Shown here: piece by piece, positions 1 through 64,000 of the stretch
Numbering within the stretch: the stretch's first letter is position 1
Layout of the letters: each line of letters begins with the position of its first letter
Source of the DNA: an uncultured Syntrophaceae bacterium
GTDB taxonomy: Bacteria; Desulfobacterota; Syntrophia; Syntrophales; UBA6807
NCBI GenBank assembly: GCA_964523565.1
Contig: CAZGAK010000007.1
Span: forward strand, 306 to 64,305
DNA length: 64,000 bases
Reading direction: 5' to 3'
Translations under genes and position numbers: made by a program
The notes under the pieces: generated by a model
Databases searched by the model: none
Told to the model about the DNA's origin: nothing
Seen by the model: the letters and a program-made list of their open reading frames with translations, nothing else

Positions 1-783
1 TATAATATTATTAAAAAAGGGTACCCAATTTATCCCGCCGATATCGATTATGCCCACAGGATGCTTACCAGTAATGGTTCAATCGATATAGAAAAGATAT
101 TTCTTGACACGGTTTTTATCTCTTCAAAGAAAAGGTTCATTACCCCTAAGAGTATCGCCCAGAAATTGTATATCGATTCTATACGAAAACATGATATTGT
201 TTTCGCAATAGGTCCTGCCGGAACGGGGAAAACTTACCTTGCCATGGCTGTTGCTGTGGCCGCTCTGTTGGAAAAGCAAGTGAGTCGCATTGTTTTAACA
301 AGACCAGCCCTGGAAGCCGGTGAGAGGCTCGGTTTTCTCCCCGGTGATCTTGCGGAAAAGGTTAACCCCTATCTGAGGCCTCTTTATGATGCCCTGTATG
401 AGATGGTGAACTTTGACAGGGCATCTGCCCTGATAAATAAAGGGGTTATCGAGGTGGCCCCCCTTGCCTTTATGAGAGGAAGGACACTTAATGATTCCTT
501 TGTCATTCTCGATGAGGCGCAGAATACCACTTCTGAACAGATGAAGATGTTTTTGACCCGACTTGGTTTCGGCTCAAAAGCAGTTATAACGGGAGATGTA
601 ACTCAGACAGATCTACCGCCGGATAAAACATCGGGCCTGATAGAAGCAGAAAGAATTCTCGGTAAAACTAAGGGAATGCGGTTTGTCTATTTTTCGGGAA
701 TAGATGTGGTAAGACACCCCCTTGTCCAGGATATTATTCGTGCCTATAACCATCTCGACAGGAAAAAGGCGAATAATTTTTAA
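1..783 (+). CDS. phoH: PhoH-like ATPase (YbeZ family), 5' end outside window
   Basis: Walker A GPAGTGKT and Walker [10 protein letters not shown]. The frame stays open from nt 1 to the ATG at 61, and the P-loop lies too close to that Met for a full-length PhoH. Confidence 0.9.
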
Positions 784-806
784 TATCAGTAACTTACATA
801 TATAAT

Positions 807-3188
807 ATGTCTAAAAACACAAAACGTTCCAGTCACAGAAACGGATCAGTACGAATTAATTTTATTCCGCAGTTCGCCAGAAATATTTTGTTTCAGAGAT
901 GGGCTGTCTTAATTTTAATGAGTCTGATTCTAACTCTCATCCTGTCCCCCCGGATTCATCTTATATCTTCAACGTATAACTTAGGAGCAATCGCAACAAA
1001 GGACATAAAGGCAGATAGTGACTTACTTGTAGAGGATAAAGTCTCGACAGAACAAAAAAAGTTAGAAGCTTTGGAAAAAGCAAAACCAATTTACGATTAC
1101 GATAGAGATATGCCGTCCTTAATTGGAATGACCATGGCTAAAGCCTTTCTCGCTATGGAAGAAACATATTACCGCATGGAAAGGGAAAATGCTTCTCCAG
1201 ACGACAGGAAGACCATTATTAAAAAGGCACGAAAAGCTTTTGAGCATACCATGGGTCTTACCCTCACAGAAAATGAATTTAAGACACTAAATAAGTACAA
1301 ATTTTCATTTGATATATGCAACAACAACGTAAAGTTGATCTATTCAGTATATAATGAAGGATTAATTGGTCAAGGAGACTTCGTAACTCTCAATACGGAT
1401 GAAGGCATTATTGTCAGGAATATCAGAACTCAAAATGAGGAAGAAATCAGCGACCTTTCCTCAATCCTTAACATGGATGAAGTTAATGAACGTATCTTGA
1501 AAAATTCAACTGTTATCTTCGCATATGCACCAAAAGACATAAGGGGGATCTCTGTTTCCCTTGTGAAAAGAGTAATCCGGCCAAATCTCACATTCGCCAG
1601 GAACGCGACGGAAAAAAGAAAACAGCATATCATGGATAACGTAAAACCGGTGTTCTATAAGGTTCAGAAAAATGAGATGATCGTCCGTGAAGGTGAAAAG
1701 ATTTCAGATGTTCAATTAGACAAACTCGCTGCCCTGTATAAAGAAGAGGATGGAAAAAGCTTCCTGAATATTTCCATACTCCTGGGGATGTTTCTTGCCA
1801 CTATGCTATTCTCCATTATTCTATATAAAATATTCAAAAATTTCCTTGTATCACGTGACAAGAATATAAACACTGACATCCTGTTGCTGGGGATTGCTGC
1901 CATCCTTCAGGTACTCCTTGCAAGAATAGGCATCTTTATATGTGAATCAATAAATCATGCGTTTCCTGTTATTCCTGCCAATGCCTGTTTATATGCCATA
2001 CCATTTGCGACGGCTACCATGCTTGTCGTGATTCTTCTCAATAGAGACGTTGGGTTGGTATTTTCTATTTTTTCGGCCTTTCTCATAAGCTTTCTTTTTG
2101 AAGAAAAAGCATTCATGTTCTTCTATTGCTTGCTCGGAAGCATGGTAGCGGCTTTCAAAATTTTTGAATGTAAAGAGCGCACGGCATTTTTCAAGACAGG
2201 TTTGTTTGTCGGTTTCGTTAATATGGCCGTTATTATCTGTCTGTCACTTCTCTCCGGTAAATTGATAACGACTGCTACGCTCATTAATCTTCTTATGGGA
2301 GCTATAGGTGGTATCCTCTCCGCTGCTGTCGTTTCCAGCATCGCGCCACTGTTTGAATCTGTTTTCGGCTATACTACCGATATAAAGCTTTTAGAACTGG
2401 CCAACCTGAATCAACCCATCTTTCAAAGGATGATTATGGTAGCTCCGGGAACGTATCACCACAGTATCATTGTGGCATCTATGGTAGAGGCGGCTGCAGA
2501 GGCAATAAGCGCAAATTCACTCATGGCCAAGGTTAGCGCCTATTATCACGATATAGGCAAGATGAAAAAATCTCTCTACTTTATCGAAAATCAAAAGGGT
2601 CCCGAGAACAAGCTTGATAAACTTTCACCCAAAATGAGCAGCCTGGTCATTATCTCTCATGTTAAAGAAGGATGTGAGATGGCAAAAGAATACAAGCTGG
2701 GCTCTGCAATTACTGATATTATAAAGCAGCATCATGGGACACGCACAGTCAGCTACTTTTACGAAAAGGCCCAACAGGACAAAGATCCTTCTGTTCGATC
2801 CATACCGGAAGACGAATTCAAGTATCCCGGACCTAAGCCTCAAACAAAGGAAGCAGGACTCGTTTTGCTCGGTGATATTATTGAAGCTTCATCAAGAACC
2901 CTGAAAAATCCGACACCTTCGCGGATAAAAAATCTGGTTGAGGACAGAATAAATCAAGTTTTAATGGAAGGTCAGCTCAATGATTCTGAATTAACATTCC
3001 ATGATCTCAGTAAAATTACAGAAAGTTTTATCAGGACTCTCAATGGAATTTTTCACCAGAGGATAGATTATCCCATGTCCGCTACCAGAGAAGATAATTT
3101 GGAAAAAGAAAAAAATGGCAATTCTCACAGAAAACCGTCAGAAAAAAATAAACATAAATATTCCAAGAGTTCGTCAGACACTCAATAA
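807..3188 (+). CDS. 7TM-HD membrane phosphohydrolase (PgpH/YqfF architecture)
   Basis: Long N-terminal region, a block of about 7 hydrophobic helices, and a C-terminal HD domain (HHSIIVASM, YYHDIGK, QHHGT). Confidence 0.85.
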   Translation: MSKNTKRSSHRNGSVRINFIPQFARNILFQRWAVLILMSLILTLILSPRIHLISSTYNLGAIATKDIKADSDLLVEDKVSTEQKKLEALEKAKPIYDYDRDMPSLIGMTMAKAFLAMEETYYRMERENASPDDRKTIIKKARKAFEHTMGLTLTENEFKTLNKYKFSFDICNNNVKLIYSVYNEGLIGQGDFVTLNTDEGIIVRNIRTQNEEEISDLSSILNMDEVNERILKNSTVIFAYAPKDIRGISVSLVKRVIRPNLTFARNATEKRKQHIMDNVKPVFYKVQKNEMIVREGEKISDVQLDKLAALYKEEDGKSFLNISILLGMFLATMLFSIILYKIFKNFLVSRDKNINTDILLLGIAAILQVLLARIGIFICESINHAFPVIPANACLYAIPFATATMLVVILLNRDVGLVFSIFSAFLISFLFEEKAFMFFYCLLGSMVAAFKIFECKERTAFFKTGLFVGFVNMAVIICLSLLSGKLITTATLINLLMGAIGGILSAAVVSSIAPLFESVFGYTTDIKLLELANLNQPIFQRMIMVAPGTYHHSIIVASMVEAAAEAISANSLMAKVSAYYHDIGKMKKSLYFIENQKGPENKLDKLSPKMSSLVIISHVKEGCEMAKEYKLGSAITDIIKQHHGTRTVSYFYEKAQQDKDPSVRSIPEDEFKYPGPKPQTKEAGLVLLGDIIEASSRTLKNPTPSRIKNLVEDRINQVLMEGQLNDSELTFHDLSKITESFIRTLNGIFHQRIDYPMSATREDNLEKEKNGNSHRKPSEKNKHKYSKSSSDTQ

Positions 3189-3564
3189 CATACTAAAATA
3201 TCTTCATGTAGAAGATAGTGAGATCAGCGTGCTCTTTGTTGATGACGAGGGTATCAAAGATATAAATAACCGGTACCTGAATAGAAACTATCCCACAAAT
3301 GTTATTGCATTTTCCATGAGAGAGGGAGAATTTGGAGATATTAATCCCCACATCCTTGGAGATATCGTTATATCTGTAGAAACAGCCTTACGAGATGCTG
3401 AGCAAGAAAACCTCCCATTTGAAGATGGGCTGGATTACCTTATGATTCACGGCATACTTCATCTTCTGGGATATGATCATGAAGAATCCGAAAGTGAATC
3501 AAAAAGGATGAAAGAAAAAGAAAAAGAAATCTTTTTTGACGCCAAGAGCTATATGATTGAATAG
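3115..3564 (+). CDS. ybeY: rRNA maturation endoribonuclease YbeY
   Basis: Zn-binding motif HGILHLLGYDH and typical size. The ATG at 3115 overlaps the pgpH-like tail by 74 nt. Confidence 0.9.
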   Translation: MAILTENRQKKININIPRVRQTLNNILKYLHVEDSEISVLFVDDEGIKDINNRYLNRNYPTNVIAFSMREGEFGDINPHILGDIVISVETALRDAEQENLPFEDGLDYLMIHGILHLLGYDHEESESESKRMKEKEKEIFFDAKSYMIE

Positions 3565-3585
3565 GTTCAGATTGAGACCTTTGAC

Positions 3586-5418
3586 CTATCTCGCCACAAC
3601 AATAACCTGTCCGGGGTAAATATTGTCCTTCTTGCTTAAACCATTCAGTCTTAAAAGTTCATGAACACTGAGTTTATGTTTTTCTGCAATGGAGCCGATG
3701 CAGTCACCCTTTTGCACTACATAACTGTTTTTTCCTGAACCGGATCTAATGCTGAGAACCTGTCCGACCTTAAGCCTGTTGCTTTGCAGCCCATTCAGTT
3801 TCTTTATTTCAGAAACAGTCGTATCGTAACGCCTTGCTATGACCCACAAAGAACTGCCTTTTTTTACATTATAGGTTATTATTTCTCCTTTTTGTGGTTT
3901 TGTAATCCTCTTTGAAGGTTCGAAAGCTCCCTCTTCAACATAAGTATAACCCCGGAGTGGAATCTTAAGAGTTTTTCCTGCTCTGATTCTATGCCTGGAT
4001 GTCAAATGATTGGCCCTTACAATTGCTCTGACGGAGCTTCCATATTTTCTGGCAATTGTTGAAAGTGACTCACCCTTTTTGATCCTGTGCCTGACATATC
4101 TCGCACTCCCCGGTAATTTAGCTTTAGGAATTTGATTAACAACGAGAGCAAATCGCTCTGCCGTCCCGCGGGGAATCTTAAGATCATATTCTTTATCGGG
4201 CGTTACTTTAAATCTGAGCTCTGAATTAAGAGCAACCAATTCATTCTCCGGTACTTTGAGGTGATGGCTAATATCCTTCAATCGCATGCATTTATTTGTT
4301 CTCACCACTTCATAATCGATTGGTTTATCTATATTTTCAGGCAGATCCATCCCATATTTCTTCGGGTCCTTTATTATATGCAGTACTGCAATAAAACGAG
4401 GCACATATTGTGCTGTTTCGACCGGTAATTGATTATAAAGATCCCAGAAGTTATCCAGATAATTCATGTGCTGCCTGGATATTACTCTCAATACCCTCCC
4501 CTCCCCGCAATTATATGCGGCAAGCACGGTCTGCCAATCTCCGAATATTTCATGGAGGCTTTTCATGAACGCTATAGCCGCCTGAGTTGATTTTTCAATG
4601 TCCATCCGCTCGTCAATCCAGTGGTCACGCTTAAGGCCGAATTTATAGCCTGTAGAGGGTATAAATTGCCATAAACCGAGTGCACGGGCGGAAGATAAGG
4701 CCTTGATTTTAAAGCCACTTTCAACTAACGGAAGCCATGACAGTTCCTCAGGCAAGCCGGCGTTTTTCAACTTTTCTAATATAAGTGGACGGTATCTGCC
4801 GGATCGCTTATAGGAATCAATAAAGAATTTGCGCTCTCCACGCTGGTAACGCCGGATCTCTTTTTTTACATCAGCATTCATTGCAAGGGGTATTTCACTT
4901 TGATATCCAGTCGCAACGTTACTTCTCGATGTATAAATTTCCAGAATCCGCTTTGCTATCATAAAACGCAAATCATCTTTTTGCCAGGCAATGCGCGGTT
5001 CACCATCAACATCTAATATAAGTGAATACGCCTGATCCAGGAGGCTCAGTGAGTTATCAAGATTTCCTTTTTCCCACTGAATCTGGGACTGATCGAGCAA
5101 TTCAAGGGCTTGATCCATGTTTTCCTGCTCTTGAGCCTGACGTTGTTGATCACCGTTTGAAGACTTGTTGTTCGGTGTTATTTCAGAAGATGAATTCGAA
5201 CCTTCATTGGATTCTACTATGTCCTCTCCAACAGCAGAAGAGCTTTCTTTTCCATTTTCTTTTACATTGACTTGATCTTCAGATGCGACAGAAACATCCG
5301 GGACTCCTTTGGAATTATTTAGATGTTCATCACGGATTATATTAATTGGAAAGGAACAGGAAAGTAAAAAAAATGACAAAAATGATATGAGCGCTACCCG
5401 GAATCTCAACGTGAACAT
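3586..5418 (-). CDS. Membrane-bound lytic transglycosylase with C-terminal LysM repeats (MltD-like)
   Basis: Signal/lipobox-like N-terminus (LLSCSF), SLT core (LVESGF, GLWQFIPSTG, AAYNCGEG) and three LysM-like repeats at the C-terminus. RBS GGAG lies upstream of ATG 5418. Confidence 0.85.
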   Translation of the reverse strand: MFTLRFRVALISFLSFFLLSCSFPINIIRDEHLNNSKGVPDVSVASEDQVNVKENGKESSSAVGEDIVESNEGSNSSSEITPNNKSSNGDQQRQAQEQENMDQALELLDQSQIQWEKGNLDNSLSLLDQAYSLILDVDGEPRIAWQKDDLRFMIAKRILEIYTSRSNVATGYQSEIPLAMNADVKKEIRRYQRGERKFFIDSYKRSGRYRPLILEKLKNAGLPEELSWLPLVESGFKIKALSSARALGLWQFIPSTGYKFGLKRDHWIDERMDIEKSTQAAIAFMKSLHEIFGDWQTVLAAYNCGEGRVLRVISRQHMNYLDNFWDLYNQLPVETAQYVPRFIAVLHIIKDPKKYGMDLPENIDKPIDYEVVRTNKCMRLKDISHHLKVPENELVALNSELRFKVTPDKEYDLKIPRGTAERFALVVNQIPKAKLPGSARYVRHRIKKGESLSTIARKYGSSVRAIVRANHLTSRHRIRAGKTLKIPLRGYTYVEEGAFEPSKRITKPQKGEIITYNVKKGSSLWVIARRYDTTVSEIKKLNGLQSNRLKVGQVLSIRSGSGKNSYVVQKGDCIGSIAEKHKLSVHELLRLNGLSKKDNIYPGQVIVVAR

Positions 5419-5482
5419 TCGTTATCTCCTCTATTGTGTTTCATCTACAAAAATAATTTTCAGTACAATTAGTAAACAATCT

Positions 5483-6572
5483 TTAACTCATCAGATATGA
5501 CTCAATAAAATCATCTATATCGCCATCTAACACCCTGTCTACATTTCCTGCTTCCGTATTCGTCCTGTGATCTTTTATCATTCTATACGGATGAAGAACA
5601 TAAGAACGTATCTGACTCCCAAAAGCTATCGTTTTTTGGGATTTGCTCATATCCCGTAATTTTTCATTTTGTTCCTTAAGTCTCATCTCGTAAAGCCTCG
5701 ACCTCAGAACCTTCATTGCTACAGCTTTATTTTTGTGTTGTGACCTTTCATTCTGACATTGTACAACGACTCCCGTGGGAATATGGGTAATCCTGACGGC
5801 TGAATCGGTCTTGTTAACGTGCTGCCCCCCCGCACCGCTTGACCTGTATGTATCTATTCTCAAATCTTTTTCATTAATCTCTATCACGATATCATCATCA
5901 ATCTCCGGATACACAAAGACCGATGCAAATGAGGTATGCCTTCTTTTACCGGTATCAAAGGGAGATATTCGCACAAGCCTGTGTATGCCAGCCTCAGCCT
6001 TTGCGTAACCGTATGCGTATTCTCCTTCCAGAGTAAAGGTTACACTCTTTACGCCGGCTTCATCACCAGGCTGGAAGTCAATTATTTGTGTTTTAAATCC
6101 CTTTCTTTCACACCATCTCAAGTACATACGTTGAAGCATTTCCGTCCAATCCTGTGCTTCTGTACCGCCCGCGCCTGAGTGAATGGTCATAATTGCATTA
6201 TGAGAGTCCTTTTCTTCGCTCAACATTCTTTTTAGCTCATCATCCCTGACAGAAGCCCTGAGATTATCGATATCCGTTTCAATCTCTCTCAGCGTTTCTT
6301 CGTCATTCTCCTCCCGGGCCATATCGAAGAGGATTTTCAGGTCGAGCAGGGTATTTTGCTTTTTCTCCCAATTATCGATAGCAAGTTCTATCTCGCTCTT
6401 TTCTTTCAGTATCTTTTTGGCCGCTTCCTGATCATCCCAGAAATCATCTTTCAATACCTGTTTTTCGAGTTCCTTGATCTTCATTTCCTTATCATTTATG
6501 TCAAAGATAACCTCGCAAGATGTTGATTCTGGTTTCAAGATCATGTATTGCTTCTGAAATATCTTCAATCAT
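5483..6572 (-). CDS. prfB: Peptide chain release factor 2, expressed via programmed +1 frameshift
   Basis: SPF (RISPFD) and GGQ (SGAGGQHVN) motifs. The true start is ATG 6572 (MIEDISEAIHDLETRINILRGYL). An in-frame TGA lies at 6503-6501, and the +1 frame continues DINDKEM... The track ORF N-terminus is an out-of-frame artefact. Confidence 0.9.
6500..6515 (-). other. prfB +1 programmed frameshift site
   Basis: Minus strand reads CGA GGT TAT CTT TGA C: an SD-like GAGG, slippery CTT, then UGA followed by C. This is the same logic as the E. coli prfB site. Confidence 0.85.
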
Positions 6573-8091
6573 CAGTCTTTCTCCTTTTTAATGAAATAAA
6601 AAAAATCCCCGTTAAACAAATGAAGCATAAATATATAAATACATTACCATATTTCGAATAAAAAGTACACTCATCGACGAACCCTACCACTCCATTGAGA
6701 GCTGTCCTCTCAAACAGGCCGGTTCGGGAAATAATCTCACCTGTCGGACTTATTATAGCGCTTATGCCCGTATTGGCCGCCCTTATAATGTAAAGACGGT
6801 TTTCTATGGCTCTGAACGCGGTCATTGTCAGATGTTGATAAGGGGCTGAAGAGGTACCAAACCAGGCGTCATTGGTTATATTAACCAGCAAGGTAGCTCC
6901 TTTTTTCTTATAGCCCCTGCTGATTTGAGGGAAAATACCCTCATAACATATCAAAACCCCTGTTTTCTCATCACCAACAGTAAGAGGGATTGGCCCCTTA
7001 CCCGGAATAAAATCTCCAACACCGACGACCAGTTTTTCAAGAAAGAAAAAAAGCCTGCGCAGTGGAACATATTCACCATACGGTACCAGATGTATTTTAT
7101 CATACCTTCCTGTAATTTCACCGTCCGGCGATATCAGGTAGGCACTGTTTAGAAATAAATTTTTGCTTCCTTTTCTAATATAACTTGGGCTTCCAAATAA
7201 GAGATAAGAATTTGTCTCTTTTGCTATATTGATGATAACTCTGTGTTTGTCATCAATATTCTGGAAAAAAAAAGGCGCCGCCGTCTCAGGCCATACAATT
7301 AAATTGACACCTGATTCCGACATCCCAAGAGATAACTTTCTGTATATTTTCAGTGTATCACTCTGATATTTGTCGTTCCATTTCACACTCTGGTCAATAT
7401 TACCCTGGATTATCGCAACATTTTCCGTTCTCATTTCTTTTGTCGCATTTTTCATACCATCCAGCCGGTACAGACCATAGCAAAAAATCAACCCTATAAC
7501 GGTAAAACCCACAATCAACCCTGATAAAACTCTTCTTTTCGATTCAGAGGTTACCGTGATTATTTCGTAAAGAATACAATTTACAAGAACGATTACAAAG
7601 GTCAGTCCGTAAGTTCCCGTTATATCAACAACCTGAATAAAAGAGATCATTCCATGCAAAGAATAGGCAAGATTTTCCCACGGAAACCCCGTAAAAAGAT
7701 GTGATTTTGCGTATTCAAGGCATGTCCAGAGTATGGGGGCTGAAATTATTTCATTTATCCCTTTTCTCCTGAAAAAAACAACGCCTGCCGAGAAGAGGGA
7801 TACATAGAGACCCAGATAAAGGGCGAGAAGCAACATGACAAAAAAGCCGAGATATAAGGGAAGATAACCATATTGAACAACAACAAAGGAAACCCAGTAG
7901 ATTATTCCGATATTGTATACAAGACCGGTGGCAAGACCCAACCGAAATGCTTCCCCGAAACTCACCCTCTGCAGTGCACTTAGAAGGGGCACAAGAGAGA
8001 ACCAGACAAGAAAGCTGAGATCAAACTTTGGAAAGGAAAGAAAAAGGAGAATTCCGGAAGCTAAAGATAAGATTAATGTTTTCTTGCCCAT
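6565..8091 (-). CDS. lnt: Apolipoprotein N-acyltransferase
   Basis: Multi-TM N-terminal half plus CN-hydrolase domain (IVWPETA, VLICYEGIFP). The 3' end overlaps the prfB start by 8 nt. Confidence 0.9.
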   Translation of the reverse strand: MGKKTLILSLASGILLFLSFPKFDLSFLVWFSLVPLLSALQRVSFGEAFRLGLATGLVYNIGIIYWVSFVVVQYGYLPLYLGFFVMLLLALYLGLYVSLFSAGVVFFRRKGINEIISAPILWTCLEYAKSHLFTGFPWENLAYSLHGMISFIQVVDITGTYGLTFVIVLVNCILYEIITVTSESKRRVLSGLIVGFTVIGLIFCYGLYRLDGMKNATKEMRTENVAIIQGNIDQSVKWNDKYQSDTLKIYRKLSLGMSESGVNLIVWPETAAPFFFQNIDDKHRVIINIAKETNSYLLFGSPSYIRKGSKNLFLNSAYLISPDGEITGRYDKIHLVPYGEYVPLRRLFFFLEKLVVGVGDFIPGKGPIPLTVGDEKTGVLICYEGIFPQISRGYKKKGATLLVNITNDAWFGTSSAPYQHLTMTAFRAIENRLYIIRAANTGISAIISPTGEIISRTGLFERTALNGVVGFVDECTFYSKYGNVFIYLCFICLTGIFFISLKRRKTDD

Positions 8092-8129
8092 TACCCCGGT
8101 TTACCCTTTTCCCTTACCTGTACACATTT

Positions 8130-8966
8130 TTATAAAGCTTTAGAACCGCTACCTACCCTTTTTATTCTCACTTTTTTTATACTTCTTTCATCGGCTGATT
8201 CAATGATCATCTCGAAGTTATCATTCTGAATGACTTCTCCCGGTACGGGAACTTTTCTGACAATATGAAAAATAAACCCTCCAAGGGTCTCAAATTTTCC
8301 CTCTGGTATCTTTACGTCGAAATATTCTTCAAATTCTTCAATTTCCACCCTGCCGTCTACGAGTACATCTCCGTTGGGAAGAACCGTGAAAGCATCCTCT
8401 TCCATATCATGTTCATCATGTATTTCACCTACTATTTCCTCTATAAGGTCTTCCAGTGTCACAAGACCGGCAGTGCCTCCATATTCATCAATGACGATAG
8501 CCATGTGGGACTTTTTATCCTTTAATTCATGAAGCAGAAGATGTATATTTTTTGTTTCCGGAATGTAATACGCTTTCCTGAGAATCGATGATATGTCGCA
8601 CGCATCGGAAGGCCGTGCCCAGAATTTCAGAAGATCTTTTACATTTAATATCCCTATAATGTTATCCACACTTCCGTCGTATACAGGCATTCTCGTATGA
8701 CCATGTTTTAAAATTAATTCGAGGACATCTTCTATCGTAGAATCGCTGCTTACAGCAACAATCTCCGTCCGTGGGACTACTACTTCTCGAACTATTTTCT
8801 CCCTGAGCTCAAGAATGCTCTGAATCATTTCACCTGATTGCTGATCAATCAGATTTTTTTTCTTTCCCGCATCGATGATTGATTTAATCTCCTCTTCAAG
8901 ATCAAATTCCTCTTTGTCTTTGCCGATTTTTGATAAGAGACTGTCAATCCACGGTTTATGTTTCAT
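8130..8966 (-). CDS. corC: CBS-pair / CorC_HlyC domain protein (CorC/YbeX type)
   Basis: Two CBS repeats followed by a CorC_HlyC-type C-terminal domain, with no TM segment. Confidence 0.85.
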
Positions 8967-9009
8967 AGAGATAATAAACCCCCTATTATGAGTTCCATGC
9001 TTCAGTTAC

Positions 9010-9037
9010 CAACTCGAAACTTGAAACTTTAAACTTT
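9010..9037. repeat. Heptamer tandem array, GAAACTT family (4 units)
   Basis: CCAACTC GAAACTT GAAACTT TAAACTT, between the corC start and the radical-SAM stop. The same 7-mer recurs at 56588-56608. Confidence 0.8.
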
Positions 9038-9039
9038 AT

Positions 9040-9912
9040 TCACAATCCACGCATGAACTCAGGTCTGAGTATATTGTGATTTCCTGATTGAATCACACTG
9101 TGGATGAGTTTTACGGTTTCATCCTTCTCCTCGGGCATCCGGGCCCTTACAGGCAGGTAATTTGAGGCATGGTTGGATGTAAAGAAACAGTTCGTAAAAT
9201 CGGAGTTGGAAACGATAATGCCAAGCTCTTCAAGAAAACCAAACGTGTCGGGAAGTTCAAAAGTTTTTGAAATATATTCCTCATACAGAGGAGTGCCGGG
9301 AATAAGCATAACGGTGAGGGCTCCGACATAATCAGGATCTATTTCGGTCAGTATTCTGGCTGTACCAAGGGCATGATCCACACTTTTCTCTTTGCCTCCG
9401 ATTCCAAGAAGCACGGTAACCGACAGTTTCATGCCTGCATCTTTAATCATTCTGCCTGCCTTTACCATCTGCTCATAACTGACCCCTTTGTTAATCCTGT
9501 CCAGTAATTCCTCGTTTCCCGTTTCTACACCGAGATAAACGATCTTAATGCCCAATGCCCTCAATTGCCTCAATTCATCGGGGGTTTTTCGAAGAATACT
9601 TTTTGCGTTGGCATATGTTCCAACCCTCTTTAACCCCTTTATATTAGATCTCAGTGACTCCAGAACAGGTACCAGTTTTCTCTGTGGTATAATCAGGGCA
9701 TCTCCATCACAGAGAAAGACCCTCTCAATGAAACCGTAACTGCTCGCTTCCAGTATATCTTCTTCGATTTCACTGAAATCTTTAATCCTGAATCTTTTCC
9801 CACTGTAAGTACCGCAAAAGTTACACTTATTATGGGAACATCCAGCGGTTACCTGCAACAGCAAACTGTTGGCCTCACTGGGAGGCCTGATAATTACACC
9901 TTCGTATTTCAT
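9040..9912 (-). CDS. Radical SAM enzyme, unassigned subfamily
   Basis: The N-terminal cluster motif is GCSHNKCNFC (CX4CX2C, not the canonical CX3CX2C), with a TIM-barrel-like alternating pattern afterwards. There is no C-terminal SPASM-like Cys cluster. Confidence 0.8.
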   Translation of the reverse strand: MKYEGVIIRPPSEANSLLLQVTAGCSHNKCNFCGTYSGKRFRIKDFSEIEEDILEASSYGFIERVFLCDGDALIIPQRKLVPVLESLRSNIKGLKRVGTYANAKSILRKTPDELRQLRALGIKIVYLGVETGNEELLDRINKGVSYEQMVKAGRMIKDAGMKLSVTVLLGIGGKEKSVDHALGTARILTEIDPDYVGALTVMLIPGTPLYEEYISKTFELPDTFGFLEELGIIVSNSDFTNCFFTSNHASNYLPVRARMPEEKDETVKLIHSVIQSGNHNILRPEFMRGL

Positions 9913-9917
9913 TTTGA

Positions 9918-10133
9918 TTACTCTGGCCTTATTCCACCATAAGGATTAATATCAATATCATCGTGGCATGGATTGCAATAGAACATTACGTCCACACTAC
10001 TGCAACCATGTGGCATCATATCAAAAATTCGACAATCTTCACAAAGTGGTATGCCACACCCGTTGCAATAAACCACCGCATTTCCTTTTCCACATACTGT
10101 GCATTCTTCTTCGCCTTTTACTATAATGACCAT
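9918..10133 (-). CDS. Small Cys-rich (9 Cys, 71 aa) zinc-ribbon/B-box-like protein
   Basis: Cys pattern is CxxC-x8-CxxC-x4-CxxC-x9-C-x8-CxxCH. RBS AAGGA lies 8 nt upstream of ATG 10133, and the stop is 5 nt from the radical-SAM ATG. The longer track ORF reads through a repeat element. Confidence 0.6.
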   Translation of the reverse strand: MVIIVKGEEECTVCGKGNAVVYCNGCGIPLCEDCRIFDMMPHGCSSVDVMFYCNPCHDDIDINPYGGIRPE

Positions 10134-10171
10134 TTCCAATGTCCTTTCATTTTTCAGCTGATCTTGATGAA

Positions 10172-10260
10172 TTAGCAAAAAGTCAGAAATCCGTCCATTT
10201 GTCATTCCCGCGGAAGCGGGAATCCAGTATTTACATATGGTTACTTTTTGTACTTTTCGA
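10172..10260. repeat. MITE-like element, copy A (single core, second core deleted)
   Basis: TTAGCAAAAAGTCAGAAA...GTCATTCCCGCGGAAGCGGGAATCC...TTTTTGTACTTTTCGA. The left arm aligns with copy C (52295-). Confidence 0.6.
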
Positions 10261-10434
10261 TTTATATCCAATATCGCGACTTTTTTCGAAACCGTCAATC
10301 TTTATCAGGATATATCTGTCTTTTGTTTCGCGAGTATTTATAACATGAGGAAGAAAAAGGCAAGAAATTAGAAAAAAAGCTAAGACAAGTGTGGGTTTTT
10401 CCACATTTCATATTGACACGAAAACATCACGTTA

Positions 10435-10878
10435 TTATTTTTCGTCCACTTTTACTATTTTTAACCCGGCAAGCGAAGCCAGTTTTGATTGGCGTGTATC
10501 GAGAGTTAAAAAACTGCCTGCTTTCATTGATAAAGCTGAAGCAACATGCAAAATATCCAGGGATCGTGATCCTGTATTCTTTGTATGATTTTTTGACAGA
10601 TCGATGGCATGTCTGAATATTTCTGCCCAGCTTAATTGCGGGCGATAGTAAATACCTTTGCTTTCATGTTCATAAAATTTTGACAATATATAAACGGCCT
10701 CGTCCTCTGTGATTTCTCTCCTGAAACGTTTCAGGTTGATTGCATTGGTAAATTCCAGGTCATGAAAACCTGTCAGAGGAATAGCTTCATTATTTTCTAT
10801 GATCCTGTTTGACACATCCAGTGAATAGTCTTCTTTGACATAGAGCTTTACGATTATGCTTGTATCAACGTAAAGCAT
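10435..10878 (-). CDS. vapC: PIN-domain toxin (VapC family)
   Basis: N-terminus MLYVDTSIIVK with conserved acidic positions, 147 aa. It directly abuts the upstream antitoxin gene. Confidence 0.85.
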   Translation of the reverse strand: MLYVDTSIIVKLYVKEDYSLDVSNRIIENNEAIPLTGFHDLEFTNAINLKRFRREITEDEAVYILSKFYEHESKGIYYRPQLSWAEIFRHAIDLSKNHTKNTGSRSLDILHVASALSMKAGSFLTLDTRQSKLASLAGLKIVKVDEK

Positions 10879-11109
10879 TTAAAATCTTTCCTCCCTTTCT
10901 TCAACAACTATGTCGCTTAGAGATTTGCCTTTAAGTTCAATTGCTTCATTGGAAAAATCGGGCCATTCGATTTTGCTCCTGGGGCCCAGCGCCGTTATCT
11001 TTGCCACGGGTTTGCCTCTTTTTGTAATGGTAATCTCTTCGCCGGCTTTTATGCCCCTGAGAACTCCTGAGAAATTCTTTTGAACCTCTCCTACGGTTGC
11101 TGTTTTCAT
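10879..11109 (-). CDS. Phd/YefM-type antitoxin
   Basis: 76 aa with the typical N-terminus MKTATVGEVQKNFSGVL...ITKRGKPVAKI. There is a 0-nt gap to the PIN gene. Confidence 0.8.
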   Translation of the reverse strand: MKTATVGEVQKNFSGVLRGIKAGEEITITKRGKPVAKITALGPRSKIEWPDFSNEAIELKGKSLSDIVVEEREERF

Positions 11110-11126
11110 AACAGAACCTCCACTGT

Positions 11127-11149
11127 TTTACGTATATTATATGCGTAAA
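11127..11149. promoter_or_regulatory. Near-perfect 23-bp palindrome upstream of the antitoxin gene (candidate TA operator)
   Basis: TTTACGTATATTATATGCGTAAA, with 10 of 11 arm positions symmetric. It contains TATAAT on the minus strand, 18-40 nt upstream of ATG 11109. Confidence 0.45.
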
Positions 11150-11209
11150 TTGTGAAATGTCAAGATTTATGATTGCGCTGTTAGAAACACGTAATCTGTC
11201 CGGTTTATA

Positions 11210-11422
11210 ATGGGTCACCGGGAGGTGGATAATTGCGTCAGCTTTGAGGGAAAAACGCTGCAAATCCCTGCGGACCGGCATAGATGCCATTACGTCAGGG
11301 TCAGGGTGCGTGTCCATCGGTACACGGATGGCTCACTGGCTGTTTTTCACGGCCCGAGAAAGTTGGCTGATTATGATGCACAGGGAAAATTGAAACAGTC
11401 CAAAAAGGGGAAGGCAGCGTAG
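11210..11422 (+). pseudogene. C-terminal fragment of a DDE (integrase-core type) transposase
   Basis: The 70-aa ORF (...SFEGKTLQIPADRH...VRVHRYTDGSLAVFHGPRKL...) resembles only the beta-rich tail of such transposases. No N-terminal or catalytic part lies upstream. A possible IS end ...CTATTTGTTGACA sits near 11542. Confidence 0.4.
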
Positions 11423-11666
11423 GTCCGCCGCTCGCCACTTCCTCGGAGAAGCTGCTTCAGTCTAAGACTTGCGCAGCTTTTCTGAGCAGTACAAAGCGGA
11501 CAATTCATTTGCTACAAAACCGGACACTTCTATTTGTTGACAACAGAAGAAATTTGCGCCTCGTCCTGTTTTTTTATTTTGGACATTGCCGTGTTAAAAT
11601 GAGTATCCGTATTTATGTATCCGTATTATGGAGGTTGGAAATCAGGTTGGAAATTGAATTTCAGGC

Positions 11667-11699
11667 AAAAAAAAAGGGTTACGATTCTCTCGTAACCCC
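11667..11699 (-). terminator. Rho-independent terminator after tRNA-Asp
   Basis: Minus strand reads GGGGTTACGA-gagaa-TCGTAACCC followed by T9. Confidence 0.7.
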
Positions 11700-11708
11700 T
11701 TGTTTGAC

Positions 11709-11785
<77 letters not shown>

Positions 11786-11844
11786 TTAAAATAGAAGAAA
11801 ATCCCTGCATATGGGTTAAACGCAAAGATTTTCTTTTCATTTCA

Positions 11845-11920
11845 TGGTAGGCGGAACAGGGCTTGAACCTGTGACATCCACGGTGTAAACGTGGCGCTCT
11901 CCCATCTGAGCTATCCGCCC
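11845..11920 (-). tRNA. tRNA-Val(TAC)
   Basis: Acceptor GGGCGGA/TCCGCCT, D-loop AGCTCAGATGGGAGAGC, anticodon loop TTTACAC, T-loop TTCAAGC, encoded CCA. Confidence 0.95.
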
Positions 11921-11990
11921 GAAAGATATCTCTCAGATGGACATATCTTTAACTATATCAGACAATGTTGTCAAGTCATATTTGAGAAAT

Positions 11991-14417
11991 TCAGCAGGCA
12001 CTCATCTGCGCCTCTGCACTTTGCGCCAAATCCGTATTCCCCCGAACTTTATCTTCCGTGATCAGGGCTTTGTCCAAAACTTCATCCATATTCTCAACAA
12101 AGACTATTTCAAGATCTTTTAATACATTGCGCGGGATATCATCAGCGAGATCCTTTTTATTTTCCTTCGGGATGATGACGGTTTTTATATTACCACGATG
12201 TGCCGCCAGGAGTTTCTCCTTTAAGCCACCTATCGGTAAAACTCTGCCCCTCAATGTAATCTCACCGGTCATTGCAAGATCACTTCTCACCTTTTTCCTC
12301 AAAAGAGCCGAGGCAATCGACGTTGCCATGGCAATACCTGCTGATGGCCCATCCTTCGGAATGGCACCCTCCGGAACATGAATATGAATATCCACTTCCT
12401 TATAGAAATTCTCCGGTAACCCGAAATCATCTGCCCTCGATCTGACAAAGGTCCACGCGGCCTGGGCAGATTCCTGCATGACATCTCCCAATTTTCCTGT
12501 TGTAAGGATAGGTTTACCTGTTCCCTTAACAACAGTTGCTTCTATATCAAGAAGTTCACCCCCTACTTCTGTCCATGCCAGACCTATCGACGACCCAATT
12601 CGATCCTCACCTTCTGTTTCCCCGTGTTTGAACCTTGGGATACCAAGATACTTCTCGACTGTTTTTGACGTTACCTTAACCTGTTTATCATAACCATCTG
12701 CCACTATCTTCCGCGCCACTTTCCTGCAGATTGATGCTATTTCTCTTTCCAGGTTTCTTACGCCGGCCTCCCTGGTATATCTTCCAATAATTGTTAACAA
12801 AGCTCCTTCTGTGAATGTTATGTTTTCCTCCGTAAGACCATTCGCTTCCATCTGTTTTGTGACAAGGTATTTTCTGCCGATATTCAACTTCTCCGGTTCA
12901 GTATACCCTGCAATGCGAATGACTTCCATCCTGTCCTGAAGAGGCGCAGGGATTGTTTGCGTTACATTGGCCGTTGTTATAAACATGATATCGGAAAGAT
13001 CATAATCCACTTCAATGTAATTATCATTAAAAGCAAAATTCTGTTCGGGATCGAGAACTTCCAGTAAAGCGGCTGCGGGATCCCCCCTGAAATCTGAAGT
13101 CAGCTTGTCTATTTCATCAAGGCAGAATACCGGGTTATTAGAACCTGCCTTTTTCAGCAATTGAATAATTCTACCAGGCAAAGCTCCTATATAAGTCCTT
13201 CTATGTCCCCTTATTTCAGCCTCATCTCTCAGGCCACCGAGAGATAATCTGACGAATTTTCTGTTTGTTGCTCTGGCAATAGATTTGGCTACCGAGGTCT
13301 TTCCAACACCAGGGGGACCTACCAGACAGAGTATTGAACCTTTATTTTTTTTCACCAAACTCTGGACAGCCAGGTATTCCAGAATCCGTTCTTTAACTTT
13401 TTTCAATCCGTAATGATCTTCTTCCAGGATTTCCTCTGAACCGTTTAATGTGTTTGTATTTTTCGTTTTTTCATACCACGGAAGGTCCAGTATCCAGTCT
13501 ATATAATTCCTTACAACTGTCGCCTCCGCAGACATGGGCGCCATCATCTTCAGTTTCTTTGCTTCCTTTTTTACCTTGTCATGGGCCTCTTCAGAAAGTT
13601 TCTTTTCCGTTAACCTTTTCTCGATTTCCCTTATCTCATTCTTCGCGCTATCCTCTTCTCCCATTTCTTTCTGGATAGCCCTCATCTGTTCATTCAGGTA
13701 GTACTCCTTCTGAGTTTTTTCCATCTGTTTTTTTACACGTCTCTTTATACGTCCCTCAACCTCAAGAACCTCAGTTTCGGCAAGAATGAGACCATATATC
13801 TTCTCGAGTCTCTCATCAACATCTGTTGTCTCGAGTATATCCTGTTTTTCGTCTATCTTTATGGTAAGGTGAGACACTGCAACATCGGCCAGTTTCGCAG
13901 GATCTTCTATGGATGCAAAAGACGTTAAAATTTCATTAGGTACTTTCCTGCTCAGCTTCGAATAGTGTTCAAATGCTTCCGTTATATTCCTCATGAGGGC
14001 TTCTGTTTTAATAGACTTTACCACACCAGGCATCTTTTCCTTTTCTTTAACCCTGACGAGAAAGAAATCGTGATTGGGAATATATTCTTCAATAAGTCCT
14101 CTCTTTTTCCCTTCAACTAAAACCTTTACTGTTCCGTCTGGAAGCCTCAATAGTTGAATAATTGTGCCTATTGTGCCAAATCGATAAATATCATCTTCGT
14201 GGGGTTCGTCTTTGTGGGCAACCCTTTGAGCAACCAGAAATATACTCTTCTCCTCTTTCATGGCAGATTCCAGGGCATTAATTGATTTTTCCCTGCCTAC
14301 AAAGAGTGGAACGATCATGTGAGGAAATACTACGACATCCCTTAATGGTAATAATGGAATTATCAATTCTTTTTCTTGTTCTTCCGGTTTGTCTTTATTT
14401 TTGCTAAAGTTAAACAT
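11991..14417 (-). CDS. lon: ATP-dependent Lon protease
   Basis: LON N-domain, AAA+ module (GPPGVGKTS) and protease domain ([11 protein letters not shown]). Confidence 0.95.
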
Positions 14418-14452
14418 AATTCTTTCCGCGGTATTATTTTTTACCGGTTATT

Positions 14453-15721
14453 TTATACGGCTTTCTTTTTTGTTTCGAAAAGCAAGATCGACTTCTCGTT
14501 ATTTAAAACAACCTCTTCACTAATGAGGCACTCTTTTACATCATTCCTCGATGGAATATCATACATGATATCAAGCATAATATTTTCCAGAATCGCCCTG
14601 AGTCCCCTGGCCCCGGTTTTTCTTTCCATGGCCAGCCTTGCTATTGCTCTCAGGGCACTATCAGTAAATGAAAGTTTTACCTTTTCAAGTTCAAGCATCT
14701 TTTTGTATTGTTTCATATGTGAATTTTTCGGTTCTACCAATATTTCTATGAGATCTTCTTCGCTCAGGTCATGTAACGTTGCAACGACAGGCAGCCGACC
14801 TACAAATTCCGGTATCAATCCATACTTTAAAAGATCTTCAGGCTGAACGTCCGATAATATTTCACCTATTCTCTTTTCTTTCCTGCTCTTAATGTCCGCT
14901 CCAAAGCCTATTGTGCTGACTCCAATTCTCTTCTCGATAATACTCCCCAGCGCATTGAAGGCACCACCGCAAATAAACAATATATTCGTCGTGTCTACCT
15001 GAATAAATTCCTGCTGAGGATGCTTTCTTCCCCCCTTGGGAGGAACATTAGCTACCGTTCCTTCTATAATCTTCAATAAAGCCTGCTGAACACCTTCACC
15101 TGATACGTCTCTGGTAATTGAAGGATTCCCGGATTTTTTCGAAATTTTATCAATTTCATCAATATATACAATGCCACGCGATGCTCTCTGTACATCATAA
15201 TCAGCATTTTGCAGCAGGCTGAGGATGATGTTTTCAACATCCTCTCCCACATATCCTGCCTCCGTTAATGTTGTGGCATCGGCGATGGTGAATGGTACAT
15301 TCAGCATTTTAGCCAGCGTTTTGGCCAGAAGAGTCTTTCCTGAACCTGTTGGTCCTATAAGCAAAATATTGCTTTTCTGAAGTTCGATATCATCACGATC
15401 AATTTCACTTTTAGAAGACAACCTCTTGTAGTGGTTATAAACTGCTACCGAAAGAACCTTCTTGGTCCGATCTTGTCCTACAACATATTGATCCAAAAAT
15501 TTCTTGATTTCCCTGGGTTCCAGGATGACTCTTTTTGATTCCTCTATACTTTCTATTTCACATTCTTCTTCAATGATACATTTGCAAAGCTCTATACATT
15601 CATCACATATATATGCTGCAGGACCGGCTACAAGTTTTTTCACTTCATACTGTGCCTTCCCGCAAAAAGAGCAGTTACGAGTTGCCCGACTGCCATCGGT
15701 GTCTTTACGCCTTTTACTCAT
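14453..15721 (-). CDS. clpX: ClpX ATPase/unfoldase
   Basis: N-terminal zinc ribbon (CSFCGK...CDEC), Walker A GPTGSGKT and ClpX-specific motifs. Confidence 0.95.
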
Positions 15722-15735
15722 CAGAATGCTCCTTT

Positions 15736-16332
15736 CTATTGACGATCCAATACCCTTGTTACCATAACCTCGTCAATAATTCCATATTCTTGAGCCTCTT
15801 CACTTGTCATGAAAAAATCCCTGTCTGTATCATTTTCAATTTTTTCAAACGGCTGACTCGTCAGATTTGTCAGTATATCATTTAATTCCTGCTTCAATCT
15901 CAATATCTCTTTCGCCTGGATACCGATATCGGAGGCCTGCCCCTGAAAACCGCCAAGAGGTTGATGAATAAGAATTCTCGAATGAGGCAACGCATACCTC
16001 CTCCCCTTCTCACCGGCAGCGAGGATTATTGCGCCCATACTTGCCGCCTGTCCCATGCAGACTGTACAGACAGGTGGTTTAATATAACGCATGGTATCAT
16101 AAATAGCCAATCCACTACTAACAATACCACCCGGTGTATTGAGGTAGAAAAAGATTTCTTTATCAGGATCTTCAGATTCCAGATATAGTAGCTGAGCTAT
16201 AATGAGATTGGAAATCTCATCGTCGATTGCTGTCCCAAGGAATATGATTCTATCCTTCAAAAGCCTTGAATAAATATCAAAAGCCCTTTCACCCCTTCCA
16301 TCCTGTTCAATTACCATGGGAATGAGAGCCAT
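15736..16332 (-). CDS. clpP: ClpP protease subunit
   Basis: Catalytic context GQAASMGA...HQP, 198 aa. Confidence 0.95.
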
Positions 16333-17664
16333 TTATTCTTCTCCCTTTTTTTCTTCACTTTTCTTTTTCACAACTTTTATATCGGCTTTTTCCTCAAGAA
16401 AATTCAGTGTTTTTTGCTCGAGGATTTCATCTTTAAGCCGGTCAATAAGATTATTTTTTTCGTAATTCGCCCTTAAGGATTCATAGTCCTGAGCATAATT
16501 ATGGGCAAGTTCCTTTAATCTTTCCTCAACCTCTTTTTCATCAACAGTAATTGATTCTTTTTCGGAAATTTTATCAAGGAGAAGGGATGTCTTTACCATC
16601 CTGGTTGCATCACCTTCAAATCTGTCATGTAAGTTTACACTGATTTCTGTGGCCTTTTCCGGGGGCATTCCGTTGCGGATCATCCGTTGCTGAGCATCCA
16701 TAATCATATAATAGATTTGCCTGTTTACGAAGGTGGAGGGAACCTTAAATTCATTATTATCCAGTAACTTGATAATTATATTATTTCTTAAATCAGATTT
16801 GATCCTTGATTCATTTTCTTCTATAAGTGATTTTCTGATATCCTTTTTCAGATCCTCCAATGTTTCATATGTTTCGAAATTTTTTATAAAGTTTTCATCC
16901 AGATCAGGAATTTTCTTTTCCCGGATATCTTTTACAGTCACTGAAAAAAGGCTCTTTTTCCCGGCAAAATCTTTGTTCTGGTATTCATCGGGGAAAGTCA
17001 CCTGAACCTCCCGGAACTCACCTTTTTGGGCTCCGATTAACTGTTCCTCAAAACCGGGAGCGAACTTCCTGGAACCAATTTCAAGCAGATAATTTTCCGA
17101 AGATAATTCCTTGCGAACCTCATCATCTACTTTTCCTTCAAAATCTATAGATACAAAATCACCCTCAGCAACTTCTCTATCTTCTTCAATACTCTCAATT
17201 GTACTGTACATTTGTCGAAGTTGCTCAAGCCTTGTCTCTACATCGCTGTCCGTAATCTCAAGCTCCTCTTTTTCTGCTTCTATGCCTATATAATCCTTAG
17301 GTTCGAAGACCGGCTGAACTTCAACAGTCGCTGAGTAGGCAAAATCCTTATCCGTTTCAATTCCCTTCTGGTCAATAACCGGCTGGCTGACGGCCATAAT
17401 TTCATTCGTTTCCAGGGCTTTTGAATAAGACTTACTTACCAGATTCGATATTGCTTCCTCTTCTGCCTGATCCTTATAATACATCTCCAAAATTTTTCTC
17501 GGCGTTTTACCGGGTCTAAACCCTTTAACCTTGGCCTTTTTGCCGACCATATTGTACGCCTCGTCCAGTTCTCTCTTTACCTCAGACCAGGGAATTTCAA
17601 GCGATAGTTTCTTCTTTACAGAATTTATTTCTTCAATTTTCACCTCAGCAGCTACTTCACCCAC
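16333..17664 (-). CDS. tig: Trigger factor
   Basis: GFRPGK ribosome-binding signature and a central FKBP-like domain. GTG start with RBS AAGGAG. Confidence 0.95.
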   Translation of the reverse strand: MGEVAAEVKIEEINSVKKKLSLEIPWSEVKRELDEAYNMVGKKAKVKGFRPGKTPRKILEMYYKDQAEEEAISNLVSKSYSKALETNEIMAVSQPVIDQKGIETDKDFAYSATVEVQPVFEPKDYIGIEAEKEELEITDSDVETRLEQLRQMYSTIESIEEDREVAEGDFVSIDFEGKVDDEVRKELSSENYLLEIGSRKFAPGFEEQLIGAQKGEFREVQVTFPDEYQNKDFAGKKSLFSVTVKDIREKKIPDLDENFIKNFETYETLEDLKKDIRKSLIEENESRIKSDLRNNIIIKLLDNNEFKVPSTFVNRQIYYMIMDAQQRMIRNGMPPEKATEISVNLHDRFEGDATRMVKTSLLLDKISEKESITVDEKEVEERLKELAHNYAQDYESLRANYEKNNLIDRLKDEILEQKTLNFLEEKADIKVVKKKSEEKKGEE

Positions 17665-17712
17665 AATTTAGCTCCTTTTTCGTAATTTCCAATCCTGACT
17701 GTAAATATTTCG

Positions 17713-17800
17713 TGGTGCGAGAGAGGGGAGTCGAACCCCTATCCGCAATATGCGGGCTGGATCCTAAGTCCAGTGCGTCTTCCAGTTCCGCCACTCTCGC
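17713..17800 (-). tRNA. tRNA-Leu(TAG)
   Basis: Acceptor GCGAGAG/CTCTCGC, anticodon loop CTTAGGA, long variable arm (CCCGCATATTGCGGAT), encoded CCA. Confidence 0.95.
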
Positions 17801-17813
17801 AACATCACATGTT

Positions 17814-17842
17814 ATATTATTAACTACATTGACAATTGTCAA
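17814..17842 (-). promoter_or_regulatory. Sigma70-type promoter for tRNA-Leu/tig
   Basis: Minus strand has TTGACA, a 17-nt spacer and TAATAT, about 13 nt before the tRNA 5' end. The -35 lies inside the 14-bp perfect palindrome TTGACAATTGTCAA. Confidence 0.55.
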
Positions 17843-17870
17843 CTGCGAATAACGAGATATGAATCCCCGG

Positions 17871-17903
17871 CAAAACCAAAAAAACCGCAGTAAAAGCGGT
17901 TTT
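17871..17903 (-). terminator. Rho-independent terminator after tRNA-Pro(GGG)
   Basis: Minus strand reads AAAACCGC-ttttact-GCGGTTTT followed by a T-rich run. Confidence 0.6.
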
Positions 17904-17910
17904 CTATTAA

Positions 17911-17987
<77 letters not shown>

Positions 17988-18024
17988 ACTTTTCTTCGAT
18001 ATAATTTGAATTTAAGTTCGCCCG

Positions 18025-18053
18025 ATCTAACACATATAACGTTTATGTGTCAA
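18025..18053 (-). promoter_or_regulatory. Candidate promoter for tRNA-Pro(GGG)
   Basis: Minus strand has TTGACA, a 17-nt spacer and TTAGAT. The spacer contains the inverted repeat ACACATA-N7-TATGTGT. Confidence 0.4.
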
Positions 18054-18211
18054 GAATTATAAGCTTAACGGTTTTCCACCTGTGATACACAAATATCAGT
18101 ACTTATTAAGAGAACATCACATCCGCTTCATTGCCGCATAATAACAGATTTCACCAAACCTATCAATAAAAAGGTGCTTCCTCAAAAGCTTTCTTTGTGA
18201 GCAGAATATCC

Positions 18212-18784
18212 TTATACGCCACCTATATAGAAGTATTTTTTTACTTCCCCGAACTTTTTCACCCCTAAGGAATTAATCATGTTCAAATTATCTATAGTTG
18301 TAAATTTGCCGGTTTTTTCTCTGTGTTCAATTATCGCTTGAGCCGTCCTCTTCCCTATCCCTGGGATAAGCTCCAGATCCTCGACAGTTGCTTTATTAAT
18401 GTCCATTGGCATATCAAGGACAAATCTTGTAGCTCCATCTATTTCCCCCAATTCTATATATGGACGGGATCTGTCTTTTGAATTTATAATAACCTTTCTG
18501 CCATTTTCTATGTTAACAGCAAGATCTTTTTCATTAAAATCTCTTAAACCTTCAACTCCTGCAATGGTCAAAAGATCATGAACTGTTACCTCTTGAGGTA
18601 AAAAATATATTCCGTTGTTTGTACTGCTTCCCTCAAGTTTTACAACAAGGGAATTCCGGCTGTTACCTGAATAGAGAATGGAGGGAGCTTCATTATACCA
18701 GCAATGAAAACCGGCCTTAACGATATACAGAAACACTGCTATTAGAAGGACGATTACCGCTCCTCTAATCTGGCCCGTGCTCAT
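18212..18784 (-). CDS. comEA: ComEA-like helix-hairpin-helix DNA-binding protein
   Basis: N-terminal TM, SLBB-like middle region and a C-terminal HhH pair ([24 protein letters not shown]...). Confidence 0.85.
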
Positions 18785-20004
18785 TTGTTTTCACTATCCA
18801 GATGGAAAGCATCATGAAGGACCCTGACTGCAAGTTCTGTATATTTACTTTCTACTACACACGATATCTTTATCTCGGACGTGCTGATCATAAGAATATT
18901 TATTCCTTCACTTGCAAGAGCTGCAAACATCCTGGAAGCAACTCCGGCATGACTCTTCATGCCTACACCAACCATGGACACCTTCGAAATATTTTCATCG
19001 TATTCTATTCTGTTGGCTCCGATTTCCTTTGCAACCTTCTTCAATATAGCTTGAACTTCCTTCATATCTTTTTTAGGAACGGTAAATGTTAAATCGGTAA
19101 AACCCTCGACGCTTGCATTTTGAATGATCATATCGACAACAATATTCTGGTCCGAAATTGGTGTAAATAAACGAGCAGCAATTCCCGGCTTATCCGGAAC
19201 GTTAACAATCGTTATCTTTGCCTGATCTCTATCATATGTTACACCGGAAACAACCTCTTTTTCCATTTCTTTATCCTCCTTCGTTACCAAGGTTCCCCGT
19301 TCATTATTAAATGACGATCTGACATATACAGGTACCCCATATCTCTTTGCTATTTCCACGGAACGTTGCTGAAGAACCTTTGCCCCGGAACTGGCTAACT
19401 CTAACATTTCCTCGTAGGTTATCTTTGCTAACTTCCTTGCCCTGGCATAAATGTTTGGATCTGTTGTATAAACACCATCCACATCGGTAAATATCTCACA
19501 ATAGTCCGCGTTAAGGGCGGCAGCAACGGCAACTGCGCTCGTATCTGATCCTCCCCTTCCCAGTGTGGTAATGTTATTATCCTGATCAACACCCTGGAAA
19601 CCGGCCAATACGACAATATTACCCTTTTTTAGTTCACTGTTGATTCTTTCTGTATCTACATTAAGAATTCTTGCCCTGGTGTGATCTTTATCTGTCAATA
19701 TCTTGACCTGATGACCCAGGAATGACTTAGCCTTGCAGCCCATTTTATTAAGAATTATTGCGAGAAGGGAAATGGTAACCTGCTCACCCGTGGAGACAAG
19801 TGCATCGTATTCTCTTTCAGCGGGGTGGTCGGAAGCGCTATAGGCCAACTGAGCAAGTCTGTCTGTTTCGCCCTCCATAGCAGAAAGAACAACGACAATA
19901 CTATTTCCTTCTTCCTTAGCTTTGATAATTCTTTTGGCTACATTCTGCATTTTTTCAATATCAGAAACGGAAGTGCCACCATACTTTTGAACGATTAAAG
20001 CCAT
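18781..20004 (-). CDS. lysC: Aspartate kinase
   Basis: N-terminus VQKYGGTSV and C-terminal tandem ACT domains, 407 aa. Confidence 0.95.
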
Positions 20005-20517
20005 CTACTGGAACCCTCCTTTTTCCAACTCTCTAAATATTATTGACGTTCTACTTATATTTCCGGAAATTTTGATCTCACGTCTTTCTTCATCTACATG
20101 TTTTAAATAAACAAATAAACAATCGGGGGGAAGGATATCTTTAATTTTCTCGGCCCACTCAATAACGATGACTCCATCACCGTAAAAATATTCTTCATAA
20201 CCCAGATCATCTAAATCCTGAGATCCCGATAATCTGTAGATATCTAAATGATACAGGGTAATTCTTCCAGGATATTCATTGATCAGGGTAAATGTCGGGC
20301 TTGTTATGTAATAGTTTTCAGGTACGCCGATTCCCCTGGCAATACCCTGGGTAATGCATGTTTTGCCTGAACCCAACTCACCTGTAAGGGCGACTATACT
20401 TCCCTTCCGGAGGGTTTCCCCTATAATCTTTCCAATTTTTAATGTATCCTCTGTCCCTGTTGAGATCAAGGTCAAAGTTGATTTATCTTCATCTATCATC
20501 GAATCTACATTATCCAC
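20005..20517 (-). CDS. tsaE: tRNA t6A biosynthesis ATPase TsaE
   Basis: P-loop GELGSGKT plus SPTFTLINEY...LYHLDIYRL. The GTG start at 20517 lies inside a heptamer array, so ATG at 20499 is an alternative. Confidence 0.85.
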   Translation of the reverse strand: MDNVDSMIDEDKSTLTLISTGTEDTLKIGKIIGETLRKGSIVALTGELGSGKTCITQGIARGIGVPENYYITSPTFTLINEYPGRITLYHLDIYRLSGSQDLDDLGYEEYFYGDGVIVIEWAEKIKDILPPDCLFVYLKHVDEERREIKISGNISRTSIIFRELEKGGFQ

Positions 20518-20565
20518 TATCAGGCATCAAGTATCAAACATCCAGCATCCAGCATCAAGTATCCG
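20503..20565. repeat. Heptamer tandem array, GCATCAA family (about 9 units)
   Basis: ATCTACA TTATCCA CTATCAG GCATCAA GTATCAA ACATCCA GCATCCA GCATCAA GTATCCG. It spans the acpS stop, the spacer and the annotated tsaE start. Confidence 0.8.
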
Positions 20566-20941
20566 GCCCCTCAAGAACGACAACAGCGGTGGCATAATTA
20601 TCCGTATGGGAAATACTTATATACATATCAGTTACACCCATACCGTTAATCTTGTTCTTTAACTTTTTGTGAAGTTTTAATTCAGGCTTCCCGTCACGAT
20701 TGTTGAAAACCTCCACATCCCTTAATGTCAAGCCGCTCCAGATTCCCGAACCCAGGCACTTCAGAAAAGCTTCCTTTGCAGCAAATCTTGCAGCGTAATG
20801 TATTGAAGGGGAAGCCTTTCTTTCGCAATAAATTATTTCATCCCCGGAGAATATTCTTTTCGTAAACTTCTCATCCCATTTTTTAAGGATCCTATCAATT
20901 CTGGCCACTTCAACAAGGTCTATTCCAATGCCGAAAATCAT
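20555..20941 (-). CDS. acpS: Holo-ACP synthase
   Basis: MIFGIGIDLVEV start and a conserved AAKEA motif. The internal ATG 20941 is preferred over 20962, which would overlap folP. Confidence 0.9.
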   Translation of the reverse strand: MIFGIGIDLVEVARIDRILKKWDEKFTKRIFSGDEIIYCERKASPSIHYAARFAAKEAFLKCLGSGIWSGLTLRDVEVFNNRDGKPELKLHKKLKNKINGMGVTDMYISISHTDNYATAVVVLEGPDT

Positions 20942-20942
20942 C

Positions 20943-22142
20943 TTATCCCCTTGCAATGGCATCAGCCATACTTGATACCCTTCTCATAAACTTAACATCG
21001 TGGACCCTGAGAATATGAGCCCCATTCATGATTGCTGCCGCTACGGTCGCTGCGGTACCTTCAATACGATCAGAAGGGTCTCCTCCCGTAATCTCCCCTA
21101 TGAATCTTTTGCGAGATGCTCCGACGAGAATCGGCCTTCCGAGTGTCTTGAATTCCTGCAGATGTTTTAGCAATTTTATATTGTCATTTGTCGTTTTTCC
21201 GAAACCTATACCAGGATCAACGATAATATTATCCACATCTATTCCTGATGATTGCGCCTTTTCTATCCTCTCTCGCAAAAATTGAATAATATCACCCATC
21301 AATGATCCATATGAAAGATCTCCCTTCTGCATTGTTCTCGGTATGCCCCTCATATGCATCAGGACAACAGGTGCTCCATAACGGGCCACGATCCCAGACA
21401 TTCTTTCATCAAATCGCATCGCGCTTATATCATTGACTATTTCCGCGCCCTCTTCCAGAGCTATGCGAGCAACTTCAGATTTACTTGTATCTATTGATAT
21501 TGGAATATGGCAGCGTTTCTTTAATCCCTTTATCAGGGGAATAACCCTTTTCAATTCTTCCTCTGTCGGTACGGAATCTGAACCGGGTCTCGATGACTCA
21601 CCCCCAATATCCAGGATATCGGCCCCTTCTTCCTCCATTTTATCACCATATTCAACGGCGTTTTCGACACAACTGAACATGCCTCCATCTGAGAAAGAAT
21701 CCGGTGTGACATTTATTATTCCCATGATTAGCGTTCGATTTCCGAGTTCTATTTTTCTGTTTGGAGTTTTCAGGATAAAACTGTTTCTGGTAATATTGGC
21801 AAGTAACTTTTTAATATCTTCAGATATTCTCTTCAAACCAAATGGCTGAATGGAAATTTTATCGGCAAACTTTTTCAGTTGCTTGTGAGTACCGATAATA
21901 ATCGCGTCTGTTTGATCTATACTGCAATCTACAGTACCTCTTGCTACGGCAACATCACCACCAATAGAAAGCATCTCTTGCTTTATGATATTCGCTACTT
22001 TAGACCTGATTCCCTCAAGCAATACATTAACATTATTCATCTTGGGAGCCATGGCATCTATGCCATAGGGATCGACTCCAACTTTTTTTAATTCCTCTAC
22101 TGCCTCAGGCTGGGAGGTAATATGCAAGCATCTCATTTTCAT
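20943..22142 (-). CDS. folP: Dihydropteroate synthase with ~135-aa N-terminal extension
   Basis: The DHPS core starts at LIMGIINVTPDSFSDGG (about aa 137) and includes DIGGESSRPG and GASRK. The N-terminal domain is unassigned. Confidence 0.9.
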   Translation of the reverse strand: MKMRCLHITSQPEAVEELKKVGVDPYGIDAMAPKMNNVNVLLEGIRSKVANIIKQEMLSIGGDVAVARGTVDCSIDQTDAIIIGTHKQLKKFADKISIQPFGLKRISEDIKKLLANITRNSFILKTPNRKIELGNRTLIMGIINVTPDSFSDGGMFSCVENAVEYGDKMEEEGADILDIGGESSRPGSDSVPTEEELKRVIPLIKGLKKRCHIPISIDTSKSEVARIALEEGAEIVNDISAMRFDERMSGIVARYGAPVVLMHMRGIPRTMQKGDLSYGSLMGDIIQFLRERIEKAQSSGIDVDNIIVDPGIGFGKTTNDNIKLLKHLQEFKTLGRPILVGASRKRFIGEITGGDPSDRIEGTAATVAAAIMNGAHILRVHDVKFMRRVSSMADAIARG

Positions 22143-22219
22143 TAATCAACGAAGTATAGACAACCATTAACATTCCGCGAACGCTCACTATCTTCCAAAG
22201 CGAATAATGGGCCTCTTAC

Positions 22220-22377
22220 AACACATTTGCAAATTTTAAGTTACTTGAAAGTCAAAAATCGAGTCACTCCCGCGAAAGCGGGAGTCCGTAAGTGTTTGAA
22301 AAAACTGGATTCCCGCTTTCGCGAGAATGACAAAATAGTAGAAATTCGACTTTGGGGGACGTTATGCAAAGGTCTCA
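22220..22377. repeat. MITE-like element, copy B (two inverted cores, nested terminal repeats)
   Basis: GTCACTCCCGCGAAAGCGGGAGTCC, a 19-nt spacer, then GGATTCCCGCTTTCGCGAGAATGAC. The outer arms are ACATTTGCAAA / TGCAAAGGTCTC. The right end overlaps the ftsH stop codon. Confidence 0.65.
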
Positions 22378-24189
22378 ATTTACACTTACCGCGACTTCCT
22401 CTTTATCAATTCCCATAATCGCGTTTATTTCATCGGCATTTAACACTTCTTTTATCAGAAGCTCCTGGGCAAGTTTATTAAGGACATCTATATTATCAGA
22501 CAAAAGATTCTTCGCTTTTTCATAACCTTCTCGAACAATCTTGGATACTTCCCTGTCAATTTTTTCTGCAGTCTCTTCACTGTAATCCTTATGGGTGGCA
22601 AATTCCCTCCCTAAAAATATCTGTTCCTCTTTTTTCCCGTACGCAAGCGGTCCCATCTCATCACTCATGCCCCACTCACATACCATCTTTCTGGCAAGTT
22701 CTGTGGCACGCTCGATATCATTACCTGCTCCCGTTGAAAAGTCTTTCATAACCAACTCTTCAGCCGCCCTTCCCCCGAGGAGAATAACGATATTGTTCAG
22801 GAGAAACTGTCTTAGATAGGTGTGTTTTTCATCAACGGGCAGCTGTTGGGTCAGGCCAAGAGCACGGCCTCTCGGGATAATGGTAACCTTGTGTATCGGA
22901 TCAGATCCGGGTATCAATTTGGCAATCAGGGCATGGCCTGCTTCATGATAGGCCGTATTTCTCTTCTCCTCATCGCTGATGACCATGCTCTTTCTTTCCA
23001 CACCCATCAACACCTTATCTTTGGCATATTCAAAATCATCCATAAAAACATTTGTTTTATTTAATCCTGCCGCACGAAGAGCCGCCTCATTAACCAGATT
23101 TTCTATATCTGCACCTGAAAAGCCAGGCGTTCCCCTGGCAAGCACCGCCAGATCAACATTGGCATCTAAAGGTACTTTTTTGACATGCACATGAAAGATC
23201 TTTTCTCTTCCCTTAATATCAGGGAGAGGAACCACTACCTGTCTGTCAAATCTGCCAGGTCTCAACAAAGCCGGATCAAGTACATCAGGACGGTTAGTCG
23301 CGGACATGAGGATAACCCCTTCATTGGACTCGAATCCGTCCATTTCGACGAGAAGCTGATTCAATGTCTGCTCTCTCTCGTCATGTCCACCGCCTAATCC
23401 TGCCCCTCTGTGTCTTCCAACGGCGTCTAATTCATCGATAAATATAATGCAGGGCGCATGCTTCTTCCCCTGATTAAAGAGGTCTCTTACGCGGGATGCA
23501 CCCACTCCTACAAACATTTCGACAAAATCGGAACCGCTTATACTCAAAAAGGGAACTCCCGCCTCACCGGCAATAGCCCTGGCAAGGAGTGTTTTTCCTG
23601 TCCCCGGCTGACCCACAAGAAGAACACCCTTCGGAATTCTCGCCCCTAATCTGGTAAATTTCTTAGGATCTTTCAAAAAATCAACGACTTCCTCAAGTTC
23701 TGCCTTCGCCTCATCTACACCTGCAACATCGTCAAAGGTTACATTTCCCGACTTTTCGGTCATGAGACGCGCCTTGCTCTTTCCAAACGACATGGCCTTT
23801 CCGCCACCTGACTGCATTTGCCTCATGAAAAAAATCCAAACTCCGACAAGCAGAATAATCGGAAGCCATGATATCAGAATGGTCATATACCAGGCGGATC
23901 CTTCATCAGGCTTGGCAGCAATCCTTACCCCTTTTTCCTTCAAGGTAGAAACAAGGCCGGAATCCTTGGGTGCATACGTCTTAAAAGATCTTCCATCAAT
24001 CAACCGGCCTTTAACATTCTCACCCTGTATTGTAACTTCCTCGACCTGACCCTTATCGATATAAACTAAAAGATCGCTGAATATAATCTCCTGCTGTCCC
24101 CTTTGAGGCTGATTAAACATATGAAAGAGGAGAATAATTACTAAAGTTATAGCAAGCCAGAGGGCTATATTTTTATGAATTGGGTTCAC
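22375..24189 (-). CDS. ftsH: ATP-dependent zinc metalloprotease FtsH
   Basis: Two TM segments, AAA module (GQPGTGKT) and the zinc motif HEAGH. Confidence 0.95.
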
Positions 24190-24294
24190 TTTCCATACTC
24201 CTTTAAAAACAGCTATTTAGGGTAGCTATTAGTTTTTCTTATTAGTTTTTTTGGCCCATATCTGAGAGTCCCATATAACAATCATTATATATAA

Positions 24295-25743
24295 TCAAAT
24301 AATTTCTGCTCTCAGTACCTTCTCTGTTCTATTGGTAACTTTCGCTCTATCGCTTAACCTCACTCCCGGTATCCATAACACCGATTCCTGATCAACCAGA
24401 AGAGGTATTTTCCCCCTTTCGTTTCTGGGGACTTTTTCATCAATAAAAAGTGATTTTACTTTTTTCGTACCTTTCAGACCAAAAGGCTGAATCCTGTCAC
24501 CGGGCCTTATATTTCTTATGACAAGAGGGAAAGATATAACGCTGTAATCTATAAATACTGTACTCCCCGAGCTGTAATCAAATGGGCCGGTATCCATTAG
24601 ATCAAAAGCTATTTTCATTCCTTTTTCTTCGATGTTCACGCTACCAGGAATCTCTATATGATGATAATAATAATCATTCACTTTCCGTTTGTCACCCTTA
24701 CGGCCTTTATTCTTGTCATTTTTCATGGTTAAAGGCGAAGACACCTTCGTGTCAAATCTTTCATCCTTTAAAATTACAAGATTATCATATTCCCGCCTTA
24801 TAGCAACACCAGCGGGAAGATCCAACAGTCCATTTGGCCGGCCACCTTCTATCAGATCGATGACAGATTTCACATGGATGTAACCGATTCCCTTTTTTGA
24901 AGATGAAATGTCATCAAGAATTGTCTTTATAACCCTGAACTGCAAAGCCGGATGCAACGATTTTAAATTCGGGATATCAATTTTTACCCCTTCCTCGCAA
25001 GAATTGATATTCCAATCTGACAGAGTCTTGTCAACGCATTTTTCGATAAAATCATTTTCCAGTCTGAGAATATTCGACATACGGCCAACATTTTCTACCA
25101 GTCTCGGGTTATAGAGCTCCTTCAACTCAGGAATTAATTCATTTCTGATTCTATTCCTCAGATACCTGTTATCCATGTTGGAACTATCGGTAATATATTC
25201 AGCCCCTTCCCCCCTCAGAAAAAAAAGTATTTCTTCTCTTGATACCTCTAACAGGGGTCTTACATAAATTCCATCCCTGACAGGCAATATCCCCCTAAGT
25301 CCTTCCAGCCCGCTCCCCCGCAGAAATTTCATAACGACTGTTTCCGCCTGGTCATTCAGGTTATGTCCGAGAGCGATTTTGTTCAGGTTATAATTTTTCG
25401 CCACTTCTTCAAAGAATTTATAACGTTCCTTCCTGCAGACATCCTCCAAAGATCCTTTTTCCCTTTCTCTGATAGAAGGAATAGAGATTTTTCTGGATTC
25501 AACAGGAATTTTCATCGACTCACCGAGTCTTCGTACAAACTCATCCTCTCTGTCCGACTCTTCACCTCTCAAACCGTGGTTTAAGTATACAATAATAAGG
25601 GTCAGGTTTAAATCTTCGGCAATCCTGGCCATAACATGTAAAAGAGCTACCGAATCGGGACCGCCTGAGGTGGCCACCCCTACCCTGTCCCCCGGATCAA
25701 ACATCCTGAATCTTTCAATAGTCTTTTTTACACTGTGTAACAT
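24295..25743 (-). CDS. tilS: tRNA(Ile)-lysidine synthetase
   Basis: PP-loop SGGPDS at the N-terminus and a TilS C-terminal domain, 482 aa. Confidence 0.9.
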   Translation of the reverse strand: MLHSVKKTIERFRMFDPGDRVGVATSGGPDSVALLHVMARIAEDLNLTLIIVYLNHGLRGEESDREDEFVRRLGESMKIPVESRKISIPSIREREKGSLEDVCRKERYKFFEEVAKNYNLNKIALGHNLNDQAETVVMKFLRGSGLEGLRGILPVRDGIYVRPLLEVSREEILFFLRGEGAEYITDSSNMDNRYLRNRIRNELIPELKELYNPRLVENVGRMSNILRLENDFIEKCVDKTLSDWNINSCEEGVKIDIPNLKSLHPALQFRVIKTILDDISSSKKGIGYIHVKSVIDLIEGGRPNGLLDLPAGVAIRREYDNLVILKDERFDTKVSSPLTMKNDKNKGRKGDKRKVNDYYYHHIEIPGSVNIEEKGMKIAFDLMDTGPFDYSSGSTVFIDYSVISFPLVIRNIRPGDRIQPFGLKGTKKVKSLFIDEKVPRNERGKIPLLVDQESVLWIPGVRLSDRAKVTNRTEKVLRAEII

Positions 25744-25764
25744 AACAAATCCTAATGCGGCAAG

Positions 25765-25862
25765 GGCTGAGGACTGAGAGCTAAAGGCCGGGATTAGAGG
25801 ATTATTCTCCTAATCTCTAACCCTTCAGCCTTTAACCTTGTACCTTTAACCTTGTACCTCTC
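25765..25862. repeat. Heptamer-register low-complexity tract ending in CCTTTAA/CCTTGTA tandem units
   Basis: GGCTGAG GACTGAG ... GCCTTTA ACCTTGT ACCTTTA ACCTTGT ACCTCTC. It fills the HAD-tilS spacer, and CCTTGTA recurs at 49167-49180. Confidence 0.75.
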
Positions 25863-25872
25863 ACATCACAAC

Positions 25873-26517
25873 TCAAATAAACAACTTTTTCAATTCCATT
25901 ATATTTTCACAGAAATAATCAGGCTTTAATTGAAGAAGTTCATCCCTGTTGCCCAGGCCATTCAGTAATGCGCAACTTAAAACCCCTGCATTTTTAGCAA
26001 GGATGATATCATTATTTCCGTCTCCTATAACAACTGTGCGGCTGTCCTCCACTCTATACTTTTCAATCAGGGGGTGAATTATCCGGGCATCGGGTTTCTT
26101 ATATGAACTGCTATCCATACCGAGGATGTCATCAAAAAATTCTTTAATATTCAATTCAGCTGCAATTTTCAAAGTATAACTATAAAGTTTATTTGTAACG
26201 ATAGCTTTCCTCTTGCTTCTGAAGTGATTGAGAACTTCCAGCACACCCGGATAAAGTTTTGTCGTATCCATCATGTGTTCGCCGTAATAGGACATGAAAA
26301 TATTCAGCGCTTCATCAAACCTATCAGGAAATGCGTCGCCAAGTGATCTTTCAATAAGCTTTCTTACGCCGTCTCCGACAAACCCTATGATTCTTTCTTT
26401 CGGTAAAGCAGAATTCCCAAGCGTCTCCAGCATATGATTCACTGCTGCGGCAAGATCATCCCCGGAACTTACAAGGGTACCGTCAAAATCAAAAACCATG
26501 AGATCAATCTTCGTCAT
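25873..26517 (-). CDS. HAD-superfamily phosphatase (phosphoglycolate phosphatase-like)
   Basis: Motif I FDFDGTLV, motif III K, motif IV GDGNND. Confidence 0.8.
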   Translation of the reverse strand: MTKIDLMVFDFDGTLVSSGDDLAAAVNHMLETLGNSALPKERIIGFVGDGVRKLIERSLGDAFPDRFDEALNIFMSYYGEHMMDTTKLYPGVLEVLNHFRSKRKAIVTNKLYSYTLKIAAELNIKEFFDDILGMDSSSYKKPDARIIHPLIEKYRVEDSRTVVIGDGNNDIILAKNAGVLSCALLNGLGNRDELLQLKPDYFCENIMELKKLFI

Positions 26518-26651
26518 CTTATTTCCCCGTTCCTTCAGCCGTTATTCACTTTAAATATAAAAGTAATACACTATTTACAAGAAATAAAATTGAAGCTTCC
26601 CTTCCTTTTATTTATATTGACAACTCATTTTATCGTATGATACGGGTAAGA

Positions 26652-26704
26652 AACCGCTTGGATCCACACTGAATGGACTGAGACGGAACGGTTAGTTGTT
26701 TTTC
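26652..26704 (+). promoter_or_regulatory. Leader hairpin 1 upstream of pan genes (outer helix with unpaired AA, followed by U-tract)
   Basis: AACCG...(inner stem TCCA/TGGA)...CGGTT, with AA (26687-26688) bulged, followed by AGTTGTTTTT. Folded by eye. Confidence 0.4.
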
Positions 26705-26732
26705 AAAGATATGAAGACGTGTATCTAAAGAT

Positions 26733-26774
26733 AAAGACCCTTCCGACATCAGTCAGAAGGGTCTTTCTGGTTTT
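26733..26774 (+). terminator. Leader hairpin 2 / intrinsic terminator-like structure upstream of pan genes
   Basis: 11-bp stem AAAGACCCTTC / GAAGGGTCTTT with a 12-nt loop, then CTGGTTTT. It lies about 30 nt before ATG 26803. Confidence 0.5.
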
Positions 26775-26802
26775 ATCTAACAAAAATGAGATGGTATGCG
26801 CA

Positions 26803-27696
26803 ATGAAAAACAAGAAAGATACGATCGCTATCCTTGGTAGCGGGAAGGTAGGTACGGCAGTCGGGTTTCTCCTTCTATCATCCGGCTATGAGATTGTCGC
26901 CATAGCAAGCCGTTCCGACGAGTCGATAAAGAGGGGTGTTGAATACACTCGAGCTAAACCATTTCGCAGTCTTTCTCAAGCCGCAGCCATGGCTGAGTGT
27001 ATCATTATTTCCACCAGCGACGATGCTATCGCATCGGTTTGCAAAAAAATAACAGAAGACGGCGCTGTCACCCCCGGCAAGAAAGTCATCCATATGAGCG
27101 GCGCGGGAGGGCTCGATCTGCTTGAATCCGCCCGGAAATCGGGAGCACATGTAGCGAGCATACACCCCATTCAGTCCTTTGCCGATGTGACAGGCGCTAT
27201 TGAAAATATACCGGGTACCACTTTCGGCATCACGGCCCAGGAAGAGATAAAAAACTGGTCCGTTCAAATCGTCAAAGATCTTGGCGGCGTTCCCTTTTTT
27301 GTTTCAGAGAAGGATAAACCCCTGTATCACGCTGCCGCCTGCATGGCTTCAAACTATCTCGTTACCCTGATGAACATGGTCGTAGAAGTTTATAAGGCTT
27401 TAGGCTTGAAGCACGATGAAGCGATGAAAGCCTTCTGGCCACTTGTCAGGGGAACAATAAAAAATATAGAAAACCGGGGAACGGTTCAATCACTAACCGG
27501 CCCTATTTCCAGAGGTGATATAGGAACTGTCGAAAAACATCTTCAGGCATTTCAAACCAAACTCCCTGAATTTTTAAATCTGTACCGTGAACTGGGTATT
27601 TTCACTGTAGACATAGGTCACAGAAAAAAGACATTGTCCGATGAAAGGGCAAAAGAAATAAAATTATTGCTATCAGGAGGATTAAAAGATGAGTAA
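26803..27696 (+). CDS. Rossmann-fold NAD(P)-binding / DUF2520 protein (candidate ketopantoate reductase)
   Basis: [13 protein letters not shown] dinucleotide fold and the C-terminal signature LTGPISRGD. The 3' end overlaps panB by 8 nt. Start taken at internal ATG 26803, because the track start lies inside the leader hairpin. Confidence 0.75.
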
Positions 27697-28504
27697 AGCA
27701 GGTAAGATGAACAAGGTAACTACGTCGGTAATCCGTACGATGAAAGAGAAAGGTGAAAAAGTAACCATGTTGACTGCGTACGATTATTCGACTGCCGCCG
27801 TTATGGATGAGGCGGGCGTTGATATGATCTTAATCGGAGACTCCCTTGGCATGGTTGTCCTCGGTTATGACAGCACACTGCCCGTAACAATGGAAGATAT
27901 GCTTCATCACACGAAAGCCGTTTCCCGTGCCGTAGAACGTGCCATGGTGATAGGGGATATGCCCTTTATGTCATATCAGGCCTCCGTTGAAGAAGCCGTG
28001 CGCAATGCAGGACGCTTTATGAAAGAAGCCGGCGCGCATGGTGTAAAACTGGAGGGAGGCAGAGAAGTAGCCGAAGTCACGAGAAGAATAGCATCGGCAG
28101 GAATTCCCGTTATGGGTCATCTTGGCCTTACCCCCCAGTCAGTTCATCAACTTGGAGGATATAAGGTTCAGGGAAAAGATGACGAAGCAGCCAGGAGAAT
28201 AAAAGAAGACGCCAAAATCCTCGAAGAGGCAGGGGCATTTTCCCTTGTTTTAGAATGTGTGCCAGCAGCACTTGCAGCTGAGATTACCAATTCCCTTAAA
28301 ATATCCACCATCGGAATAGGCGGAGGCGTTGATTGTGATGGACAGGTACTGGTGGTGAACGATATGCTTGGAATGTTTGAAAAATTTACGCCCAAATTCG
28401 TCAAAAAATATGCCAACCTGAACGCCAACATGAAAGAGGCCATTGAGCAGTATCTTGACGAAGTTAAAAAGGGCACTTTCCCCGGCAAGGAACACTCATT
28501 CTAA
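27689..28504 (+). CDS. panB: 3-methyl-2-oxobutanoate hydroxymethyltransferase
   Basis: [14 protein letters not shown] and VKLEGG motifs. Confidence 0.95.
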
Positions 28505-28649
28505 ACGTTATTCTGGAATCGTTTGGCATATTACGCATCGGTGTCATAAAAAAGAATTTTTACCCCGTTAAATTTGAAGATTATTTAACTGGGGTCTGCT
28601 TAAATTTGCCAGAGATCGACGCCAATGGTTGCAATGGCTGTTTTCCCCT

Positions 28650-28676
28650 CGTTCCCACGCTCCTGCGTGGGAATGC
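28650..28676. repeat. Solo hairpin repeat related to the MITE core
   Basis: CGTTCCCACGC-tcct-GCGTGGGAATG, with a 10-bp stem. Confidence 0.4.
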
Positions 28677-28694
28677 ATATCCTGTGCATCTTAC

Positions 28695-28710
28695 TTTACT
28701 CATGAGTAAA
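28695..28710. promoter_or_regulatory. Perfect 16-bp palindrome upstream of the AAA ATPase gene
   Basis: TTTACTCATGAGTAAA, ending 22 nt before ATG 28733. Confidence 0.4.
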
Positions 28711-28732
28711 ATCGTGTTATGGTGATTTTATC

Positions 28733-29872
28733 ATGAAGAAAATATATGAGCGGTACATAAAAAAACCCGTTGAGGAAGACCTGAAGTCAACCATGGTTTT
28801 TATAGGCGGACCAAGGCAGACAGGAAAAACCACATTTGCATTGAACTTTCTGCCTGAACCCAGTGAAAAACACCCCGCTTACCTGAACTGGGATGATCCT
28901 GGTGCAAGATCGTCATTGCTTAAGGGAGAACTGCCTGCAAACCAGAAATGCATTATATTAGACGAAATACATAAATTCGCAAGATGGCGGAATCTGGTTA
29001 AAGGATTTTACGACACAAACAGGTCTGAAATATCATTTATTATTACAGGATCGGCAAGACTCGATTATTACAGCAAGGGCGGAGATTCCTTGCATGGCAG
29101 ATACCATTATTACCGGCTTCATCCTTTTTCCCCGCGAGAACTCAACCCTGCCCCCACAAAAGATGATATTCAGACATTGTTAAAATTCGGAGGATTTCCC
29201 GAACCATGCCTGAGAGGCGAAGAAAAATTCTGGAGGAGATGGCAAAGGGAGAGACTTCAGCGGGTAATATATGAAGATATCAGAGATCTTGAGAACATTA
29301 AAGAGATAAGTCTGCTTGAACTGCTTGCAGATGAACTTCCAGAAAGAATCGCATCTCCTCTTTCAGTGAAGAATCTGAAAGAGCTTCTTGATGTTGCCCA
29401 TGAAACGGTGGAACGGTGGCTTAAGATATTTGAAAGGATGTATTACTGTTTTCGCATTTCTCCATACGGCCCCCCAAAAACAAGAGCGGTTAAAAAGGAA
29501 AGAAAACTCTATTTATGGGACTGGTCCATTGTTCCTGATCATGGCGCGAGATTTGAAAATTTCATTGCAGCACAACTTTTAAAATATTGTCATTTTATTG
29601 AAGATACAGAAGGTTTTCGCATGGAGCTTCGTTTTCTGCGGGATACGGACAAGCGGGAAATAGATTTTGTTGTGCTGAAGGAAGGGTCTCCGCTCTTTGC
29701 GGTGGAATGCAAGGCAGGAGATAAAAATATAGACCCCTCCATCTACTATTTCATGGAAAGAACGCCGATCCCGAAATTTTATCAGGTGCATGGAGGCGAT
29801 CAGGATTATGAAAAAAATAACGTAAGAGTCATTCCTGTTCACAGATTCTGTCAGGAGCTTGGTTTGCCGTAA
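28733..29872 (+). CDS. AAA+ ATPase with DUF4143-type C-terminus
   Basis: Walker A GGPRQTGKTT and Walker B IILDEIH. The C-terminal region (REIDFVV...ECK) is restriction-endonuclease-like. Confidence 0.85.
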   Translation: MKKIYERYIKKPVEEDLKSTMVFIGGPRQTGKTTFALNFLPEPSEKHPAYLNWDDPGARSSLLKGELPANQKCIILDEIHKFARWRNLVKGFYDTNRSEISFIITGSARLDYYSKGGDSLHGRYHYYRLHPFSPRELNPAPTKDDIQTLLKFGGFPEPCLRGEEKFWRRWQRERLQRVIYEDIRDLENIKEISLLELLADELPERIASPLSVKNLKELLDVAHETVERWLKIFERMYYCFRISPYGPPKTRAVKKERKLYLWDWSIVPDHGARFENFIAAQLLKYCHFIEDTEGFRMELRFLRDTDKREIDFVVLKEGSPLFAVECKAGDKNIDPSIYYFMERTPIPKFYQVHGGDQDYEKNNVRVIPVHRFCQELGLP

Positions 29873-30039
29873 AGCGTGGCAGAGACTGGAGAAACGTTTG
29901 GGTTTGGGCAACAGGCCGTGTAGGCCTGACCCCTGCAACCTCCTTTTATTGCTTGACAGCAATCTTACATAAGAGTAGAAATTGAAACTTCGCGTGAATC
30001 GACAAGCAATCAATTTTATGGATAAAAAGTGAGAATATT

Positions 30040-30282
30040 GTGGTTAAATCACTGACTGAATTAAAATCAGATGAAAGCGGTACGGTGCTTAAAATAGAGG
30101 GGGGCCCGGGTCTTCTGAATCGCCTCGGAGCGCTCGGAATCATTCCTGGTAAAAAAATAACGAAAATCAGCTCCGTATCTATGCGAGGTCCTGTAACCGT
30201 TCTGGTTAACAGAACCCAGCTTGCTCTCGGATTCGGTATGGCCGGCAAGATTATTGTTAACGTAAATCGGGACGTAAAATGA
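30040..30282 (+). CDS. feoA: Ferrous iron transport protein A
   Basis: 80-aa SH3-like FeoA (LGALGIIPGKKI...). GTG start. The 3' end overlaps feoB by 4 nt. Confidence 0.85.
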   Translation: MVKSLTELKSDESGTVLKIEGGPGLLNRLGALGIIPGKKITKISSVSMRGPVTVLVNRTQLALGFGMAGKIIVNVNRDVK

Positions 30283-31985
30283 AAATTTTACTCATGGGTA
30301 ATCCGAATGTCGGCAAGAGCGTCCTTTTCTCCCGCCTCACCGGTATTCGCGTCCTCTCATCAAACTACCCCGGCACAACGGTCGGTTATACCCGGGGATT
30401 CATGAAAGTAAATAACGAACCCGCGGAAGTTATTGACGTTCCCGGCACCTATACGCTCGAACCTACCTGTGAAGCAGAAGAAATCGCCCTGAAAATGCTC
30501 AAAACGGGAGATGTTGTCATTAGTGTAATCGATGCAACCAACCTGGAGAGAAACCTTTACTTAACCTTACAGTTACTGGAAAAAGACGTACCGGTAATCG
30601 TTGCCCTTAATTTGTGGGATGATACCAAACATCGTGGAATCAACATTGATCTGGATAAGCTGGAAAGCCTTTTAGGAGTTCCCGTTGTTCCAACTTCAGC
30701 CTTGACCGGCTGGGGAATAAAAGACCTTGTAAAAAGCATTCCAAAAGCTTCAGCCCCCCATACTCCCGCCCGGAGTCTCAATGAACGCTGGACACTCATC
30801 GGTAACATAACAGGCCAGGTCCAGCAGATTACTCATCGTCACCATAGATGGTATGAACGTCTGGAAGACGCCAGTGTAAAGCCCAGATTCGGTTATATAA
30901 TAGCCGCACTGGTTCTCACCGCTTCCTTTTTCATAATTCGTTTTATAGGCGAAGGCCTGATTGGCTACCTCTTTGACCCCCTGTTTGACAATCTGTGGAC
31001 ACCGGTATTAATGAAATTGAGCAATTTTATGGGCGGAGGAGGTTTTCTGCATGATGTCATTGTCGGCAAGCTGATTTCCGGAGAGATACATTTCGTTGAA
31101 TCTTTCGGTCTGTTAAGCAGTGGAATCTATGTTCCTTTCGCTATGGTACTCCCCTACATTGTTGCGTTCTATTTTGTCCTGGGTCTCCTCGAAGATATAG
31201 GATATCTGCCAAGATTGGCCGTTTTGCTTGACACCACCATGCACCGCCTCGGATTACATGGATATGCTATTGTCCCTACCCTCCTCGGACTCGGCTGCAA
31301 TGTACCCGCTGTACTGGCAACTCGCGTACTTGAAAGCAGAAGAGAAAGATTCATAGCGGCTACTCTTGTATGTATTGCCATACCATGCGTATCAGGACAG
31401 GCAATGATCTTCGGACTGGTTGGAAAATATGGCGGAGGATACGTAGTCATTGTTTACGCAACGTTACTCTTAGTGTGGATCATTCTTGGAACGATTCTAA
31501 ACCGCCTCTTGAAAGGATTGAGTCCTGAACTTTTAATCGAAATTCCTCCCTACCGCTTCCCACCGTGGCAAATGATATTTCAGAAACTGGGGATGAGGAT
31601 ACGCGGTTTTCTTGTTGAAGCCGTTCCGATCATCCTGGCTGCAGTACTGTTTATTAATGTCCTTTTTATAATGGGTGTATTCGATTATATAGCCAATTTC
31701 GCGGCACCCGTTATAACAGGAATTCTGGGACTGCCGAAGGAATCGGTAACAGCCATCGTTATCGGATTTTTGCGTAAGGATGCGGCCCTCGGAATGCTGG
31801 CGTTATCCCCCATGACTGCCAAGCAGATGGTTATCGGCAGTGTTGTTTTAACGATGTTTTTCCCCTGTATCGCCACATTTATTGTTCTTCTAAGGGAATT
31901 AGGATTAAAAGACTTTCTCAAATCAGTGGCCATAATGATTTCTTCGGCCTTGATAGCAGGGGGAATTCTGAACGTTATCCTATAA
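30279..31985 (+). CDS. feoB: Ferrous iron transporter FeoB
   Basis: N-terminal G domain GNPNVGKS...DVPGTY...NLWD followed by a polytopic membrane domain. Confidence 0.9.
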   Translation: MKILLMGNPNVGKSVLFSRLTGIRVLSSNYPGTTVGYTRGFMKVNNEPAEVIDVPGTYTLEPTCEAEEIALKMLKTGDVVISVIDATNLERNLYLTLQLLEKDVPVIVALNLWDDTKHRGINIDLDKLESLLGVPVVPTSALTGWGIKDLVKSIPKASAPHTPARSLNERWTLIGNITGQVQQITHRHHRWYERLEDASVKPRFGYIIAALVLTASFFIIRFIGEGLIGYLFDPLFDNLWTPVLMKLSNFMGGGGFLHDVIVGKLISGEIHFVESFGLLSSGIYVPFAMVLPYIVAFYFVLGLLEDIGYLPRLAVLLDTTMHRLGLHGYAIVPTLLGLGCNVPAVLATRVLESRRERFIAATLVCIAIPCVSGQAMIFGLVGKYGGGYVVIVYATLLLVWIILGTILNRLLKGLSPELLIEIPPYRFPPWQMIFQKLGMRIRGFLVEAVPIILAAVLFINVLFIMGVFDYIANFAAPVITGILGLPKESVTAIVIGFLRKDAALGMLALSPMTAKQMVIGSVVLTMFFPCIATFIVLLRELGLKDFLKSVAIMISSALIAGGILNVIL

Positions 31986-32082
31986 GGGCCTGTTGTTTAA
32001 ATTTCTCATTCCGCTCTCAACAAAAAGAAGCATGTTACATCCGGTTTTATAATATTTCATCCAGAAAACCCAATCAAAAACC

Positions 32083-32123
32083 TTGACAAAATTCAAAGTT
32101 AAGCATAGGGTCCCTTAACTTTG
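32083..32123 (+). promoter_or_regulatory. Candidate promoter with embracing inverted repeat upstream of the oxidoreductase operon
   Basis: TTGACA, a 17-nt spacer and TAGGGT. The perfect 10-bp inverted repeat CAAAGTTAAG-N10-CTTAACTTTG brackets the -10. Confidence 0.45.
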
Positions 32124-32162
32124 AGGGACAATTCTACGTTTAAATACAGGTGTTTTGAAATC

Positions 32163-32399
32163 ATGGCCAGAAAAAAGGGCACGATAACGATTGAAAGGGA
32201 ATCATGCAAAGGCTGTTATCTGTGCATTTCGGTTTGCCCGGACCAGCTAATTGCAATCTCCGGAGAATTGAATCAAAGGGGATATTATCCTGCTGAATTT
32301 ACAGAGGCAGACAACAAAAAAGAAGACAGCAAATGTACAGGCTGTGCAACGTGTGCACTTGTTTGTCCTGATGTCGCAATTGAGGTTTATCGTGAGTAA
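32163..32399 (+). CDS. 2-oxoacid:ferredoxin oxidoreductase delta subunit (2x[4Fe-4S] ferredoxin)
   Basis: Cys motifs CKGCYLCISVCP and CTGCATCALVCP. Start taken at ATG 32163. Confidence 0.85.
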   Translation: MARKKGTITIERESCKGCYLCISVCPDQLIAISGELNQRGYYPAEFTEADNKKEDSKCTGCATCALVCPDVAIEVYRE

Positions 32400-33471
32400 A
32401 AAGGTATTAATGGGAGGAAGTCATGTGATCGGCGAAGCAGCTGCACGAGCCGGTTGCAGGTTTTACGCGGGCTACCCGATCACCCCGCAGAACGAGTTGA
32501 CAGAATATATGGCCGAAGCTATGGACAGGCTTGCGGATGGAACCTTTATCCAGGCTGAAAGTGAAATAGCCGCAATCAACATGGTAATCGGTGCGTCTAT
32601 GGCAGGAGCGCGGGCCATGACCAGTTCATCCAGCCCGGGCATGAGCCTGAAACAGGAGGGGATTTCTTTTCTGGCAGCCCAGGAGCTTCCTGCAGTAATT
32701 GTGAATACCATGCGTGGCGGACCCGGCCTGGGAAATATCGCGCCTTCCCAGGGTGATTACTTCCAGTCAACAAGGGGTGGCGGCCATGGTGATTACCGGA
32801 CCATTGTTCTGGCTCCGGCCTCCGGCCAGGAACTGGCTGATCTGACCCGGACAGCCTTTGAATACGCCGACAAATATCGAATTCCCGTCCTCATACTGGG
32901 TGACGGCATGATGGGACAGATGATGGAACCCGTTGTACTTCCGGACCCCGTTGACGTTAGCAAACTGCCATCCAAATCCTGGATTCTGGACGGCGCCAGG
33001 GAAAGACCGAGTCGTATTATACTGTCTCTCCTTCTTAACCCGTCAAAGCAGGAAGAACTCAACTGGAAGCTGATGAGGAAATACGAAACCATTTCCAGGG
33101 AAATCATCAAAGCAGAAAACTATCAGACCTCCGACGCTCATCTGGTTGTCGTTGCCTACGGTACAGCGGCAAGGATTGCCAAAGGCGCTATTAAGAGGGT
33201 TCGAGAAATGGGACTTAAGGTTGGTCTTTTCAGACCTGTTACGCTGTGGCCTTTTCCGGAACACGCCCTGAAGGAATTAAGCAGACACGTTAAGGATTTT
33301 CTTGTTTTCGAGATGAACATGGGGCAGATGGTCGAAGATGTTAAACTGGCCATCGAAGGCAGGAGCGATGTGCATTTTTACGGCCGTCCCGGCGGCAGTA
33401 TCTCGACGCCTGACGAAATAGCCAAAGCAATTAACACCATTTATCACCGCAAGCATCTTGAAGAGGATTAA
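32392..33471 (+). CDS. 2-oxoacid:ferredoxin oxidoreductase alpha subunit
   Basis: N-terminus KVLMGGSHVIGEAAARAG...YPITPQ. The GTG start at 32392 overlaps the delta stop. Confidence 0.9.
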   Translation: MSKKVLMGGSHVIGEAAARAGCRFYAGYPITPQNELTEYMAEAMDRLADGTFIQAESEIAAINMVIGASMAGARAMTSSSSPGMSLKQEGISFLAAQELPAVIVNTMRGGPGLGNIAPSQGDYFQSTRGGGHGDYRTIVLAPASGQELADLTRTAFEYADKYRIPVLILGDGMMGQMMEPVVLPDPVDVSKLPSKSWILDGARERPSRIILSLLLNPSKQEELNWKLMRKYETISREIIKAENYQTSDAHLVVVAYGTAARIAKGAIKRVREMGLKVGLFRPVTLWPFPEHALKELSRHVKDFLVFEMNMGQMVEDVKLAIEGRSDVHFYGRPGGSISTPDEIAKAINTIYHRKHLEED

Positions 33472-33474
33472 ACA

Positions 33475-34227
33475 ATGTTAAAAAAAGTTTTCAAGAGACC
33501 AAAGTATTTAAAAAAGGCGGTTTTTCACTACTGCCCGGGCTGTGGGCACAGCATTATTCATCGCCTGATAGCTGAGGTCCTTGAAGAACTTGATATAGGG
33601 GAAATAACCATTGGCGTTCCACCGGCCGGTTGTGCCGTTTTGGCTTACGATTATCTGGATGTCGATATGGGGGAGGCCCCCCATGGGCGAGGGGCGGCGG
33701 TAGCCACGGGCATAAAACGCACGCTTCCCGACAAAATTGTTTTCAGCTACCAGGGGGACGGAGACATAGCGGCCATTGGAACTGCCGAAACCATTCACGC
33801 CGCTAACAGGGGTGAAAATGTTACCGTCTTCTTCGTCAATAACGGTTGTTACGGTATGACAGGAGGGCAAATGGCCCCCACAACTCTCATAGGTCAGGAT
33901 TCCACGACCACACCGGGTGGTCGGAATGTAACCAGGGATGCCGCTCCCATCGATTTGAGTGAAATGCTGGCAATTGCCAATGGCAGCGTTTATATTGAGC
34001 GCACCGCCGTTAATTCTCCAAAAAATATCAGGCGAACGAAAAGGGCTATCACCAAAGCCTTTAAAATTCAGATGGCAAACCGGGGGTTTTCGCTTGTTGA
34101 AATTCTCTCCCCCTGCCCCGTCAACTGGAAGATGTCGCCTGTAGACGCTGCAAAGCGGATAGACGATGTCATGACAAAGATTTTCCCCCTCAAAGTCATC
34201 AAGGATGAAATCGGGAAAATTGATTAA
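33475..34227 (+). CDS. 2-oxoacid:ferredoxin oxidoreductase beta subunit (TPP-binding)
   Basis: CPGCGH...GDGD...NNGCYGMTGGQ thiamine-PP motif. Confidence 0.9.
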   Translation: MLKKVFKRPKYLKKAVFHYCPGCGHSIIHRLIAEVLEELDIGEITIGVPPAGCAVLAYDYLDVDMGEAPHGRGAAVATGIKRTLPDKIVFSYQGDGDIAAIGTAETIHAANRGENVTVFFVNNGCYGMTGGQMAPTTLIGQDSTTTPGGRNVTRDAAPIDLSEMLAIANGSVYIERTAVNSPKNIRRTKRAITKAFKIQMANRGFSLVEILSPCPVNWKMSPVDAAKRIDDVMTKIFPLKVIKDEIGKID

Positions 34228-34241
34228 TAAAAGGATTTATT

Positions 34242-34790
34242 GTGATGAAAAAAACAGTCTTTTCAGGATTTGGCGGACAGGGCGTTCTTATGATGGGTTA
34301 CGTATTTGCAACGGCAGCCATGAATGATGGAAAGGAAATAACATATCTTCCCGCCTACGGCGCCGAGATGCGCGGAGGTACCGCCAACTGCACGGTAGCC
34401 GTATCAGACGAGGAAATATTCTCCCCCGTAGCCTCTTCACCCGATTATGCTGTTATTATGAACAATCCTTCAATGATAAAATACGAGGGTATGATAAAAC
34501 CGGGCGGAACTATTTTTATCAATTCAAGTCTTGTAAGCAAGGAACCTTCAAGGGATGATATAGCTGTGGTCAAGGTGCCGGCCAACGACATGGCCAAAAA
34601 GTTAAAAAACGAACGTATCAGCAATATGATAATGTTAGGGGCATTTGTAGAAAAAACAAAAGTAACCTCCCTGGATTCAATCATGAACGCACTTGCCGAA
34701 AACATTAAGGGGAAAAAGGCAAGCCTCTTGAAGTTAAATCGAAAAGGCCTGGACAAAGGTGCTGAATATGTTTCAGAAGGAGCGCAATAA
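34242..34790 (+). CDS. 2-oxoacid:ferredoxin oxidoreductase gamma subunit
   Basis: GFGGQGVL...PAYGAEMRGG signature, 182 aa. Confidence 0.9.
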   Translation: MMKKTVFSGFGGQGVLMMGYVFATAAMNDGKEITYLPAYGAEMRGGTANCTVAVSDEEIFSPVASSPDYAVIMNNPSMIKYEGMIKPGGTIFINSSLVSKEPSRDDIAVVKVPANDMAKKLKNERISNMIMLGAFVEKTKVTSLDSIMNALAENIKGKKASLLKLNRKGLDKGAEYVSEGAQ

Positions 34791-35218
34791 TGAAAACGGT
34801 TAAACAAATCGATGTATGGTTAAAAAATAAACCCGGCTCGCTGTCTGTTGTCAGCGATTTACTGGGTGACAACAGGATAAATATTATCGCTTTCTACGTC
34901 ACCACTCAGGGAGATGAGGGAAAGCTTCACTTTGTTGCCAATGACCCTGACAAGGCCATCAATGTCCTGAAAACGGCAGGATACAGAATAGCAGAAAAAG
35001 AAGTGATTGCATGCGAGGTACCCCACCATCCGGGCGGCATGAATACCATTCTGAGGCTGCTGAAAGGGATCGACATAAACGTGGATTATATATATCCCTG
35101 CGTTGGGACCGGCGACATTACCGTGTTGATTGTAGGAGTTGAACCGGTAAAGGAAGCCTTGAGCGTTCTTAATGACAATTGGATGCGCATACTCGGCAAT
35201 GAGCTCTACCACATGTGA
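34790..35218 (+). CDS. ACT-domain protein
   Basis: Two ACT-like beta-alpha-beta-beta-alpha-beta halves. The ATG overlaps the gamma-subunit stop (TAATG). Confidence 0.75.
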   Translation: MKTVKQIDVWLKNKPGSLSVVSDLLGDNRINIIAFYVTTQGDEGKLHFVANDPDKAINVLKTAGYRIAEKEVIACEVPHHPGGMNTILRLLKGIDINVDYIYPCVGTGDITVLIVGVEPVKEALSVLNDNWMRILGNELYHM

Positions 35219-35223
35219 TTACG

Positions 35224-35265
35224 ACTCGTTACTCATTACTCGTTGCTCAGTCCTCATTGCTAATG
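35224..35265. repeat. Heptamer tandem array, ACTCGTT family
   Basis: ACTCGTT ACTCATT ACTCGTT GCTCAGT CCTCATT GCTAATG, between the convergent ACT and rmuC genes and running into the rmuC 3' end. The same 7-mer recurs at 49042-49069. Confidence 0.8.
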
Positions 35266-36473
35266 GGGGTGTCCGTGTCGATTATTTCCGGTTCGTCCAG
35301 CGCTGCTTCAACAACGTTTCTCTGCTTTCTTAAATCTTCAATCTGCCTGAGGGAACGTTCGAGTTGATTCCGGCGGGTTGAAGTCAGCGTATTATATTCC
35401 TTCTGGGCATCCTCTATCCTTTTGCCCATCCTTTCCATTGAGTTGACAAACGCATCCCACTGTTTGTTAAACGCACCGAGGAGTGACATGATTTGAGCCG
35501 CCGTCTTTTCCAGATTGAAGTTATCTACGGCCTGCCTGATAACCGCCAGAATTGCATACAGCGTGGTGGGTGAACAGAGAATCACCTTATTCTTTAAGGC
35601 CTCATCCATAAGGGAACTGTCATTTTCATTGATGAAGGCATACACCTGTTCGTTCGGAATGAATACAATGACGTAATCAACCGTATTTTCTTCAGGGTTG
35701 ATATAATCTCTTGTTGTTACCTCTTTAACTCTATTTTTGACATCTCTTAAAAACTGACTCTTATACTTTTCCTGATCCACCTCCCCCTCCTCTTCAAGAT
35801 AACGCAGGTAATTATCGAGGGGGAATTTTACATCCATGTTTACTTTAAGGTCCTGCGGCAGAAGAAAGGTATAATCCGGACGTGTGCTTACCGTTTCCAG
35901 TGTTTTCTGTTTTATATAATTGATGCCTTCGACGAAACCGGCCAGTCTCAACACATCTTCAGCCATCCTTTCGCCCCACTGTCCGCGGACTTTTGTACTT
36001 GCCAGCGCCGCCTTCAACTGACCGGCAGTTTCCTGAAGTTTCCTGGTCTGTTCGGTAGTAAATTTTAACTGATTGGCCAGCTCACCGAATTTATGCTCCC
36101 TGTCTTTCTCAAGGTTGGTTACAAGATTTTGAACACCCTGCAAGTCTTCCCTCATCACCTCAAGAGTCTGATCAATCAGTTTTTTCTTCCCCTCCAGTTC
36201 TTTTTCACCTGTCCGGGTTTGCTTCGAAAGAGTCTCATTGGCAAGCTTCAGGAACTCCTCAGTATTCCTCGACAGGGCATCTAAGGAAAGGGCTCCGAAA
36301 GAGTCTTTGATCTTACCCATGAGAGCCTCCAGATCCTGAATTTTCTGAGATTCAGTTTCTGACACTAACTCCCGGGCAAGCGCCCTGGCGTCCTTTTGCT
36401 TCAATACATGAACAACTAATACAACGGCCGCCCCGAAAAGTGCACCAATAACAAAAATGAACAAATACTCCAT
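35247..36473 (-). CDS. rmuC: DNA recombination protein RmuC
   Basis: N-terminal TM, long coiled coil and an RmuC nuclease-like C-terminal domain (VIVFIPNE...). Confidence 0.9.
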   Translation of the reverse strand: MEYLFIFVIGALFGAAVVLVVHVLKQKDARALARELVSETESQKIQDLEALMGKIKDSFGALSLDALSRNTEEFLKLANETLSKQTRTGEKELEGKKKLIDQTLEVMREDLQGVQNLVTNLEKDREHKFGELANQLKFTTEQTRKLQETAGQLKAALASTKVRGQWGERMAEDVLRLAGFVEGINYIKQKTLETVSTRPDYTFLLPQDLKVNMDVKFPLDNYLRYLEEEGEVDQEKYKSQFLRDVKNRVKEVTTRDYINPEENTVDYVIVFIPNEQVYAFINENDSSLMDEALKNKVILCSPTTLYAILAVIRQAVDNFNLEKTAAQIMSLLGAFNKQWDAFVNSMERMGKRIEDAQKEYNTLTSTRRNQLERSLRQIEDLRKQRNVVEAALDEPEIIDTDTPISNED

Positions 36474-36543
36474 ATAAACAAATCTCCCGGATTTCCATCT
36501 TTATATTGGATTTCGCTTTGCTCAACCCAACCTGTAATCTTTT

Positions 36544-36747
36544 TCAGTTAAGTCCCAACCCGATAACCAGACCTATGGCAATACCCAAACCAATAAATAT
36601 GGAACCCACCACAATTCCTACTGCTACGTTATTTTCCGCTAAATGCCTGGAAGTATCAAAAGGTGTAACCTTATCAAATATTTTGTATCCGATCATCATA
36701 AATAGCAGCGTAAACAATGCTCCAAATATGGCATAAGCAAAATTCAG
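36544..36747 (-). CDS. DUF350-type two-TM mini-protein lacking a canonical start codon
   Basis: Reads ...NFAYAIFGALFTLLFMMIGYKIFDKVTPFDTSRHLAENNVAVGIVVGSIFIGLGIAIGLVIGLGLN*. The frame opens right after a TGA (36750-36748). The first TTG is codon 11 and the first ATG is codon 17, both inside TM1. The gene is absent from the ORF track, where the plus-strand ORF 36506-36736 is its antisense. Confidence 0.5.
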   Translation of the reverse strand: MNFAYAIFGALFTLLFMMIGYKIFDKVTPFDTSRHLAENNVAVGIVVGSIFIGLGIAIGLVIGLGLN

Positions 36748-36884
36748 TCAAAATCAGGGCCAAAGTATCTCTTTGAATACTTTGAAAAGTATCTATCATA
36801 TTTCACTACTTTATTATAGCGTTCAAAGGCCTGGGCATGGAGAGGTATGAGAAGCAATATAATGATCAGAACTTTTTTTACCAT
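36744..36884 (-). pseudogene. 46-aa signal-peptide ORF resembling the N-terminus of an SLT-type lytic transglycosylase
   Basis: RBS AGGA, then MVKKVLIIILLLIPLHAQA FERYNKVVKYDRYFSKYSKRYFGPDFD*. No catalytic domain follows, and the stop overlaps the opening of the DUF350 frame. Confidence 0.3.
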
Positions 36885-36919
36885 AATCATTCCTGAGAAC
36901 TTTTAGCCATTACGGGGCT

Positions 36920-37936
36920 TTACACGATATGCCAGGAAATAAAGCGTCTAAAAAAATCCGTCGTCTTGACAAAGATCCGTCCCCTGTAGATACCTTCCTG
37001 CTTTTCCCTCTTCTCAACCAAAAAGCCGAAATAGACACCGAAACGTTCCAGCACACGCAATTTAATGCAGTCGCAGACGATTTCGTAGGCAGGCTTGTAG
37101 GTCCTGTCAACCTCCTCCAACACCTGTGGATACGCGTCAATCAGGCAATCCGCAATGACGCTCCCATCAACATAATCCATTGCCTTCTTTTTAAGCAGAT
37201 ATAGAGAAAAAAGGAACGATCGTTGTATTATATAAAATTCCGAGTATCCATCCTGAAAACCCCAGTTAAACTCTGTCGTGAATACCTTCAATAGTTTAAG
37301 ATAATGCTCGCCGCCAAATCCTTCGTCAACAATTGCCCTTCCGTTTTTCGTAAGGCTGAAAACACCCTTTCGCTTCTTAACCCAGCCGCACATGGTAAGA
37401 ATATGACGAAGCGGCAGAATCTCTCCCATTTCTTCTTCGGACCTCATCCTCCTGAACCAGGGAAAACCCTTATTACCGTACATCTTTTCAGCCATTTCCT
37501 TGGAAAAGGCAAGGGACATATTCCCCTTCTTCGTCGCTTTCACGGGTTCCGATTCTGAAAGGGCATCTAAAAATATAAGGACACGCTCAACTGCCGGAAT
37601 CATCTGAAACTCATTCGGAGGCAATTCCACATTGAAATTCAGGATATCGGAAGTTGCATCATATGGACGGCTAAGCATCCGGTGCATCTGCTCCGGGCTT
37701 ATTCCGAAAAATTCCTGCGCCGGTTCGCGATTCTTGCCTTCCATGAAAGTCTGCAAAAACGCATTCGCCTCGTCGATGGAATCAAAATCCCGGCCTGCCA
37801 GCTCTTCTCTGATTTCATCGAATATATCCTGCGCCATACCCTGCTTGCTTGACGACTCATCCTTCCCAATACAGCAATATTTATACTTTTTCCCTGAACC
37901 GCATGGGCACAACTCATTTCTTCCTATCTTCGCCAT
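36920..37936 (-). CDS. SEC-C motif protein of unknown function
   Basis: N-terminus MAKIGRNELCPCGSGKKYKYCC (SEC-C metal-binding motif). The remaining ~315 aa are unassigned. Confidence 0.75.
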   Translation of the reverse strand: MAKIGRNELCPCGSGKKYKYCCIGKDESSSKQGMAQDIFDEIREELAGRDFDSIDEANAFLQTFMEGKNREPAQEFFGISPEQMHRMLSRPYDATSDILNFNVELPPNEFQMIPAVERVLIFLDALSESEPVKATKKGNMSLAFSKEMAEKMYGNKGFPWFRRMRSEEEMGEILPLRHILTMCGWVKKRKGVFSLTKNGRAIVDEGFGGEHYLKLLKVFTTEFNWGFQDGYSEFYIIQRSFLFSLYLLKKKAMDYVDGSVIADCLIDAYPQVLEEVDRTYKPAYEIVCDCIKLRVLERFGVYFGFLVEKREKQEGIYRGRIFVKTTDFFRRFISWHIV

Positions 37937-38025
37937 AAACCACCCCAATCTGCTTAATAACAACAAAGCAGATTTTCACGTAAGTCGCCCCAATTGATTC
38001 GGTTATGCTCACTGACGGCTTTTTG

Positions 38026-39030
38026 TCAGTTGTCCTTATTTATAAGATTAACAATTATTTTTGTTATGACATCCTTTTCCTTCGGATCACTCATGGCAAT
38101 CATCAATGTCAATGCAACTAAAGCGTTGTCTGCTATACGTTTTGTTCCGTCAGATTTATAGAGCAAACCATTCCGTTCCAGAAACCAGGTAAAGATAGCC
38201 GTGGCGATACGCTTGTTTCCATCTACAAATGAATGATTTTTTACAATGAAATAAAGAAGGTGTGCTGCTTTTTCTTCAATGCTGGGATAGAGATCTTTGC
38301 CGTCGAAAGTCTGGCAAATCGTATCCAGAGAGCTTCCAAACGACTTATCCTTTTCACGTCCAAACAGGTTGGAATCACTCAATCTTCCCCGCATTGTCTT
38401 AATAGCGTCTTTCGCTTCTTCATATGAAATTCGTTTCGCTGTACGGTCAGATACGCGGACTAATTCCAGCTTTCCATAGTCGTATCGATCAAGCGTATCC
38501 AGAGCATAGCTGAAATCACCAATAACCCTCAGGAGACCTTCAGCTTCAGACGTGGAGAGCAGTTTGCGATCAACTATATTATCGATAAGCCTGATCGATT
38601 GTTTAAGCGCTTCATATTTTTCAATCTGTGATCGTAATCTCTTTTCATTCAGCGCGTAACCCGTGACAAGATAATCTTTCAGTATTTTATTGGCCCAGAT
38701 GCGGAATTGGGTTCCCCGTAATGAATTGACACGGTATCCGACGGAAATGATTGCATCCAGATTATAGTATTCGATATTACGGGTTATCTTCCTGTCACCT
38801 TCAATTTGAACTGTTGCAAATTTTGCAACAGTTGACCCCTTTGATAACTCCCCTGTTCTGAATACATTAGAAATATGCCGCGAAACAACCGACTTGTTTC
38901 TTTGAAACAATCCTGCCATTTGATTGAGATTTAACCAAACTGTTTCTTTAATTAATTTAACCTCCAAAGACGCCTGCCCGTCTTCTGTCTGATATATGAC
39001 TATCTCACCTTTATTTATTTGTTTATTCAT
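38026..39030 (-). CDS. RhuM-family N-terminal domain fused to Fic/Doc domain
   Basis: N-terminal RhuM-like region (IVIYQTEDGQ...YYNLDAIISVGYRVNS..GTQFRIWA). The C-terminal Fic motif is of the Doc type, HSFVDGNKRIA. Confidence 0.85.
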   Translation of the reverse strand: MNKQINKGEIVIYQTEDGQASLEVKLIKETVWLNLNQMAGLFQRNKSVVSRHISNVFRTGELSKGSTVAKFATVQIEGDRKITRNIEYYNLDAIISVGYRVNSLRGTQFRIWANKILKDYLVTGYALNEKRLRSQIEKYEALKQSIRLIDNIVDRKLLSTSEAEGLLRVIGDFSYALDTLDRYDYGKLELVRVSDRTAKRISYEEAKDAIKTMRGRLSDSNLFGREKDKSFGSSLDTICQTFDGKDLYPSIEEKAAHLLYFIVKNHSFVDGNKRIATAIFTWFLERNGLLYKSDGTKRIADNALVALTLMIAMSDPKEKDVITKIIVNLINKDN

Positions 39031-39151
39031 ATGTCAGTATTACCTTTTCCATATTTGTACTTGGATTTGTAGAAAAATGTATTTTATGGTGAAGATATGC
39101 ATTTATTCCACCTTATGTGTTTTAAAACGTTTTTTTCGTGAAAAACATACC

Positions 39152-39337
39152 CTACAGCCCAAACCCCAGTAGATCCATCACCCCAAGTTCTTCTCTGCAT
39201 TGGGGGCAAAGATCATTGATGTCCTCAACGCCGATATCACGAAGAAAAATATCTGCCAGCTCCGTCGCGGGGCTGACATCCACAACATCAACCTCAGATT
39301 CCTCAAATTCTCTAAAACATCTCTTGCAGGTTTTCAT
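39152..39337 (-). CDS. Small acidic CxxC...CxxC zinc-ribbon protein
   Basis: 61 aa with CKRC near the N-terminus and CPQC near the C-terminus. The RBS is weak, and the gene lies upstream of the RhuM-Doc gene. Confidence 0.45.
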   Translation of the reverse strand: MKTCKRCFREFEESEVDVVDVSPATELADIFLRDIGVEDINDLCPQCREELGVMDLLGFGL

Positions 39338-39462
39338 TAAGTATGCTGGCTCCGGAATTCGCTAAAATGATTCAGAACTCCATCATTCTTAACAAGGTTA
39401 TATCCGTCGGCCCGGATTCTACGATCAGCTGTATACTGGCAGTAGTTGAAGCTTTTCACTTC

Positions 39463-42400
39463 TTAAACTATAGCGAGCCTTTCAGTCGTTCTAATCAACT
39501 TACCAGGCATGGGATATTTCAAGCGCCAGATAATGCTCATGGGCCTTGAACCATCATGGCTAACATAGGTGGCCGGACCCAAAAAATAATAGGGCATGTT
39601 CAGGTTATTGTTTTTTTTGTCTTCCCGGACAAAGAGTAGCACCGTGCTGCCGCGGATTTCATGATTGGTGTAGCGCTGGCCAGTGGGCGACTTTTCAGAG
39701 GTCGTACTCTGAGACTGCCAATGGAATAAGTCCTCACTTATTGCATAGTCTTCATACATGGTAGTCGGGGAATAGTCCTTATCGGTCTTGTTGAGGGTGA
39801 TAAGAAACAGATCTGCATTGATAGCGTGCATGTATTTTACACCTTCGCGCATACTGGGCTGATGTGAGATCGTCCAATGACCCAGCGCGGATAAGATTTC
39901 ATCGCGGGTATAACGTGCATGTACATATAGCGGACAAACAAAAGGCAGCTCTGGTCTATGGACAATCGTATCTGTCCTTTCATATAAGTACTTCAACAGT
40001 TCCAGGAGTTCATTATATAATACTGGATTATTATGTAGGTCGTTAAATCCTTCTGATAGACTTTCGAACCGTAGGTTTTGCCCCCAGATGGACAGAGTCA
40101 GCATGGTCATTAGCCGCTCATCCTCAATGGCCAGCCTGTCGATAGCCCCCAAATTCCCTGCCAAAATATTCAGCAGTCGTTCAAGCTGAGGGGCACAGTC
40201 ATAATGAATTATCCTGCGCAACCCTTTGCTTAGACGCTTTTCGTCGGGTTCGGAAAAATCGGATTTTGCCCCCGCCTCGACACAAAGCCGCGACCAGGAA
40301 CCACGTTTATAAACGTCATCTAACCCAAGTCCATAATAATCCAGAAAGGCAGAAAGGGAAAGCTTACAACCAGTATCATTTTGAAAGGTTGCAATTCGTT
40401 GAACAAACCTGGACCTCGTGATATTTAATAGATTTTGCTTAATATTATCCAGGACATATTTCTGGGCATATTTTTCAAGCTTGATCACGCATCCCGAAGG
40501 CAAATGCGGGAAACCTTCTTTGATCTCTTTACTAATCCTGCGGGATGTCCTACCAGTAAGCGCAAGAAAGCGCTGCTCATAGTTAAAACGCTGGTGGGCC
40601 TGCCCCACAAAATCGAGCACTGTGAGGCATTCTTTATCATCATAAAGCCGCAAGCCACGGCCTAATTGCTGCAAAAATACAATCAGACTTTCAGTAGGTC
40701 GGAGGAAGAGCACCGTGTCAATCTCGGGGATATCGATTCCTTCGTTATAAAGATCCACCACGCAAATAAAGTTTATCTTACGTTCAACAAGCCTTCTCTG
40801 GACGGTATCGCGTTTATGTGGAGATGATTCTGCTGTGAGGACGTCAGCAGGTATGTTGGCATGATTGAATCTTTTGGCCATAAAGGCGGCATGATTTTGA
40901 CTGACACAAAAACAAAGCCCACGGGAATGGTGTACATCGAGCAAGGTCTCCCTTACCTTTCTGATAACAAGCTGGGCTCTGGCATCATTGCCGGTAAACA
41001 CCTTATCGAGTTCTTTTTGATCATAGCCACCTCTACCCCAAGTCATGTTCCTTAAATCAATCGACGTATCATCAGTTATTCCGAAATATTGAAACGGACA
41101 AAGCAGCTTGCTATTTATCGCATCGGGCAGTCGTATCTCGGCTGTAATATGGTTATCAAAATATTTTACTATATCCAGGCCGTCTGATCGTTCCGGGGTA
41201 GCAGTAAGCCCCAATAAAATTTTGGGCCGAAAATGGTTCAGCAGTTGTTGATAACTTGCGGCTGCTGCATGGTGAAACTCATCTACAATGATAAAATCAT
41301 AAAAATCAGGTGGGATAATATCCCATAAGTGTCTGGCGTTGAAGCTCTGGATAGAAACAAAAAGTTGTTCAAGACGGTCGGGCTCATGATTACCTACAAG
41401 AAGCTCACCAAAATTCTGATTGCGCAATATCGTGCGGAAGATACCCCGGCTCTGTTTCAGTATTTCCTCGCGATGGGCCACAAAGAGAAGCCTATCCTGC
41501 CTGTGTTCCTTTACTGATCGCTTATAATCAAAGGCTGCAACAACCGTTTTGCCTGTTCCGGTAGCGGCAACCACCAGATTTCGGTATCGTTTGTGCAACT
41601 TGCGGTCAGCTTCAAGTTTATCTAAGATTTCTTGCTGAAAGTGATACGGAGTTATATCAAATAAAATAATGCCCTCGTTATCTTCAGTATCTCTGGCTGT
41701 ACGTTCCTTGTTCAGGGCCTGTTTCAGGCGGTCTTTTTGCGATTTATCATAAACAGCAAACTCTCGATCATTCTGGTAAGTCTCAAATGTGGCGCAAATC
41801 TTGTTCCACAGATGCTCTGACTCGTACTGGCTGATCTTGACATTCCATTCCAGACCACTGGTAAGCGCTGGGTTAGAAAGATTAGATGAACCCACATAGG
41901 CCGTACCAAAACCACTGTTGCGGTGAAACATATATGCCTTGGCATGCAACCTGGTTCGCTTTGTGTCATAGGAAACCCATAGTTGGGTGTTGGGCAAACT
42001 TTGCAGGAATTCAATTGCTTTAAAATCCGTGGCGCCCAGATATGATGTTGTGATGATCCTGAGACGGGCATGCTTTTGCCTGGTGAATTCTTCTAATTCA
42101 TCCCTGAGTATTCGAATCCCACTCCATTTGATGAACGAGCATAGGATATCAACCCTGTCTGCATTGAGTATTTCCTGTTGCAACTGGGATACAAGGCTGG
42201 GGTCAGATGATGTGGCGGTAAGCAGACATCCAAAAGAAAGCGGTGTGTCCGGCCTTGGATAAATGGGAAGCATCGGGTCGTGTACTTCAAGCAGACGCTC
42301 TGCCGGCGATAAAAGCATGTCTGATTTATTATATCTGGCATTGTGTCTTTGAATTATCTCCAACAGATCATTATAGAGAGCTATATGATCCTCAGCATTT

Positions 42401-42576
42401 ATATCGGCCAGAGATCGGGCCAATATCCGTTGCATATGTCGAGCAATGATTTGGTGGCTTTCGCCAGGGTCTACTTTTCCGATCGTCACATCATGGTTCT
42501 GATTCTTGGCACCCTCAATTGCATTTTTCATAGAGTGGCTTATCAGTTCCTCATATATCCCGGGTTTTAATGTCAT
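39463..42576 (-). CDS. PLD-family nuclease / SF2 helicase / DUF3427 protein (SauUSI-like type IV restriction architecture)
   Basis: HKD motif LHAKAYMF...GTAYVGSSNLS and helicase motifs AATGTGKT, VDEFHH, LTATPER, QQLGRGLR. The C-terminus LFLITLNKTDKDYSPTTMYEDYAISEDLFHWQSQS...LLFVRE is recognised as DUF3427. ATG 42576 has RBS GAGGAG, and TTG 42591 is an alternative start. Confidence 0.8.
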   Translation of the reverse strand: MTLKPGIYEELISHSMKNAIEGAKNQNHDVTIGKVDPGESHQIIARHMQRILARSLADINAEDHIALYNDLLEIIQRHNARYNKSDMLLSPAERLLEVHDPMLPIYPRPDTPLSFGCLLTATSSDPSLVSQLQQEILNADRVDILCSFIKWSGIRILRDELEEFTRQKHARLRIITTSYLGATDFKAIEFLQSLPNTQLWVSYDTKRTRLHAKAYMFHRNSGFGTAYVGSSNLSNPALTSGLEWNVKISQYESEHLWNKICATFETYQNDREFAVYDKSQKDRLKQALNKERTARDTEDNEGIILFDITPYHFQQEILDKLEADRKLHKRYRNLVVAATGTGKTVVAAFDYKRSVKEHRQDRLLFVAHREEILKQSRGIFRTILRNQNFGELLVGNHEPDRLEQLFVSIQSFNARHLWDIIPPDFYDFIIVDEFHHAAAASYQQLLNHFRPKILLGLTATPERSDGLDIVKYFDNHITAEIRLPDAINSKLLCPFQYFGITDDTSIDLRNMTWGRGGYDQKELDKVFTGNDARAQLVIRKVRETLLDVHHSRGLCFCVSQNHAAFMAKRFNHANIPADVLTAESSPHKRDTVQRRLVERKINFICVVDLYNEGIDIPEIDTVLFLRPTESLIVFLQQLGRGLRLYDDKECLTVLDFVGQAHQRFNYEQRFLALTGRTSRRISKEIKEGFPHLPSGCVIKLEKYAQKYVLDNIKQNLLNITRSRFVQRIATFQNDTGCKLSLSAFLDYYGLGLDDVYKRGSWSRLCVEAGAKSDFSEPDEKRLSKGLRRIIHYDCAPQLERLLNILAGNLGAIDRLAIEDERLMTMLTLSIWGQNLRFESLSEGFNDLHNNPVLYNELLELLKYLYERTDTIVHRPELPFVCPLYVHARYTRDEILSALGHWTISHQPSMREGVKYMHAINADLFLITLNKTDKDYSPTTMYEDYAISEDLFHWQSQSTTSEKSPTGQRYTNHEIRGSTVLLFVREDKKNNNLNMPYYFLGPATYVSHDGSRPMSIIWRLKYPMPGKLIRTTERLAIV

Positions 42577-42593
42577 ATACTCCTCGATCAATA

Positions 42594-43127
42594 TTAAATG
42601 GTTCTGCTATTAAGAGCATCCATAAAAGGAGGTGCCTGCAGCCGTGCAGCTTCTCTAAGTGTTAAACGCCTGGATCGACCTATAACCGAATAAGCCTGAC
42701 AGGGTGGCCCCCCGATTAAAACCCATGTTTTTTTCCCGCAGAGTGATTTTTCAATTCGAGCGTCAACCTCTTCGGAAGAAGTTTCTCCCAAGGTTGCCCG
42801 CCAGGCTTCCTGCGAGGCAAGTTCAGCTTCATGGGGATACTTTTTGAACAGTTGAGTACGGGAGATTTCTCCACGAAGATGCATATAGTATTCGGCAGGT
42901 ACTGTTTTAGCAGAAAACTGTCTGAAAAAACTTCGGAGTTCAAGTGTCTTGTGTGCTTCGGGCTCTTTCTCGATGGAAAGGCAGATTTTGAAAACAGGAG
43001 GATCATTGTTGCGTTTTAATGCAGAAAAACCTTCTCCCAGGCCACCTGGCCCGGCAAAAAGATCAATGATTGGAATTATGTCATTTTTCATTGGCTCAAA
43101 TAGTGTAAATAAAAATCGAAACACCAT
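42594..43127 (-). pseudogene. C5-cytosine DNA methyltransferase remnant (motifs I-IV plus motif-X-like tail only)
   Basis: Contains DLFAGPGGLGEGF (motif I) and GGPPCQAYS (motif IV), then VIGRSR|RLTLREAARLQ and a stop. Motifs VI-IX and the TRD are absent, and the next gene starts 2-17 nt later. ATG 43091 is an alternative start. Confidence 0.7.
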
Positions 43128-43155
43128 CCCCGTGGACTGTTATGTTATTATTTCC

Positions 43156-43500
43156 TCATCCGAAAAAACAACCGTATGGATCTGTATCTATCTCTGCAAT
43201 CAACTCAGCAAGATATCGAGACGACTTAAGTGGGCCGTACGCGTGCCACTTCATATTGGCTCTTTGCCAGAATAGCTTCCAGACATTCTGGCTCCTTACA
43301 AATTTGAGTTTTGCGCAGGGCATCCCGGTTTGTTCATTTGGATCATTCCATTGAGGGCGAATTTCAAAAAGGATTACATCCTGATTTTCGATTTTATATT
43401 CATATCGCAATTTGTCTCTGATAGACTCAGGCGCCCTTTTTTTACATAACGCACCAACAAATTTGTTTATCTTGTATATCTCTATCTCTGTGAATACCAT
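43156..43500 (-). CDS. DUF3024 protein
   Basis: Family pattern IRPQW.DP....P.AK..FV.S...W.LFW.R...KWH.Y....DP.GCFFG, 114 aa. Confidence 0.7.
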   Translation of the reverse strand: MVFTEIEIYKINKFVGALCKKRAPESIRDKLRYEYKIENQDVILFEIRPQWNDPNEQTGMPCAKLKFVRSQNVWKLFWQRANMKWHAYGPLKSSRYLAELIAEIDTDPYGCFFG

Positions 43501-43530
43501 AATTTACTCTTTTCGTTTATAACATCTGCA

Positions 43531-43570
43531 TAAAATGAAAAACCCCGCCTCTGTTTAAGAGATACGGGGT
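43531..43570 (-). terminator. Intrinsic terminator-like hairpin 30-70 nt upstream of the DUF3024 start
   Basis: Minus strand reads ACCCCG-(internal loop, AGAG/CTCT, 5-nt loop)-CGGGGT followed by TTTTCATTTT. Confidence 0.6.
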
Positions 43571-43676
43571 CTTGTCACAATTATCTGCCATCTTCAGAGC
43601 CTTCTCGTGTTTAAGGAGAAAAGATCATTTGTTGTTTAGTGCATGGCACCCTTTTGTTTTTTGTTAAGACTTTTGC

Positions 43677-43705
43677 ATATTCAACAAAAAGCCGTGAAAT
43701 GTCAA
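43677..43705 (-). promoter_or_regulatory. Candidate sigma70 promoter inside the vapC-DUF3024 spacer
   Basis: Minus strand has TTGACA, a 17-nt spacer and GAATAT. It would start a ~140-nt RNA ending at the 43531-43570 hairpin. Confidence 0.35.
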
Positions 43706-43723
43706 GGGATATCAATATCTGTG

Positions 43724-43797
43724 GTTCAAGGTTCAAGGAAAAAGGAGCAAGGATATAAATACAATTTTGAATTCTTAATTCTTAATTTTGAATTAAC
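43724..43797. repeat. Two adjacent heptamer arrays (GTTCAAG family and AATTCTT family)
   Basis: GTTCAAG GTTCAAG GAAAAAG GAGCAAG GATATAA, then AATTTTG AATTCTT AATTCTT AATTTTG AATTAAC. Confidence 0.8.
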
Positions 43798-43898
43798 AGA
43801 CAAGGGAAAAACAAAGGATCATGGGAGTGCTCACAAAAAATTACCGGCAGGCATAACTCTGACACTGCCGTTAAATGTATCATTGCCCTTTTCAAGTG

Positions 43899-44303
43899 TT
43901 ATCTGATCCACTTCACATTGACCAGGTGCTCAACATGTTTGAATTCCGGATCACCGGTTACAATGACTGCAGAATTCTCCAATGCGCAGGCCACGACAAA
44001 ACAGTCGGCATATGCAATAGGGTATTCCGCCTTTATCTCTGCTGCCTTTAAAACAAGTGAATTTGGCGCGGGCAGAATTTCAAATGTAAGCTGGTTAATT
44101 CGGCCTAATATTTCCAATTTCTTCTGGTCTCCAAAGCGCCTCTTCACCGTATAGATAATCTCACCCATGTTGATGACACAGAGAAGGGGTTTGTTGCCGC
44201 GTTCTTTCGTTTTTATGAGAATATCTTCCACAATATCAGATCCGATTTCATCCTGAAAAAAGGCAAGGAGCGCGTGGCTATCAAAAAGATATGGACTGTT
44301 CAT
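43899..44303 (-). CDS. vapC: PIN-domain toxin (VapC family)
   Basis: N-terminus YLFDSHALLAF, a conserved Asp near the C-terminus (VTGDPEF), 134 aa. Confidence 0.85.
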   Translation of the reverse strand: MNSPYLFDSHALLAFFQDEIGSDIVEDILIKTKERGNKPLLCVINMGEIIYTVKRRFGDQKKLEILGRINQLTFEILPAPNSLVLKAAEIKAEYPIAYADCFVVACALENSAVIVTGDPEFKHVEHLVNVKWIR

Positions 44304-44531
44304 TTATGCAAAGTCCTTTTTTCTTTCATGGAGAAGTTCCACAGATAAAGACGGCTTTTTCGGAAGGCATCCCCTGGCGTCCTGCACGGGATTTTTCCCC
44401 GGAGGAACAAGATAGATAAAATTACCATACTCAAAAATATTGATGGAAGAACCCGGACGGATCCCGTATTTCTTCCTCAGTTTTGCAGGAATTACTATCT
44501 GGCCTTTCGCCAATACTTTAACAGTATTCAT
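44304..44531 (-). CDS. vapB: AbrB/SpoVT-type antitoxin (VapB)
   Basis: MNTVKVLAKGQIVIPAKLRKKYGI looped-hinge-helix motif. RBS GGGGA lies upstream of internal ATG 44531, and the gene abuts vapC. Confidence 0.8.
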   Translation of the reverse strand: MNTVKVLAKGQIVIPAKLRKKYGIRPGSSINIFEYGNFIYLVPPGKNPVQDARGCLPKKPSLSVELLHERKKDFA

Positions 44532-44630
44532 GATGAGTTCCCCTATCATGTTAAACATTTTTCCGTAATGTATAACCAATTTAAAGAAATGTCAAACGGA
44601 ATGTCTTTGATTCGGGGTAAGAGACAAGGA

Positions 44631-44668
44631 GTAAAAGAAAAGGGGTTGCGGATTCATCCACAACCCCT
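44631..44668 (-). terminator. Rho-independent terminator after tRNA-Pro(TGG)
   Basis: Minus strand reads AGGGGTTG-tggatgaatccg-CAACCCCT followed by TTTTCTTTT. Confidence 0.65.
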
Positions 44669-44677
44669 TGATTTTAC

Positions 44678-44754
44678 TGGTCGGGGCGGCAGGATTTGAA
44701 CCTGCGACATCTTGCTCCCAAAGCAAGCGCGCTGCCAGGCTGCGCTACGCCCCG
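44678..44754 (-). tRNA. tRNA-Pro(TGG)
   Basis: Acceptor CGGGGCG/CGCCCCG, anticodon stem CTTGC/GCAAG with loop TTTGGGA, T-loop TTCAAAT, encoded CCA. Confidence 0.95.
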
Positions 44755-44771
44755 ATACAGGTGCATCTAAA

Positions 44772-45368
44772 TTATTTAATACTTCGTTGCAAGCTTTTTT
44801 TCAGTTTATTGAAGGCTTCAGCCCGGTGACTGATTCGATTTTTAACATCAGGGCTGAGTTCGGCAACGGTACAGCCAAATTCAGGAACGATAAATACAGG
44901 GTCATAACCAAAACCTTCGTTCCCTGCAGGGTTTATGGATATCTTTCCCCGTAATGTTCCTTCAAATGATTCAGATGTTCCATCCGTGTTGAAAAGAACA
45001 AGAACACATTTAAAGGCAGCCCCCCTCTTTTCCATGGGAACGTCTTTTAATTCTTCTAACAGTTTCCGGATGTTTTTTTCATCATCCGCATCGGGTCCCG
45101 AGTATCTTGATGAATGAACTCCAGGCCTTCCTCCCAGGAAATCAACCTCCAAACCCGAATCATCGGCAATGACTACCTGACCGGTATGTTCCGAAACAAC
45201 CTTAGTCTTTTTTAAGGCATTTTCGAAAAAGGTTTTTCCGTCTTCTATAATTTCAGGGATGTCCGGATAATCACTTAGTGATAAGACTGCTATATTATAT
45301 TCTTCAAGTAATGCTTTAAGTTCTCTAAGTTTTCCCTTGTTTTCTGTGGCAAATACTATTTTCCTCAG
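44772..45368 (-). CDS. rdgB: Non-canonical purine NTP pyrophosphatase RdgB/HAM1, apparent CTG start
   Basis: Reading upstream of the track ORF gives (L)[20 protein letters not shown]...[22 protein letters not shown]. No ATG, GTG or TTG lies in frame between the upstream TAA and 45152. A CTG at 45368 has GGAG 7 nt upstream and overlaps the rph stop. Confidence 0.8.
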
Positions 45369-46087
45369 TTTATTTCTCCGAATATTTCTATCTGCTTTTC
45401 CGTAAGTTCCAATATTCCTCTGGTAGCAACATCTACCATTTTATCGAGCAGGTCCCGGCTGAAGGGAGCTTGTTCCGCAGTACCCTGAACTTCAATAAAC
45501 TGCCCTCCCCTCGTCATAACGAAGTTCATATCCACATCGGCTGTGGAATCTTCTTCATACGCGAGATCAAGCAGGATGTCTCCGTTTACAACGCCGACAC
45601 TGATAGCGGAAACAAAATCTTTAACGGGGACTTTCTCTACAATACCATCTTCCTTCAATTTGCGGAATGCATCCATCATGGCAATAAAAGCACCCGTAAT
45701 GGATGCCGTCCTCGTTCCGCCATCGGCCTGAATCACGTCACAGTCGATATACATTGTCCTTTCACCAAAGGAGTTTAAATCGGTTACGGCGCGAAGGGAT
45801 CGACCGATCAGTCTCTGGATTTCGTGTGTTCTTCCCCCAATTCTTCCCCGTACAGATTCCCTGATATTTCTCGTAGGTGTTGACATGGGCAACATGGAAT
45901 ATTCGGCAGTCAACCAGCCCCGGCCTGAATTTCTTAAAAATGGGGGAACGCTGTCTTCAAGTGAGGCGGTGCAGATAACCCTTGTGTTTCCTATTTCAAC
46001 AAGAACAGACCCATCAGGATGTTGAAGGAAATCCCTTGTTATTTTTATCTCCCTCATCTCATCCCATTTGCGACCGTTTGCTCTCAT
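45365..46087 (-). CDS. rph: Ribonuclease PH
   Basis: RPH signature ...[11 protein letters not shown]..., 240 aa. Confidence 0.95.
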
Positions 46088-46089
46088 AT

Positions 46090-46797
46090 TTAAGCTCCTG
46101 AGGTTGAAAAATATTCTTTGATACTCCTGCTTAACGCTTTAGCTATTAAACTTTGAGTTTCCTCATTCATCAGTTTTTTCCTGTCCTTAATATTCGTGGC
46201 AAATCCCAGCTCTATTACGACTGCAGGAATTGTTAACCCATCAAGGATCGGAATCGGTGCGTTCCGTAGCCCCCTGCCCTGTCGGGGAAAGACTTTCTCG
46301 ATATTTTTAATGGCGATCTGGGCAAATCGAACACTTTCGTTGAGATATCTGCTCCTTACCATATCGTTCACTATCTCACTTGATCCATCTCTTTTAGAGG
46401 GCGTCTTTTTAAATCCCGGGTAATATACTTCATATCCGGATGAACTCTTTCCAAAACCTGCATTAATACTAAGACTGATAAAAAGATCAGCCTTTAGTTT
46501 GGTTGCTACCTTTACCCTTTCTGGTGTGGAAACATTCTCATCTGTTGATCTTGTGAGATAAACTTTTATGTTTTTTGTTTTATTTAAATCTCCCCTTAAA
46601 CCCTTTGCAATGGCAAGTGTGACATCCTTTTCATAAAGATTCCTTGATAATTTTACTCCCTTATCGGTACCTCCATGAGCCGCATCAATTACTATTACAT
46701 ACTTGCCCCGCGGGCTTTCTCCCATTGCCGATAACCCGGAAAATGCCAGCAACAAGATTAAAATGGATAAAACTTTCTTATATAATCGCAGATTCAT
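46090..46797 (-). CDS. N-acetylmuramoyl-L-alanine amidase (Amidase_3)
   Basis: Signal peptide plus [12 protein letters not shown]...[10 protein letters not shown]...E motif set. Confidence 0.85.
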
Positions 46798-46871
46798 TCT
46801 CTATCGTTCCCCTTGTAAATAGCATCCGTCAGGTGAATGCTTCATACAGCAACTCCATCATGACTGTCAAT

Positions 46872-49040
46872 TTATATATTCTTCTTCCCGCCTGGATAAA
46901 CCCCCCTCAACCTCTCAATTGACACCACACTTTTTAGCTTTCTGAACGCCGAAACCAGGGTATTGAATTGATTAAGATCATTTACGTCTAATTCGAAATC
47001 GCACGTTGCATTCTCGCCCCGCATTGTATTGATATAGGCAGAACTGATGTTAATTCCCAGGGAGGATATAACAGCACTCAATTCGGACAGAAGTCCTTTC
47101 TTGTCCATACAAAACACTCGAATATTGACGGGAAACGCCTGTTTTTCATCTATATTCCACCGGACATCAACAAGCCTTTCCGGATCCATTTCCTGAATCT
47201 CCGGGCAGTTTGAAACATGAACACTTACCCCCCTTCCCCTGGTTATATATCCTACAATATCGTCACCGGGAAGCGGAGTACAGCATTTCGCAAATCGAAC
47301 CATGACATCGTCAACCCCCGTTATGGATATACCCGCACTGGATGATTTTCTCAGCTTTTTCCTGGGCTTTTCAGGTAGAATCTCTTCTTTTCCTTCTTCC
47401 TCAGGCAGAAACCGATTGACAATATATTTGGCAGATATCTTTCCATATCCGATGAGTGCCATGAGGTCATCAATGGTACTTAATGTTTGTTCATTCAAAA
47501 GTTCTTTAAATTCATCGGATTTTACAATCTGGTTATACTTAAGATGATTTTTTTTTAACTCCCTTTCGAGGATTTCCTTTCCAATGGATATACTCTTTTC
47601 CCTTTCTTCCGTTTTTACCCATTGCTTTATCTTCGATATTGCCCGTGATGTTACGGCATACTTCAACCAGTCTTTACTCGGATGATGGCCAGGTTGAGTC
47701 ATAATCTCTACGGTGTCACCATTCTGAAGCTTATATTTGAGAGGAACAATATTTCTGTTTACCCTGGCACCGATGCATTTATTCCCCACATCCGTATGAA
47801 CGCTGTAAGCAAAATCAATAGGTGTTGCACCCTTGGGGAAGGCTTTAACGTCGCCTTGAGGAGTGAAAATATACACTTCATCGGGAAAGAGAGACATTTT
47901 TAAATTCATCATGAATTCCCGGGCATCTTTATGATCCTGTTGCAATTCAAGCAGTTCCCTTAACTTTTTGATCTGATCTTCATCTTCAGCACCAGACACC
48001 CTGCCTTCCTTGTATCTCCAGTGGGCCGCAATCCCCTTCTCTGCCCACTCGTGCATCTCCCGGGTCCGCATCTGTATCTCTACCCTTTCACCATAAGGAC
48101 CGATGACTGTTGTATGTAAAGAGCGATAGCTATTTGCCTTGGGCATGGCTATGTAATCCTTAAAGCGTCCGGGAACAGGCTTCCACAGAGCATGAATAAC
48201 GCTCAGGGCTTCATAACATCCCTTCACTTCATTTAATTCGAGAATGATCCTGAATGCAGTGAGATCATAAACTTCATCGAAGTTTATGTGCTGTTCCTTC
48301 ATTTTTTGATAAATGCTGTAAAAATGTTTTGCCCTTCCTTCAACCTCCGCTTTAATATCAAAGGACTCCAGATTATTCTCAATGATGCCCATTACCTCTT
48401 TTGTATATTTTTCCCTTTCCTCCTTCTTTTTTGCGACCTTTTCTGTCAGATCAAAATATTCGTCCATGCAAAAATATCTGAAGGAAAGATCTTCCAGTTC
48501 CACTTTCATCCAGTTAATACCCAGACGGCTTGCCAAAGGGGCATATACTTCAAGTGTTTCCCTTGCAATGTATTTCTGTTTTTCCACCGGCTGAAATTCC
48601 AGCGTTCTCATGTTGTGGATTCTATCTGCCAGTCTTATAAGGATTATCCTGATGTCGTCGGACATGGCCAGCATCATTTTCCTGAAGTTTTCCGCCTGTC
48701 GTTCCAGCTGGCTGCCAAATGAAATTTGGCTTATTTTCGTGAGCCCCTCCACAAGAAAAGCAACATCCTTACCGAACCCCTCTTCAATTTCTTTAGTAGT
48801 GACCAGCGTATCTTCAACCGTATCATGGAGCAAACCAGTTAAAATGGTAGCCGTATCGAGTTTCATGTCAGTCAGTATTCCTGCGACCTCAAGGGGATGA
48901 ACCAGGTAAGGCTCTCCCGACAGACGACTCTGTCCCTGATGCACTCTAGCGGAAAAGATATACGCCTTTTCAATCATCTCCAGGTCATCCTGAGGAAGAT
49001 ACCCATGCGCCTTATCCAGTATGTCGGTAATCCTTATCAT
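46872..49040 (-). CDS. spoT: Bifunctional (p)ppGpp synthetase/hydrolase
   Basis: HD hydrolase (HPLEVA...LHDTVEDT), RelA/SpoT synthetase domain, and TGS and ACT C-terminal domains. Confidence 0.95.
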   Translation of the reverse strand: MIRITDILDKAHGYLPQDDLEMIEKAYIFSARVHQGQSRLSGEPYLVHPLEVAGILTDMKLDTATILTGLLHDTVEDTLVTTKEIEEGFGKDVAFLVEGLTKISQISFGSQLERQAENFRKMMLAMSDDIRIILIRLADRIHNMRTLEFQPVEKQKYIARETLEVYAPLASRLGINWMKVELEDLSFRYFCMDEYFDLTEKVAKKKEEREKYTKEVMGIIENNLESFDIKAEVEGRAKHFYSIYQKMKEQHINFDEVYDLTAFRIILELNEVKGCYEALSVIHALWKPVPGRFKDYIAMPKANSYRSLHTTVIGPYGERVEIQMRTREMHEWAEKGIAAHWRYKEGRVSGAEDEDQIKKLRELLELQQDHKDAREFMMNLKMSLFPDEVYIFTPQGDVKAFPKGATPIDFAYSVHTDVGNKCIGARVNRNIVPLKYKLQNGDTVEIMTQPGHHPSKDWLKYAVTSRAISKIKQWVKTEEREKSISIGKEILERELKKNHLKYNQIVKSDEFKELLNEQTLSTIDDLMALIGYGKISAKYIVNRFLPEEEGKEEILPEKPRKKLRKSSSAGISITGVDDVMVRFAKCCTPLPGDDIVGYITRGRGVSVHVSNCPEIQEMDPERLVDVRWNIDEKQAFPVNIRVFCMDKKGLLSELSAVISSLGINISSAYINTMRGENATCDFELDVNDLNQFNTLVSAFRKLKSVVSIERLRGVYPGGKKNI

Positions 49041-49041
49041 A

Positions 49042-49069
49042 ACTGGTTACTCGTTACTCGTTGCTGGTT
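49042..49069. repeat. Heptamer tandem array, ACTCGTT family, abutting the spoT start codon
   Basis: ACTGGTT ACTCGTT ACTCGTT GCTGGTT, beginning 1 nt from the spoT ATG (49040). Confidence 0.8.
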
Positions 49070-49144
49070 GTCGAAGATCCACCGGAGGCAGACTCGCTGG
49101 TTACACGGACAAATAAATTTGTCCATGCCACCCATCTCCTTTGG

Positions 49145-49194
49145 CCTTTATACCTTTTAGCTTTTTCCTTGTACCTTGTACCTTTAGCCTGTTT
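49145..49194. repeat. Heptamer tract, CCTTGTA family
   Basis: CCTTTAT ACCTTTT AGCTTTTT CCTTGTA CCTTGTA CCTTTAG CCTGTTT, directly downstream of the proS stop. Confidence 0.75.
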
Positions 49195-50909
49195 TAACCT
49201 AATCCCTCATTTACCATATTTACGACGAAGTCTTCTGCTTCATCAAGAGGAATTTCATGCACTTCACCTGATTTTCTGAACCTTACTTCCAGTTTACCTT
49301 CGGCAAGTTTTTTTGGACCCATGGTAATCCTGAGAGGAATTCCGATAAGATCTGCATCCTTAAATTTCACTCCTGCTCTTTCATCTCTATCATCAAGGAG
49401 GACATCAATACCCCTCTTCTCAAGGTTATCATACAATTTTTCCGCCATCGACAGAAGGTTTTGATCCTTTACATTCACAGGGGTTATCAACACATGATAC
49501 GGAGCTATCGAAAAAGGCCATATAATCCCGTCTTCATCATGGTTCTGTTCTATACATGCGGCCGCCGTTCTTCCCACACCTATCCCATAACACCCCATGA
49601 CCATATATTTTTCTTTACCGTCTTTATCGAGGAAGGTTGCCTTCATGGCTTTACTATATTTCAACCCGAGTTTAAATACGTGACCTACCTCAATTCCCCT
49701 GGCAAATTTTACAGGACTTTTACAGCGGGGACATCTATCTGTCTCTTTGAGAAGTCTCAGATCCGCAAAATCTTTTACCTTAAAATCTCTTCCAATATTG
49801 CAATTCTTTATGTGGTAATCCTCTTTATTGGCACCCATAACGAAATTCCGCATATTTATCAGGGAATAATCGGCAATAATCTCAGACTTTATCCCGATTC
49901 CTCCTGCAAATCCTTTAGGGGCTCCCGTAACTTCATAAACAATATCGTCCGTTGCCAGTTCCAGAGAATCGCATCCCAGGTGGTTTTTCAGCTTTATCTC
50001 ATTGATTTCCTCATCGCCCCTGATCAGAACGGCAATGGGAGAACCATCTGCCGTAAATATGAGGGTCTTTACGATGTCTTGAGGCGTAACATCCAGAAAC
50101 TCGGACACCTCTTCAATGGTTCTTACATCGGGAGTATGGATTTCTTCAATGGGGAGGAAGGTTGATTCATCAATAGCATCTTCTTCCGGCTTTGCAACTT
50201 CAGCTTTTTCAAGATTGGCGGCATAATCACAGGAGGTACAATAAACCATTCCATCCTCTCCTGAATCGGCTGTAACCAGAAATTCATGGGAATAACTTCC
50301 TCCAATACTTCCAGTATCCGCCTCCACAGGCCTGAAACCAAGGCCGCAGCGGTTGAATATCTTCGAATAAGCCTCGAACATTTTTTTGTAGCTTAATTCC
50401 GCGCCTTCTTCATCGACATCAAAGCTGTAGGCATCCTTCATGCTGAATTCCCTGCACCGCATGATGCCGAAACGAGGCCTTATTTCATCTCGAAATTTTG
50501 TCTGAATCTGATAGAGATTTTTGGGGAGCTGCCGATAGGTCTGAATATCATTACGTACAAGGTCTGTTATGACCTCTTCGTGTGTTGGTCCTATGCAGTA
50601 TTCCCGATTATTACGATCCTTTAATCTCAGGAGTTCTTTACCATACAGTTTCCATCGTCCCGATTCTATCCAGAGTTCGGCAGGTTGCACCGCAGGAAGA
50701 AATACCTCCTGGGCACCGGCCCTGTCCATCTCTTCCCGGATTATTTGCTCCACCTTCTTAATTACTCTGTAACCCAGGGGAAGATATGAATAAATCCCGC
50801 TGGTCAACTTTCTTATCATCCCGGCTCTTAACATAAGACGATGGCTGGTAACCTCTGCATCGGAAGGGGTTTCTCTGCTCGTCGGCAAGAACATCTCTGA
50901 ATAACGCAT
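49194..50909 (-). CDS. proS: Prolyl-tRNA synthetase (bacterial type with INS editing domain)
   Basis: Class II motifs and an insertion domain, 571 aa. Confidence 0.95.
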
Positions 50910-50941
50910 TGTTCCTCCTTATAATATTGTGTAATATTTCA

Positions 50942-51025
50942 CCGCAAAGACGCAAAGAACGCAAGGGGTTAAAGACCATTAACAACTTTTTATGTTTTTC
51001 TTTGCGTCCTTTGCGTCTTGGCCGC
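50942..51025. repeat. Inverted pair of CGCAAAGA tandem repeats
   Basis: CCGCAAAGACGCAAAGAACGCAAGG, a 33-nt spacer, then CTTTGCGTCCTTTGCGTCTTGGC, between the proS start and the ispG stop. Confidence 0.6.
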
Positions 51026-51087
51026 ATTAAATAGCAGGGTCTTCATGCAGGGCTAAAGCCCTGCCCTACGAATGCGGTTTATTTGGT

Positions 51088-52158
51088 CTATTTCGATATC
51101 ATACTGTTTATTTCATCCACCAGGACATCTACGAATTCTTCTTCTTTTATTTTTCTTACGATCTCACCCTTTTTAAAGAGTAAACCTGTGTGGCGACCTC
51201 CGGCAATGCCGATGTCAGCCTCCGCAGCCTCTCCGGGTCCGTTAACAACACACCCCATGAGGGCTATTTTGAGATATTCCTTCATACCGGACAATCTTCT
51301 TTCAACCTCCTCAGAGAGTTTGAAAAGGTCTATCTCACAGCGTCCGCAGGTGGGACAGGATATAATATCCGGACCTACCTTCCTGACATTCAACGCTCTC
51401 AGTATACCGAAAGCAACACCTACTTCACTGACGGGATCACCGGTTATGGAAACCCTGATCGTGTCTCCGATGCCATTATAAAGAAGGGTCCCGATACCAA
51501 TGGAAGATTTAATAGCTGAATTAACAAGGCTTCCTGCCTCGGTAACACCGATGTGAAGGGGATAATCGGTCCTTTCTGAAATCGCGCGGTGCGCCTCAAT
51601 CATTGTGGTAACGTTTGATGACTTCAAGGACAATTTGATTGAACAAAAACCCAGATCCTCAAATAATTCTATATTTCTTAAGGCACTTTCCACGAGTGCT
51701 GCAGACGTCGGACCACCGTATCTGGATAAAAGATCCTTTTCCAGAGACCCTGCATTAATCCCTATTCTAATTGCTACGTCTTTTTCTTTCGCGAATGAGA
51801 TGACTTCTTTTGTTTTTTCTTTACTTATATTGCCCGGATTTATTCTGATCCCGTCAACACCATTCCGAATGGCGTCAATGGCAAGAATGTGATTAAAATG
51901 TATATCTGCAATCAGCGGTATCCCGATACTTTTCTTAATATCCACAAGGGCCGCTGCAGCATCCCTGTCGGGAACTGCGACCCTTATAATTTCGCAGCCT
52001 GCATCCTCGAGTCTTTTAATTTGTTCAACCGTTGACTTTACATCCCTTGTATCTGTACAGGTCATGGACTGAACAACTACCGGGGCATCCCCCCCTATTT
52101 TGACAGAACCTACATATATGGGCCTGGTCTTTTTCCTTCTGATTGTTTCAGATTCCAA
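51088..52158 (-). CDS. ispG: 4-hydroxy-3-methylbut-2-en-1-yl diphosphate synthase
   Basis: GcpE family with C-terminal CPTCGRC...GCVVNGPGE cluster ligands. TTG start. Confidence 0.95.
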   Translation of the reverse strand: MESETIRRKKTRPIYVGSVKIGGDAPVVVQSMTCTDTRDVKSTVEQIKRLEDAGCEIIRVAVPDRDAAAALVDIKKSIGIPLIADIHFNHILAIDAIRNGVDGIRINPGNISKEKTKEVISFAKEKDVAIRIGINAGSLEKDLLSRYGGPTSAALVESALRNIELFEDLGFCSIKLSLKSSNVTTMIEAHRAISERTDYPLHIGVTEAGSLVNSAIKSSIGIGTLLYNGIGDTIRVSITGDPVSEVGVAFGILRALNVRKVGPDIISCPTCGRCEIDLFKLSEEVERRLSGMKEYLKIALMGCVVNGPGEAAEADIGIAGGRHTGLLFKKGEIVRKIKEEEFVDVLVDEINSMISK

Positions 52159-52252
52159 TGGTAACCTGCTTTCCTCTTATTTACTTCAACGTTTTCTAAT
52201 ATAGCACGAAGAACAAATGGCAATCAATATCTAATGCGTCAAAGCCGTAAAG

Positions 52253-52280
52253 TTAACAGGGATAAGGAATCAGGAGTCAG
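52253..52280. repeat. Heptamer array (RRATCAG family) flanking MITE copy C
   Basis: TTAACAG GGATAAG GAATCAG GAGTCAG. Confidence 0.7.
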
Positions 52281-52294
52281 TAAAAGATGACAAG

Positions 52295-52423
52295 TTCGTA
52301 AAAAGTCAGAGTTTTTGCCGTTTTGTCATTCCCGACCTGATCGGGAATCTATAACTATTTGTAATTACTGGATTCCCGCTTTCGCGGGAATGACAGATTA
52401 GCGAGTTTTTGACTTTTTACGAA
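52295..52423. repeat. MITE-like element, copy C (best-preserved; 14-bp perfect terminal inverted repeats)
   Basis: The terminal repeats are TTCGTAAAAAGTCA...TGACTTTTTACGAA. Inside are the cores GTCATTCCCGACCTGATCGGGAATC and GGATTCCCGCTTTCGCGGGAATGAC in inverted orientation. Confidence 0.7.
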
Positions 52424-52493
52424 GCCATCAAAGATTAATATTTCAATTAATACGAACAAACGAGTTTGCCCATGTCACCTGGCACCCGGCCTA

Positions 52494-53858
52494 TTATGAA
52501 CTTCTCAGATGCTCAAGTATCTCGAATTGGGCATGAAGGGGCGGGATTCCGCCCGGTTCAATCACTGCAGGAAATCTCTTGTCCATCATATTCATCAGTG
52601 CTCGTACGGCGCTGAACATCTCTACCGGCGGCATTCCATTTCTCGTCAGGTAGTTGACAAGTTTCAATGTCTTAAATCCGTCAAACCAGAAAAGGAAGTG
52701 TTTCAAAAGTACGGAGGTGCTGCTGCTGTTTTTTTTCAATCGGCCCCATATATAATCAAAGTGCTGTTCCCTGAGATATCTCTCGAGTAATGGATGTATC
52801 TTCTCTGCCCTGGCTAATATTACTCTTTCATCTGTATCCGAGCCGGAAGACATATATTCCAACCACTTTTTCAATACAACAAAGACCTCCGGATCATATA
52901 ATTCATATTCGGATTTGGAATGACTTCCCTCCAGAAATCTGACAATACGCTTTCCCGTACCGAAGGGAACACGCCTTGATTTCCTTGATGAAGGATAAAC
53001 CCGCGTTGTATCGATATTTCCGACACCATTAATCTTGGCAAGTTTATTCAGGAAATAGAAATCTTCCCCCGCTTTTCTCCTGTTCATTCCCCTTACGGAT
53101 GCGTAGGCATCTGCAGTACATACCATTGTCGAACCGATAGAGTGAAAGGCATAATGAGAACCCGCGAAGAACAAACCGAGAACATAGTAACGAAGAAATA
53201 TCTCATAACAGCAAATGGCAGCCTGCTCATCAGTGCTTTCAGCATCCCGGTGTACAAATTCTACAACAGCAGTTTGAGTCTTTTTGCTCTGAAAAAAGGA
53301 TCGTACGGCTCTCAGATAATTGCTTTCAACCAGCGTATCGGCATCTAATGAAAACAGAAGTTTTACCACACTGTTCTCATAATCAAGTACCCGTAAAGAT
53401 AAATCGAGACCTATTTTCCTGGCAAGCCCTACCCCTCCGCTCCCGTCAGGCATCTCACATCCAGGCGAGGATGCATCAACGTATGCAACCCTGAGATTGT
53501 TCCGGAGAATTTTATTGAGCGAGCAATAAAGAGAATCATCGGATAAACCGGCATCCGGCATTTTGCCATCAACGAGATCTTTCAAAATTCTTAATGTAAT
53601 TTGATTGTCATCAATCTCTTCGGGAAGGGTATGATCAATACTTTTATTATTAATGACACAGAGAACCAGCGTGCTTTTAAAATCCGATTGCGGATTTTCT
53701 GAGAGACTTGATAGAGTTTTAAAAAGCCTTTCTTTCTCGGCAAGTGCGGGGATAACCACCACGCTGTCTATACCGGCAAGTTCTCCCGCGTTAAGAGGCC
53801 ATCTATCTCCGACGGAGTATTTATCGATATATTTTACAATCTTTTCAGGAATCACCAT
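52494..53858 (-). CDS. GT-A-fold glycosyltransferase-like protein, unassigned
   Basis: VVVIPALAE N-terminal strand, DxD-like LFSLDADT, and GEDFYFLNKLAK. The 5' end overlaps the miaA 3' end by 14 nt. Confidence 0.55.
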   Translation of the reverse strand: MVIPEKIVKYIDKYSVGDRWPLNAGELAGIDSVVVIPALAEKERLFKTLSSLSENPQSDFKSTLVLCVINNKSIDHTLPEEIDDNQITLRILKDLVDGKMPDAGLSDDSLYCSLNKILRNNLRVAYVDASSPGCEMPDGSGGVGLARKIGLDLSLRVLDYENSVVKLLFSLDADTLVESNYLRAVRSFFQSKKTQTAVVEFVHRDAESTDEQAAICCYEIFLRYYVLGLFFAGSHYAFHSIGSTMVCTADAYASVRGMNRRKAGEDFYFLNKLAKINGVGNIDTTRVYPSSRKSRRVPFGTGKRIVRFLEGSHSKSEYELYDPEVFVVLKKWLEYMSSGSDTDERVILARAEKIHPLLERYLREQHFDYIWGRLKKNSSSTSVLLKHFLFWFDGFKTLKLVNYLTRNGMPPVEMFSAVRALMNMMDKRFPAVIEPGGIPPLHAQFEILEHLRSS

Positions 53859-54771
53859 TTATATTTCCAACCAGAGCTTTAAGTTTATCAAAATCAGCAT
53901 TGTCAATCCAGTGTATGACCGTTCCCTGTCTCTCCATCCGCCTGAACCATGTCTCCTGCCTCTTGGCAAACTGATGAATGCGCGTATTCAGTGTTTTGAA
54001 CATTTCTTCGTGACTCGTTTTACCCTGAAGATACAGGCTTATGTATCGATACTCGAGTCCGAAAAAGGACAACTTTTCCCAGCTTGTGCCTGACTCATGG
54101 AGTTTCCTCACTTCATCAATCATCCCCATTTCAAGCCTTTTTTCCAGACGGTCTGTAATTCTGCGACGAAGAATCTCCCGTGTCCAGCGGACACCAATGA
54201 TAAATGGCCTTATTTCAGGTTTGTCTGCTTCATCGGGAAATTGATGTTTTTCGGTGTGATCTGCTATCTCAATAGCACGGAGAAGACGTTTCCTGTCCAA
54301 GAGATCCGTTGTATTATGAATGGCAGGATTCAGGGCAAGCAGGCGACTTTTCAGGGTCTCCATGTCCTGATTATCCAGTTCCCGTCGTAACCCGGGATTT
54401 TCAGGAACTTCAAACATCTCGTAACCCTTTATGACTGCATCTATGTAAAGCCCGGTTCCCCCTACCATAATCGGAACAATTCCTCTTTTTAAAAGTTCAG
54501 AAAAGCAATCAAAAAAACTTCTTTGATACTCAAAAACGTTGAATTCATGGTCGGGTTCAACTATATCTATCAGGTGATAAGGTACCCGGACACCATCAAC
54601 GACAAATTCGGTCAGATCTTTCCCTGTTCCCAGATCCATACCCCTGTATATCTGGCGCGAATCCGCGGAGATAACTTCCGAATTTAATTCTTTGGCAAGT
54701 CTTGCAGCCAACCCGGTTTTTCCTGTTGCTGTAGGCCCCAGTATAACAATCAGATTACAGTTTTTCGTCAT
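53845..54771 (-). CDS. miaA: tRNA dimethylallyltransferase
   Basis: P-loop GPTATGKT and DSRQIYRGMDLGTGK. Confidence 0.95.
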   Translation of the reverse strand: MTKNCNLIVILGPTATGKTGLAARLAKELNSEVISADSRQIYRGMDLGTGKDLTEFVVDGVRVPYHLIDIVEPDHEFNVFEYQRSFFDCFSELLKRGIVPIMVGGTGLYIDAVIKGYEMFEVPENPGLRRELDNQDMETLKSRLLALNPAIHNTTDLLDRKRLLRAIEIADHTEKHQFPDEADKPEIRPFIIGVRWTREILRRRITDRLEKRLEMGMIDEVRKLHESGTSWEKLSFFGLEYRYISLYLQGKTSHEEMFKTLNTRIHQFAKRQETWFRRMERQGTVIHWIDNADFDKLKALVGNINGDS

Positions 54772-54870
54772 GAGCTAACAAACCCTTTATGTTTTTTTTG
54801 ATCAGATGAATGACCTTACCATGATTATATTCCTCCTTCAAGCAGGAGGCTGTCCGATTCCTGACTCATC

Positions 54871-55009
54871 GTCAGAGACCTTTGCAAAACGCCTCCTCTC
54901 TGTCATTCCCGCGAAAGCGGGAATCCATAACAAGTTAAAAATACTGGATTCCCGTTTACACGGGAATGACCATTTAGACTATCTTTGGCAAAATTCAAAG
55001 GTCTCCGTC
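54871..55009. repeat. MITE-like element, copy D
   Basis: GTCAGAGACCTTTGCAAAA...GTCATTCCCGCGAAAGCGGGAATCC, a 19-nt spacer, then GGATTCCCGTTTACACGGGAATGAC...CAAAGGTCTCCGTC. Confidence 0.7.
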
Positions 55010-55099
55010 AAAAGTCTTCGTTTGAATTATTAAACAGAAAGATATATTGAACAAAGAAATGACAAATTAATGTTTTGAACATTTGAAATTCGGATTTAG

Positions 55100-55190
55100 G
55101 ATTTGTTTCGAATTTCGATATTCGACTTCGACGTGAGCCTGCGACGAGCTCAGTCGAATCGCTCAGTCGAACGATATTCGAATTTTTGTA
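55100..55190. repeat. TCGA-rich degenerate 7-nt and 13-nt repeats upstream of the MATE gene
   Basis: CGAATTT CGATATT CGACTTC GACGTGA. GCTCAGTCGAA occurs twice (period 13) and CGATATTCGA occurs twice. Confidence 0.65.
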
Positions 55191-55211
55191 GAGCAATCAG
55201 GATAGATTCAG

Positions 55212-56576
55212 ATGAAATTTATTACAGGTCAAAAAAGGCTCGACCTTGGAAATGATCCTATTGTTCCCCTCCTCTTAAAAATGAGCCTGCCATCTATGGC
55301 AGCCATGCTCTTTACATCCATGTATAATATAATAGACACCTTCTGGATCGCCAGGATCAGCACTGATGCCATTGCGGCATTGACTATCTGCTTTCCTATT
55401 CAGATGATATTTGGTGCCATTGGTTTCGGAACCGGTGTTGGTGCCGGTTCCTTTGCGTCACGGATGTTCGGAAAAGGAGATGATATAAAAGCGCATCGCG
55501 CTGCCGGGCAAATAATCTTTTTTTCCATATTTTTCGGATTATCTGTCATCCTTCTGGGAACCATATTTTATGATCCCATTTTGTCTTTCTTTGGTGCAAC
55601 AACGGCAATCCTTCCCCTTTCAAAAAAATACCTTACCGTGATCATATTCGGCACTCCTTTCTTATTCTTCATGATGATGTCTGACAATCTTTTCCGCGCC
55701 GAAGGGAATCCAACTGCTCCCATGTTTGTAATTATAACTTCATCAATTTTGAATGCAGTTCTGGATCCCTTTCTAATATTCGGCTGGGGGCCATTCCCGG
55801 AGTTGGGCATAAAGGGTGCGGCACTTGCCACGGTTATCTCCCAATTTGTAACCATCTTTATGTCTTCATACTTTCTTTTCTTCAGTCATTCCAAATATAA
55901 ACTGAAATGGAGATATCTCCTGCCTGAATGGTCTATCATAAAAGCGATTTACCGGGTGGGTCTTCCCTCTTTCGTTGTTCATATTGCAATGAGCCTCGTA
56001 CTGATCATATACAATCAAAAACTCGGGACTTTCAGCACACTGGCTGTGGCAACACTGGGGCTCGGATTCCGTATCAACGGAATTCTGATGATGCTGATCT
56101 TTGGGATTGGTCACGGTGTGATGCCCATAGTTGGATTCAATCTCGGCGCTCGCAATTATAAAAGATTGAAGGAAATTGTTCGCGTCGCGGTAAAGGTTTC
56201 CGCGTGTATCGCGGGAGGAAGTTGCCTGTTGATGGAAATATTCGCCGGCTCAATCCTTGCGACATTCACGAAAGACCCGGACCTTTTAGCCATAGCGGTG
56301 CCGGCACTGAGAATATACGTTTCTACACAGATACTGGTGGGGCCTGTCATAGTATGGATCTACATGTTCAATGGTCTCGGGAAAGGGTTGACATCCATGA
56401 TTTTACTTCTTACCCGGCAATTTATTTTCATAATTCCTTTCATTCATATTCTTCCCCGATTTTTTGATTTAAATGGTGTATGGATGGCCCAGCCGATAGC
56501 GAACGTGCTGTCATTCTTTATCGTCCTGTTCTGGGCAAAAAGAGAGCTTGGGCTCTTTGAACAAGACAATGAATGA
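55212..56576 (+). CDS. MATE-family efflux transporter
   Basis: 12 predicted TM helices and a NorM/DinF-like N-terminus (PIVPLLLKMSLPSMAAML). Confidence 0.9.
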   Translation: MKFITGQKRLDLGNDPIVPLLLKMSLPSMAAMLFTSMYNIIDTFWIARISTDAIAALTICFPIQMIFGAIGFGTGVGAGSFASRMFGKGDDIKAHRAAGQIIFFSIFFGLSVILLGTIFYDPILSFFGATTAILPLSKKYLTVIIFGTPFLFFMMMSDNLFRAEGNPTAPMFVIITSSILNAVLDPFLIFGWGPFPELGIKGAALATVISQFVTIFMSSYFLFFSHSKYKLKWRYLLPEWSIIKAIYRVGLPSFVVHIAMSLVLIIYNQKLGTFSTLAVATLGLGFRINGILMMLIFGIGHGVMPIVGFNLGARNYKRLKEIVRVAVKVSACIAGGSCLLMEIFAGSILATFTKDPDLLAIAVPALRIYVSTQILVGPVIVWIYMFNGLGKGLTSMILLLTRQFIFIIPFIHILPRFFDLNGVWMAQPIANVLSFFIVLFWAKRELGLFEQDNE

Positions 56577-56587
56577 TGGACAGGCCC

Positions 56588-56608
56588 TTAACTTGAAACT
56601 TGAAACTG
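56588..56608. repeat. Heptamer tandem array, GAAACTT family
   Basis: TTAACTT GAAACTT GAAACTG, between the convergent MATE and DUF1015 genes. Confidence 0.75.
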
Positions 56609-56611
56609 TTG

Positions 56612-57853
56612 TTATTCGAGGAGATGAACAAATATCCCGCTTCGCAGCTTAGGTTCGAACCAGGTAGATTTCGGAGGCATCAGCTTGCCTGTATCTGCTA
56701 CATCCATCAGCTGTGTTAATGTCATAGGATACATGGAGAAGGCTACGGCATACTGGCCGGAATCTACCAGCCTTTCCAATTCCTCCATTCCTCTTACACC
56801 CCCCACGAAAGCAATCCTGTCATCCGTACGTAAATCACCAATACCCAGTATGGGCTTAAGCAAATGGTCCTGAAGGATGGACACGTCTAATATTCCGACA
56901 ACATCGTTTTCGTTATAAATATCCTCTTTTGCCCTTAACCTGTACCAGAAGCCTTTTATATACATTCCGAATTCATGGAATTGCTCAGGTGCTTTTTCAT
57001 TAAAATTATCCGTGAGGAAAAAGCTGTCACTAACCTTATCTAAAAACTCAGATTCGCTCAATCCTTTCAGATCTTTAACCACCCTGTTATAATCCATCAC
57101 CTTAAGCTGGTTGTGGGGAAAGATAACAGCCATCGTGTAATTGAATTCTTCGTTTTCATCATAATCGGGATTTTCTTCACGACGCATTTTAGCAACAGCT
57201 ACGGCCGACGCAGCCCTGTGATGACCGTCAGCTATATAAAATGAATCTACTGCTAAAAACTCACCCTTTATCGCATCAATTGTGTTTACATCATTTACGA
57301 CCCAGGCGGTATGAGAGATTCCGTCATCGGAACTAAAATCGTACTCCGAGGAACCTTCCACGAGCTTTGTAACGATTTCATCAATAGATTTCTGAGCCCT
57401 GTACGTTAAAAACACCGGCCCCGTTTGAGCGTTTAGCCTTGCAATATGCTTTGTTCGATCGGCCTGTATGTCAGATTTCGTTAATTCATGTTTTTTGATG
57501 CGGATCGATTCATACTCATCAACACTTGCACAGGCAACGATTCCATACTGTTCGTGATTTCCCATTCGCTGCCGATATATATAAAAACATGGTTCTTTGT
57601 CCTGAAGCAAAATCCCTTCATCCAGAAAGTTATAAAAATTCTCCCTGGCTTTTTCATATACTCTGTCGTCGTGAATATCAATTTCGGGAGACAAATCGAT
57701 TTCTGATTTTATAATATGCAAAAAACTTTTCGGATTTCCCTCCGCTATATTACGTGCTTCGTCCGAATCGATTATATCATATGGATACGAAGCCACGTCC
57801 CGTACAAATTTTTTGACCGGCCGTACGGCCTTAAAGGGCTTAACGATACACAT
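56612..57853 (-). CDS. DUF1015 protein
   Basis: Family-typical N-terminus VKPFKAVRP...YDIIDSDEAR and internal ADGHHR, 413 aa. Confidence 0.85.
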   Translation of the reverse strand: MCIVKPFKAVRPVKKFVRDVASYPYDIIDSDEARNIAEGNPKSFLHIIKSEIDLSPEIDIHDDRVYEKARENFYNFLDEGILLQDKEPCFYIYRQRMGNHEQYGIVACASVDEYESIRIKKHELTKSDIQADRTKHIARLNAQTGPVFLTYRAQKSIDEIVTKLVEGSSEYDFSSDDGISHTAWVVNDVNTIDAIKGEFLAVDSFYIADGHHRAASAVAVAKMRREENPDYDENEEFNYTMAVIFPHNQLKVMDYNRVVKDLKGLSESEFLDKVSDSFFLTDNFNEKAPEQFHEFGMYIKGFWYRLRAKEDIYNENDVVGILDVSILQDHLLKPILGIGDLRTDDRIAFVGGVRGMEELERLVDSGQYAVAFSMYPMTLTQLMDVADTGKLMPPKSTWFEPKLRSGIFVHLLE

Positions 57854-58009
57854 AACAATTCCTCTCCTCGGAGCCTTCTAACACAGCAGGCATGTTTAAA
57901 TCAATAGCCTTATTTTCCAGACATGAATGACGTTCTTGCAAAATCATCTATTGAGTAGTATGTAAACGCACCTGAACATCTTTAAATATCTTACAAGGAT
58001 GGAACATTT

Positions 58010-58489
58010 ATGACAATTGCCAGGGCATTTATCCACGGATTGGAAAGCAGCAGTCAGGGCACCAAGGGTGTTTACTTTAGAGAAATGTACCCCGACATGA
58101 TTATAGAAGACTATCCTGGAACTTTTGAAGAACGGATGATTAAACTTAATGACATCCTTGCCGGGAACAAAGAACTGATTTTAGTAGGATCAAGCTACGG
58201 CGGTTTGATGGCCGCCGTATTTACCTGTAAGAATGAAGAAAGGGTCAAAAAGCTCATCCTCTTGGCACCGGCCCTTAGCCTGGAAGAGTTTAAACCATAC
58301 CTGAACAAAAAGATTCAAGTCCCTGTTATTGTTTATCACGGCGCAAATGACGATGTTGTTCCTGTTGTTCCTGTTCAGAATATTGCGAAAGCTGTCTTCG
58401 AAAATATAAGTTACAATATTATAAATGATGATCATTCACTCCATAAAAATTTTGCCTCCCTGGACTGGAATGCCCTGCTGAGTATTTGA
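58010..58489 (+). CDS. Small alpha/beta hydrolase (YqiA-like esterase)
   Basis: Nucleophile elbow GSSYGG and a late D...H pair, 159 aa. Confidence 0.7.
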   Translation: MTIARAFIHGLESSSQGTKGVYFREMYPDMIIEDYPGTFEERMIKLNDILAGNKELILVGSSYGGLMAAVFTCKNEERVKKLILLAPALSLEEFKPYLNKKIQVPVIVYHGANDDVVPVVPVQNIAKAVFENISYNIINDDHSLHKNFASLDWNALLSI

Positions 58490-58589
58490 CTTACCTGTTT
58501 ACGAATACTCCAGCACTTCAACTAATTCCTTGACATGACACGTTAATTACCATATCGTTACCTCATTATTCGGGGGATCACCAGAAACT

Positions 58590-59000
58590 ATGTATTCAAG
58601 AAAAGTAATTATTCATTATTCGGCGGATATTGTGGATCAACCCATAGTACACCGCCTCGTAAAAGATTATAACCTGGCCTTTAATATACTGAAAGCAAGG
58701 ATATTTCCAAGGCGGGAAGGTCTGTTGGTTCTTGATTTAGTTGGTACAAAAGAAAATTTTGATGAAGGAATACGTTACCTGAAAAAATCCGGAGTTAGAG
58801 TCGAACCACTTTCTGACAGGGTAACGCAGAATATGGAAAAGTGTGTTCATTGCGGAGCATGTGTCGCCTTTTGTGCAGCAGGCGCATTATATCTCGACAA
58901 AAAAACGATGAAGGTTCTCTTTGATCCTGAAAAGTGCAACGGCTGTGAATTATGTGTCACGGCGTGTCCGGTCAGGGCTATGGAAATCGATCTTCTTTAA
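58590..59000 (+). CDS. NIL-domain protein fused to 2x[4Fe-4S] ferredoxin
   Basis: N-terminal NIL-like domain (IVDQPIVHRLVKDYNLAFNILKARI) plus CVHCGACVAFC and CNGCELCVTACP. A candidate promoter (TTGACA, 17-nt spacer, TATCGT) lies at about 58531-58559. Confidence 0.8.
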   Translation: MYSRKVIIHYSADIVDQPIVHRLVKDYNLAFNILKARIFPRREGLLVLDLVGTKENFDEGIRYLKKSGVRVEPLSDRVTQNMEKCVHCGACVAFCAAGALYLDKKTMKVLFDPEKCNGCELCVTACPVRAMEIDLL

Positions 59001-59028
59001 ACTAAGGGTATTTCATGACAAACCCTGA

Positions 59029-59379
59029 TTACTTGTCTCGTATCTTTTCCTCTTTTTCCCTCATTGATTTTTCAACATCCACGGCAAGGTCTTTTCCCTT
59101 TTTCAGTACACGTTTACCCACCTCAACTACACTTTTACCTTTTTCAGTTACCTTTCCGGTCTGATTTTTGACCTCACTTACTGCGCTTTTCACATTGTCA
59201 GGAAATTTCTCAGGAGCTTTGTAATAAAAATACCCGGAGACAGCTATCAGAATGAGTCCGCATATGAGTGCCAGCTTCAATAGCTTCTTGATAACAAAGT
59301 AGACCATGAAAAGTATTATAACGGCAACAGCGATAGCAGCCAAGGGATGGGTTGATAAATAATGGAAAAAATTATCCAC
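59029..59379 (-). CDS. Two-TM protein with Lys-rich tail
   Basis: Two hydrophobic helices followed by a charged KxK-rich C-terminus. It is the last gene of the FHA/PP2C/kinase string. Confidence 0.5.
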   Translation of the reverse strand: MDNFFHYLSTHPLAAIAVAVIILFMVYFVIKKLLKLALICGLILIAVSGYFYYKAPEKFPDNVKSAVSEVKNQTGKVTEKGKSVVEVGKRVLKKGKDLAVDVEKSMREKEEKIRDK

Positions 59380-59419
59380 TGCAAAACCTCCGGAATGAGG
59401 GAATTAGTTGCTTTCCCGT

Positions 59420-60136
59420 TTATTCTTTAAGATAAAACTGCAATTTGATACCGGCAACTTCTACGATGTCACCATCTTTCAGATCATATCTTTGAGTCAC
59501 TTCTTCACCATTAATTTTCAGCGGCTTTTTACCGGAAGGGCTGATGAAATAACATTCTTTTCTCCTGTTTACAAGGGCAGCAACCTTAGGAGCGAAGAAA
59601 CCTTTCAAGCGGATACCGGCACTTTCATCCTTGCCAATTGTGGTTACTCTTTCTTTCAGTTCATACTCTCCCATATCAGTGGAACCTTCAATAATAATAA
59701 AGCCGCCAAGAACTTCCAATTTTTCAGTAGAAGTCAGGATTTTTTCCTGTTCCCGCGGATCAATTACCATCGTTTCATCCATCGAGATACCCCTTATGGG
59801 AGCGTTGATCCCCTTGTCACGCTTGTGTTCCTCAGATAGAAACTCCAGGGTGTGCTTTCCAATTAAAATTACATCGCCGTTACTAAGAATACTCTTGGAA
59901 ACTTTTTTCCCATCTACAAAAGTTCCATTGAGACTGTTCAAATCCTCGATATAAAAGTTTTCACCCTCTTTAAGGATTTTGGCATGAAATCCTGAAACAC
60001 CAATATTATCGATAACTATATCATTTTCCGATTTTCTACCGATCGTAGTGGCCTCCTTCTCAAGTGGTAAATCCTTTATTACAGCATCTTTAAATTTGAG
60101 GAGAATCTTCGCCATACCTTTCACCCCCTGAACCAT
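59420..60136 (-). CDS. Tandem FHA-domain protein
   Basis: Two FHA cores (TTIGRKSENDIVID...SGFHA...NGTFVDG and TTIGKDESAGIRL...). Confidence 0.85.
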   Translation of the reverse strand: MVQGVKGMAKILLKFKDAVIKDLPLEKEATTIGRKSENDIVIDNIGVSGFHAKILKEGENFYIEDLNSLNGTFVDGKKVSKSILSNGDVILIGKHTLEFLSEEHKRDKGINAPIRGISMDETMVIDPREQEKILTSTEKLEVLGGFIIIEGSTDMGEYELKERVTTIGKDESAGIRLKGFFAPKVAALVNRRKECYFISPSGKKPLKINGEEVTQRYDLKDGDIVEVAGIKLQFYLKE

Positions 60137-60927
60137 TGTAAAAGTTTTAATAAATAAGAAAGCCAGTTGCTCTTCTTGATATAAGCCACAATAACTGTGA
60201 TATTATCTTTACCGCCGTTATCATTTGCCATATCAATAAGCCTTTCGCATGCTACCGCCGGATCATTGGCCGATGTAACGACAGAAAGTATATCATCGTC
60301 CGAAACCATTGCGCTGAGGCCATCGGAACAGAGAATCAGGATATCACCACCAGCTAATGTGAGTTCATCAAGGTCTACATCAATCTCTTCGCGGATACCC
60401 AAAGCCCTGGTGAGAATATGCTTCCTGTCGGATACTTCAGCTTCTTCCTTCGTTAACAGTTCCCGCCTCACCTGCTCATGGACCAGCGTATGATCGTCAG
60501 TAAGCTGTTCTATATAGCCGGCCCTTACAAGATAAACCCTGCTATCTCCTACATGAACTATGCTCAGCCTTTTGTCATTGAGTGAGACTGCATCTAGTGT
60601 TGTACCCATTCCCTGCCACTCCGGGTTACTTTGTGACGCTTCATGGATAGCCATGTTGGCGAGTCGCACTGCCGAACCAACTCTGTTCGTCGTTTCGGAG
60701 AATTCCTCATTGTACTTACCGATCAATTTTTCTTTCTCGCCAATTATGTTGTCAAAATAATCCCTGATAATGTCGATGGCCATCTTGCTCGCAATTTCCC
60801 CAGAGGCATGTCCTCCCATGCCATCCGCAACGACGAGGAGACCTTTTTCTTCCGAAATATAGAAATTATCCTCGTTGTTCGGCCTGACAAGACCTTGATC
60901 GGTTCTGGCAACGGCTAATAATTTCAA
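60121..60927 (-). CDS. PP2C-family Ser/Thr phosphatase
   Basis: NEDNF, ADGMGGH, CSDGL and DNITV motifs. The 3' end overlaps the FHA gene by 16 nt. Confidence 0.9.
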   Translation of the reverse strand: MKLLAVARTDQGLVRPNNEDNFYISEEKGLLVVADGMGGHASGEIASKMAIDIIRDYFDNIIGEKEKLIGKYNEEFSETTNRVGSAVRLANMAIHEASQSNPEWQGMGTTLDAVSLNDKRLSIVHVGDSRVYLVRAGYIEQLTDDHTLVHEQVRRELLTKEEAEVSDRKHILTRALGIREEIDVDLDELTLAGGDILILCSDGLSAMVSDDDILSVVTSANDPAVACERLIDMANDNGGKDNITVIVAYIKKSNWLSYLLKLLQWFRG

Positions 60928-60961
60928 TGCTACCTCCTATGATAAGCACTTTGCAAAGGTC

Positions 60962-63439
60962 TCATGATTTCATGCTCTCTGCAAGTTCTTTTGCCATTTC
61001 CATTCCACTCTGATATCGCTTATCTCTATCCTTGGCAAGGATCTTTTCAATAACAGCAGCACATTTTTCCGGAACATTCGGTGCCACGTCATGAAGCGGG
61101 GACGGTGGAGACGTCGTAATGTTGTACATGAGTGTAGCCAGGCTTTCTCCCTTGAATGGTTTTTCACCAGTCAGAAGTTCGTAGAGAACTACTCCGAGAG
61201 AAAACAGGTCAGAACATCCGTCCACTTTCTGTCCCGCAATCTGTTCCGGCGACATGTAACTGGGTGTGCCGAGAATGATACCCGTTTGGGTCTTTGAGCT
61301 GGCTATAACCCTGGCAATCCCGAAATCCGTCACCTTAACTTCACCATTACTTAAAATCATGATGTTTGCCGGTTTAATATCCCTGTGGATGACTCCGCTG
61401 CGATGAGCGTAATCAAGGGCTTGAGCGACTGACGTAATGATCCTCAGGATCTTACTAAGAGGAAGAAGGTTGTCCTTCTGACAATATTGTTCCAGGTCTG
61501 ACCCGTCGAGAAGCTCCATGGCCATGAAGGCAATATCATAATCTTCACCTACATCGTAAATAGTTACAATGTTGGGATGGGTAAGTTTTCCAACAGCTTC
61601 CGCCTCTTTGAAAAATCTTTTTTTCACCTCGGCAATCTGCGCTTCATCTACCTCTTCATAACGGAGGGTTTTGATTGCCACCTCCCTGCTAATTTTCGGG
61701 TCTTTACCCATGTACACCGTCCCCATGGCACCCTTTCCCAATTCCTTTATAATTTCATAGCGCCCGAGGGTTGGCTTCGTCTCGGCACTTTCCACCAGCA
61801 CCGTGGCATCCTTTCTCCCGCCACCCATTCCAAAGATCATTGTTTCACCAGCTGCCGTAAGCTTCTTTGTCTTCTCATCAATATCCTTGAATTTCCCTGC
61901 CTGCATAATATGTTCGTAAACTGCAACTGCCTTGTTAAACATCCGTTTTCTCTCAAAATCGAGGCCGAGATTATAGATCAGTTCTTTTACAGATTCATCT
62001 TCAACTGGACATTTCCTGAATTTATCGAAGGCCAGATCTAACATGCCCTGACCCTGGAAAGACAGCCCAAGCATCTTGTTGGTTTCAACGCCGTCAGCCT
62101 CAATGTGTTCCTTTGTCTTCTCCGTGAAGAAATATCGTTTTGATACAATAACGGTATAGCCTACCAGGAGGAGCAGGAACGGAGAAAGAACCTTGATCCA
62201 GTATCCTTTCGCAACCAGAAGATATACCGCCGTGCTACTCCAGGCCAGAAGAAGTATTATAGACATAATGGCACTGGTGCCTGCCTTCAATCTTGGTATT
62301 ACAAGGGAAAGAAATATTCCGAAAATTAAAATAACGCCGAGTTCAAGGAAGAATGCCCAGGAGGGTCTTGCGATGTGTTTGTCACTGAGGATATTATCAA
62401 TGACATTGGCTATGATCACACCGGATGGAACACTGGTACCAGTCGGTGTAACGTACATAGTACCAAGACCGCTCGCGCTGTGAGCAATAATAACAATCTT
62501 GTTTTTGAATACCCCGGAAGGCACTTTGTTGTTAATCACATCAACAAAAGAATATGTGGGGTATTTCTCGCTGAAACTGATGAGCATCTGGTTGTTTTCA
62601 TTGACAGGAATGTTGATATTTCCAATTCTTAACTCATTGAAGCCTGCAGAGAGATCCTTTATGTCAAGATTTTGATACTTTAAAGCCAACTGCAGGGCAA
62701 AGGTGGGGAAAAAGCGGTTTTCGTAACTTATCAATAAAGGCTCTCTTCGCAACGTTCCATCCACGTCGGCAATAGTATTTATATGTCCCAGCGCTATCGA
62801 TTGTGCAGCAAAATCGGGAATTGGAGGGACAATTTCCTGAGCGGTAATAAAATTTCCCAGGTTCGACAAAGATACAGAATTACGCTTGAGATAATCGGGC
62901 ATTTTGGATTCGTCATTCAGAAATGGAGCACCAAGGACAAAGTAAAGGGGCAAGACCACTCTTTTACTTGATGAAATAGCTTCGGCAAGTATGGCATCAT
63001 TATCCAGTTCTTTTTCGGCTTCTCGTAAAGATAAATAGATTTGACGTAAAGCATCGTTTTCAAGCAAACCGGCATCAGCCTCTACCTTTCCAAGGATCTT
63101 TCGTATTTCCAGTAATCCCTGGTTGAAATCACTTTCCGAATAGAGGATGTCCACACCAATTATCCTTGAGCCGTAGTTCCGAAGTGCATCGATCACATTT
63201 GCAATGTAGCCTCTCGGCCATGGCCAACGGCCTATCCTGGCGATACTTTCATCATCGATTGCCACTATCACGATTGGAGAAGATGAAGAATTATCTTGCA
63301 GCCTTGACTCCAGATCGTAAACCCTGCATTCCATTACATCCAGTGGCGTCCATGAAAAATAGGAAGCTGAAAATGCCAGCAGCATCAGGAGAAATCCGAT
63401 AATAAGATCTGGAAGAATCGATTTTTTACCCCTTTTCAT
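60962..63439 (-). CDS. CHASE2 sensor - TM - Ser/Thr protein kinase
   Basis: N-terminal CHASE2 (IVIVAIDDESIARIGRWPWPR), 3-4 TM helices, and a C-terminal Hanks kinase (GKGAMGTVY, HRDIKPAN, DFGIA, SPE). Confidence 0.9.
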   Translation of the reverse strand: MKRGKKSILPDLIIGFLLMLLAFSASYFSWTPLDVMECRVYDLESRLQDNSSSSPIVIVAIDDESIARIGRWPWPRGYIANVIDALRNYGSRIIGVDILYSESDFNQGLLEIRKILGKVEADAGLLENDALRQIYLSLREAEKELDNDAILAEAISSSKRVVLPLYFVLGAPFLNDESKMPDYLKRNSVSLSNLGNFITAQEIVPPIPDFAAQSIALGHINTIADVDGTLRREPLLISYENRFFPTFALQLALKYQNLDIKDLSAGFNELRIGNINIPVNENNQMLISFSEKYPTYSFVDVINNKVPSGVFKNKIVIIAHSASGLGTMYVTPTGTSVPSGVIIANVIDNILSDKHIARPSWAFFLELGVILIFGIFLSLVIPRLKAGTSAIMSIILLLAWSSTAVYLLVAKGYWIKVLSPFLLLLVGYTVIVSKRYFFTEKTKEHIEADGVETNKMLGLSFQGQGMLDLAFDKFRKCPVEDESVKELIYNLGLDFERKRMFNKAVAVYEHIMQAGKFKDIDEKTKKLTAAGETMIFGMGGGRKDATVLVESAETKPTLGRYEIIKELGKGAMGTVYMGKDPKISREVAIKTLRYEEVDEAQIAEVKKRFFKEAEAVGKLTHPNIVTIYDVGEDYDIAFMAMELLDGSDLEQYCQKDNLLPLSKILRIITSVAQALDYAHRSGVIHRDIKPANIMILSNGEVKVTDFGIARVIASSKTQTGIILGTPSYMSPEQIAGQKVDGCSDLFSLGVVLYELLTGEKPFKGESLATLMYNITTSPPSPLHDVAPNVPEKCAAVIEKILAKDRDKRYQSGMEMAKELAESMKS

Positions 63440-63485
63440 GCTCTCCCTTTACCCATAAATTAAATCTTACTTCACAATTACCTGT

Positions 63486-64000
63486 TCAACGATTATTTCG
63501 CTCTTCAAGAGAAACCTCTATATCACGTACCGCTTCATCTCTTGATTTGTTCCAATCAACCCATTCATTTTTATCCTGTTCTTCGGTGAATGCCTCCGGC
63601 TTTTCGGCTATACCATCACTGCTTATCCGAATTTGCTGCATTGATCTGACAATAAACGTCCACTCTTCCATCGTTACTTTCCTGGGCCCCGGAACCGGCG
63701 TCGGACCGGGAATTTTTTCCGGAGGCCCCGGCGGTTTTGGCAGTGCAACAGTTTCTATCCCCTTGGAAACATTTACCTCTCCATCATAAGTCCTTATTAA
63801 AATGGATTGATCCTCATTAACATTCATCCTGAAAACTGTTCCCCTGATACCGCAGACTGCATTCGTGGCAGATATTTTCATCCTGGGTTTCAATCCAAAA
63901 AAGAATTTTCTTATACTTGTCCAGGTTCTTCCAAAGGCAACTTTGACTCTGACATCTCTTTTCCCCGATTTTTTACTGCAGTGAATCTGACGGATCTTAA
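63486..64000 (-). CDS. FecR-domain protein, 5' end outside window
   Basis: GIRGTVFRM...YDGEVNV FecR-like beta strands followed by a Pro-rich linker. The frame is open to the window edge. Confidence 0.7.
   Translation of the reverse strand, partial: KIRQIHCSKKSGKRDVRVKVAFGRTWTSIRKFFFGLKPRMKISATNAVCGIRGTVFRMNVNEDQSILIRTYDGEVNVSKGIETVALPKPPGPPEKIPGPTPVPGPRKVTMEEWTFIVRSMQQIRISSDGIAEKPEAFTEEQDKNEWVDWNKSRDEAVRDIEVSLEERNNR

Follow-up and report, generated by a model that had tools for sequence, protein, structure and literature searches.

The locus considered here poses the question of what a very small, cysteine-dense protein is to a radical SAM enzyme when the gene for the first ends a few nucleotides before the start of the second. 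It could be a precursor peptide, a substrate or docking partner, a donor of electrons or metal, an accessory or a chance neighbor. We examined the pair within a stretch of 64,000 nucleotides from an uncultured Syntrophaceae bacterium (hereafter the window), whose relevant features are collected in Table 1. The reading that we prefer, with about as much doubt as confidence, is that the enzyme has in the small protein a facultative operon partner, specific to certain lineages: an optional co-expressed accessory rather than a RiPP precursor or an obligate subunit.

Table 1. Features in and around the gene pair (positions are those of the window)
Feature	Position	Strand	Remarks
prfB-like (release factor 2) gene, 361 aa	5483..6568	-	by-eye reading of translation
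lnt-like (apolipoprotein N-acyltransferase) gene, 508 aa	6565..8091	-	by-eye reading of translation
corC/hlyC-type CBS-domain gene, next downstream, same strand	8130..8966	-	Pfam CorC_HlyC + CBS
Radical SAM gene, 290 aa, predicted single-cluster enzyme	9040..9912	-	Pfam PF04055
Spacer, small-gene stop to radical SAM ATG, 5 nt	9913..9917	-	possible translational coupling
Small gene, 71-aa B-box-type (predicted metal-finger) protein, 9 Cys	9918..10133	-	stop codon included
Shine-Dalgarno-like AAGGA, 8 nt 5′ of small-gene ATG	10142..10146	-	read from sequence
MITE-like element, 135 nt, between vapC and small gene	10164..10298	.	21-nt terminal inverted repeats
phd/yefM antitoxin (10879-11109) and PIN-domain vapC toxin (10435-10878)	10435..11109	-	Pfam
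tRNA-Asp(GTC) and tRNA-Val(TAC), conserved upstream border of slot	11709..11920	-	Rfam scan

In comparisons with two related loci (L001 and L003), dN/dS was 0.20-0.26 in the small gene; the radical SAM gene gave 0.08-0.09. Together with the Pfam scores described below, these values indicate that both genes are real. In the ORF list the longest form of the small ORF reaches a TTG at 10298; we took the ATG at 10133 (MVIIV start) as the conserved start instead, since the N-termini of all 18 aligned homologues lie there. The gene ends in TAA, at 9918. The original prediction had given the small gene a ribosome-binding site of its own and a stop 5 nt before the ATG of the enzyme, and both are seen. 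Conservation of the small ORF at the protein level is borne out by its dN/dS and by the 18 alignable homologues.

The surroundings of the pair are themselves conserved. Downstream, the pair would head a same-strand housekeeping run of B-box mini-protein, radical SAM enzyme, corC, lnt-like and prfB-like genes, in which the lnt-like gene runs at its end into the prfB-like gene. The synteny of corC is kept in 57 of 80 related loci, and the syntenic clusters of the lnt-like and prfB-like genes were found in 65 and 59 of them, respectively. Upstream, tRNA-Val and tRNA-Asp precede the radical SAM gene in 11 of the 12 loci scanned. The phd/yefM-vapC pair sits between tRNA-Asp and the small gene in the window; in L001 and L003 it is not in this slot, and 68 nt separate the end of tRNA-Asp from the small gene.

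The enzyme matched Pfam Radical_SAM (PF04055) at 77.8 bits (cut-off 29.5; E = 1.5e-21). HMM assignment went no further than this: the Pfam scan found PF04055 only, with no B12-binding, SPASM or GNAT domain, and the best NCBIfam models (HpnJ, BchE, PhpK and Elp3) scored 33-55 bits against cut-offs of 350-600. The AF2 model (pLDDT 93.8) has the alternating beta/alpha elements of a partial TIM-barrel fold. Foldseek returned 352 PDB matches at E ≤ 0.001, of which the best 50 listed are radical SAM enzymes; the parts matched were radical SAM cores, including that of MgmA (9ccb) at 6.6e-12.

The cluster motif, CSHNKCNFC, was originally noted for having four residues between its first two cysteines, and the spacing is indeed CX4CX2C (C25-SHNK-C30-NF-C33). 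These three cysteines are invariant in 28 aligned sequences, which have no other invariant cysteine. Through them the enzyme would bind one [4Fe-4S] cluster and would cleave SAM to give a 5′-deoxyadenosyl radical, which would abstract hydrogen from the substrate. The suggestion that the spacing recalls archaeal Elp3 also stood up: Methanocaldococcus infernus Elp3 reads KCPHGKCIFCPG where the window enzyme reads GCSHNKCNFCGT, and OxsB has identical spacing. Excerpts of two papers give CX4CX2C as a known variant, one for OxsB (PMC9204698) and one for Megacluster-4-11 (PMC9477430), an uncharacterised group of RadicalSAM.org that has the non-canonical spacing in common with our enzyme. By similarity the enzyme looks nearer to the Megacluster-2 groups (B12-binding, ELP3/YhcC) than to Megacluster-4-11. 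Judged from the aligned sequences, the CX4CX2C loop (CxHxKCxFC) is an inherited family motif and not an anomaly.

Likeness to Elp3 (TIGR01211; PDB 6iad, 6ia8 and 5l7j) extends beyond this near-identical loop, as Elp3 is the best PDB sequence match of the enzyme (3.8e-9 over residues 111-219) and was matched by Foldseek at 1e-10 to 1e-7. We nevertheless rejected the enzyme as an Elp3, since it has 290 residues and no C-terminal KAT/GNAT domain and scores 32.7 with TIGR01211 against a cut-off of 350. Class B cores (MgmA 9ccb, OxsB 5ul2-4, HpnJ, BchE and PhpK) were its best NCBIfam and Foldseek matches, with HpnJ at 6.7e-15. Assignment to the class B cobalamin enzymes was likewise rejected: there is no Pfam B12-binding match, none of the scores comes close to a family cut-off, and with the cluster motif already at residues 25-33 a B12-binding domain would not fit at the N-terminus. 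The enzyme has five cysteines in total and no C-terminal cysteine cluster, and neither a SPASM nor a twitch domain was found, in agreement with the earlier view that it lacks a SPASM-type auxiliary cluster. This sets it apart from the classical RiPP maturases. Since Elp3, MiaB/MtaB and MgmA, the nearest relatives of the enzyme, have RNA or protein as their targets, its own substrate is most likely a macromolecule.

The window enzyme belongs, as an orthologue, to a radical SAM family of anaerobes that is mostly single-copy. Of 201 genomes from the order Syntrophales, 180 have a member (E ≤ 1e-60), mostly as a single copy, and of 301 genomes from the phylum 212 have one (E ≤ 1e-50), with 54-81% identity across the phylum sample. 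A word-based homologue search gave at least 8000 candidates, the genome contigs searched contain more than 584 loci of the family, and Atlas clusters containing the family reach Bacillota and Fusobacteriota. Syntrophus aciditrophicus, which can be cultured, is among the carriers (L039). Our literature search found no paper on the family or on a bacterial B-box/radical SAM pair. Loci outside the order showed no single conserved partner; the neighbors there include a 4HBT_2 thioesterase (6 loci), DivIC (5 loci), a patatin-like phospholipase (4 loci by eye, 3 by scan), UbiE (2 loci) and GGDEF regulators (2 loci). An envelope or lipid theme outside the order is a weak lead, and a lipid-linked substrate is a weaker lead than a macromolecular one. 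A search for fused forms yielded one cluster, a phosphatidylserine decarboxylase-radical SAM fusion, which is too little for a substrate assignment.

Translation of the small ORF gave the nine-cysteine pattern as first described (C11-x2-C14-x8-C23-x2-C26-x4-C31-x2-C34-x9-C44-x8-C53-x2-C56-H57). The window protein matched the Pfam zf-B_box model marginally (25.6 bits, cut-off 24.1). All 18 aligned members matched both PF00643 and PF22586 (E ≤ 0.1; best 4.3e-7), and a profile search of the PDB returned the B-boxes of TRIM63, TIF1-beta, PML and CONSTANS, so that the B-box likeness of the original prediction is supported. The AF2 model has a mean pLDDT of 88.9; Foldseek found nothing for it at E ≤ 0.001, its weak matches being cross-brace fingers (best E = 0.15). 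The spacing of the first six ligands, C-x2-C-x8-C-x2-C-x4-C-x2-C, is that of eukaryotic B-boxes (PF00643). In contrast to these, the last ligand pair is CxxC after an inserted hairpin rather than H-x-H, and the protein, 70 aa long, stands alone and carries a conserved NP[YW]G tail. The insertion, a beta-hairpin of residues 36-52 in the model, displaces ligands 7 and 8. Past the last metal ligand, the acidic C-terminal tail, D-x3-N-P-[YW]-G(-G), is conserved; distant members lack C44 and keep the other eight cysteines and the NP tail. The eight family-wide cysteines would form two Cys4 metal sites, leaving C44 as a ninth, lineage-specific cysteine. We infer a binuclear bacterial finger of the B-box type, standing alone and with two predicted metal sites. 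Prokaryotic B-boxes exist, according to an excerpt of PMC4506424 that cites Burroughs et al. 2011. The family has matches in 110 of the 201 order genomes, with up to five per genome; the three proteins found by a word-based homologue search therefore reflect the limited sensitivity of that search and not rarity.

The claim that the small ORF is a conserved partner of the enzyme held in part. Among 80 related loci, the small gene lies directly upstream of the radical SAM gene in 16, always on the same strand; in 14 of these, the gap between the two genes ranges from -11 to +10 nt. Spacing stays close to zero even where identity has fallen to 60% for the enzyme and ~44% for the small protein. 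Direct adjacency occurs in at least 36 of the 201 order genomes, but all of these belong to 4 of the 24 families (10/10 genomes in f1, 17/19 in f5, 7/10 in f13 and 2/8 in f20), and the pair was found in none of the 29 loci fetched in a phylum-level search, 7 of them from Syntrophales. Mapped on a quick tree of the radical SAM enzyme, the adjacency label changes 6 times, compared to 15.7 times for shuffled labels.

The part of the claim that did not stand is generality, since each gene also occurs without the other. In 47 genomes from ten families (f4, f6, f8, f11, f14, f17, f18, f21, f22 and f24), the enzyme is present and there is no match to the small protein. Conversely, 12 of the best 30 small-protein loci have no radical SAM gene, and the small gene lies instead beside genes for enoyl-CoA hydratase/4HBT/MaoC, cytochrome b5-DUF2231, a 4Fe-4S dicluster protein, a transglutaminase-like protein or a glycosyltransferase. 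One genome, G019, is 100% complete; the small protein is matched there four times, and of the enzyme there is only a 385-aa paralogue. The enzyme-only genomes and the 12 loci beside other genes argue against an obligate link, and as the enzyme is usually found without the small protein, the latter is an optional helper at most.

These observations suggest a history and a role. The small gene would have settled between tRNA-Asp and the radical SAM gene in part of Syntrophales and been inherited there at near-zero spacing. The accessory could act as a protein-binding or metal-site module, the core function of the enzyme would be independent of it, and the small-protein family would serve other contexts as well. 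Several results count against so loose a tie. Near-zero spacing maintained through divergence is expected of a functional pair too, and the pair is nearly universal in its four families. Small-protein matches occur in 104 of 180 genomes bearing the enzyme and in 6 of 21 lacking it, a count that favors a link but is confounded by kinship. Moreover, non-adjacent small genes are as similar (E ~1e-35) as adjacent ones; their products could still assist the one copy of the enzyme in trans. Complex prediction for the two proteins from alignments gave a score of 0.01, which is no answer and speaks neither for nor against binding.

Inheritance of the near-zero spacing in part of Syntrophales makes co-transcription probable and translational coupling possible to probable. 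RNA-library contigs (runs X15-X18) matched the window exactly at 8900-9097, 9193-9466, 9544-9697, 9550-9743 and 10330-10500, with DNA carry-over possible. The contig at 8900-9097 spans the radical SAM/corC junction; none covers the small gene or its junction with the radical SAM gene. Apart from the two tRNAs, an Rfam scan of 8900-12000 found nothing; neither a riboswitch nor a leader RNA precedes the pair, and promoter and terminator scans gave sites no commoner than in shuffled sequence. The promoter region of the pair does contain the MITE-like repeat described at the outset. Its 27-nt core occurs in five copies in the window (0 expected), the element has terminal inverted repeats and an internal hairpin (TTCCCGC-GGAA-GCGGGAA), and in a genome of the same genus (G047) the site is empty of the ~135-nt stretch with the repeat core, the extra stretch matching the MITE-like element.

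The other explanations make different demands on the same data. A small Cys-rich ORF directly 5′ of a radical SAM gene would suit a RiPP system, in which the ORF encodes a precursor peptide matured by the enzyme. We rejected the precursor because conservation is even along the aligned small proteins, with no leader/core split, and because a fold is predicted for it (pLDDT 88.9). The enzyme, for its part, has five cysteines without a SPASM, twitch or RRE domain and is encoded, as a single copy, in nearly all genomes of the order, and its neighbors corC, lnt-like and prfB-like (the last two read by eye) include no protease or exporter. A RiPP system is thus scarcely credible here. It is less far-fetched, though still unlikely, that the enzyme modifies the small protein, for example in its D-x3-N-P-[YW]-G-G tail, or docks its real substrate through it. 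The tight coupling kept in four families, the conservation of the tail beyond the last metal ligand and the presence of the protein-modifying MgmA among the relatives of the enzyme would all fit such a role. However, it leaves unexplained the 47 genomes with the enzyme and no member of the small-protein family, the small proteins of G019, which has no orthologous enzyme, and the occurrence of this type of small protein in five other contexts; the enzyme also has no RRE/PqqD peptide-recognition or auxiliary-cluster domain.

The two genes could also be neighbors with no functional tie, the small gene having landed by the tRNAs and been carried along in a well-conserved syntenic block. The genes of this block (an 850-aa gene that we take to be lon, the tRNAs, radical SAM, corC, lnt-like and prfB-like) are unrelated in function, with clusters found in 34-65 of 80 loci; the tRNA-Asp slot of the window genome has gained phd/vapC and the MITE-like element as well; and the small-protein family occurs in many genomic contexts. 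A free rider would nonetheless be expected to drift, whereas the same strand and near-zero or overlapping spacing have been kept through deep divergence, and the small gene is on the opposite strand in 0 of the 16 loci, which makes simple neighborhood quite improbable. A further possibility, doubtful and drawn by analogy, is a helper resembling Kti11/Dph3, in which the small protein would bind Fe rather than Zn in rubredoxin-like Cys4 sites and give electrons or Fe to the [4Fe-4S] cluster of the enzyme. Kti11/Dph3 is likewise a small acidic Cys-knuckle protein, and ours has a pI of 4.4 and four CxxC knuckles, including two of the form CxxCG. Excerpts of published work have Kti11/Dph3 carrying electrons, in the manner of a rubredoxin, to Dph1-Dph2 "and possibly Elp3", giving it radical-SAM-type partners that include Elp3 (PMC10468694), report Dph3 as an iron donor (PMC8251694), and liken the second site of RING-like fingers to a rubredoxin-like zinc ribbon (PMC4506424). 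Our enzyme shares the cluster loop of Elp3, and three of six independent small-protein contexts are redox or Fe-S ones (radical SAM, cytochrome b5-DUF2231 and 4Fe-4S dicluster). Yet none of the 18 small-protein members matched the rubredoxin or zf-CSL Pfam models at E ≤ 0.1, so the likeness to Kti11/Dph3 is one of analogy and not of membership. In addition, the hydratase/thioesterase, transglutaminase-like, glycosyltransferase and CoA-transferase-fusion contexts are not redox, for most orthologous enzymes the small gene is nowhere in the genome, and sequence cannot tell which metal is bound.

Taken as a lineage-specific, optional accessory, the small protein reveals no new kind of system. The unusual cysteine spacing of the enzyme has been documented before, and pairing with the small gene is facultative. 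A bolder proposal, which we consider improbable, casts the B-box mini-proteins of Syntrophales as the bacterial equivalent of Kti11/Dph3: Cys4 Fe proteins that would reduce or repair client [4Fe-4S] clusters, with the operon copy serving as the dedicated reductant of the radical SAM enzyme. Standalone bacterial B-box proteins are so far without a tested function; if true, this would be the first prokaryotic B-box function and a handle on a large orphan radical SAM family. That family is present in most sampled Thermodesulfobacteriota, highly conserved and of unassigned function, so that any handle on it would be useful, and the lineages that keep the pair may offer an inexpensive experimental entry.

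The 71-aa small gene and the 290-aa radical SAM gene lie in tandem, with 5 nt between the stop codon of the first and the start of the second. We preferred the 71-aa start of the small gene to the longer version from the ORF caller, which begins at TTG 10298, since the longer form crosses a repeat element and the MVIIV-type start is the N-terminus of all 18 aligned homologues. Inspection of the sequence revealed a Shine-Dalgarno-like AAGGA 8 nt 5′ of this ATG, a candidate for the separate ribosome-binding site of the original prediction, and the predicted 5-nt spacing was recovered. The two genes are probably co-translated, as judged from sequence. The same strand continues downstream with a 508-aa gene and a 361-aa gene that, from reading their translations by eye, we take to be lnt-like and prfB-like, respectively. 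An 808-aa gene upstream of the tRNAs is presumably lon, also read by eye. In the related loci L001 and L003, which have the pair, 68 nt separate the end of tRNA-Asp from the small gene, and the interval is empty; in the window, phd/vapC occupies this slot.

Features of the window around the B-box/radical SAM pair
Feature	Coordinates	Strand	Position or detail	Basis
Small ORF, 71 aa	ATG 10133 to TAA 9920-9918	minus		ORF listing and sequence
Radical SAM ORF, 290 aa	9912 to 9040	minus		ORF listing and sequence
CBS/CorC gene	8966..8130	minus	downstream of the radical SAM gene	Pfam
phd/vapC (PIN) toxin-antitoxin pair	10435-11109		between tRNA-Asp and the small gene	
tRNA-Asp, tRNA-Val			upstream of phd	
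MITE-like element, 135 nt	10164-10298			
Further copies of the repeat core	22305-22331, 52368-52394, 54902-54928, 54944-54970			

The promoter region of the pair contains the MITE-like repeat that had been predicted there, an element bounded by 21-nt terminal inverted repeats, with a GC-rich hairpin inside it. In four RNA libraries, many other contigs contribute very high depth over its core. A genome of the same genus (G047) lacks a stretch of about 135 nt holding the repeat core at this site. Comparison with the G047 locus revealed 95-100% identity for most 60-nt bins of corC, the small gene and vapC. The middle of the radical SAM gene (window 9240-9840) reaches only 70-90% identity, with a dS of 0.50 for this gene versus 0.05 for the small gene. 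From the alignment, part of the radical SAM gene seems to have been imported by recombination.

The small protein contains nine cysteines in exactly the predicted arrangement (CxxC-x8-CxxC-x4-CxxC-x9-C-x8-CxxCH). It narrowly passed the Pfam zf-B_box cut-off (25.6 bits versus 24.1), and both B-box models match 18 of 18 aligned relatives. Its profile matched PDB structures of B-boxes from TRIM63, TIF1-beta, PML and CONSTANS (E = 0.003-0.03), in line with the B-box-like character that had been proposed. Matches from a fold search, all to cross-brace fingers such as Rim2, Slp4 and FYVE, were only weak (best E = 0.15). B-box1 spacing is kept by CxxC knuckles one to three, and the fourth is placed after an inserted β-hairpin (residues 36-52; AF2, pLDDT 88.9). 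Searching 1.84 billion representatives with the profile yielded 124 proteins at E ≤ 1e-3. Among the 39 that we read, all but one were shorter than 160 aa; eight cysteines and a D-x3-N-P tail were kept, and C44 was absent in several. Long matches, such as P0124 (1789 aa, 31 matched stretches), resemble multi-B-box repeat proteins, judged by the many matched stretches in each. With a dN/dS of 0.20-0.26 against L001 and L003, the small gene is under purifying selection. These results make the family a standalone B-box-type finger of bacteria, in which two Cys4 sites are presumed to bind metal. Such a finger is not new in kind, since an excerpt of PMC4506424 already places B-boxes in prokaryotes.

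The predicted cluster motif of the enzyme, CSHNKCNFC with four residues in the first gap, was found as G-C25-SHNK-C30-NF-C33 (CX4CX2C). The enzyme has just five cysteines, its sole Pfam domain is Radical_SAM (77.8 bits), and Pfam and NCBIfam revealed no B12, GNAT, SPASM or RRE domain, in agreement with the predicted lack of a SPASM cluster. No NCBIfam model came near its cut-off; the best (HpnJ, BchE, PhpK, MgmA-type and Elp3) scored 33-55 bits versus cut-offs of 350-600. The closest solved folds to the confident AF2 model (pLDDT 93.8) were MgmA (9ccb, 6.6e-12), an MtaB model, Elp3, AprD4, OxsB, PylB and MiaB (TM about 0.5-0.63), and the predicted fold is a generic radical SAM core pointing to no specific family. 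Profile-to-PDB alignment revealed CX4CX2C in the Elp3 loop of Methanocaldococcus infernus (KCPHGKCIFCPG), which is nearly the same as that of the window enzyme and bears out the original prediction's view of this spacing as a trait of some archaeal Elp3-type domains, and in the OxsB loop GCDYSRCTFCP. Excerpts of two papers report the spacing for OxsB (PMC9204698) and for RadicalSAM.org Megacluster-4-11 (PMC9477430). CX4CX2C is the motif that this family has inherited, and it is a variant already known; the cluster chemistry of the enzyme is a prediction.

In 28 enzyme sequences down to 54% identity, C25, S26, N28, C30, F32 and C33 were invariant, as were the N-terminal RPPSEA, DGD, Y-x-G-x-E-x-G and the C-terminal NHASNY. 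A word-based search found at least 8000 relatives at E ≤ 0.001 (every scored candidate passed); the top 120 share 70-93% identity, are about 290 aa long and are named just "radical SAM protein" or, from JGI, "YgiQ family". Of the 201 order genomes sampled, 180 encode a family member at E ≤ 1e-60, mostly as a single copy; in the phylum, 212 of 301 genomes do so at E ≤ 1e-50. As a lead only, Atlas clusters sharing the enzyme's features are most frequent in Bacillota and Fusobacteriota. The enzyme is an orphan radical SAM protein of the housekeeping type.

The window's genome also encodes a 382-aa paralogue (L083 1177-2325; G000 contig C10) with the same N-terminal RPPSEA, a CPWNKCAFC (CX4CX2C) loop and a weak Radical_SAM_C match, directly after a macro-domain gene (L083 440-970). 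A 385-aa form occurs in four genomes without the 290-aa orthologue. In P0247 (589 aa; a single cluster with 5 members), an N-terminal phosphatidylserine decarboxylase domain is fused to a 43%-identical enzyme copy, and neighbours outside the order include a patatin-like phospholipase and a 4HBT_2 thioesterase. Together with the lnt-like gene downstream in the window, these are a weak lead to a lipid or envelope theme for the substrate.

Whether the Cys-rich ORF is a conserved partner, as the original prediction asked, can be answered positively for part of the order. Among the best 80 radical SAM loci, taken from 584 confirmed relatives in the contig collection, 16 contain the small gene, always on the same strand and 5′ of the enzyme gene. 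In 14 of these loci the spacing falls between -11 and +10 nt; the other two have gaps of 34 nt and 180 nt. Two small genes in tandem directly precede the enzyme gene in L077 (3537-3991), which is one of the 16, and in L090 and L096, all from one genus of the window's family. Comparing the listed coordinates of both genes, we found adjacency in at least 36 of 201 order genomes, all in four families: f1 (10/10, including the window's genome), f5 (17/19), f13 (7/10) and f20 (2/8). On a quick ML tree of the enzyme, 6 changes suffice to explain adjacency, and well-supported branches force at least 2 of them; shuffled labels need 15.7, with none of 500 shuffles reaching so low a value. One 46-row clade, including Syntrophus and Smithella, has no adjacent pair. 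The pair is real and old within part of Syntrophales.

The small protein occurs in 110 of the 201 genomes (at most five matches each). Other results argue that the link is not obligate. In ten families, 47 genomes have the enzyme and no small-protein match, and the small gene was beside the enzyme gene in 0 of 29 loci fetched in a phylum-level search (7 from the window's order). When the 30 best small-protein loci were examined, 12 had no enzyme gene, although one of these, L111, ends 40 nt after the small gene. In these 12, the small gene adjoins genes for enoyl-CoA hydratase/4HBT/MaoC, cytochrome b5-DUF2231, a 4Fe-4S dicluster protein, a transglutaminase-like protein or a glycosyltransferase. 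One complete genome (G019, 100%) has four small-protein matches and the enzyme only as the 385-aa paralogue. The link is optional, and we consider it unlikely that the small protein is a dedicated substrate or adaptor of the enzyme.

Adjacency alone is weak evidence here, because functionally unrelated genes of the same block are also kept together in the 80 loci: an 850-aa gene taken by eye as lon, two tRNAs, and the radical SAM gene through the prfB-like gene. The slot 5′ of the enzyme gene is the same across scanned loci: whether or not the small gene is present, 11 of 12 have tRNA-Val and tRNA-Asp immediately upstream. We think it quite improbable that the small gene and the enzyme gene are pure neighbours. 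A Kti11/Dph3-like donor of electrons or iron would match an acidic Cys-knuckle protein beside an Elp3-like enzyme, and an excerpt of PMC10468694 describes Kti11 as a rubredoxin-like carrier that serves Dph1-Dph2 and may also serve Elp3; however, no HMM relation was found among 18 small-protein members, and this analogy is also doubtful. For an enzyme of this domain content, a RiPP system is very improbable.

In family f19 (L109-L114), a second, divergent paralogue whose tail reads C-N-P-N-A-I-F comes after the small gene (e.g., L112 1501-1933). Both small genes are flanked by an enoyl-CoA hydratase/4HBT thioesterase pair on one side and a MaoC hydratase on the other. With P0182, a representative in which a B-box is fused to a CoA-transferase, these loci may reflect a second client context in acyl-CoA metabolism.

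We found no description of a B-box/radical SAM pairing in the literature searched. What had been observed was confirmed, and its interpretation found support in part. Each gene adds a new member to a known kind; a functional pairing, like any interaction of the two proteins, is hypothetical. We give roughly an even chance to the small protein being a facultative accessory that is co-expressed with this orphan, housekeeping-type radical SAM enzyme.

What the first reader, a model, noticed from the sequence alone, without database searches (positions are those of the whole stretch)
39463..43500. Operon of DUF3024, a gutted C5-methyltransferase, and a SauUSI-architecture PLD nuclease/helicase/DUF3427 enzyme
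Three co-directional minus-strand genes are separated by only 28 nt and 2-17 nt. The ~1040-aa protein has an N-terminal PLD/HKD nuclease motif (LHAKAYMF...GTAYVGSSNLS) and SF2 helicase motifs (AATGTGKT, DEFHH, TATPER, QQLGRGLR). Its C-terminal block I recognise as DUF3427. This is the domain order of SauUSI, the Staphylococcus type IV enzyme that cuts m5C/hm5C-modified DNA. Immediately upstream, and apparently co-transcribed, is a cytosine-methylase remnant that keeps the SAM-binding and catalytic-Cys motifs but has no target-recognition half. A DUF3024 gene of unknown function heads the operon. A methylase fossil joined to an enzyme expected to attack cytosine-methylated DNA suggests either the scar of a methylase versus type IV conflict or a repurposed SAM-binding accessory subunit. 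I do not know the trio DUF3024 / mini-MTase / DUF3427 enzyme as a described system.
Basis: partly seen in the sequence, partly recalled or inferred. Interest (0 to 1): 0.72.

Follow-up and report, generated by a model that had tools for sequence, protein, structure and literature searches.

The report
Type IV restriction gene beside methylase wreck
An intact SauUSI-type enzyme, of the kind that cuts cytosine-methylated DNA, sits directly behind the broken remains of a cytosine methylase gene and a separate small defence-island gene (DUF3024). Comparison with related genomes shows a mosaic of leftovers, not a new three-gene system.

Summary
The three minus-strand genes exist as described. They are DUF3024 (43500-43156), a 177-aa C5-methylase remnant (43127-42594), and a 1037-aa PLD nuclease / SF2 helicase / DUF3427 protein (42576-39463) of the SauUSI type IV family.

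The trio is not a conserved system:
- Fifteen more distant relatives of the large enzyme (33-54% identity) have no C5-methylase or DUF3024 nearby.
- Eighty loci of the methylase family carry an intact ~513-aa methylase in 78 cases, mostly with Vsr, and never the enzyme or DUF3024.
- DUF3024 is a self-contained ~580-bp unit found in six different contexts.

In six closely related lineages the methylase lies in front of the enzyme gene in six states of decay: 492, at least 107, 177, 76 and 60 aa, and a 19-aa scrap. Five of the six show the same junction, which cuts off motif X. In the sixth (the scrap) that stretch is deleted.

The window's remnant joins the N-terminal part of one methylase allele (88% identical to an intact methylase-Vsr locus) to the tail that travels with the enzyme gene.

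One point is unresolved. The methylase body lacking motif X shows purifying selection until recently.

The parts
39463..42576 (-). Intact 1037-aa SauUSI-family type IV restriction enzyme (PLD nuclease, SF2 helicase-like ATPase, coupler, DUF3427/SRA-like target-recognition domain)
   Evidence: Pfam. PADLOC mREase_IV 3e-238. PDB 7clg 5e-87. dN/dS about 0.11 against three close relatives. ATG start shared with homologues.
41818..42108 (-). PLD/HKD nuclease domain. HxK motif LHAKAYMF at 41949-41926 and GSSNLS at 41892-41875.
   Evidence: PLDc_2 and RE_NgoFVII hits. Motif coordinates.
40648..41655 (-). SF2 helicase-like ATPase: motif I AATGTGKT (41568-41545), motif II DEFHH (41283-41269), motif III TATPER (41205-41188), motif VI QQLGRGLR (40671-40648)
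   Evidence: ResIII 1.7e-34 and Helicase_C 1.8e-11. Coordinates.
39496..40062 (-). DUF3427 domain, the counterpart of the SauUSI SRA-like 5mC-reading domain
   Evidence: PF11907 5.7e-28. Aligns to SauUSI residues 759-918, E 4e-6. The SauUSI TRD (806-953) has an SRA fold according to PMC7913695.
42252..42576 (-). N-terminal ~110 residues with no Pfam match and not covered by the SauUSI or PADLOC alignments, conserved in relatives down to 42% identity
   Evidence: Profile coverage starts at residue 113. tblastn matches in L031-L040 start at residues 1-6.
42577..42593 (-). 17-nt spacer carrying the ribosome-binding site (GAGGAG) of the enzyme gene. The spacing is the same in L029, L030, L131 and L132.
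42594..42675 (-). Tail of the methylase remnant that travels with the enzyme gene: a motif IX stub (RRLTLREAARLQAPP) plus the abnormal ending FMDALNSRTI*. It replaces the normal ending [17 protein letters not shown] (motif X).
   Evidence: Homology to L029, L131 and L132 (85-92%) starts exactly at 42675. Canonical ends in L001, L002 and L069. Motif IX comparison.
42670..43127 (-). N-terminal part of a different (A-type) Dcm/DrmMII-like C5-methylase allele: motif I FAGPGG (43058-43041) and motif IV GPPCQ (42710-42696). It ends at the recombination or deletion joint GRSR|R. The family's own start is the ATG at 43091.
   Evidence: 88% nt identity to the intact methylase-Vsr locus L069 up to 42670. 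Only 58% nt identity to the B-type methylase of L131. The joint lies in a 7-nt near-identical stretch T[C/G]CAGAA.
43156..43500 (-). DUF3024 gene (PADLOC candidate PDC-S43), an independent single-gene unit
   Evidence: Pfam 3e-34. PADLOC 3e-40. dS 1.2 against L030 compared with 0.24 for the neighbouring enzyme gene. Found in other contexts.
43501..43707 (-). ~200-nt upstream region that travels with DUF3024, including a terminator-like hairpin ACCCCG...CGGGGT followed by a T run at 43570-43535
   Evidence: 83-85% identity to L003, L004 and L020 over window 43707-43118. Hairpin kept in 4 of 5 loci.

Best explanation
The locus is a mosaic inside a defence island lying between tRNA-Pro and rmuC. 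It holds three independent pieces.

(1) An intact, stand-alone SauUSI-family type IV restriction enzyme. By homology I infer that its C-terminal DUF3427/SRA-like domain recognises 5-methyl- or 5-hydroxymethylcytosine. This would switch on the SF2 ATPase to translocate along DNA, and the dimeric N-terminal PLD nuclease would cut the modified foreign DNA.

(2) A non-functional wreck of a Dcm/DrmMII-like C5-methylase gene. This family normally occurs as an intact ~513-aa gene followed by vsr. The enzyme gene travels with a short 3' methylase stub (motif IX plus an abnormal ending, no motif X). In the window this stub is joined, at a 7-nt microhomology, to the first ~152 codons of a second, deeply divergent methylase allele. 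The product lacks motifs V-VIII, the target-recognition region and motif X, so it cannot methylate DNA. At most, the remnant serves as a leader through which the enzyme gene is transcribed.

(3) A DUF3024 unit with its own upstream region. Different defence cargo is found downstream of this unit in other genomes.

Shown: the domain content, the junctions, the alternative decay states, the lack of co-occurrence elsewhere, and purifying selection on the enzyme gene.

Inferred: modification dependence, the incompatibility of enzyme and methylase as the reason for the wreck, and co-transcription.
For: The enzyme:
- Searches give a full-length match to type IV model PDLC03659, a match to the SauUSI structure, and all catalytic motifs.
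- dN/dS is 0.11-0.12 against L028, L029 and L030.
- It stands alone in 15 of 15 relatives at 33-54% identity. Their neighbours include an HTH protein, a sigma factor, an aminotransferase, a sulfatase, a response regulator, a SLFN helicase, HNH, HIT and NERD proteins, but no C5-methylase within 7 kb.

The wreck. Six close lineages (90-94% nt identity in the enzyme gene) show these states:
- L131: 492-aa methylase with motifs I-IX.
- L132: at least 107 C-terminal aa.
- Window: 177 aa.
- L029: 76-aa C-terminal stub.
- L030: 60-aa double-deletion stub.
- L028: 19-aa motif IV scrap.
Five of them share the ending RLQTFP|FMDSLNSRTI* followed by 17 nt and the ATG. In L028 that stretch is deleted and the scrap lies just upstream of the ATG.
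Profile alignments of the L131 methylase stop 35-58 positions before the end, whereas canonical L062 reaches the end.

Normal state of the methylase family: 78 of 80 metagenome loci have an intact ORF (median 513 aa), about 56 of 80 have Vsr, and none of 80 has the enzyme or DUF3024.

Chimera:
- The window's N-part is 88% identical in DNA to the intact methylase-Vsr locus L069 up to 42670.
- It is only 58% identical to the L131 N-part, with synonymous sites saturated.
- Homology to the B-type lineages starts at 42675.
- The window's motif IX stub has replaced otherwise invariant residues (V to L, T to A, F to P).

DUF3024:
- The breakpoint lies in the 28-nt spacer (A2).
- dS is 1.2 against 0.24 for the enzyme gene.
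- The same ~580-bp unit occurs in other contexts.
- L030 and L004 share the 4HBT-DUF3024 locus but carry different cargo downstream: the enzyme unit in L030, RadC / type I RM / GmrSD in L004.

Literature:
- SauUSI mechanism: PMC7913695.
- DUF3427 as a modification sensor: PMC6765204.
- Methylase versus methyl-dependent nuclease conflict: PMC2614495, PMC2993543, PMC8989522.
Against: No experiment shows that the enzyme is active or 5mC-dependent. Identity to SauUSI in the recognition domain is low (28 bits). The PLD motif reads HxK(x)4H, not HxK(x)4E/D.

The methylase bodies do not look long dead:
- The 492-aa ORF in L131 is intact.
- Its C-part differs from L132 and L029 mostly at third codon positions ([4,3,16] and [3,5,13]; dN/dS about 0.1).
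- The window's N-part against intact L069 has dN/dS 0.16 with no stop or frameshift in 154 codons.
So either the gutting is recent in every lineage, or intact alleles keep recombining in, or a methylase without motif X kept some function next to the enzyme.

An independent 218-aa mini-methylase of similar design exists (P0003).

The enzyme gene is itself broken in four of the six lineages, although these are metagenome assemblies and some lesions may be errors.
Confidence: 0.74

Rival explanations
1. An ancestral two-gene module: a C5-methylase-like protein lacking motif X (as in L131) worked together with the SauUSI-like enzyme. It might have acted as a regulator, a specificity or loading factor, or a methylase of non-overlapping specificity. 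The window holds a recently decayed copy in which the enzyme now acts alone.
For: The junction that removes motif X is seen in five of the six lineages and on two deeply divergent methylase alleles. Despite this, the methylase bodies show purifying selection, and L131 keeps an intact 492-codon ORF. P0003 is an independent short methylase with a gene starting 9 nt downstream. PMC6765204 notes that DUF3427 proteins often lie near DNA methylases in defence islands.
Against: Relatives of the enzyme at 33-54% identity never have a methylase. No sampled lineage has both genes intact: L131 and L132 keep the methylase body but have a broken enzyme gene, while the window and L029 have an intact enzyme gene but a gutted methylase. 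Motif X belongs to the AdoMet pocket of C5-methylases (general knowledge). The non-coding spacer and leader between the window and L030 are more alike than neutral divergence predicts (A2), which points to recent recombination, not to long-term selection.
Confidence: 0.12
2. The trio is a genuine three-gene defence system. DUF3024 and the mini-methylase are accessory subunits or regulators of the type IV enzyme.
For: The genes are tightly spaced and co-directional, and no terminator is predicted between them. The trio is invariant in at least 24 contigs of one population. DUF3024 is a catalogued defence candidate (PDC-S43; 10.1101/2024.01.29.577857). L030 has DUF3024, a stub and the enzyme in the same order.
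Against: The population contigs are 99.8-100% identical, so they count as one observation. L028, L029, L131 and L132 carry the enzyme without DUF3024. The stub in L030 is a different 60-aa deletion product. DUF3024 diverged about five times more than the adjacent unit and sits in four unrelated contexts. No co-occurrence was seen in 15 enzyme loci or 80 methylase loci.
Confidence: 0.04
3. The whole locus, including the large enzyme, is inactive debris in a decaying defence island.
For: The enzyme gene carries lesions in four of six related lineages: a nonsense codon at 286 in L028, a frameshift near residue 989 in L030, a 77-bp deletion in L132, and an interruption after residue 198 in L131. 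The PLD motif has H where D or E is usual.
Against: In the window the 1037-codon ORF is intact with all helicase and PLD motifs. dN/dS is about 0.11. The gene is identical across the sampled population.
Confidence: 0.1

Closest known systems
SauUSI (Staphylococcus aureus type IV restriction enzyme; PDB 7CLG; PMC3141236, PMC7913695)
   Same: A single polypeptide with the same domain order: N-terminal PLD nuclease, SF2 helicase-like ATPase, a helical linker, and a C-terminal DUF3427/SRA-like domain. Relatives stand alone without a cognate methylase.
   Different: It is about 85 residues longer, with an extra conserved N-terminal ~110-residue region of unknown role. It matches a different PADLOC subfamily best (PDLC03659, 3e-238, against PDLC03658, 2e-91). 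Similarity in the recognition domain is low, so the sequence context and the modification recognised are unknown. The host is a Desulfobacterales-like bacterium.
Dcm-Vsr type C5-cytosine methylases with a long insert between motifs I and IV (best PADLOC model DrmMII PDLC02649)
   Same: The N-part (motifs I and IV and the insert) is 55-67% identical to family members, and 88% identical in DNA to the intact locus L069.
   Different: Only 137 of about 513 residues plus a 13-residue motif IX stub remain. There is no vsr and no other DISARM gene. The remnant is a chimera of two alleles.
PDC-S43 / DUF3024 (untested 'guilt-by-embedding' defence candidate in PADLOC; Payne et al., bioRxiv 10.1101/2024.01.29.577857)
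   Same: A full-length match (3e-40), located in a defence island directly in front of restriction genes.
   Different: Nothing is known of its function. Here it is shown to move as a ~580-bp unit with its own upstream region and to be unlinked from the enzyme.
Conflicts between methylases and methyl-dependent nucleases (McrBC against incoming methylases, PMC2614495 and PMC2993543; PcaRCI against PcaRCII, PMC8989522)
   Same: A methylation-dependent nuclease and a C5-methylase gene share one genome, and only one of them is left functional.
   Different: In the known cases the conflict ends in cell death or in epigenetic silencing of the nuclease gene. Here the methylase gene is physically truncated at the very junction with the nuclease gene. 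Whether the nuclease recognises that methylase's product is untested.
CglI / NgoAVII (ATP-dependent RM systems with a PLD nuclease, an SF2 helicase and a C5-methylase)
   Same: A PLD nuclease, an SF2 ATPase and a C5-methylase gene occur in one locus.
   Different: Those are multi-subunit systems with a B3 recognition domain and an essential active methylase (PMC7913695). Here the nuclease and ATPase are fused to a DUF3427 domain and the methylase is dead.

Membership tests
SauUSI-family type IV restriction enzymes | N-terminal PLD/HKD nuclease with an HxK motif | tested here: met
   PLDc_2 28.2 bits (cut-off 27) and RE_NgoFVII 26.2 bits (cut-off 23.8). LHAKAYMF and GSSNLS present. The position after (x)4 is H where SauUSI has E.
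SauUSI-family type IV restriction enzymes | Central SF2 helicase-like ATPase with motifs I, II, III and VI | tested here: met
   ResIII 1.7e-34 and Helicase_C 1.8e-11. Motifs located. 7clg aligned over residues 130-723.
SauUSI-family type IV restriction enzymes | C-terminal DUF3427 / SRA-like target-recognition domain | tested here: met
   PF11907 98.4 bits (cut-off 27.7), though only profile positions 85-275 of 280 are covered. Aligns to SauUSI 759-918, E 4e-6. The fold was not modelled.
SauUSI-family type IV restriction enzymes | Stand-alone gene with no cognate protective methylase | tested here: met
   15 of 15 relatives at 33-54% identity lack a C5-methylase within 7 kb. The window's only methylase is a wreck, and there is no other PPCQ motif in the 64 kb.
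SauUSI-family type IV restriction enzymes | ATP-dependent cleavage of 5mC/5hmC DNA only | not testable with these tools
   Requires biochemistry or in vivo restriction assays.
C5-cytosine DNA methyltransferase (PF00145) | Complete set of motifs I, IV, VI, VIII, IX and X plus a target-recognition region | tested here: not met
   Only motifs I and IV and a degraded motif IX stub are present. Pfam covers profile positions 3-40 in its best stretch. Compared with intact L069, L062, L001 and L002.
DISARM class 2 (DrmMII methylase with DrmA/B/C/E) | DrmMII accompanied by DrmA, DrmB and DrmE (and sometimes DrmC) | tested here: not met
   The best PADLOC hit of the remnant is DrmMII (8e-27), but no Drm partner was found among the five proteins scanned. 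The family's usual partner is Vsr, in about 56 of 80 loci.
DUF3024 / PADLOC PDC-S43 | Full-length match to the family profile | tested here: met
   PF11225 118 bits, positions 2-112 of 112. PDLC05018 3e-40, positions 1-115 of 115.
Proposed trio system (DUF3024 + mini-methylase + DUF3427 enzyme) | Recurrent co-occurrence of the three genes in unrelated genomes | tested here: not met
   Seen only in the window's population (99.8-100% identical contigs) and, with a different stub, in L030. Absent from 15 enzyme loci, 80 methylase loci and four other DUF3024 contexts.
Proposed trio system (DUF3024 + mini-methylase + DUF3427 enzyme) | Mini-methylase conserved in length and sequence among genomes that share the enzyme | tested here: not met
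   492, at least 107, 177, 76 and 60 aa, and a 19-aa scrap, in six lineages.

The most novel reading that the evidence does not exclude
The SauUSI-like gene spreads as a cassette whose left end is a methylase motif IX stub. That stub would direct the cassette into resident C5-methylase genes of the Dcm-Vsr family and remove motif X. Alternatively, the resulting methylase body without motif X is kept as a working partner of the nuclease. Either way, the nuclease gene would be physically coupled to knocking out, or re-using, the very class of enzyme whose product it attacks.
Probability: 0.1. Interest if true: 0.6.

Novelty: new member of a known kind. Interest (0 to 1): 0.3.

Why it matters
The enzyme is one more SauUSI-family type IV restriction enzyme, in an uncultured sulfate-reducer-like lineage. 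DUF3024 was already listed as an untested defence candidate.

The modest value lies in the comparative series. One nuclease gene is seen behind one methylase family in six stages of decay, and on two divergent methylase alleles. In the five lineages where the junction is preserved, it is the same. This illustrates how defence islands are rebuilt by recombination, and how a methyl-dependent nuclease and a methylase gene end up with at most one survivor.

If the cassette really targets methylase genes, or if a methylase without motif X has a second role, that would be new. The present data do not show either.

Tried and rejected
- **Literature on DUF3024.** No paper holds the term.
- **RNA families.** The Rfam scan of 39000-44800 found only tRNA-Pro above threshold.
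- **Island borders.** No direct repeat of the tRNA-Pro 3' end was found between 35000 and 45200, so no att-type border can be given.
- **Promoters and terminators.** The consensus scan found fewer promoter-like sites than shuffled sequence gives and no terminator between the three genes. This is uninformative for the operon question.
- **Apparent excess of short methylases.** The best 120 methylase hits were all 305 aa or shorter, which looked like a family of short methylases. This was rejected. Most come from short contigs, and 78 of 80 loci fetched with flanks carry an intact ~513-aa gene. The long-contig cases (L001, L002, L049, L050) are frameshifted or truncated copies.
- **The gene next to P0003.** I tried to identify the gene 9 nt downstream of the independent mini-methylase P0003. 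Its DNA was not retrievable, the metagenome scan did not return its contig, and a search with the enzyme's first 125 residues gave only three close fragments. That search did lead to L131 and L132.
- **DISARM membership.** Considered because of the DrmMII hit and rejected, because no partner genes are present.
- **Classical RM reading.** I considered the enzyme being protected by the methylase. This was rejected because relatives stand alone and the window's methylase is dead while the enzyme gene is intact.

Full report
**Observation**

- The large gene's real start is most likely the ATG at 42576 (1037 aa). That start and the preceding GAGGAG are shared by all close homologues. The gaps are 28 and 17 nt.
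- Pfam gives DUF3024 (3e-34), DNA_methylase with only the N-terminal part of the profile (5e-11), and for the large protein ResIII, Helicase_C, PLDc_2 and DUF3427.
- PADLOC places the large protein in a type IV model over nearly its full length (PDLC03659, 3e-238) and DUF3024 in candidate PDC-S43 (3e-40).
- The closest solved structure is SauUSI, 7clg, at 5e-87. The C-terminal third alone aligns to SauUSI 759-918 (4e-6), which overlaps the SRA-fold recognition domain described in PMC7913695.

**Source**

The window is 100% identical over 12 kb to a 222-kb JGI metagenome contig (L012). The same locus recurs at 99.8-100% identity in at least eight (reported 24) contigs of one population. These count as one observation. 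The closest relatives of the enzyme gene come from Desulfobacteraceae / Candidatus Desulfaltia genome bins.

The three genes lie in a stretch of defence and toxin-antitoxin genes between tRNA-Pro (44678-44754) and rmuC. In order these are MazE/PIN, DUF3024, the remnant, the enzyme, a 61-aa CxxC protein, a RhuM-Fic protein (PDC-S23) and a SEC-C protein. No att-like repeat was found.

**Is the trio a system? Three surveys say no.**

1. Relatives of the enzyme. Of 21 loci, the 15 at 33-54% identity have unrelated neighbours and no C5-methylase or DUF3024 within 7 kb.
2. The methylase family. Eighty metagenome loci were fetched with flanks. Of these, 78 have an intact ORF (median 513 aa), about 56 have vsr next to it, and none has the enzyme or DUF3024.
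3. DUF3024 homologues. They lie next to an rve transposase and a HEPN-SNF2 gene (L003), in front of RadC / type I RM / GmrSD (L004), behind a STAND-cyclase gene (L006-L011), and between a Fic-like remnant and an alcohol dehydrogenase (L020-L027).

What is conserved between these contexts is a ~580-bp unit: about 200 nt upstream, the gene, and about 25 nt downstream (83-85% identity). L030 and L004 share the 4HBT-DUF3024 locus but differ in everything downstream of DUF3024.

Between the window and L030, DUF3024 has dS 1.2 while the adjacent methylase start and the enzyme gene have dS 0.23-0.24. The change falls inside the 28-nt spacer.

DUF3024 is thus an independent unit. [quoted passage not shown]

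**What the 177-aa ORF is**

Normal family members end ...[34 protein letters not shown].... Six lineages have an enzyme gene 90-94% identical in DNA to the window's. In all six, a methylase or a piece of one lies directly upstream. In five of them it ends RLQTFP|FMDSLNSRTI*, followed by 17 nt and the ATG. Motif X is therefore missing in every copy.

| Lineage | Methylase state |
|---|---|
| L131 | 492-aa ORF with motifs I, IV, VI, VIII and IX; profile alignments stop 35-58 positions short |
| L132 | At least 107 C-terminal residues (contig end) |
| L029 | 76-aa C-terminal stub behind unrelated genes |
| L030 | 60-aa product of two deletions |
| L028 | 19-aa motif IV scrap, 88% identical to L131; the shared ending is deleted here |
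| Window | 177 aa |

The window's piece is a chimera.
- Up to 42670 it is 88% identical in DNA to L069, an intact ~530-aa methylase followed by vsr.
- It is only 58% identical to the corresponding part of L131, with synonymous sites saturated.
- From 42675 on it matches L029, L131 and L132 at 85-92%.
- The joint lies in a near-identical 7-nt stretch, T[C/G]CAGAA.
- The retained motif IX stub has lost three otherwise invariant residues (LTLREAARLQAPP instead of [13 protein letters not shown]).

A protein with motifs I and IV but without V-VIII, the recognition region and motif X cannot be a methylase. Sister lineages with an intact enzyme gene keep quite different scraps, so the 177-aa ORF is not a conserved partner.

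**Mechanism proposed**

The enzyme works alone, in the manner of SauUSI. It would recognise 5mC or 5hmC through the DUF3427/SRA-like domain, translocate with ATP, and cut with a dimeric PLD nuclease (PMC3141236, PMC7913695, PMC6765204). This is inferred from homology. Support comes from the intact ORF, the complete motifs and dN/dS of about 0.11.

The methylase wreck records that the enzyme gene was joined to the 3' end of a methylase gene, removing motif X. The joined unit later met a second methylase allele. Incompatibility between methylases and methyl-dependent nucleases is well documented (PMC2614495, PMC2993543, PMC8989522). It would explain why at most one of the two genes is intact in each lineage:
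- L131 and L132 keep the methylase body but have a broken enzyme gene.
- The window and L029 have an intact enzyme gene and a gutted methylase.
- L028 and L030 have lost both.

With six lineages from metagenome assemblies this pattern is suggestive only.

**What does not fit**

The methylase bodies look as if they were under purifying selection until recently, even though they carry the junction.
- L131 against L132 and L029 differ mainly at third codon positions ([4,3,16] and [3,5,13]; dN/dS about 0.1).
- L131 keeps 492 codons open.
- The window's N-part against intact L069 has dN/dS 0.16.

Three readings are possible. The deletions may all be recent. Intact alleles in the population may repeatedly recombine with stub-plus-enzyme alleles at the conserved motif IX, where the A and B alleles are 83% identical against 58% elsewhere. 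Or the methylase without motif X kept some function. The spacer and leader between the window and L030 are almost identical (A2), which favours recent recombination.

An independent 218-aa mini-methylase (P0003) has motifs I-IV fused to pre-motif IX, stops after FPDNYF, and has a gene starting 9 nt downstream. Its neighbour could not be identified.

I give the two-gene-module rival about 0.12 and the three-gene system about 0.04.

**Verdict**

The domain assignments and the "scar" reading are supported. The proposed new trio system and the accessory-subunit reading are not.

The enzyme is a new member of a known family, the methylase is a pseudogene remnant, and DUF3024 is an already catalogued, untested defence-island gene. 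Interest is low to moderate, at 0.3.

Noticed in passing
window 38026-39030 (-): A 334-aa RhuM-family / Fic-DOC fusion protein matches PADLOC candidate PDC-S23 over its full length (2e-137). In one population variant (L015) it is cut to 168 aa and followed by different genes (AAA_14/DUF4143).
   Followed up: partly
window 39152-39337 (-): A 61-aa ORF with two CxxC pairs (zinc-ribbon-like), with no Pfam or NCBIfam match, lies 125 nt downstream of the enzyme gene. Homology with L030 continues through it (to 39150), but homology with L028 and L029 stops at the enzyme's stop codon.
   Followed up: partly
window 43535-43570 (-) and 43501-43707: A terminator-like hairpin (ACCCCG...CGGGGT plus a T run) lies about 35 nt upstream of the DUF3024 start. 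It travels with DUF3024 in 4 of 5 contexts, with some compensatory changes. It might insulate the unit from upstream transcription.
   Followed up: partly
L131 793-2271; L132 35-358; L029 6752-6982: A methylase body lacking motif X still shows third-position-biased divergence and an intact 492-codon ORF, although it is fused to the abnormal tail in front of the enzyme gene. Unexplained.
   Followed up: partly
P0003 (JGI 3300075153, 1068-bp contig, gene 64-720): An independent 218-aa mini-methylase, 54% identical to the window's. It also joins motifs I-IV to pre-motif IX, stops just after FPDNYF, and has another gene starting 9 nt downstream. Its DNA was not retrievable.
   Followed up: partly
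L034 670-4392 (-); L037 10961-13423 (+); L041 and L043 upstream genes: Some relatives of the enzyme sit next to a second, 30%-identical PLD-helicase paralogue. In L034 it is fused to an N-terminal HIT domain and a C-terminal peptidase S24 domain. Others sit next to HIT, HNH and NERD genes.
   Followed up: no
L046 6159-6842; L047 5147-6136: The two most distant relatives of the enzyme (33-36% identity) each have a class I SAM methyltransferase (Methyltransf_25/11, not a C5 DNA methylase) immediately upstream.
   Followed up: no
[not shown]
   Followed up: partly
window 43899-44579 (-) and 44678-44754 (-): A MazE/AbrB-type antitoxin and a PIN toxin pair lie directly next to tRNA-Pro(TGG), at the edge of the variable region. 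No integrase and no repeat of the tRNA end were found.
   Followed up: partly
window 36920-37966 (-): A 348-aa protein whose only recognisable feature is an N-terminal SEC-C metal-binding motif (residues 16-32). In population variant L016 an SLT-domain gene is inserted between this gene and rmuC.
   Followed up: no
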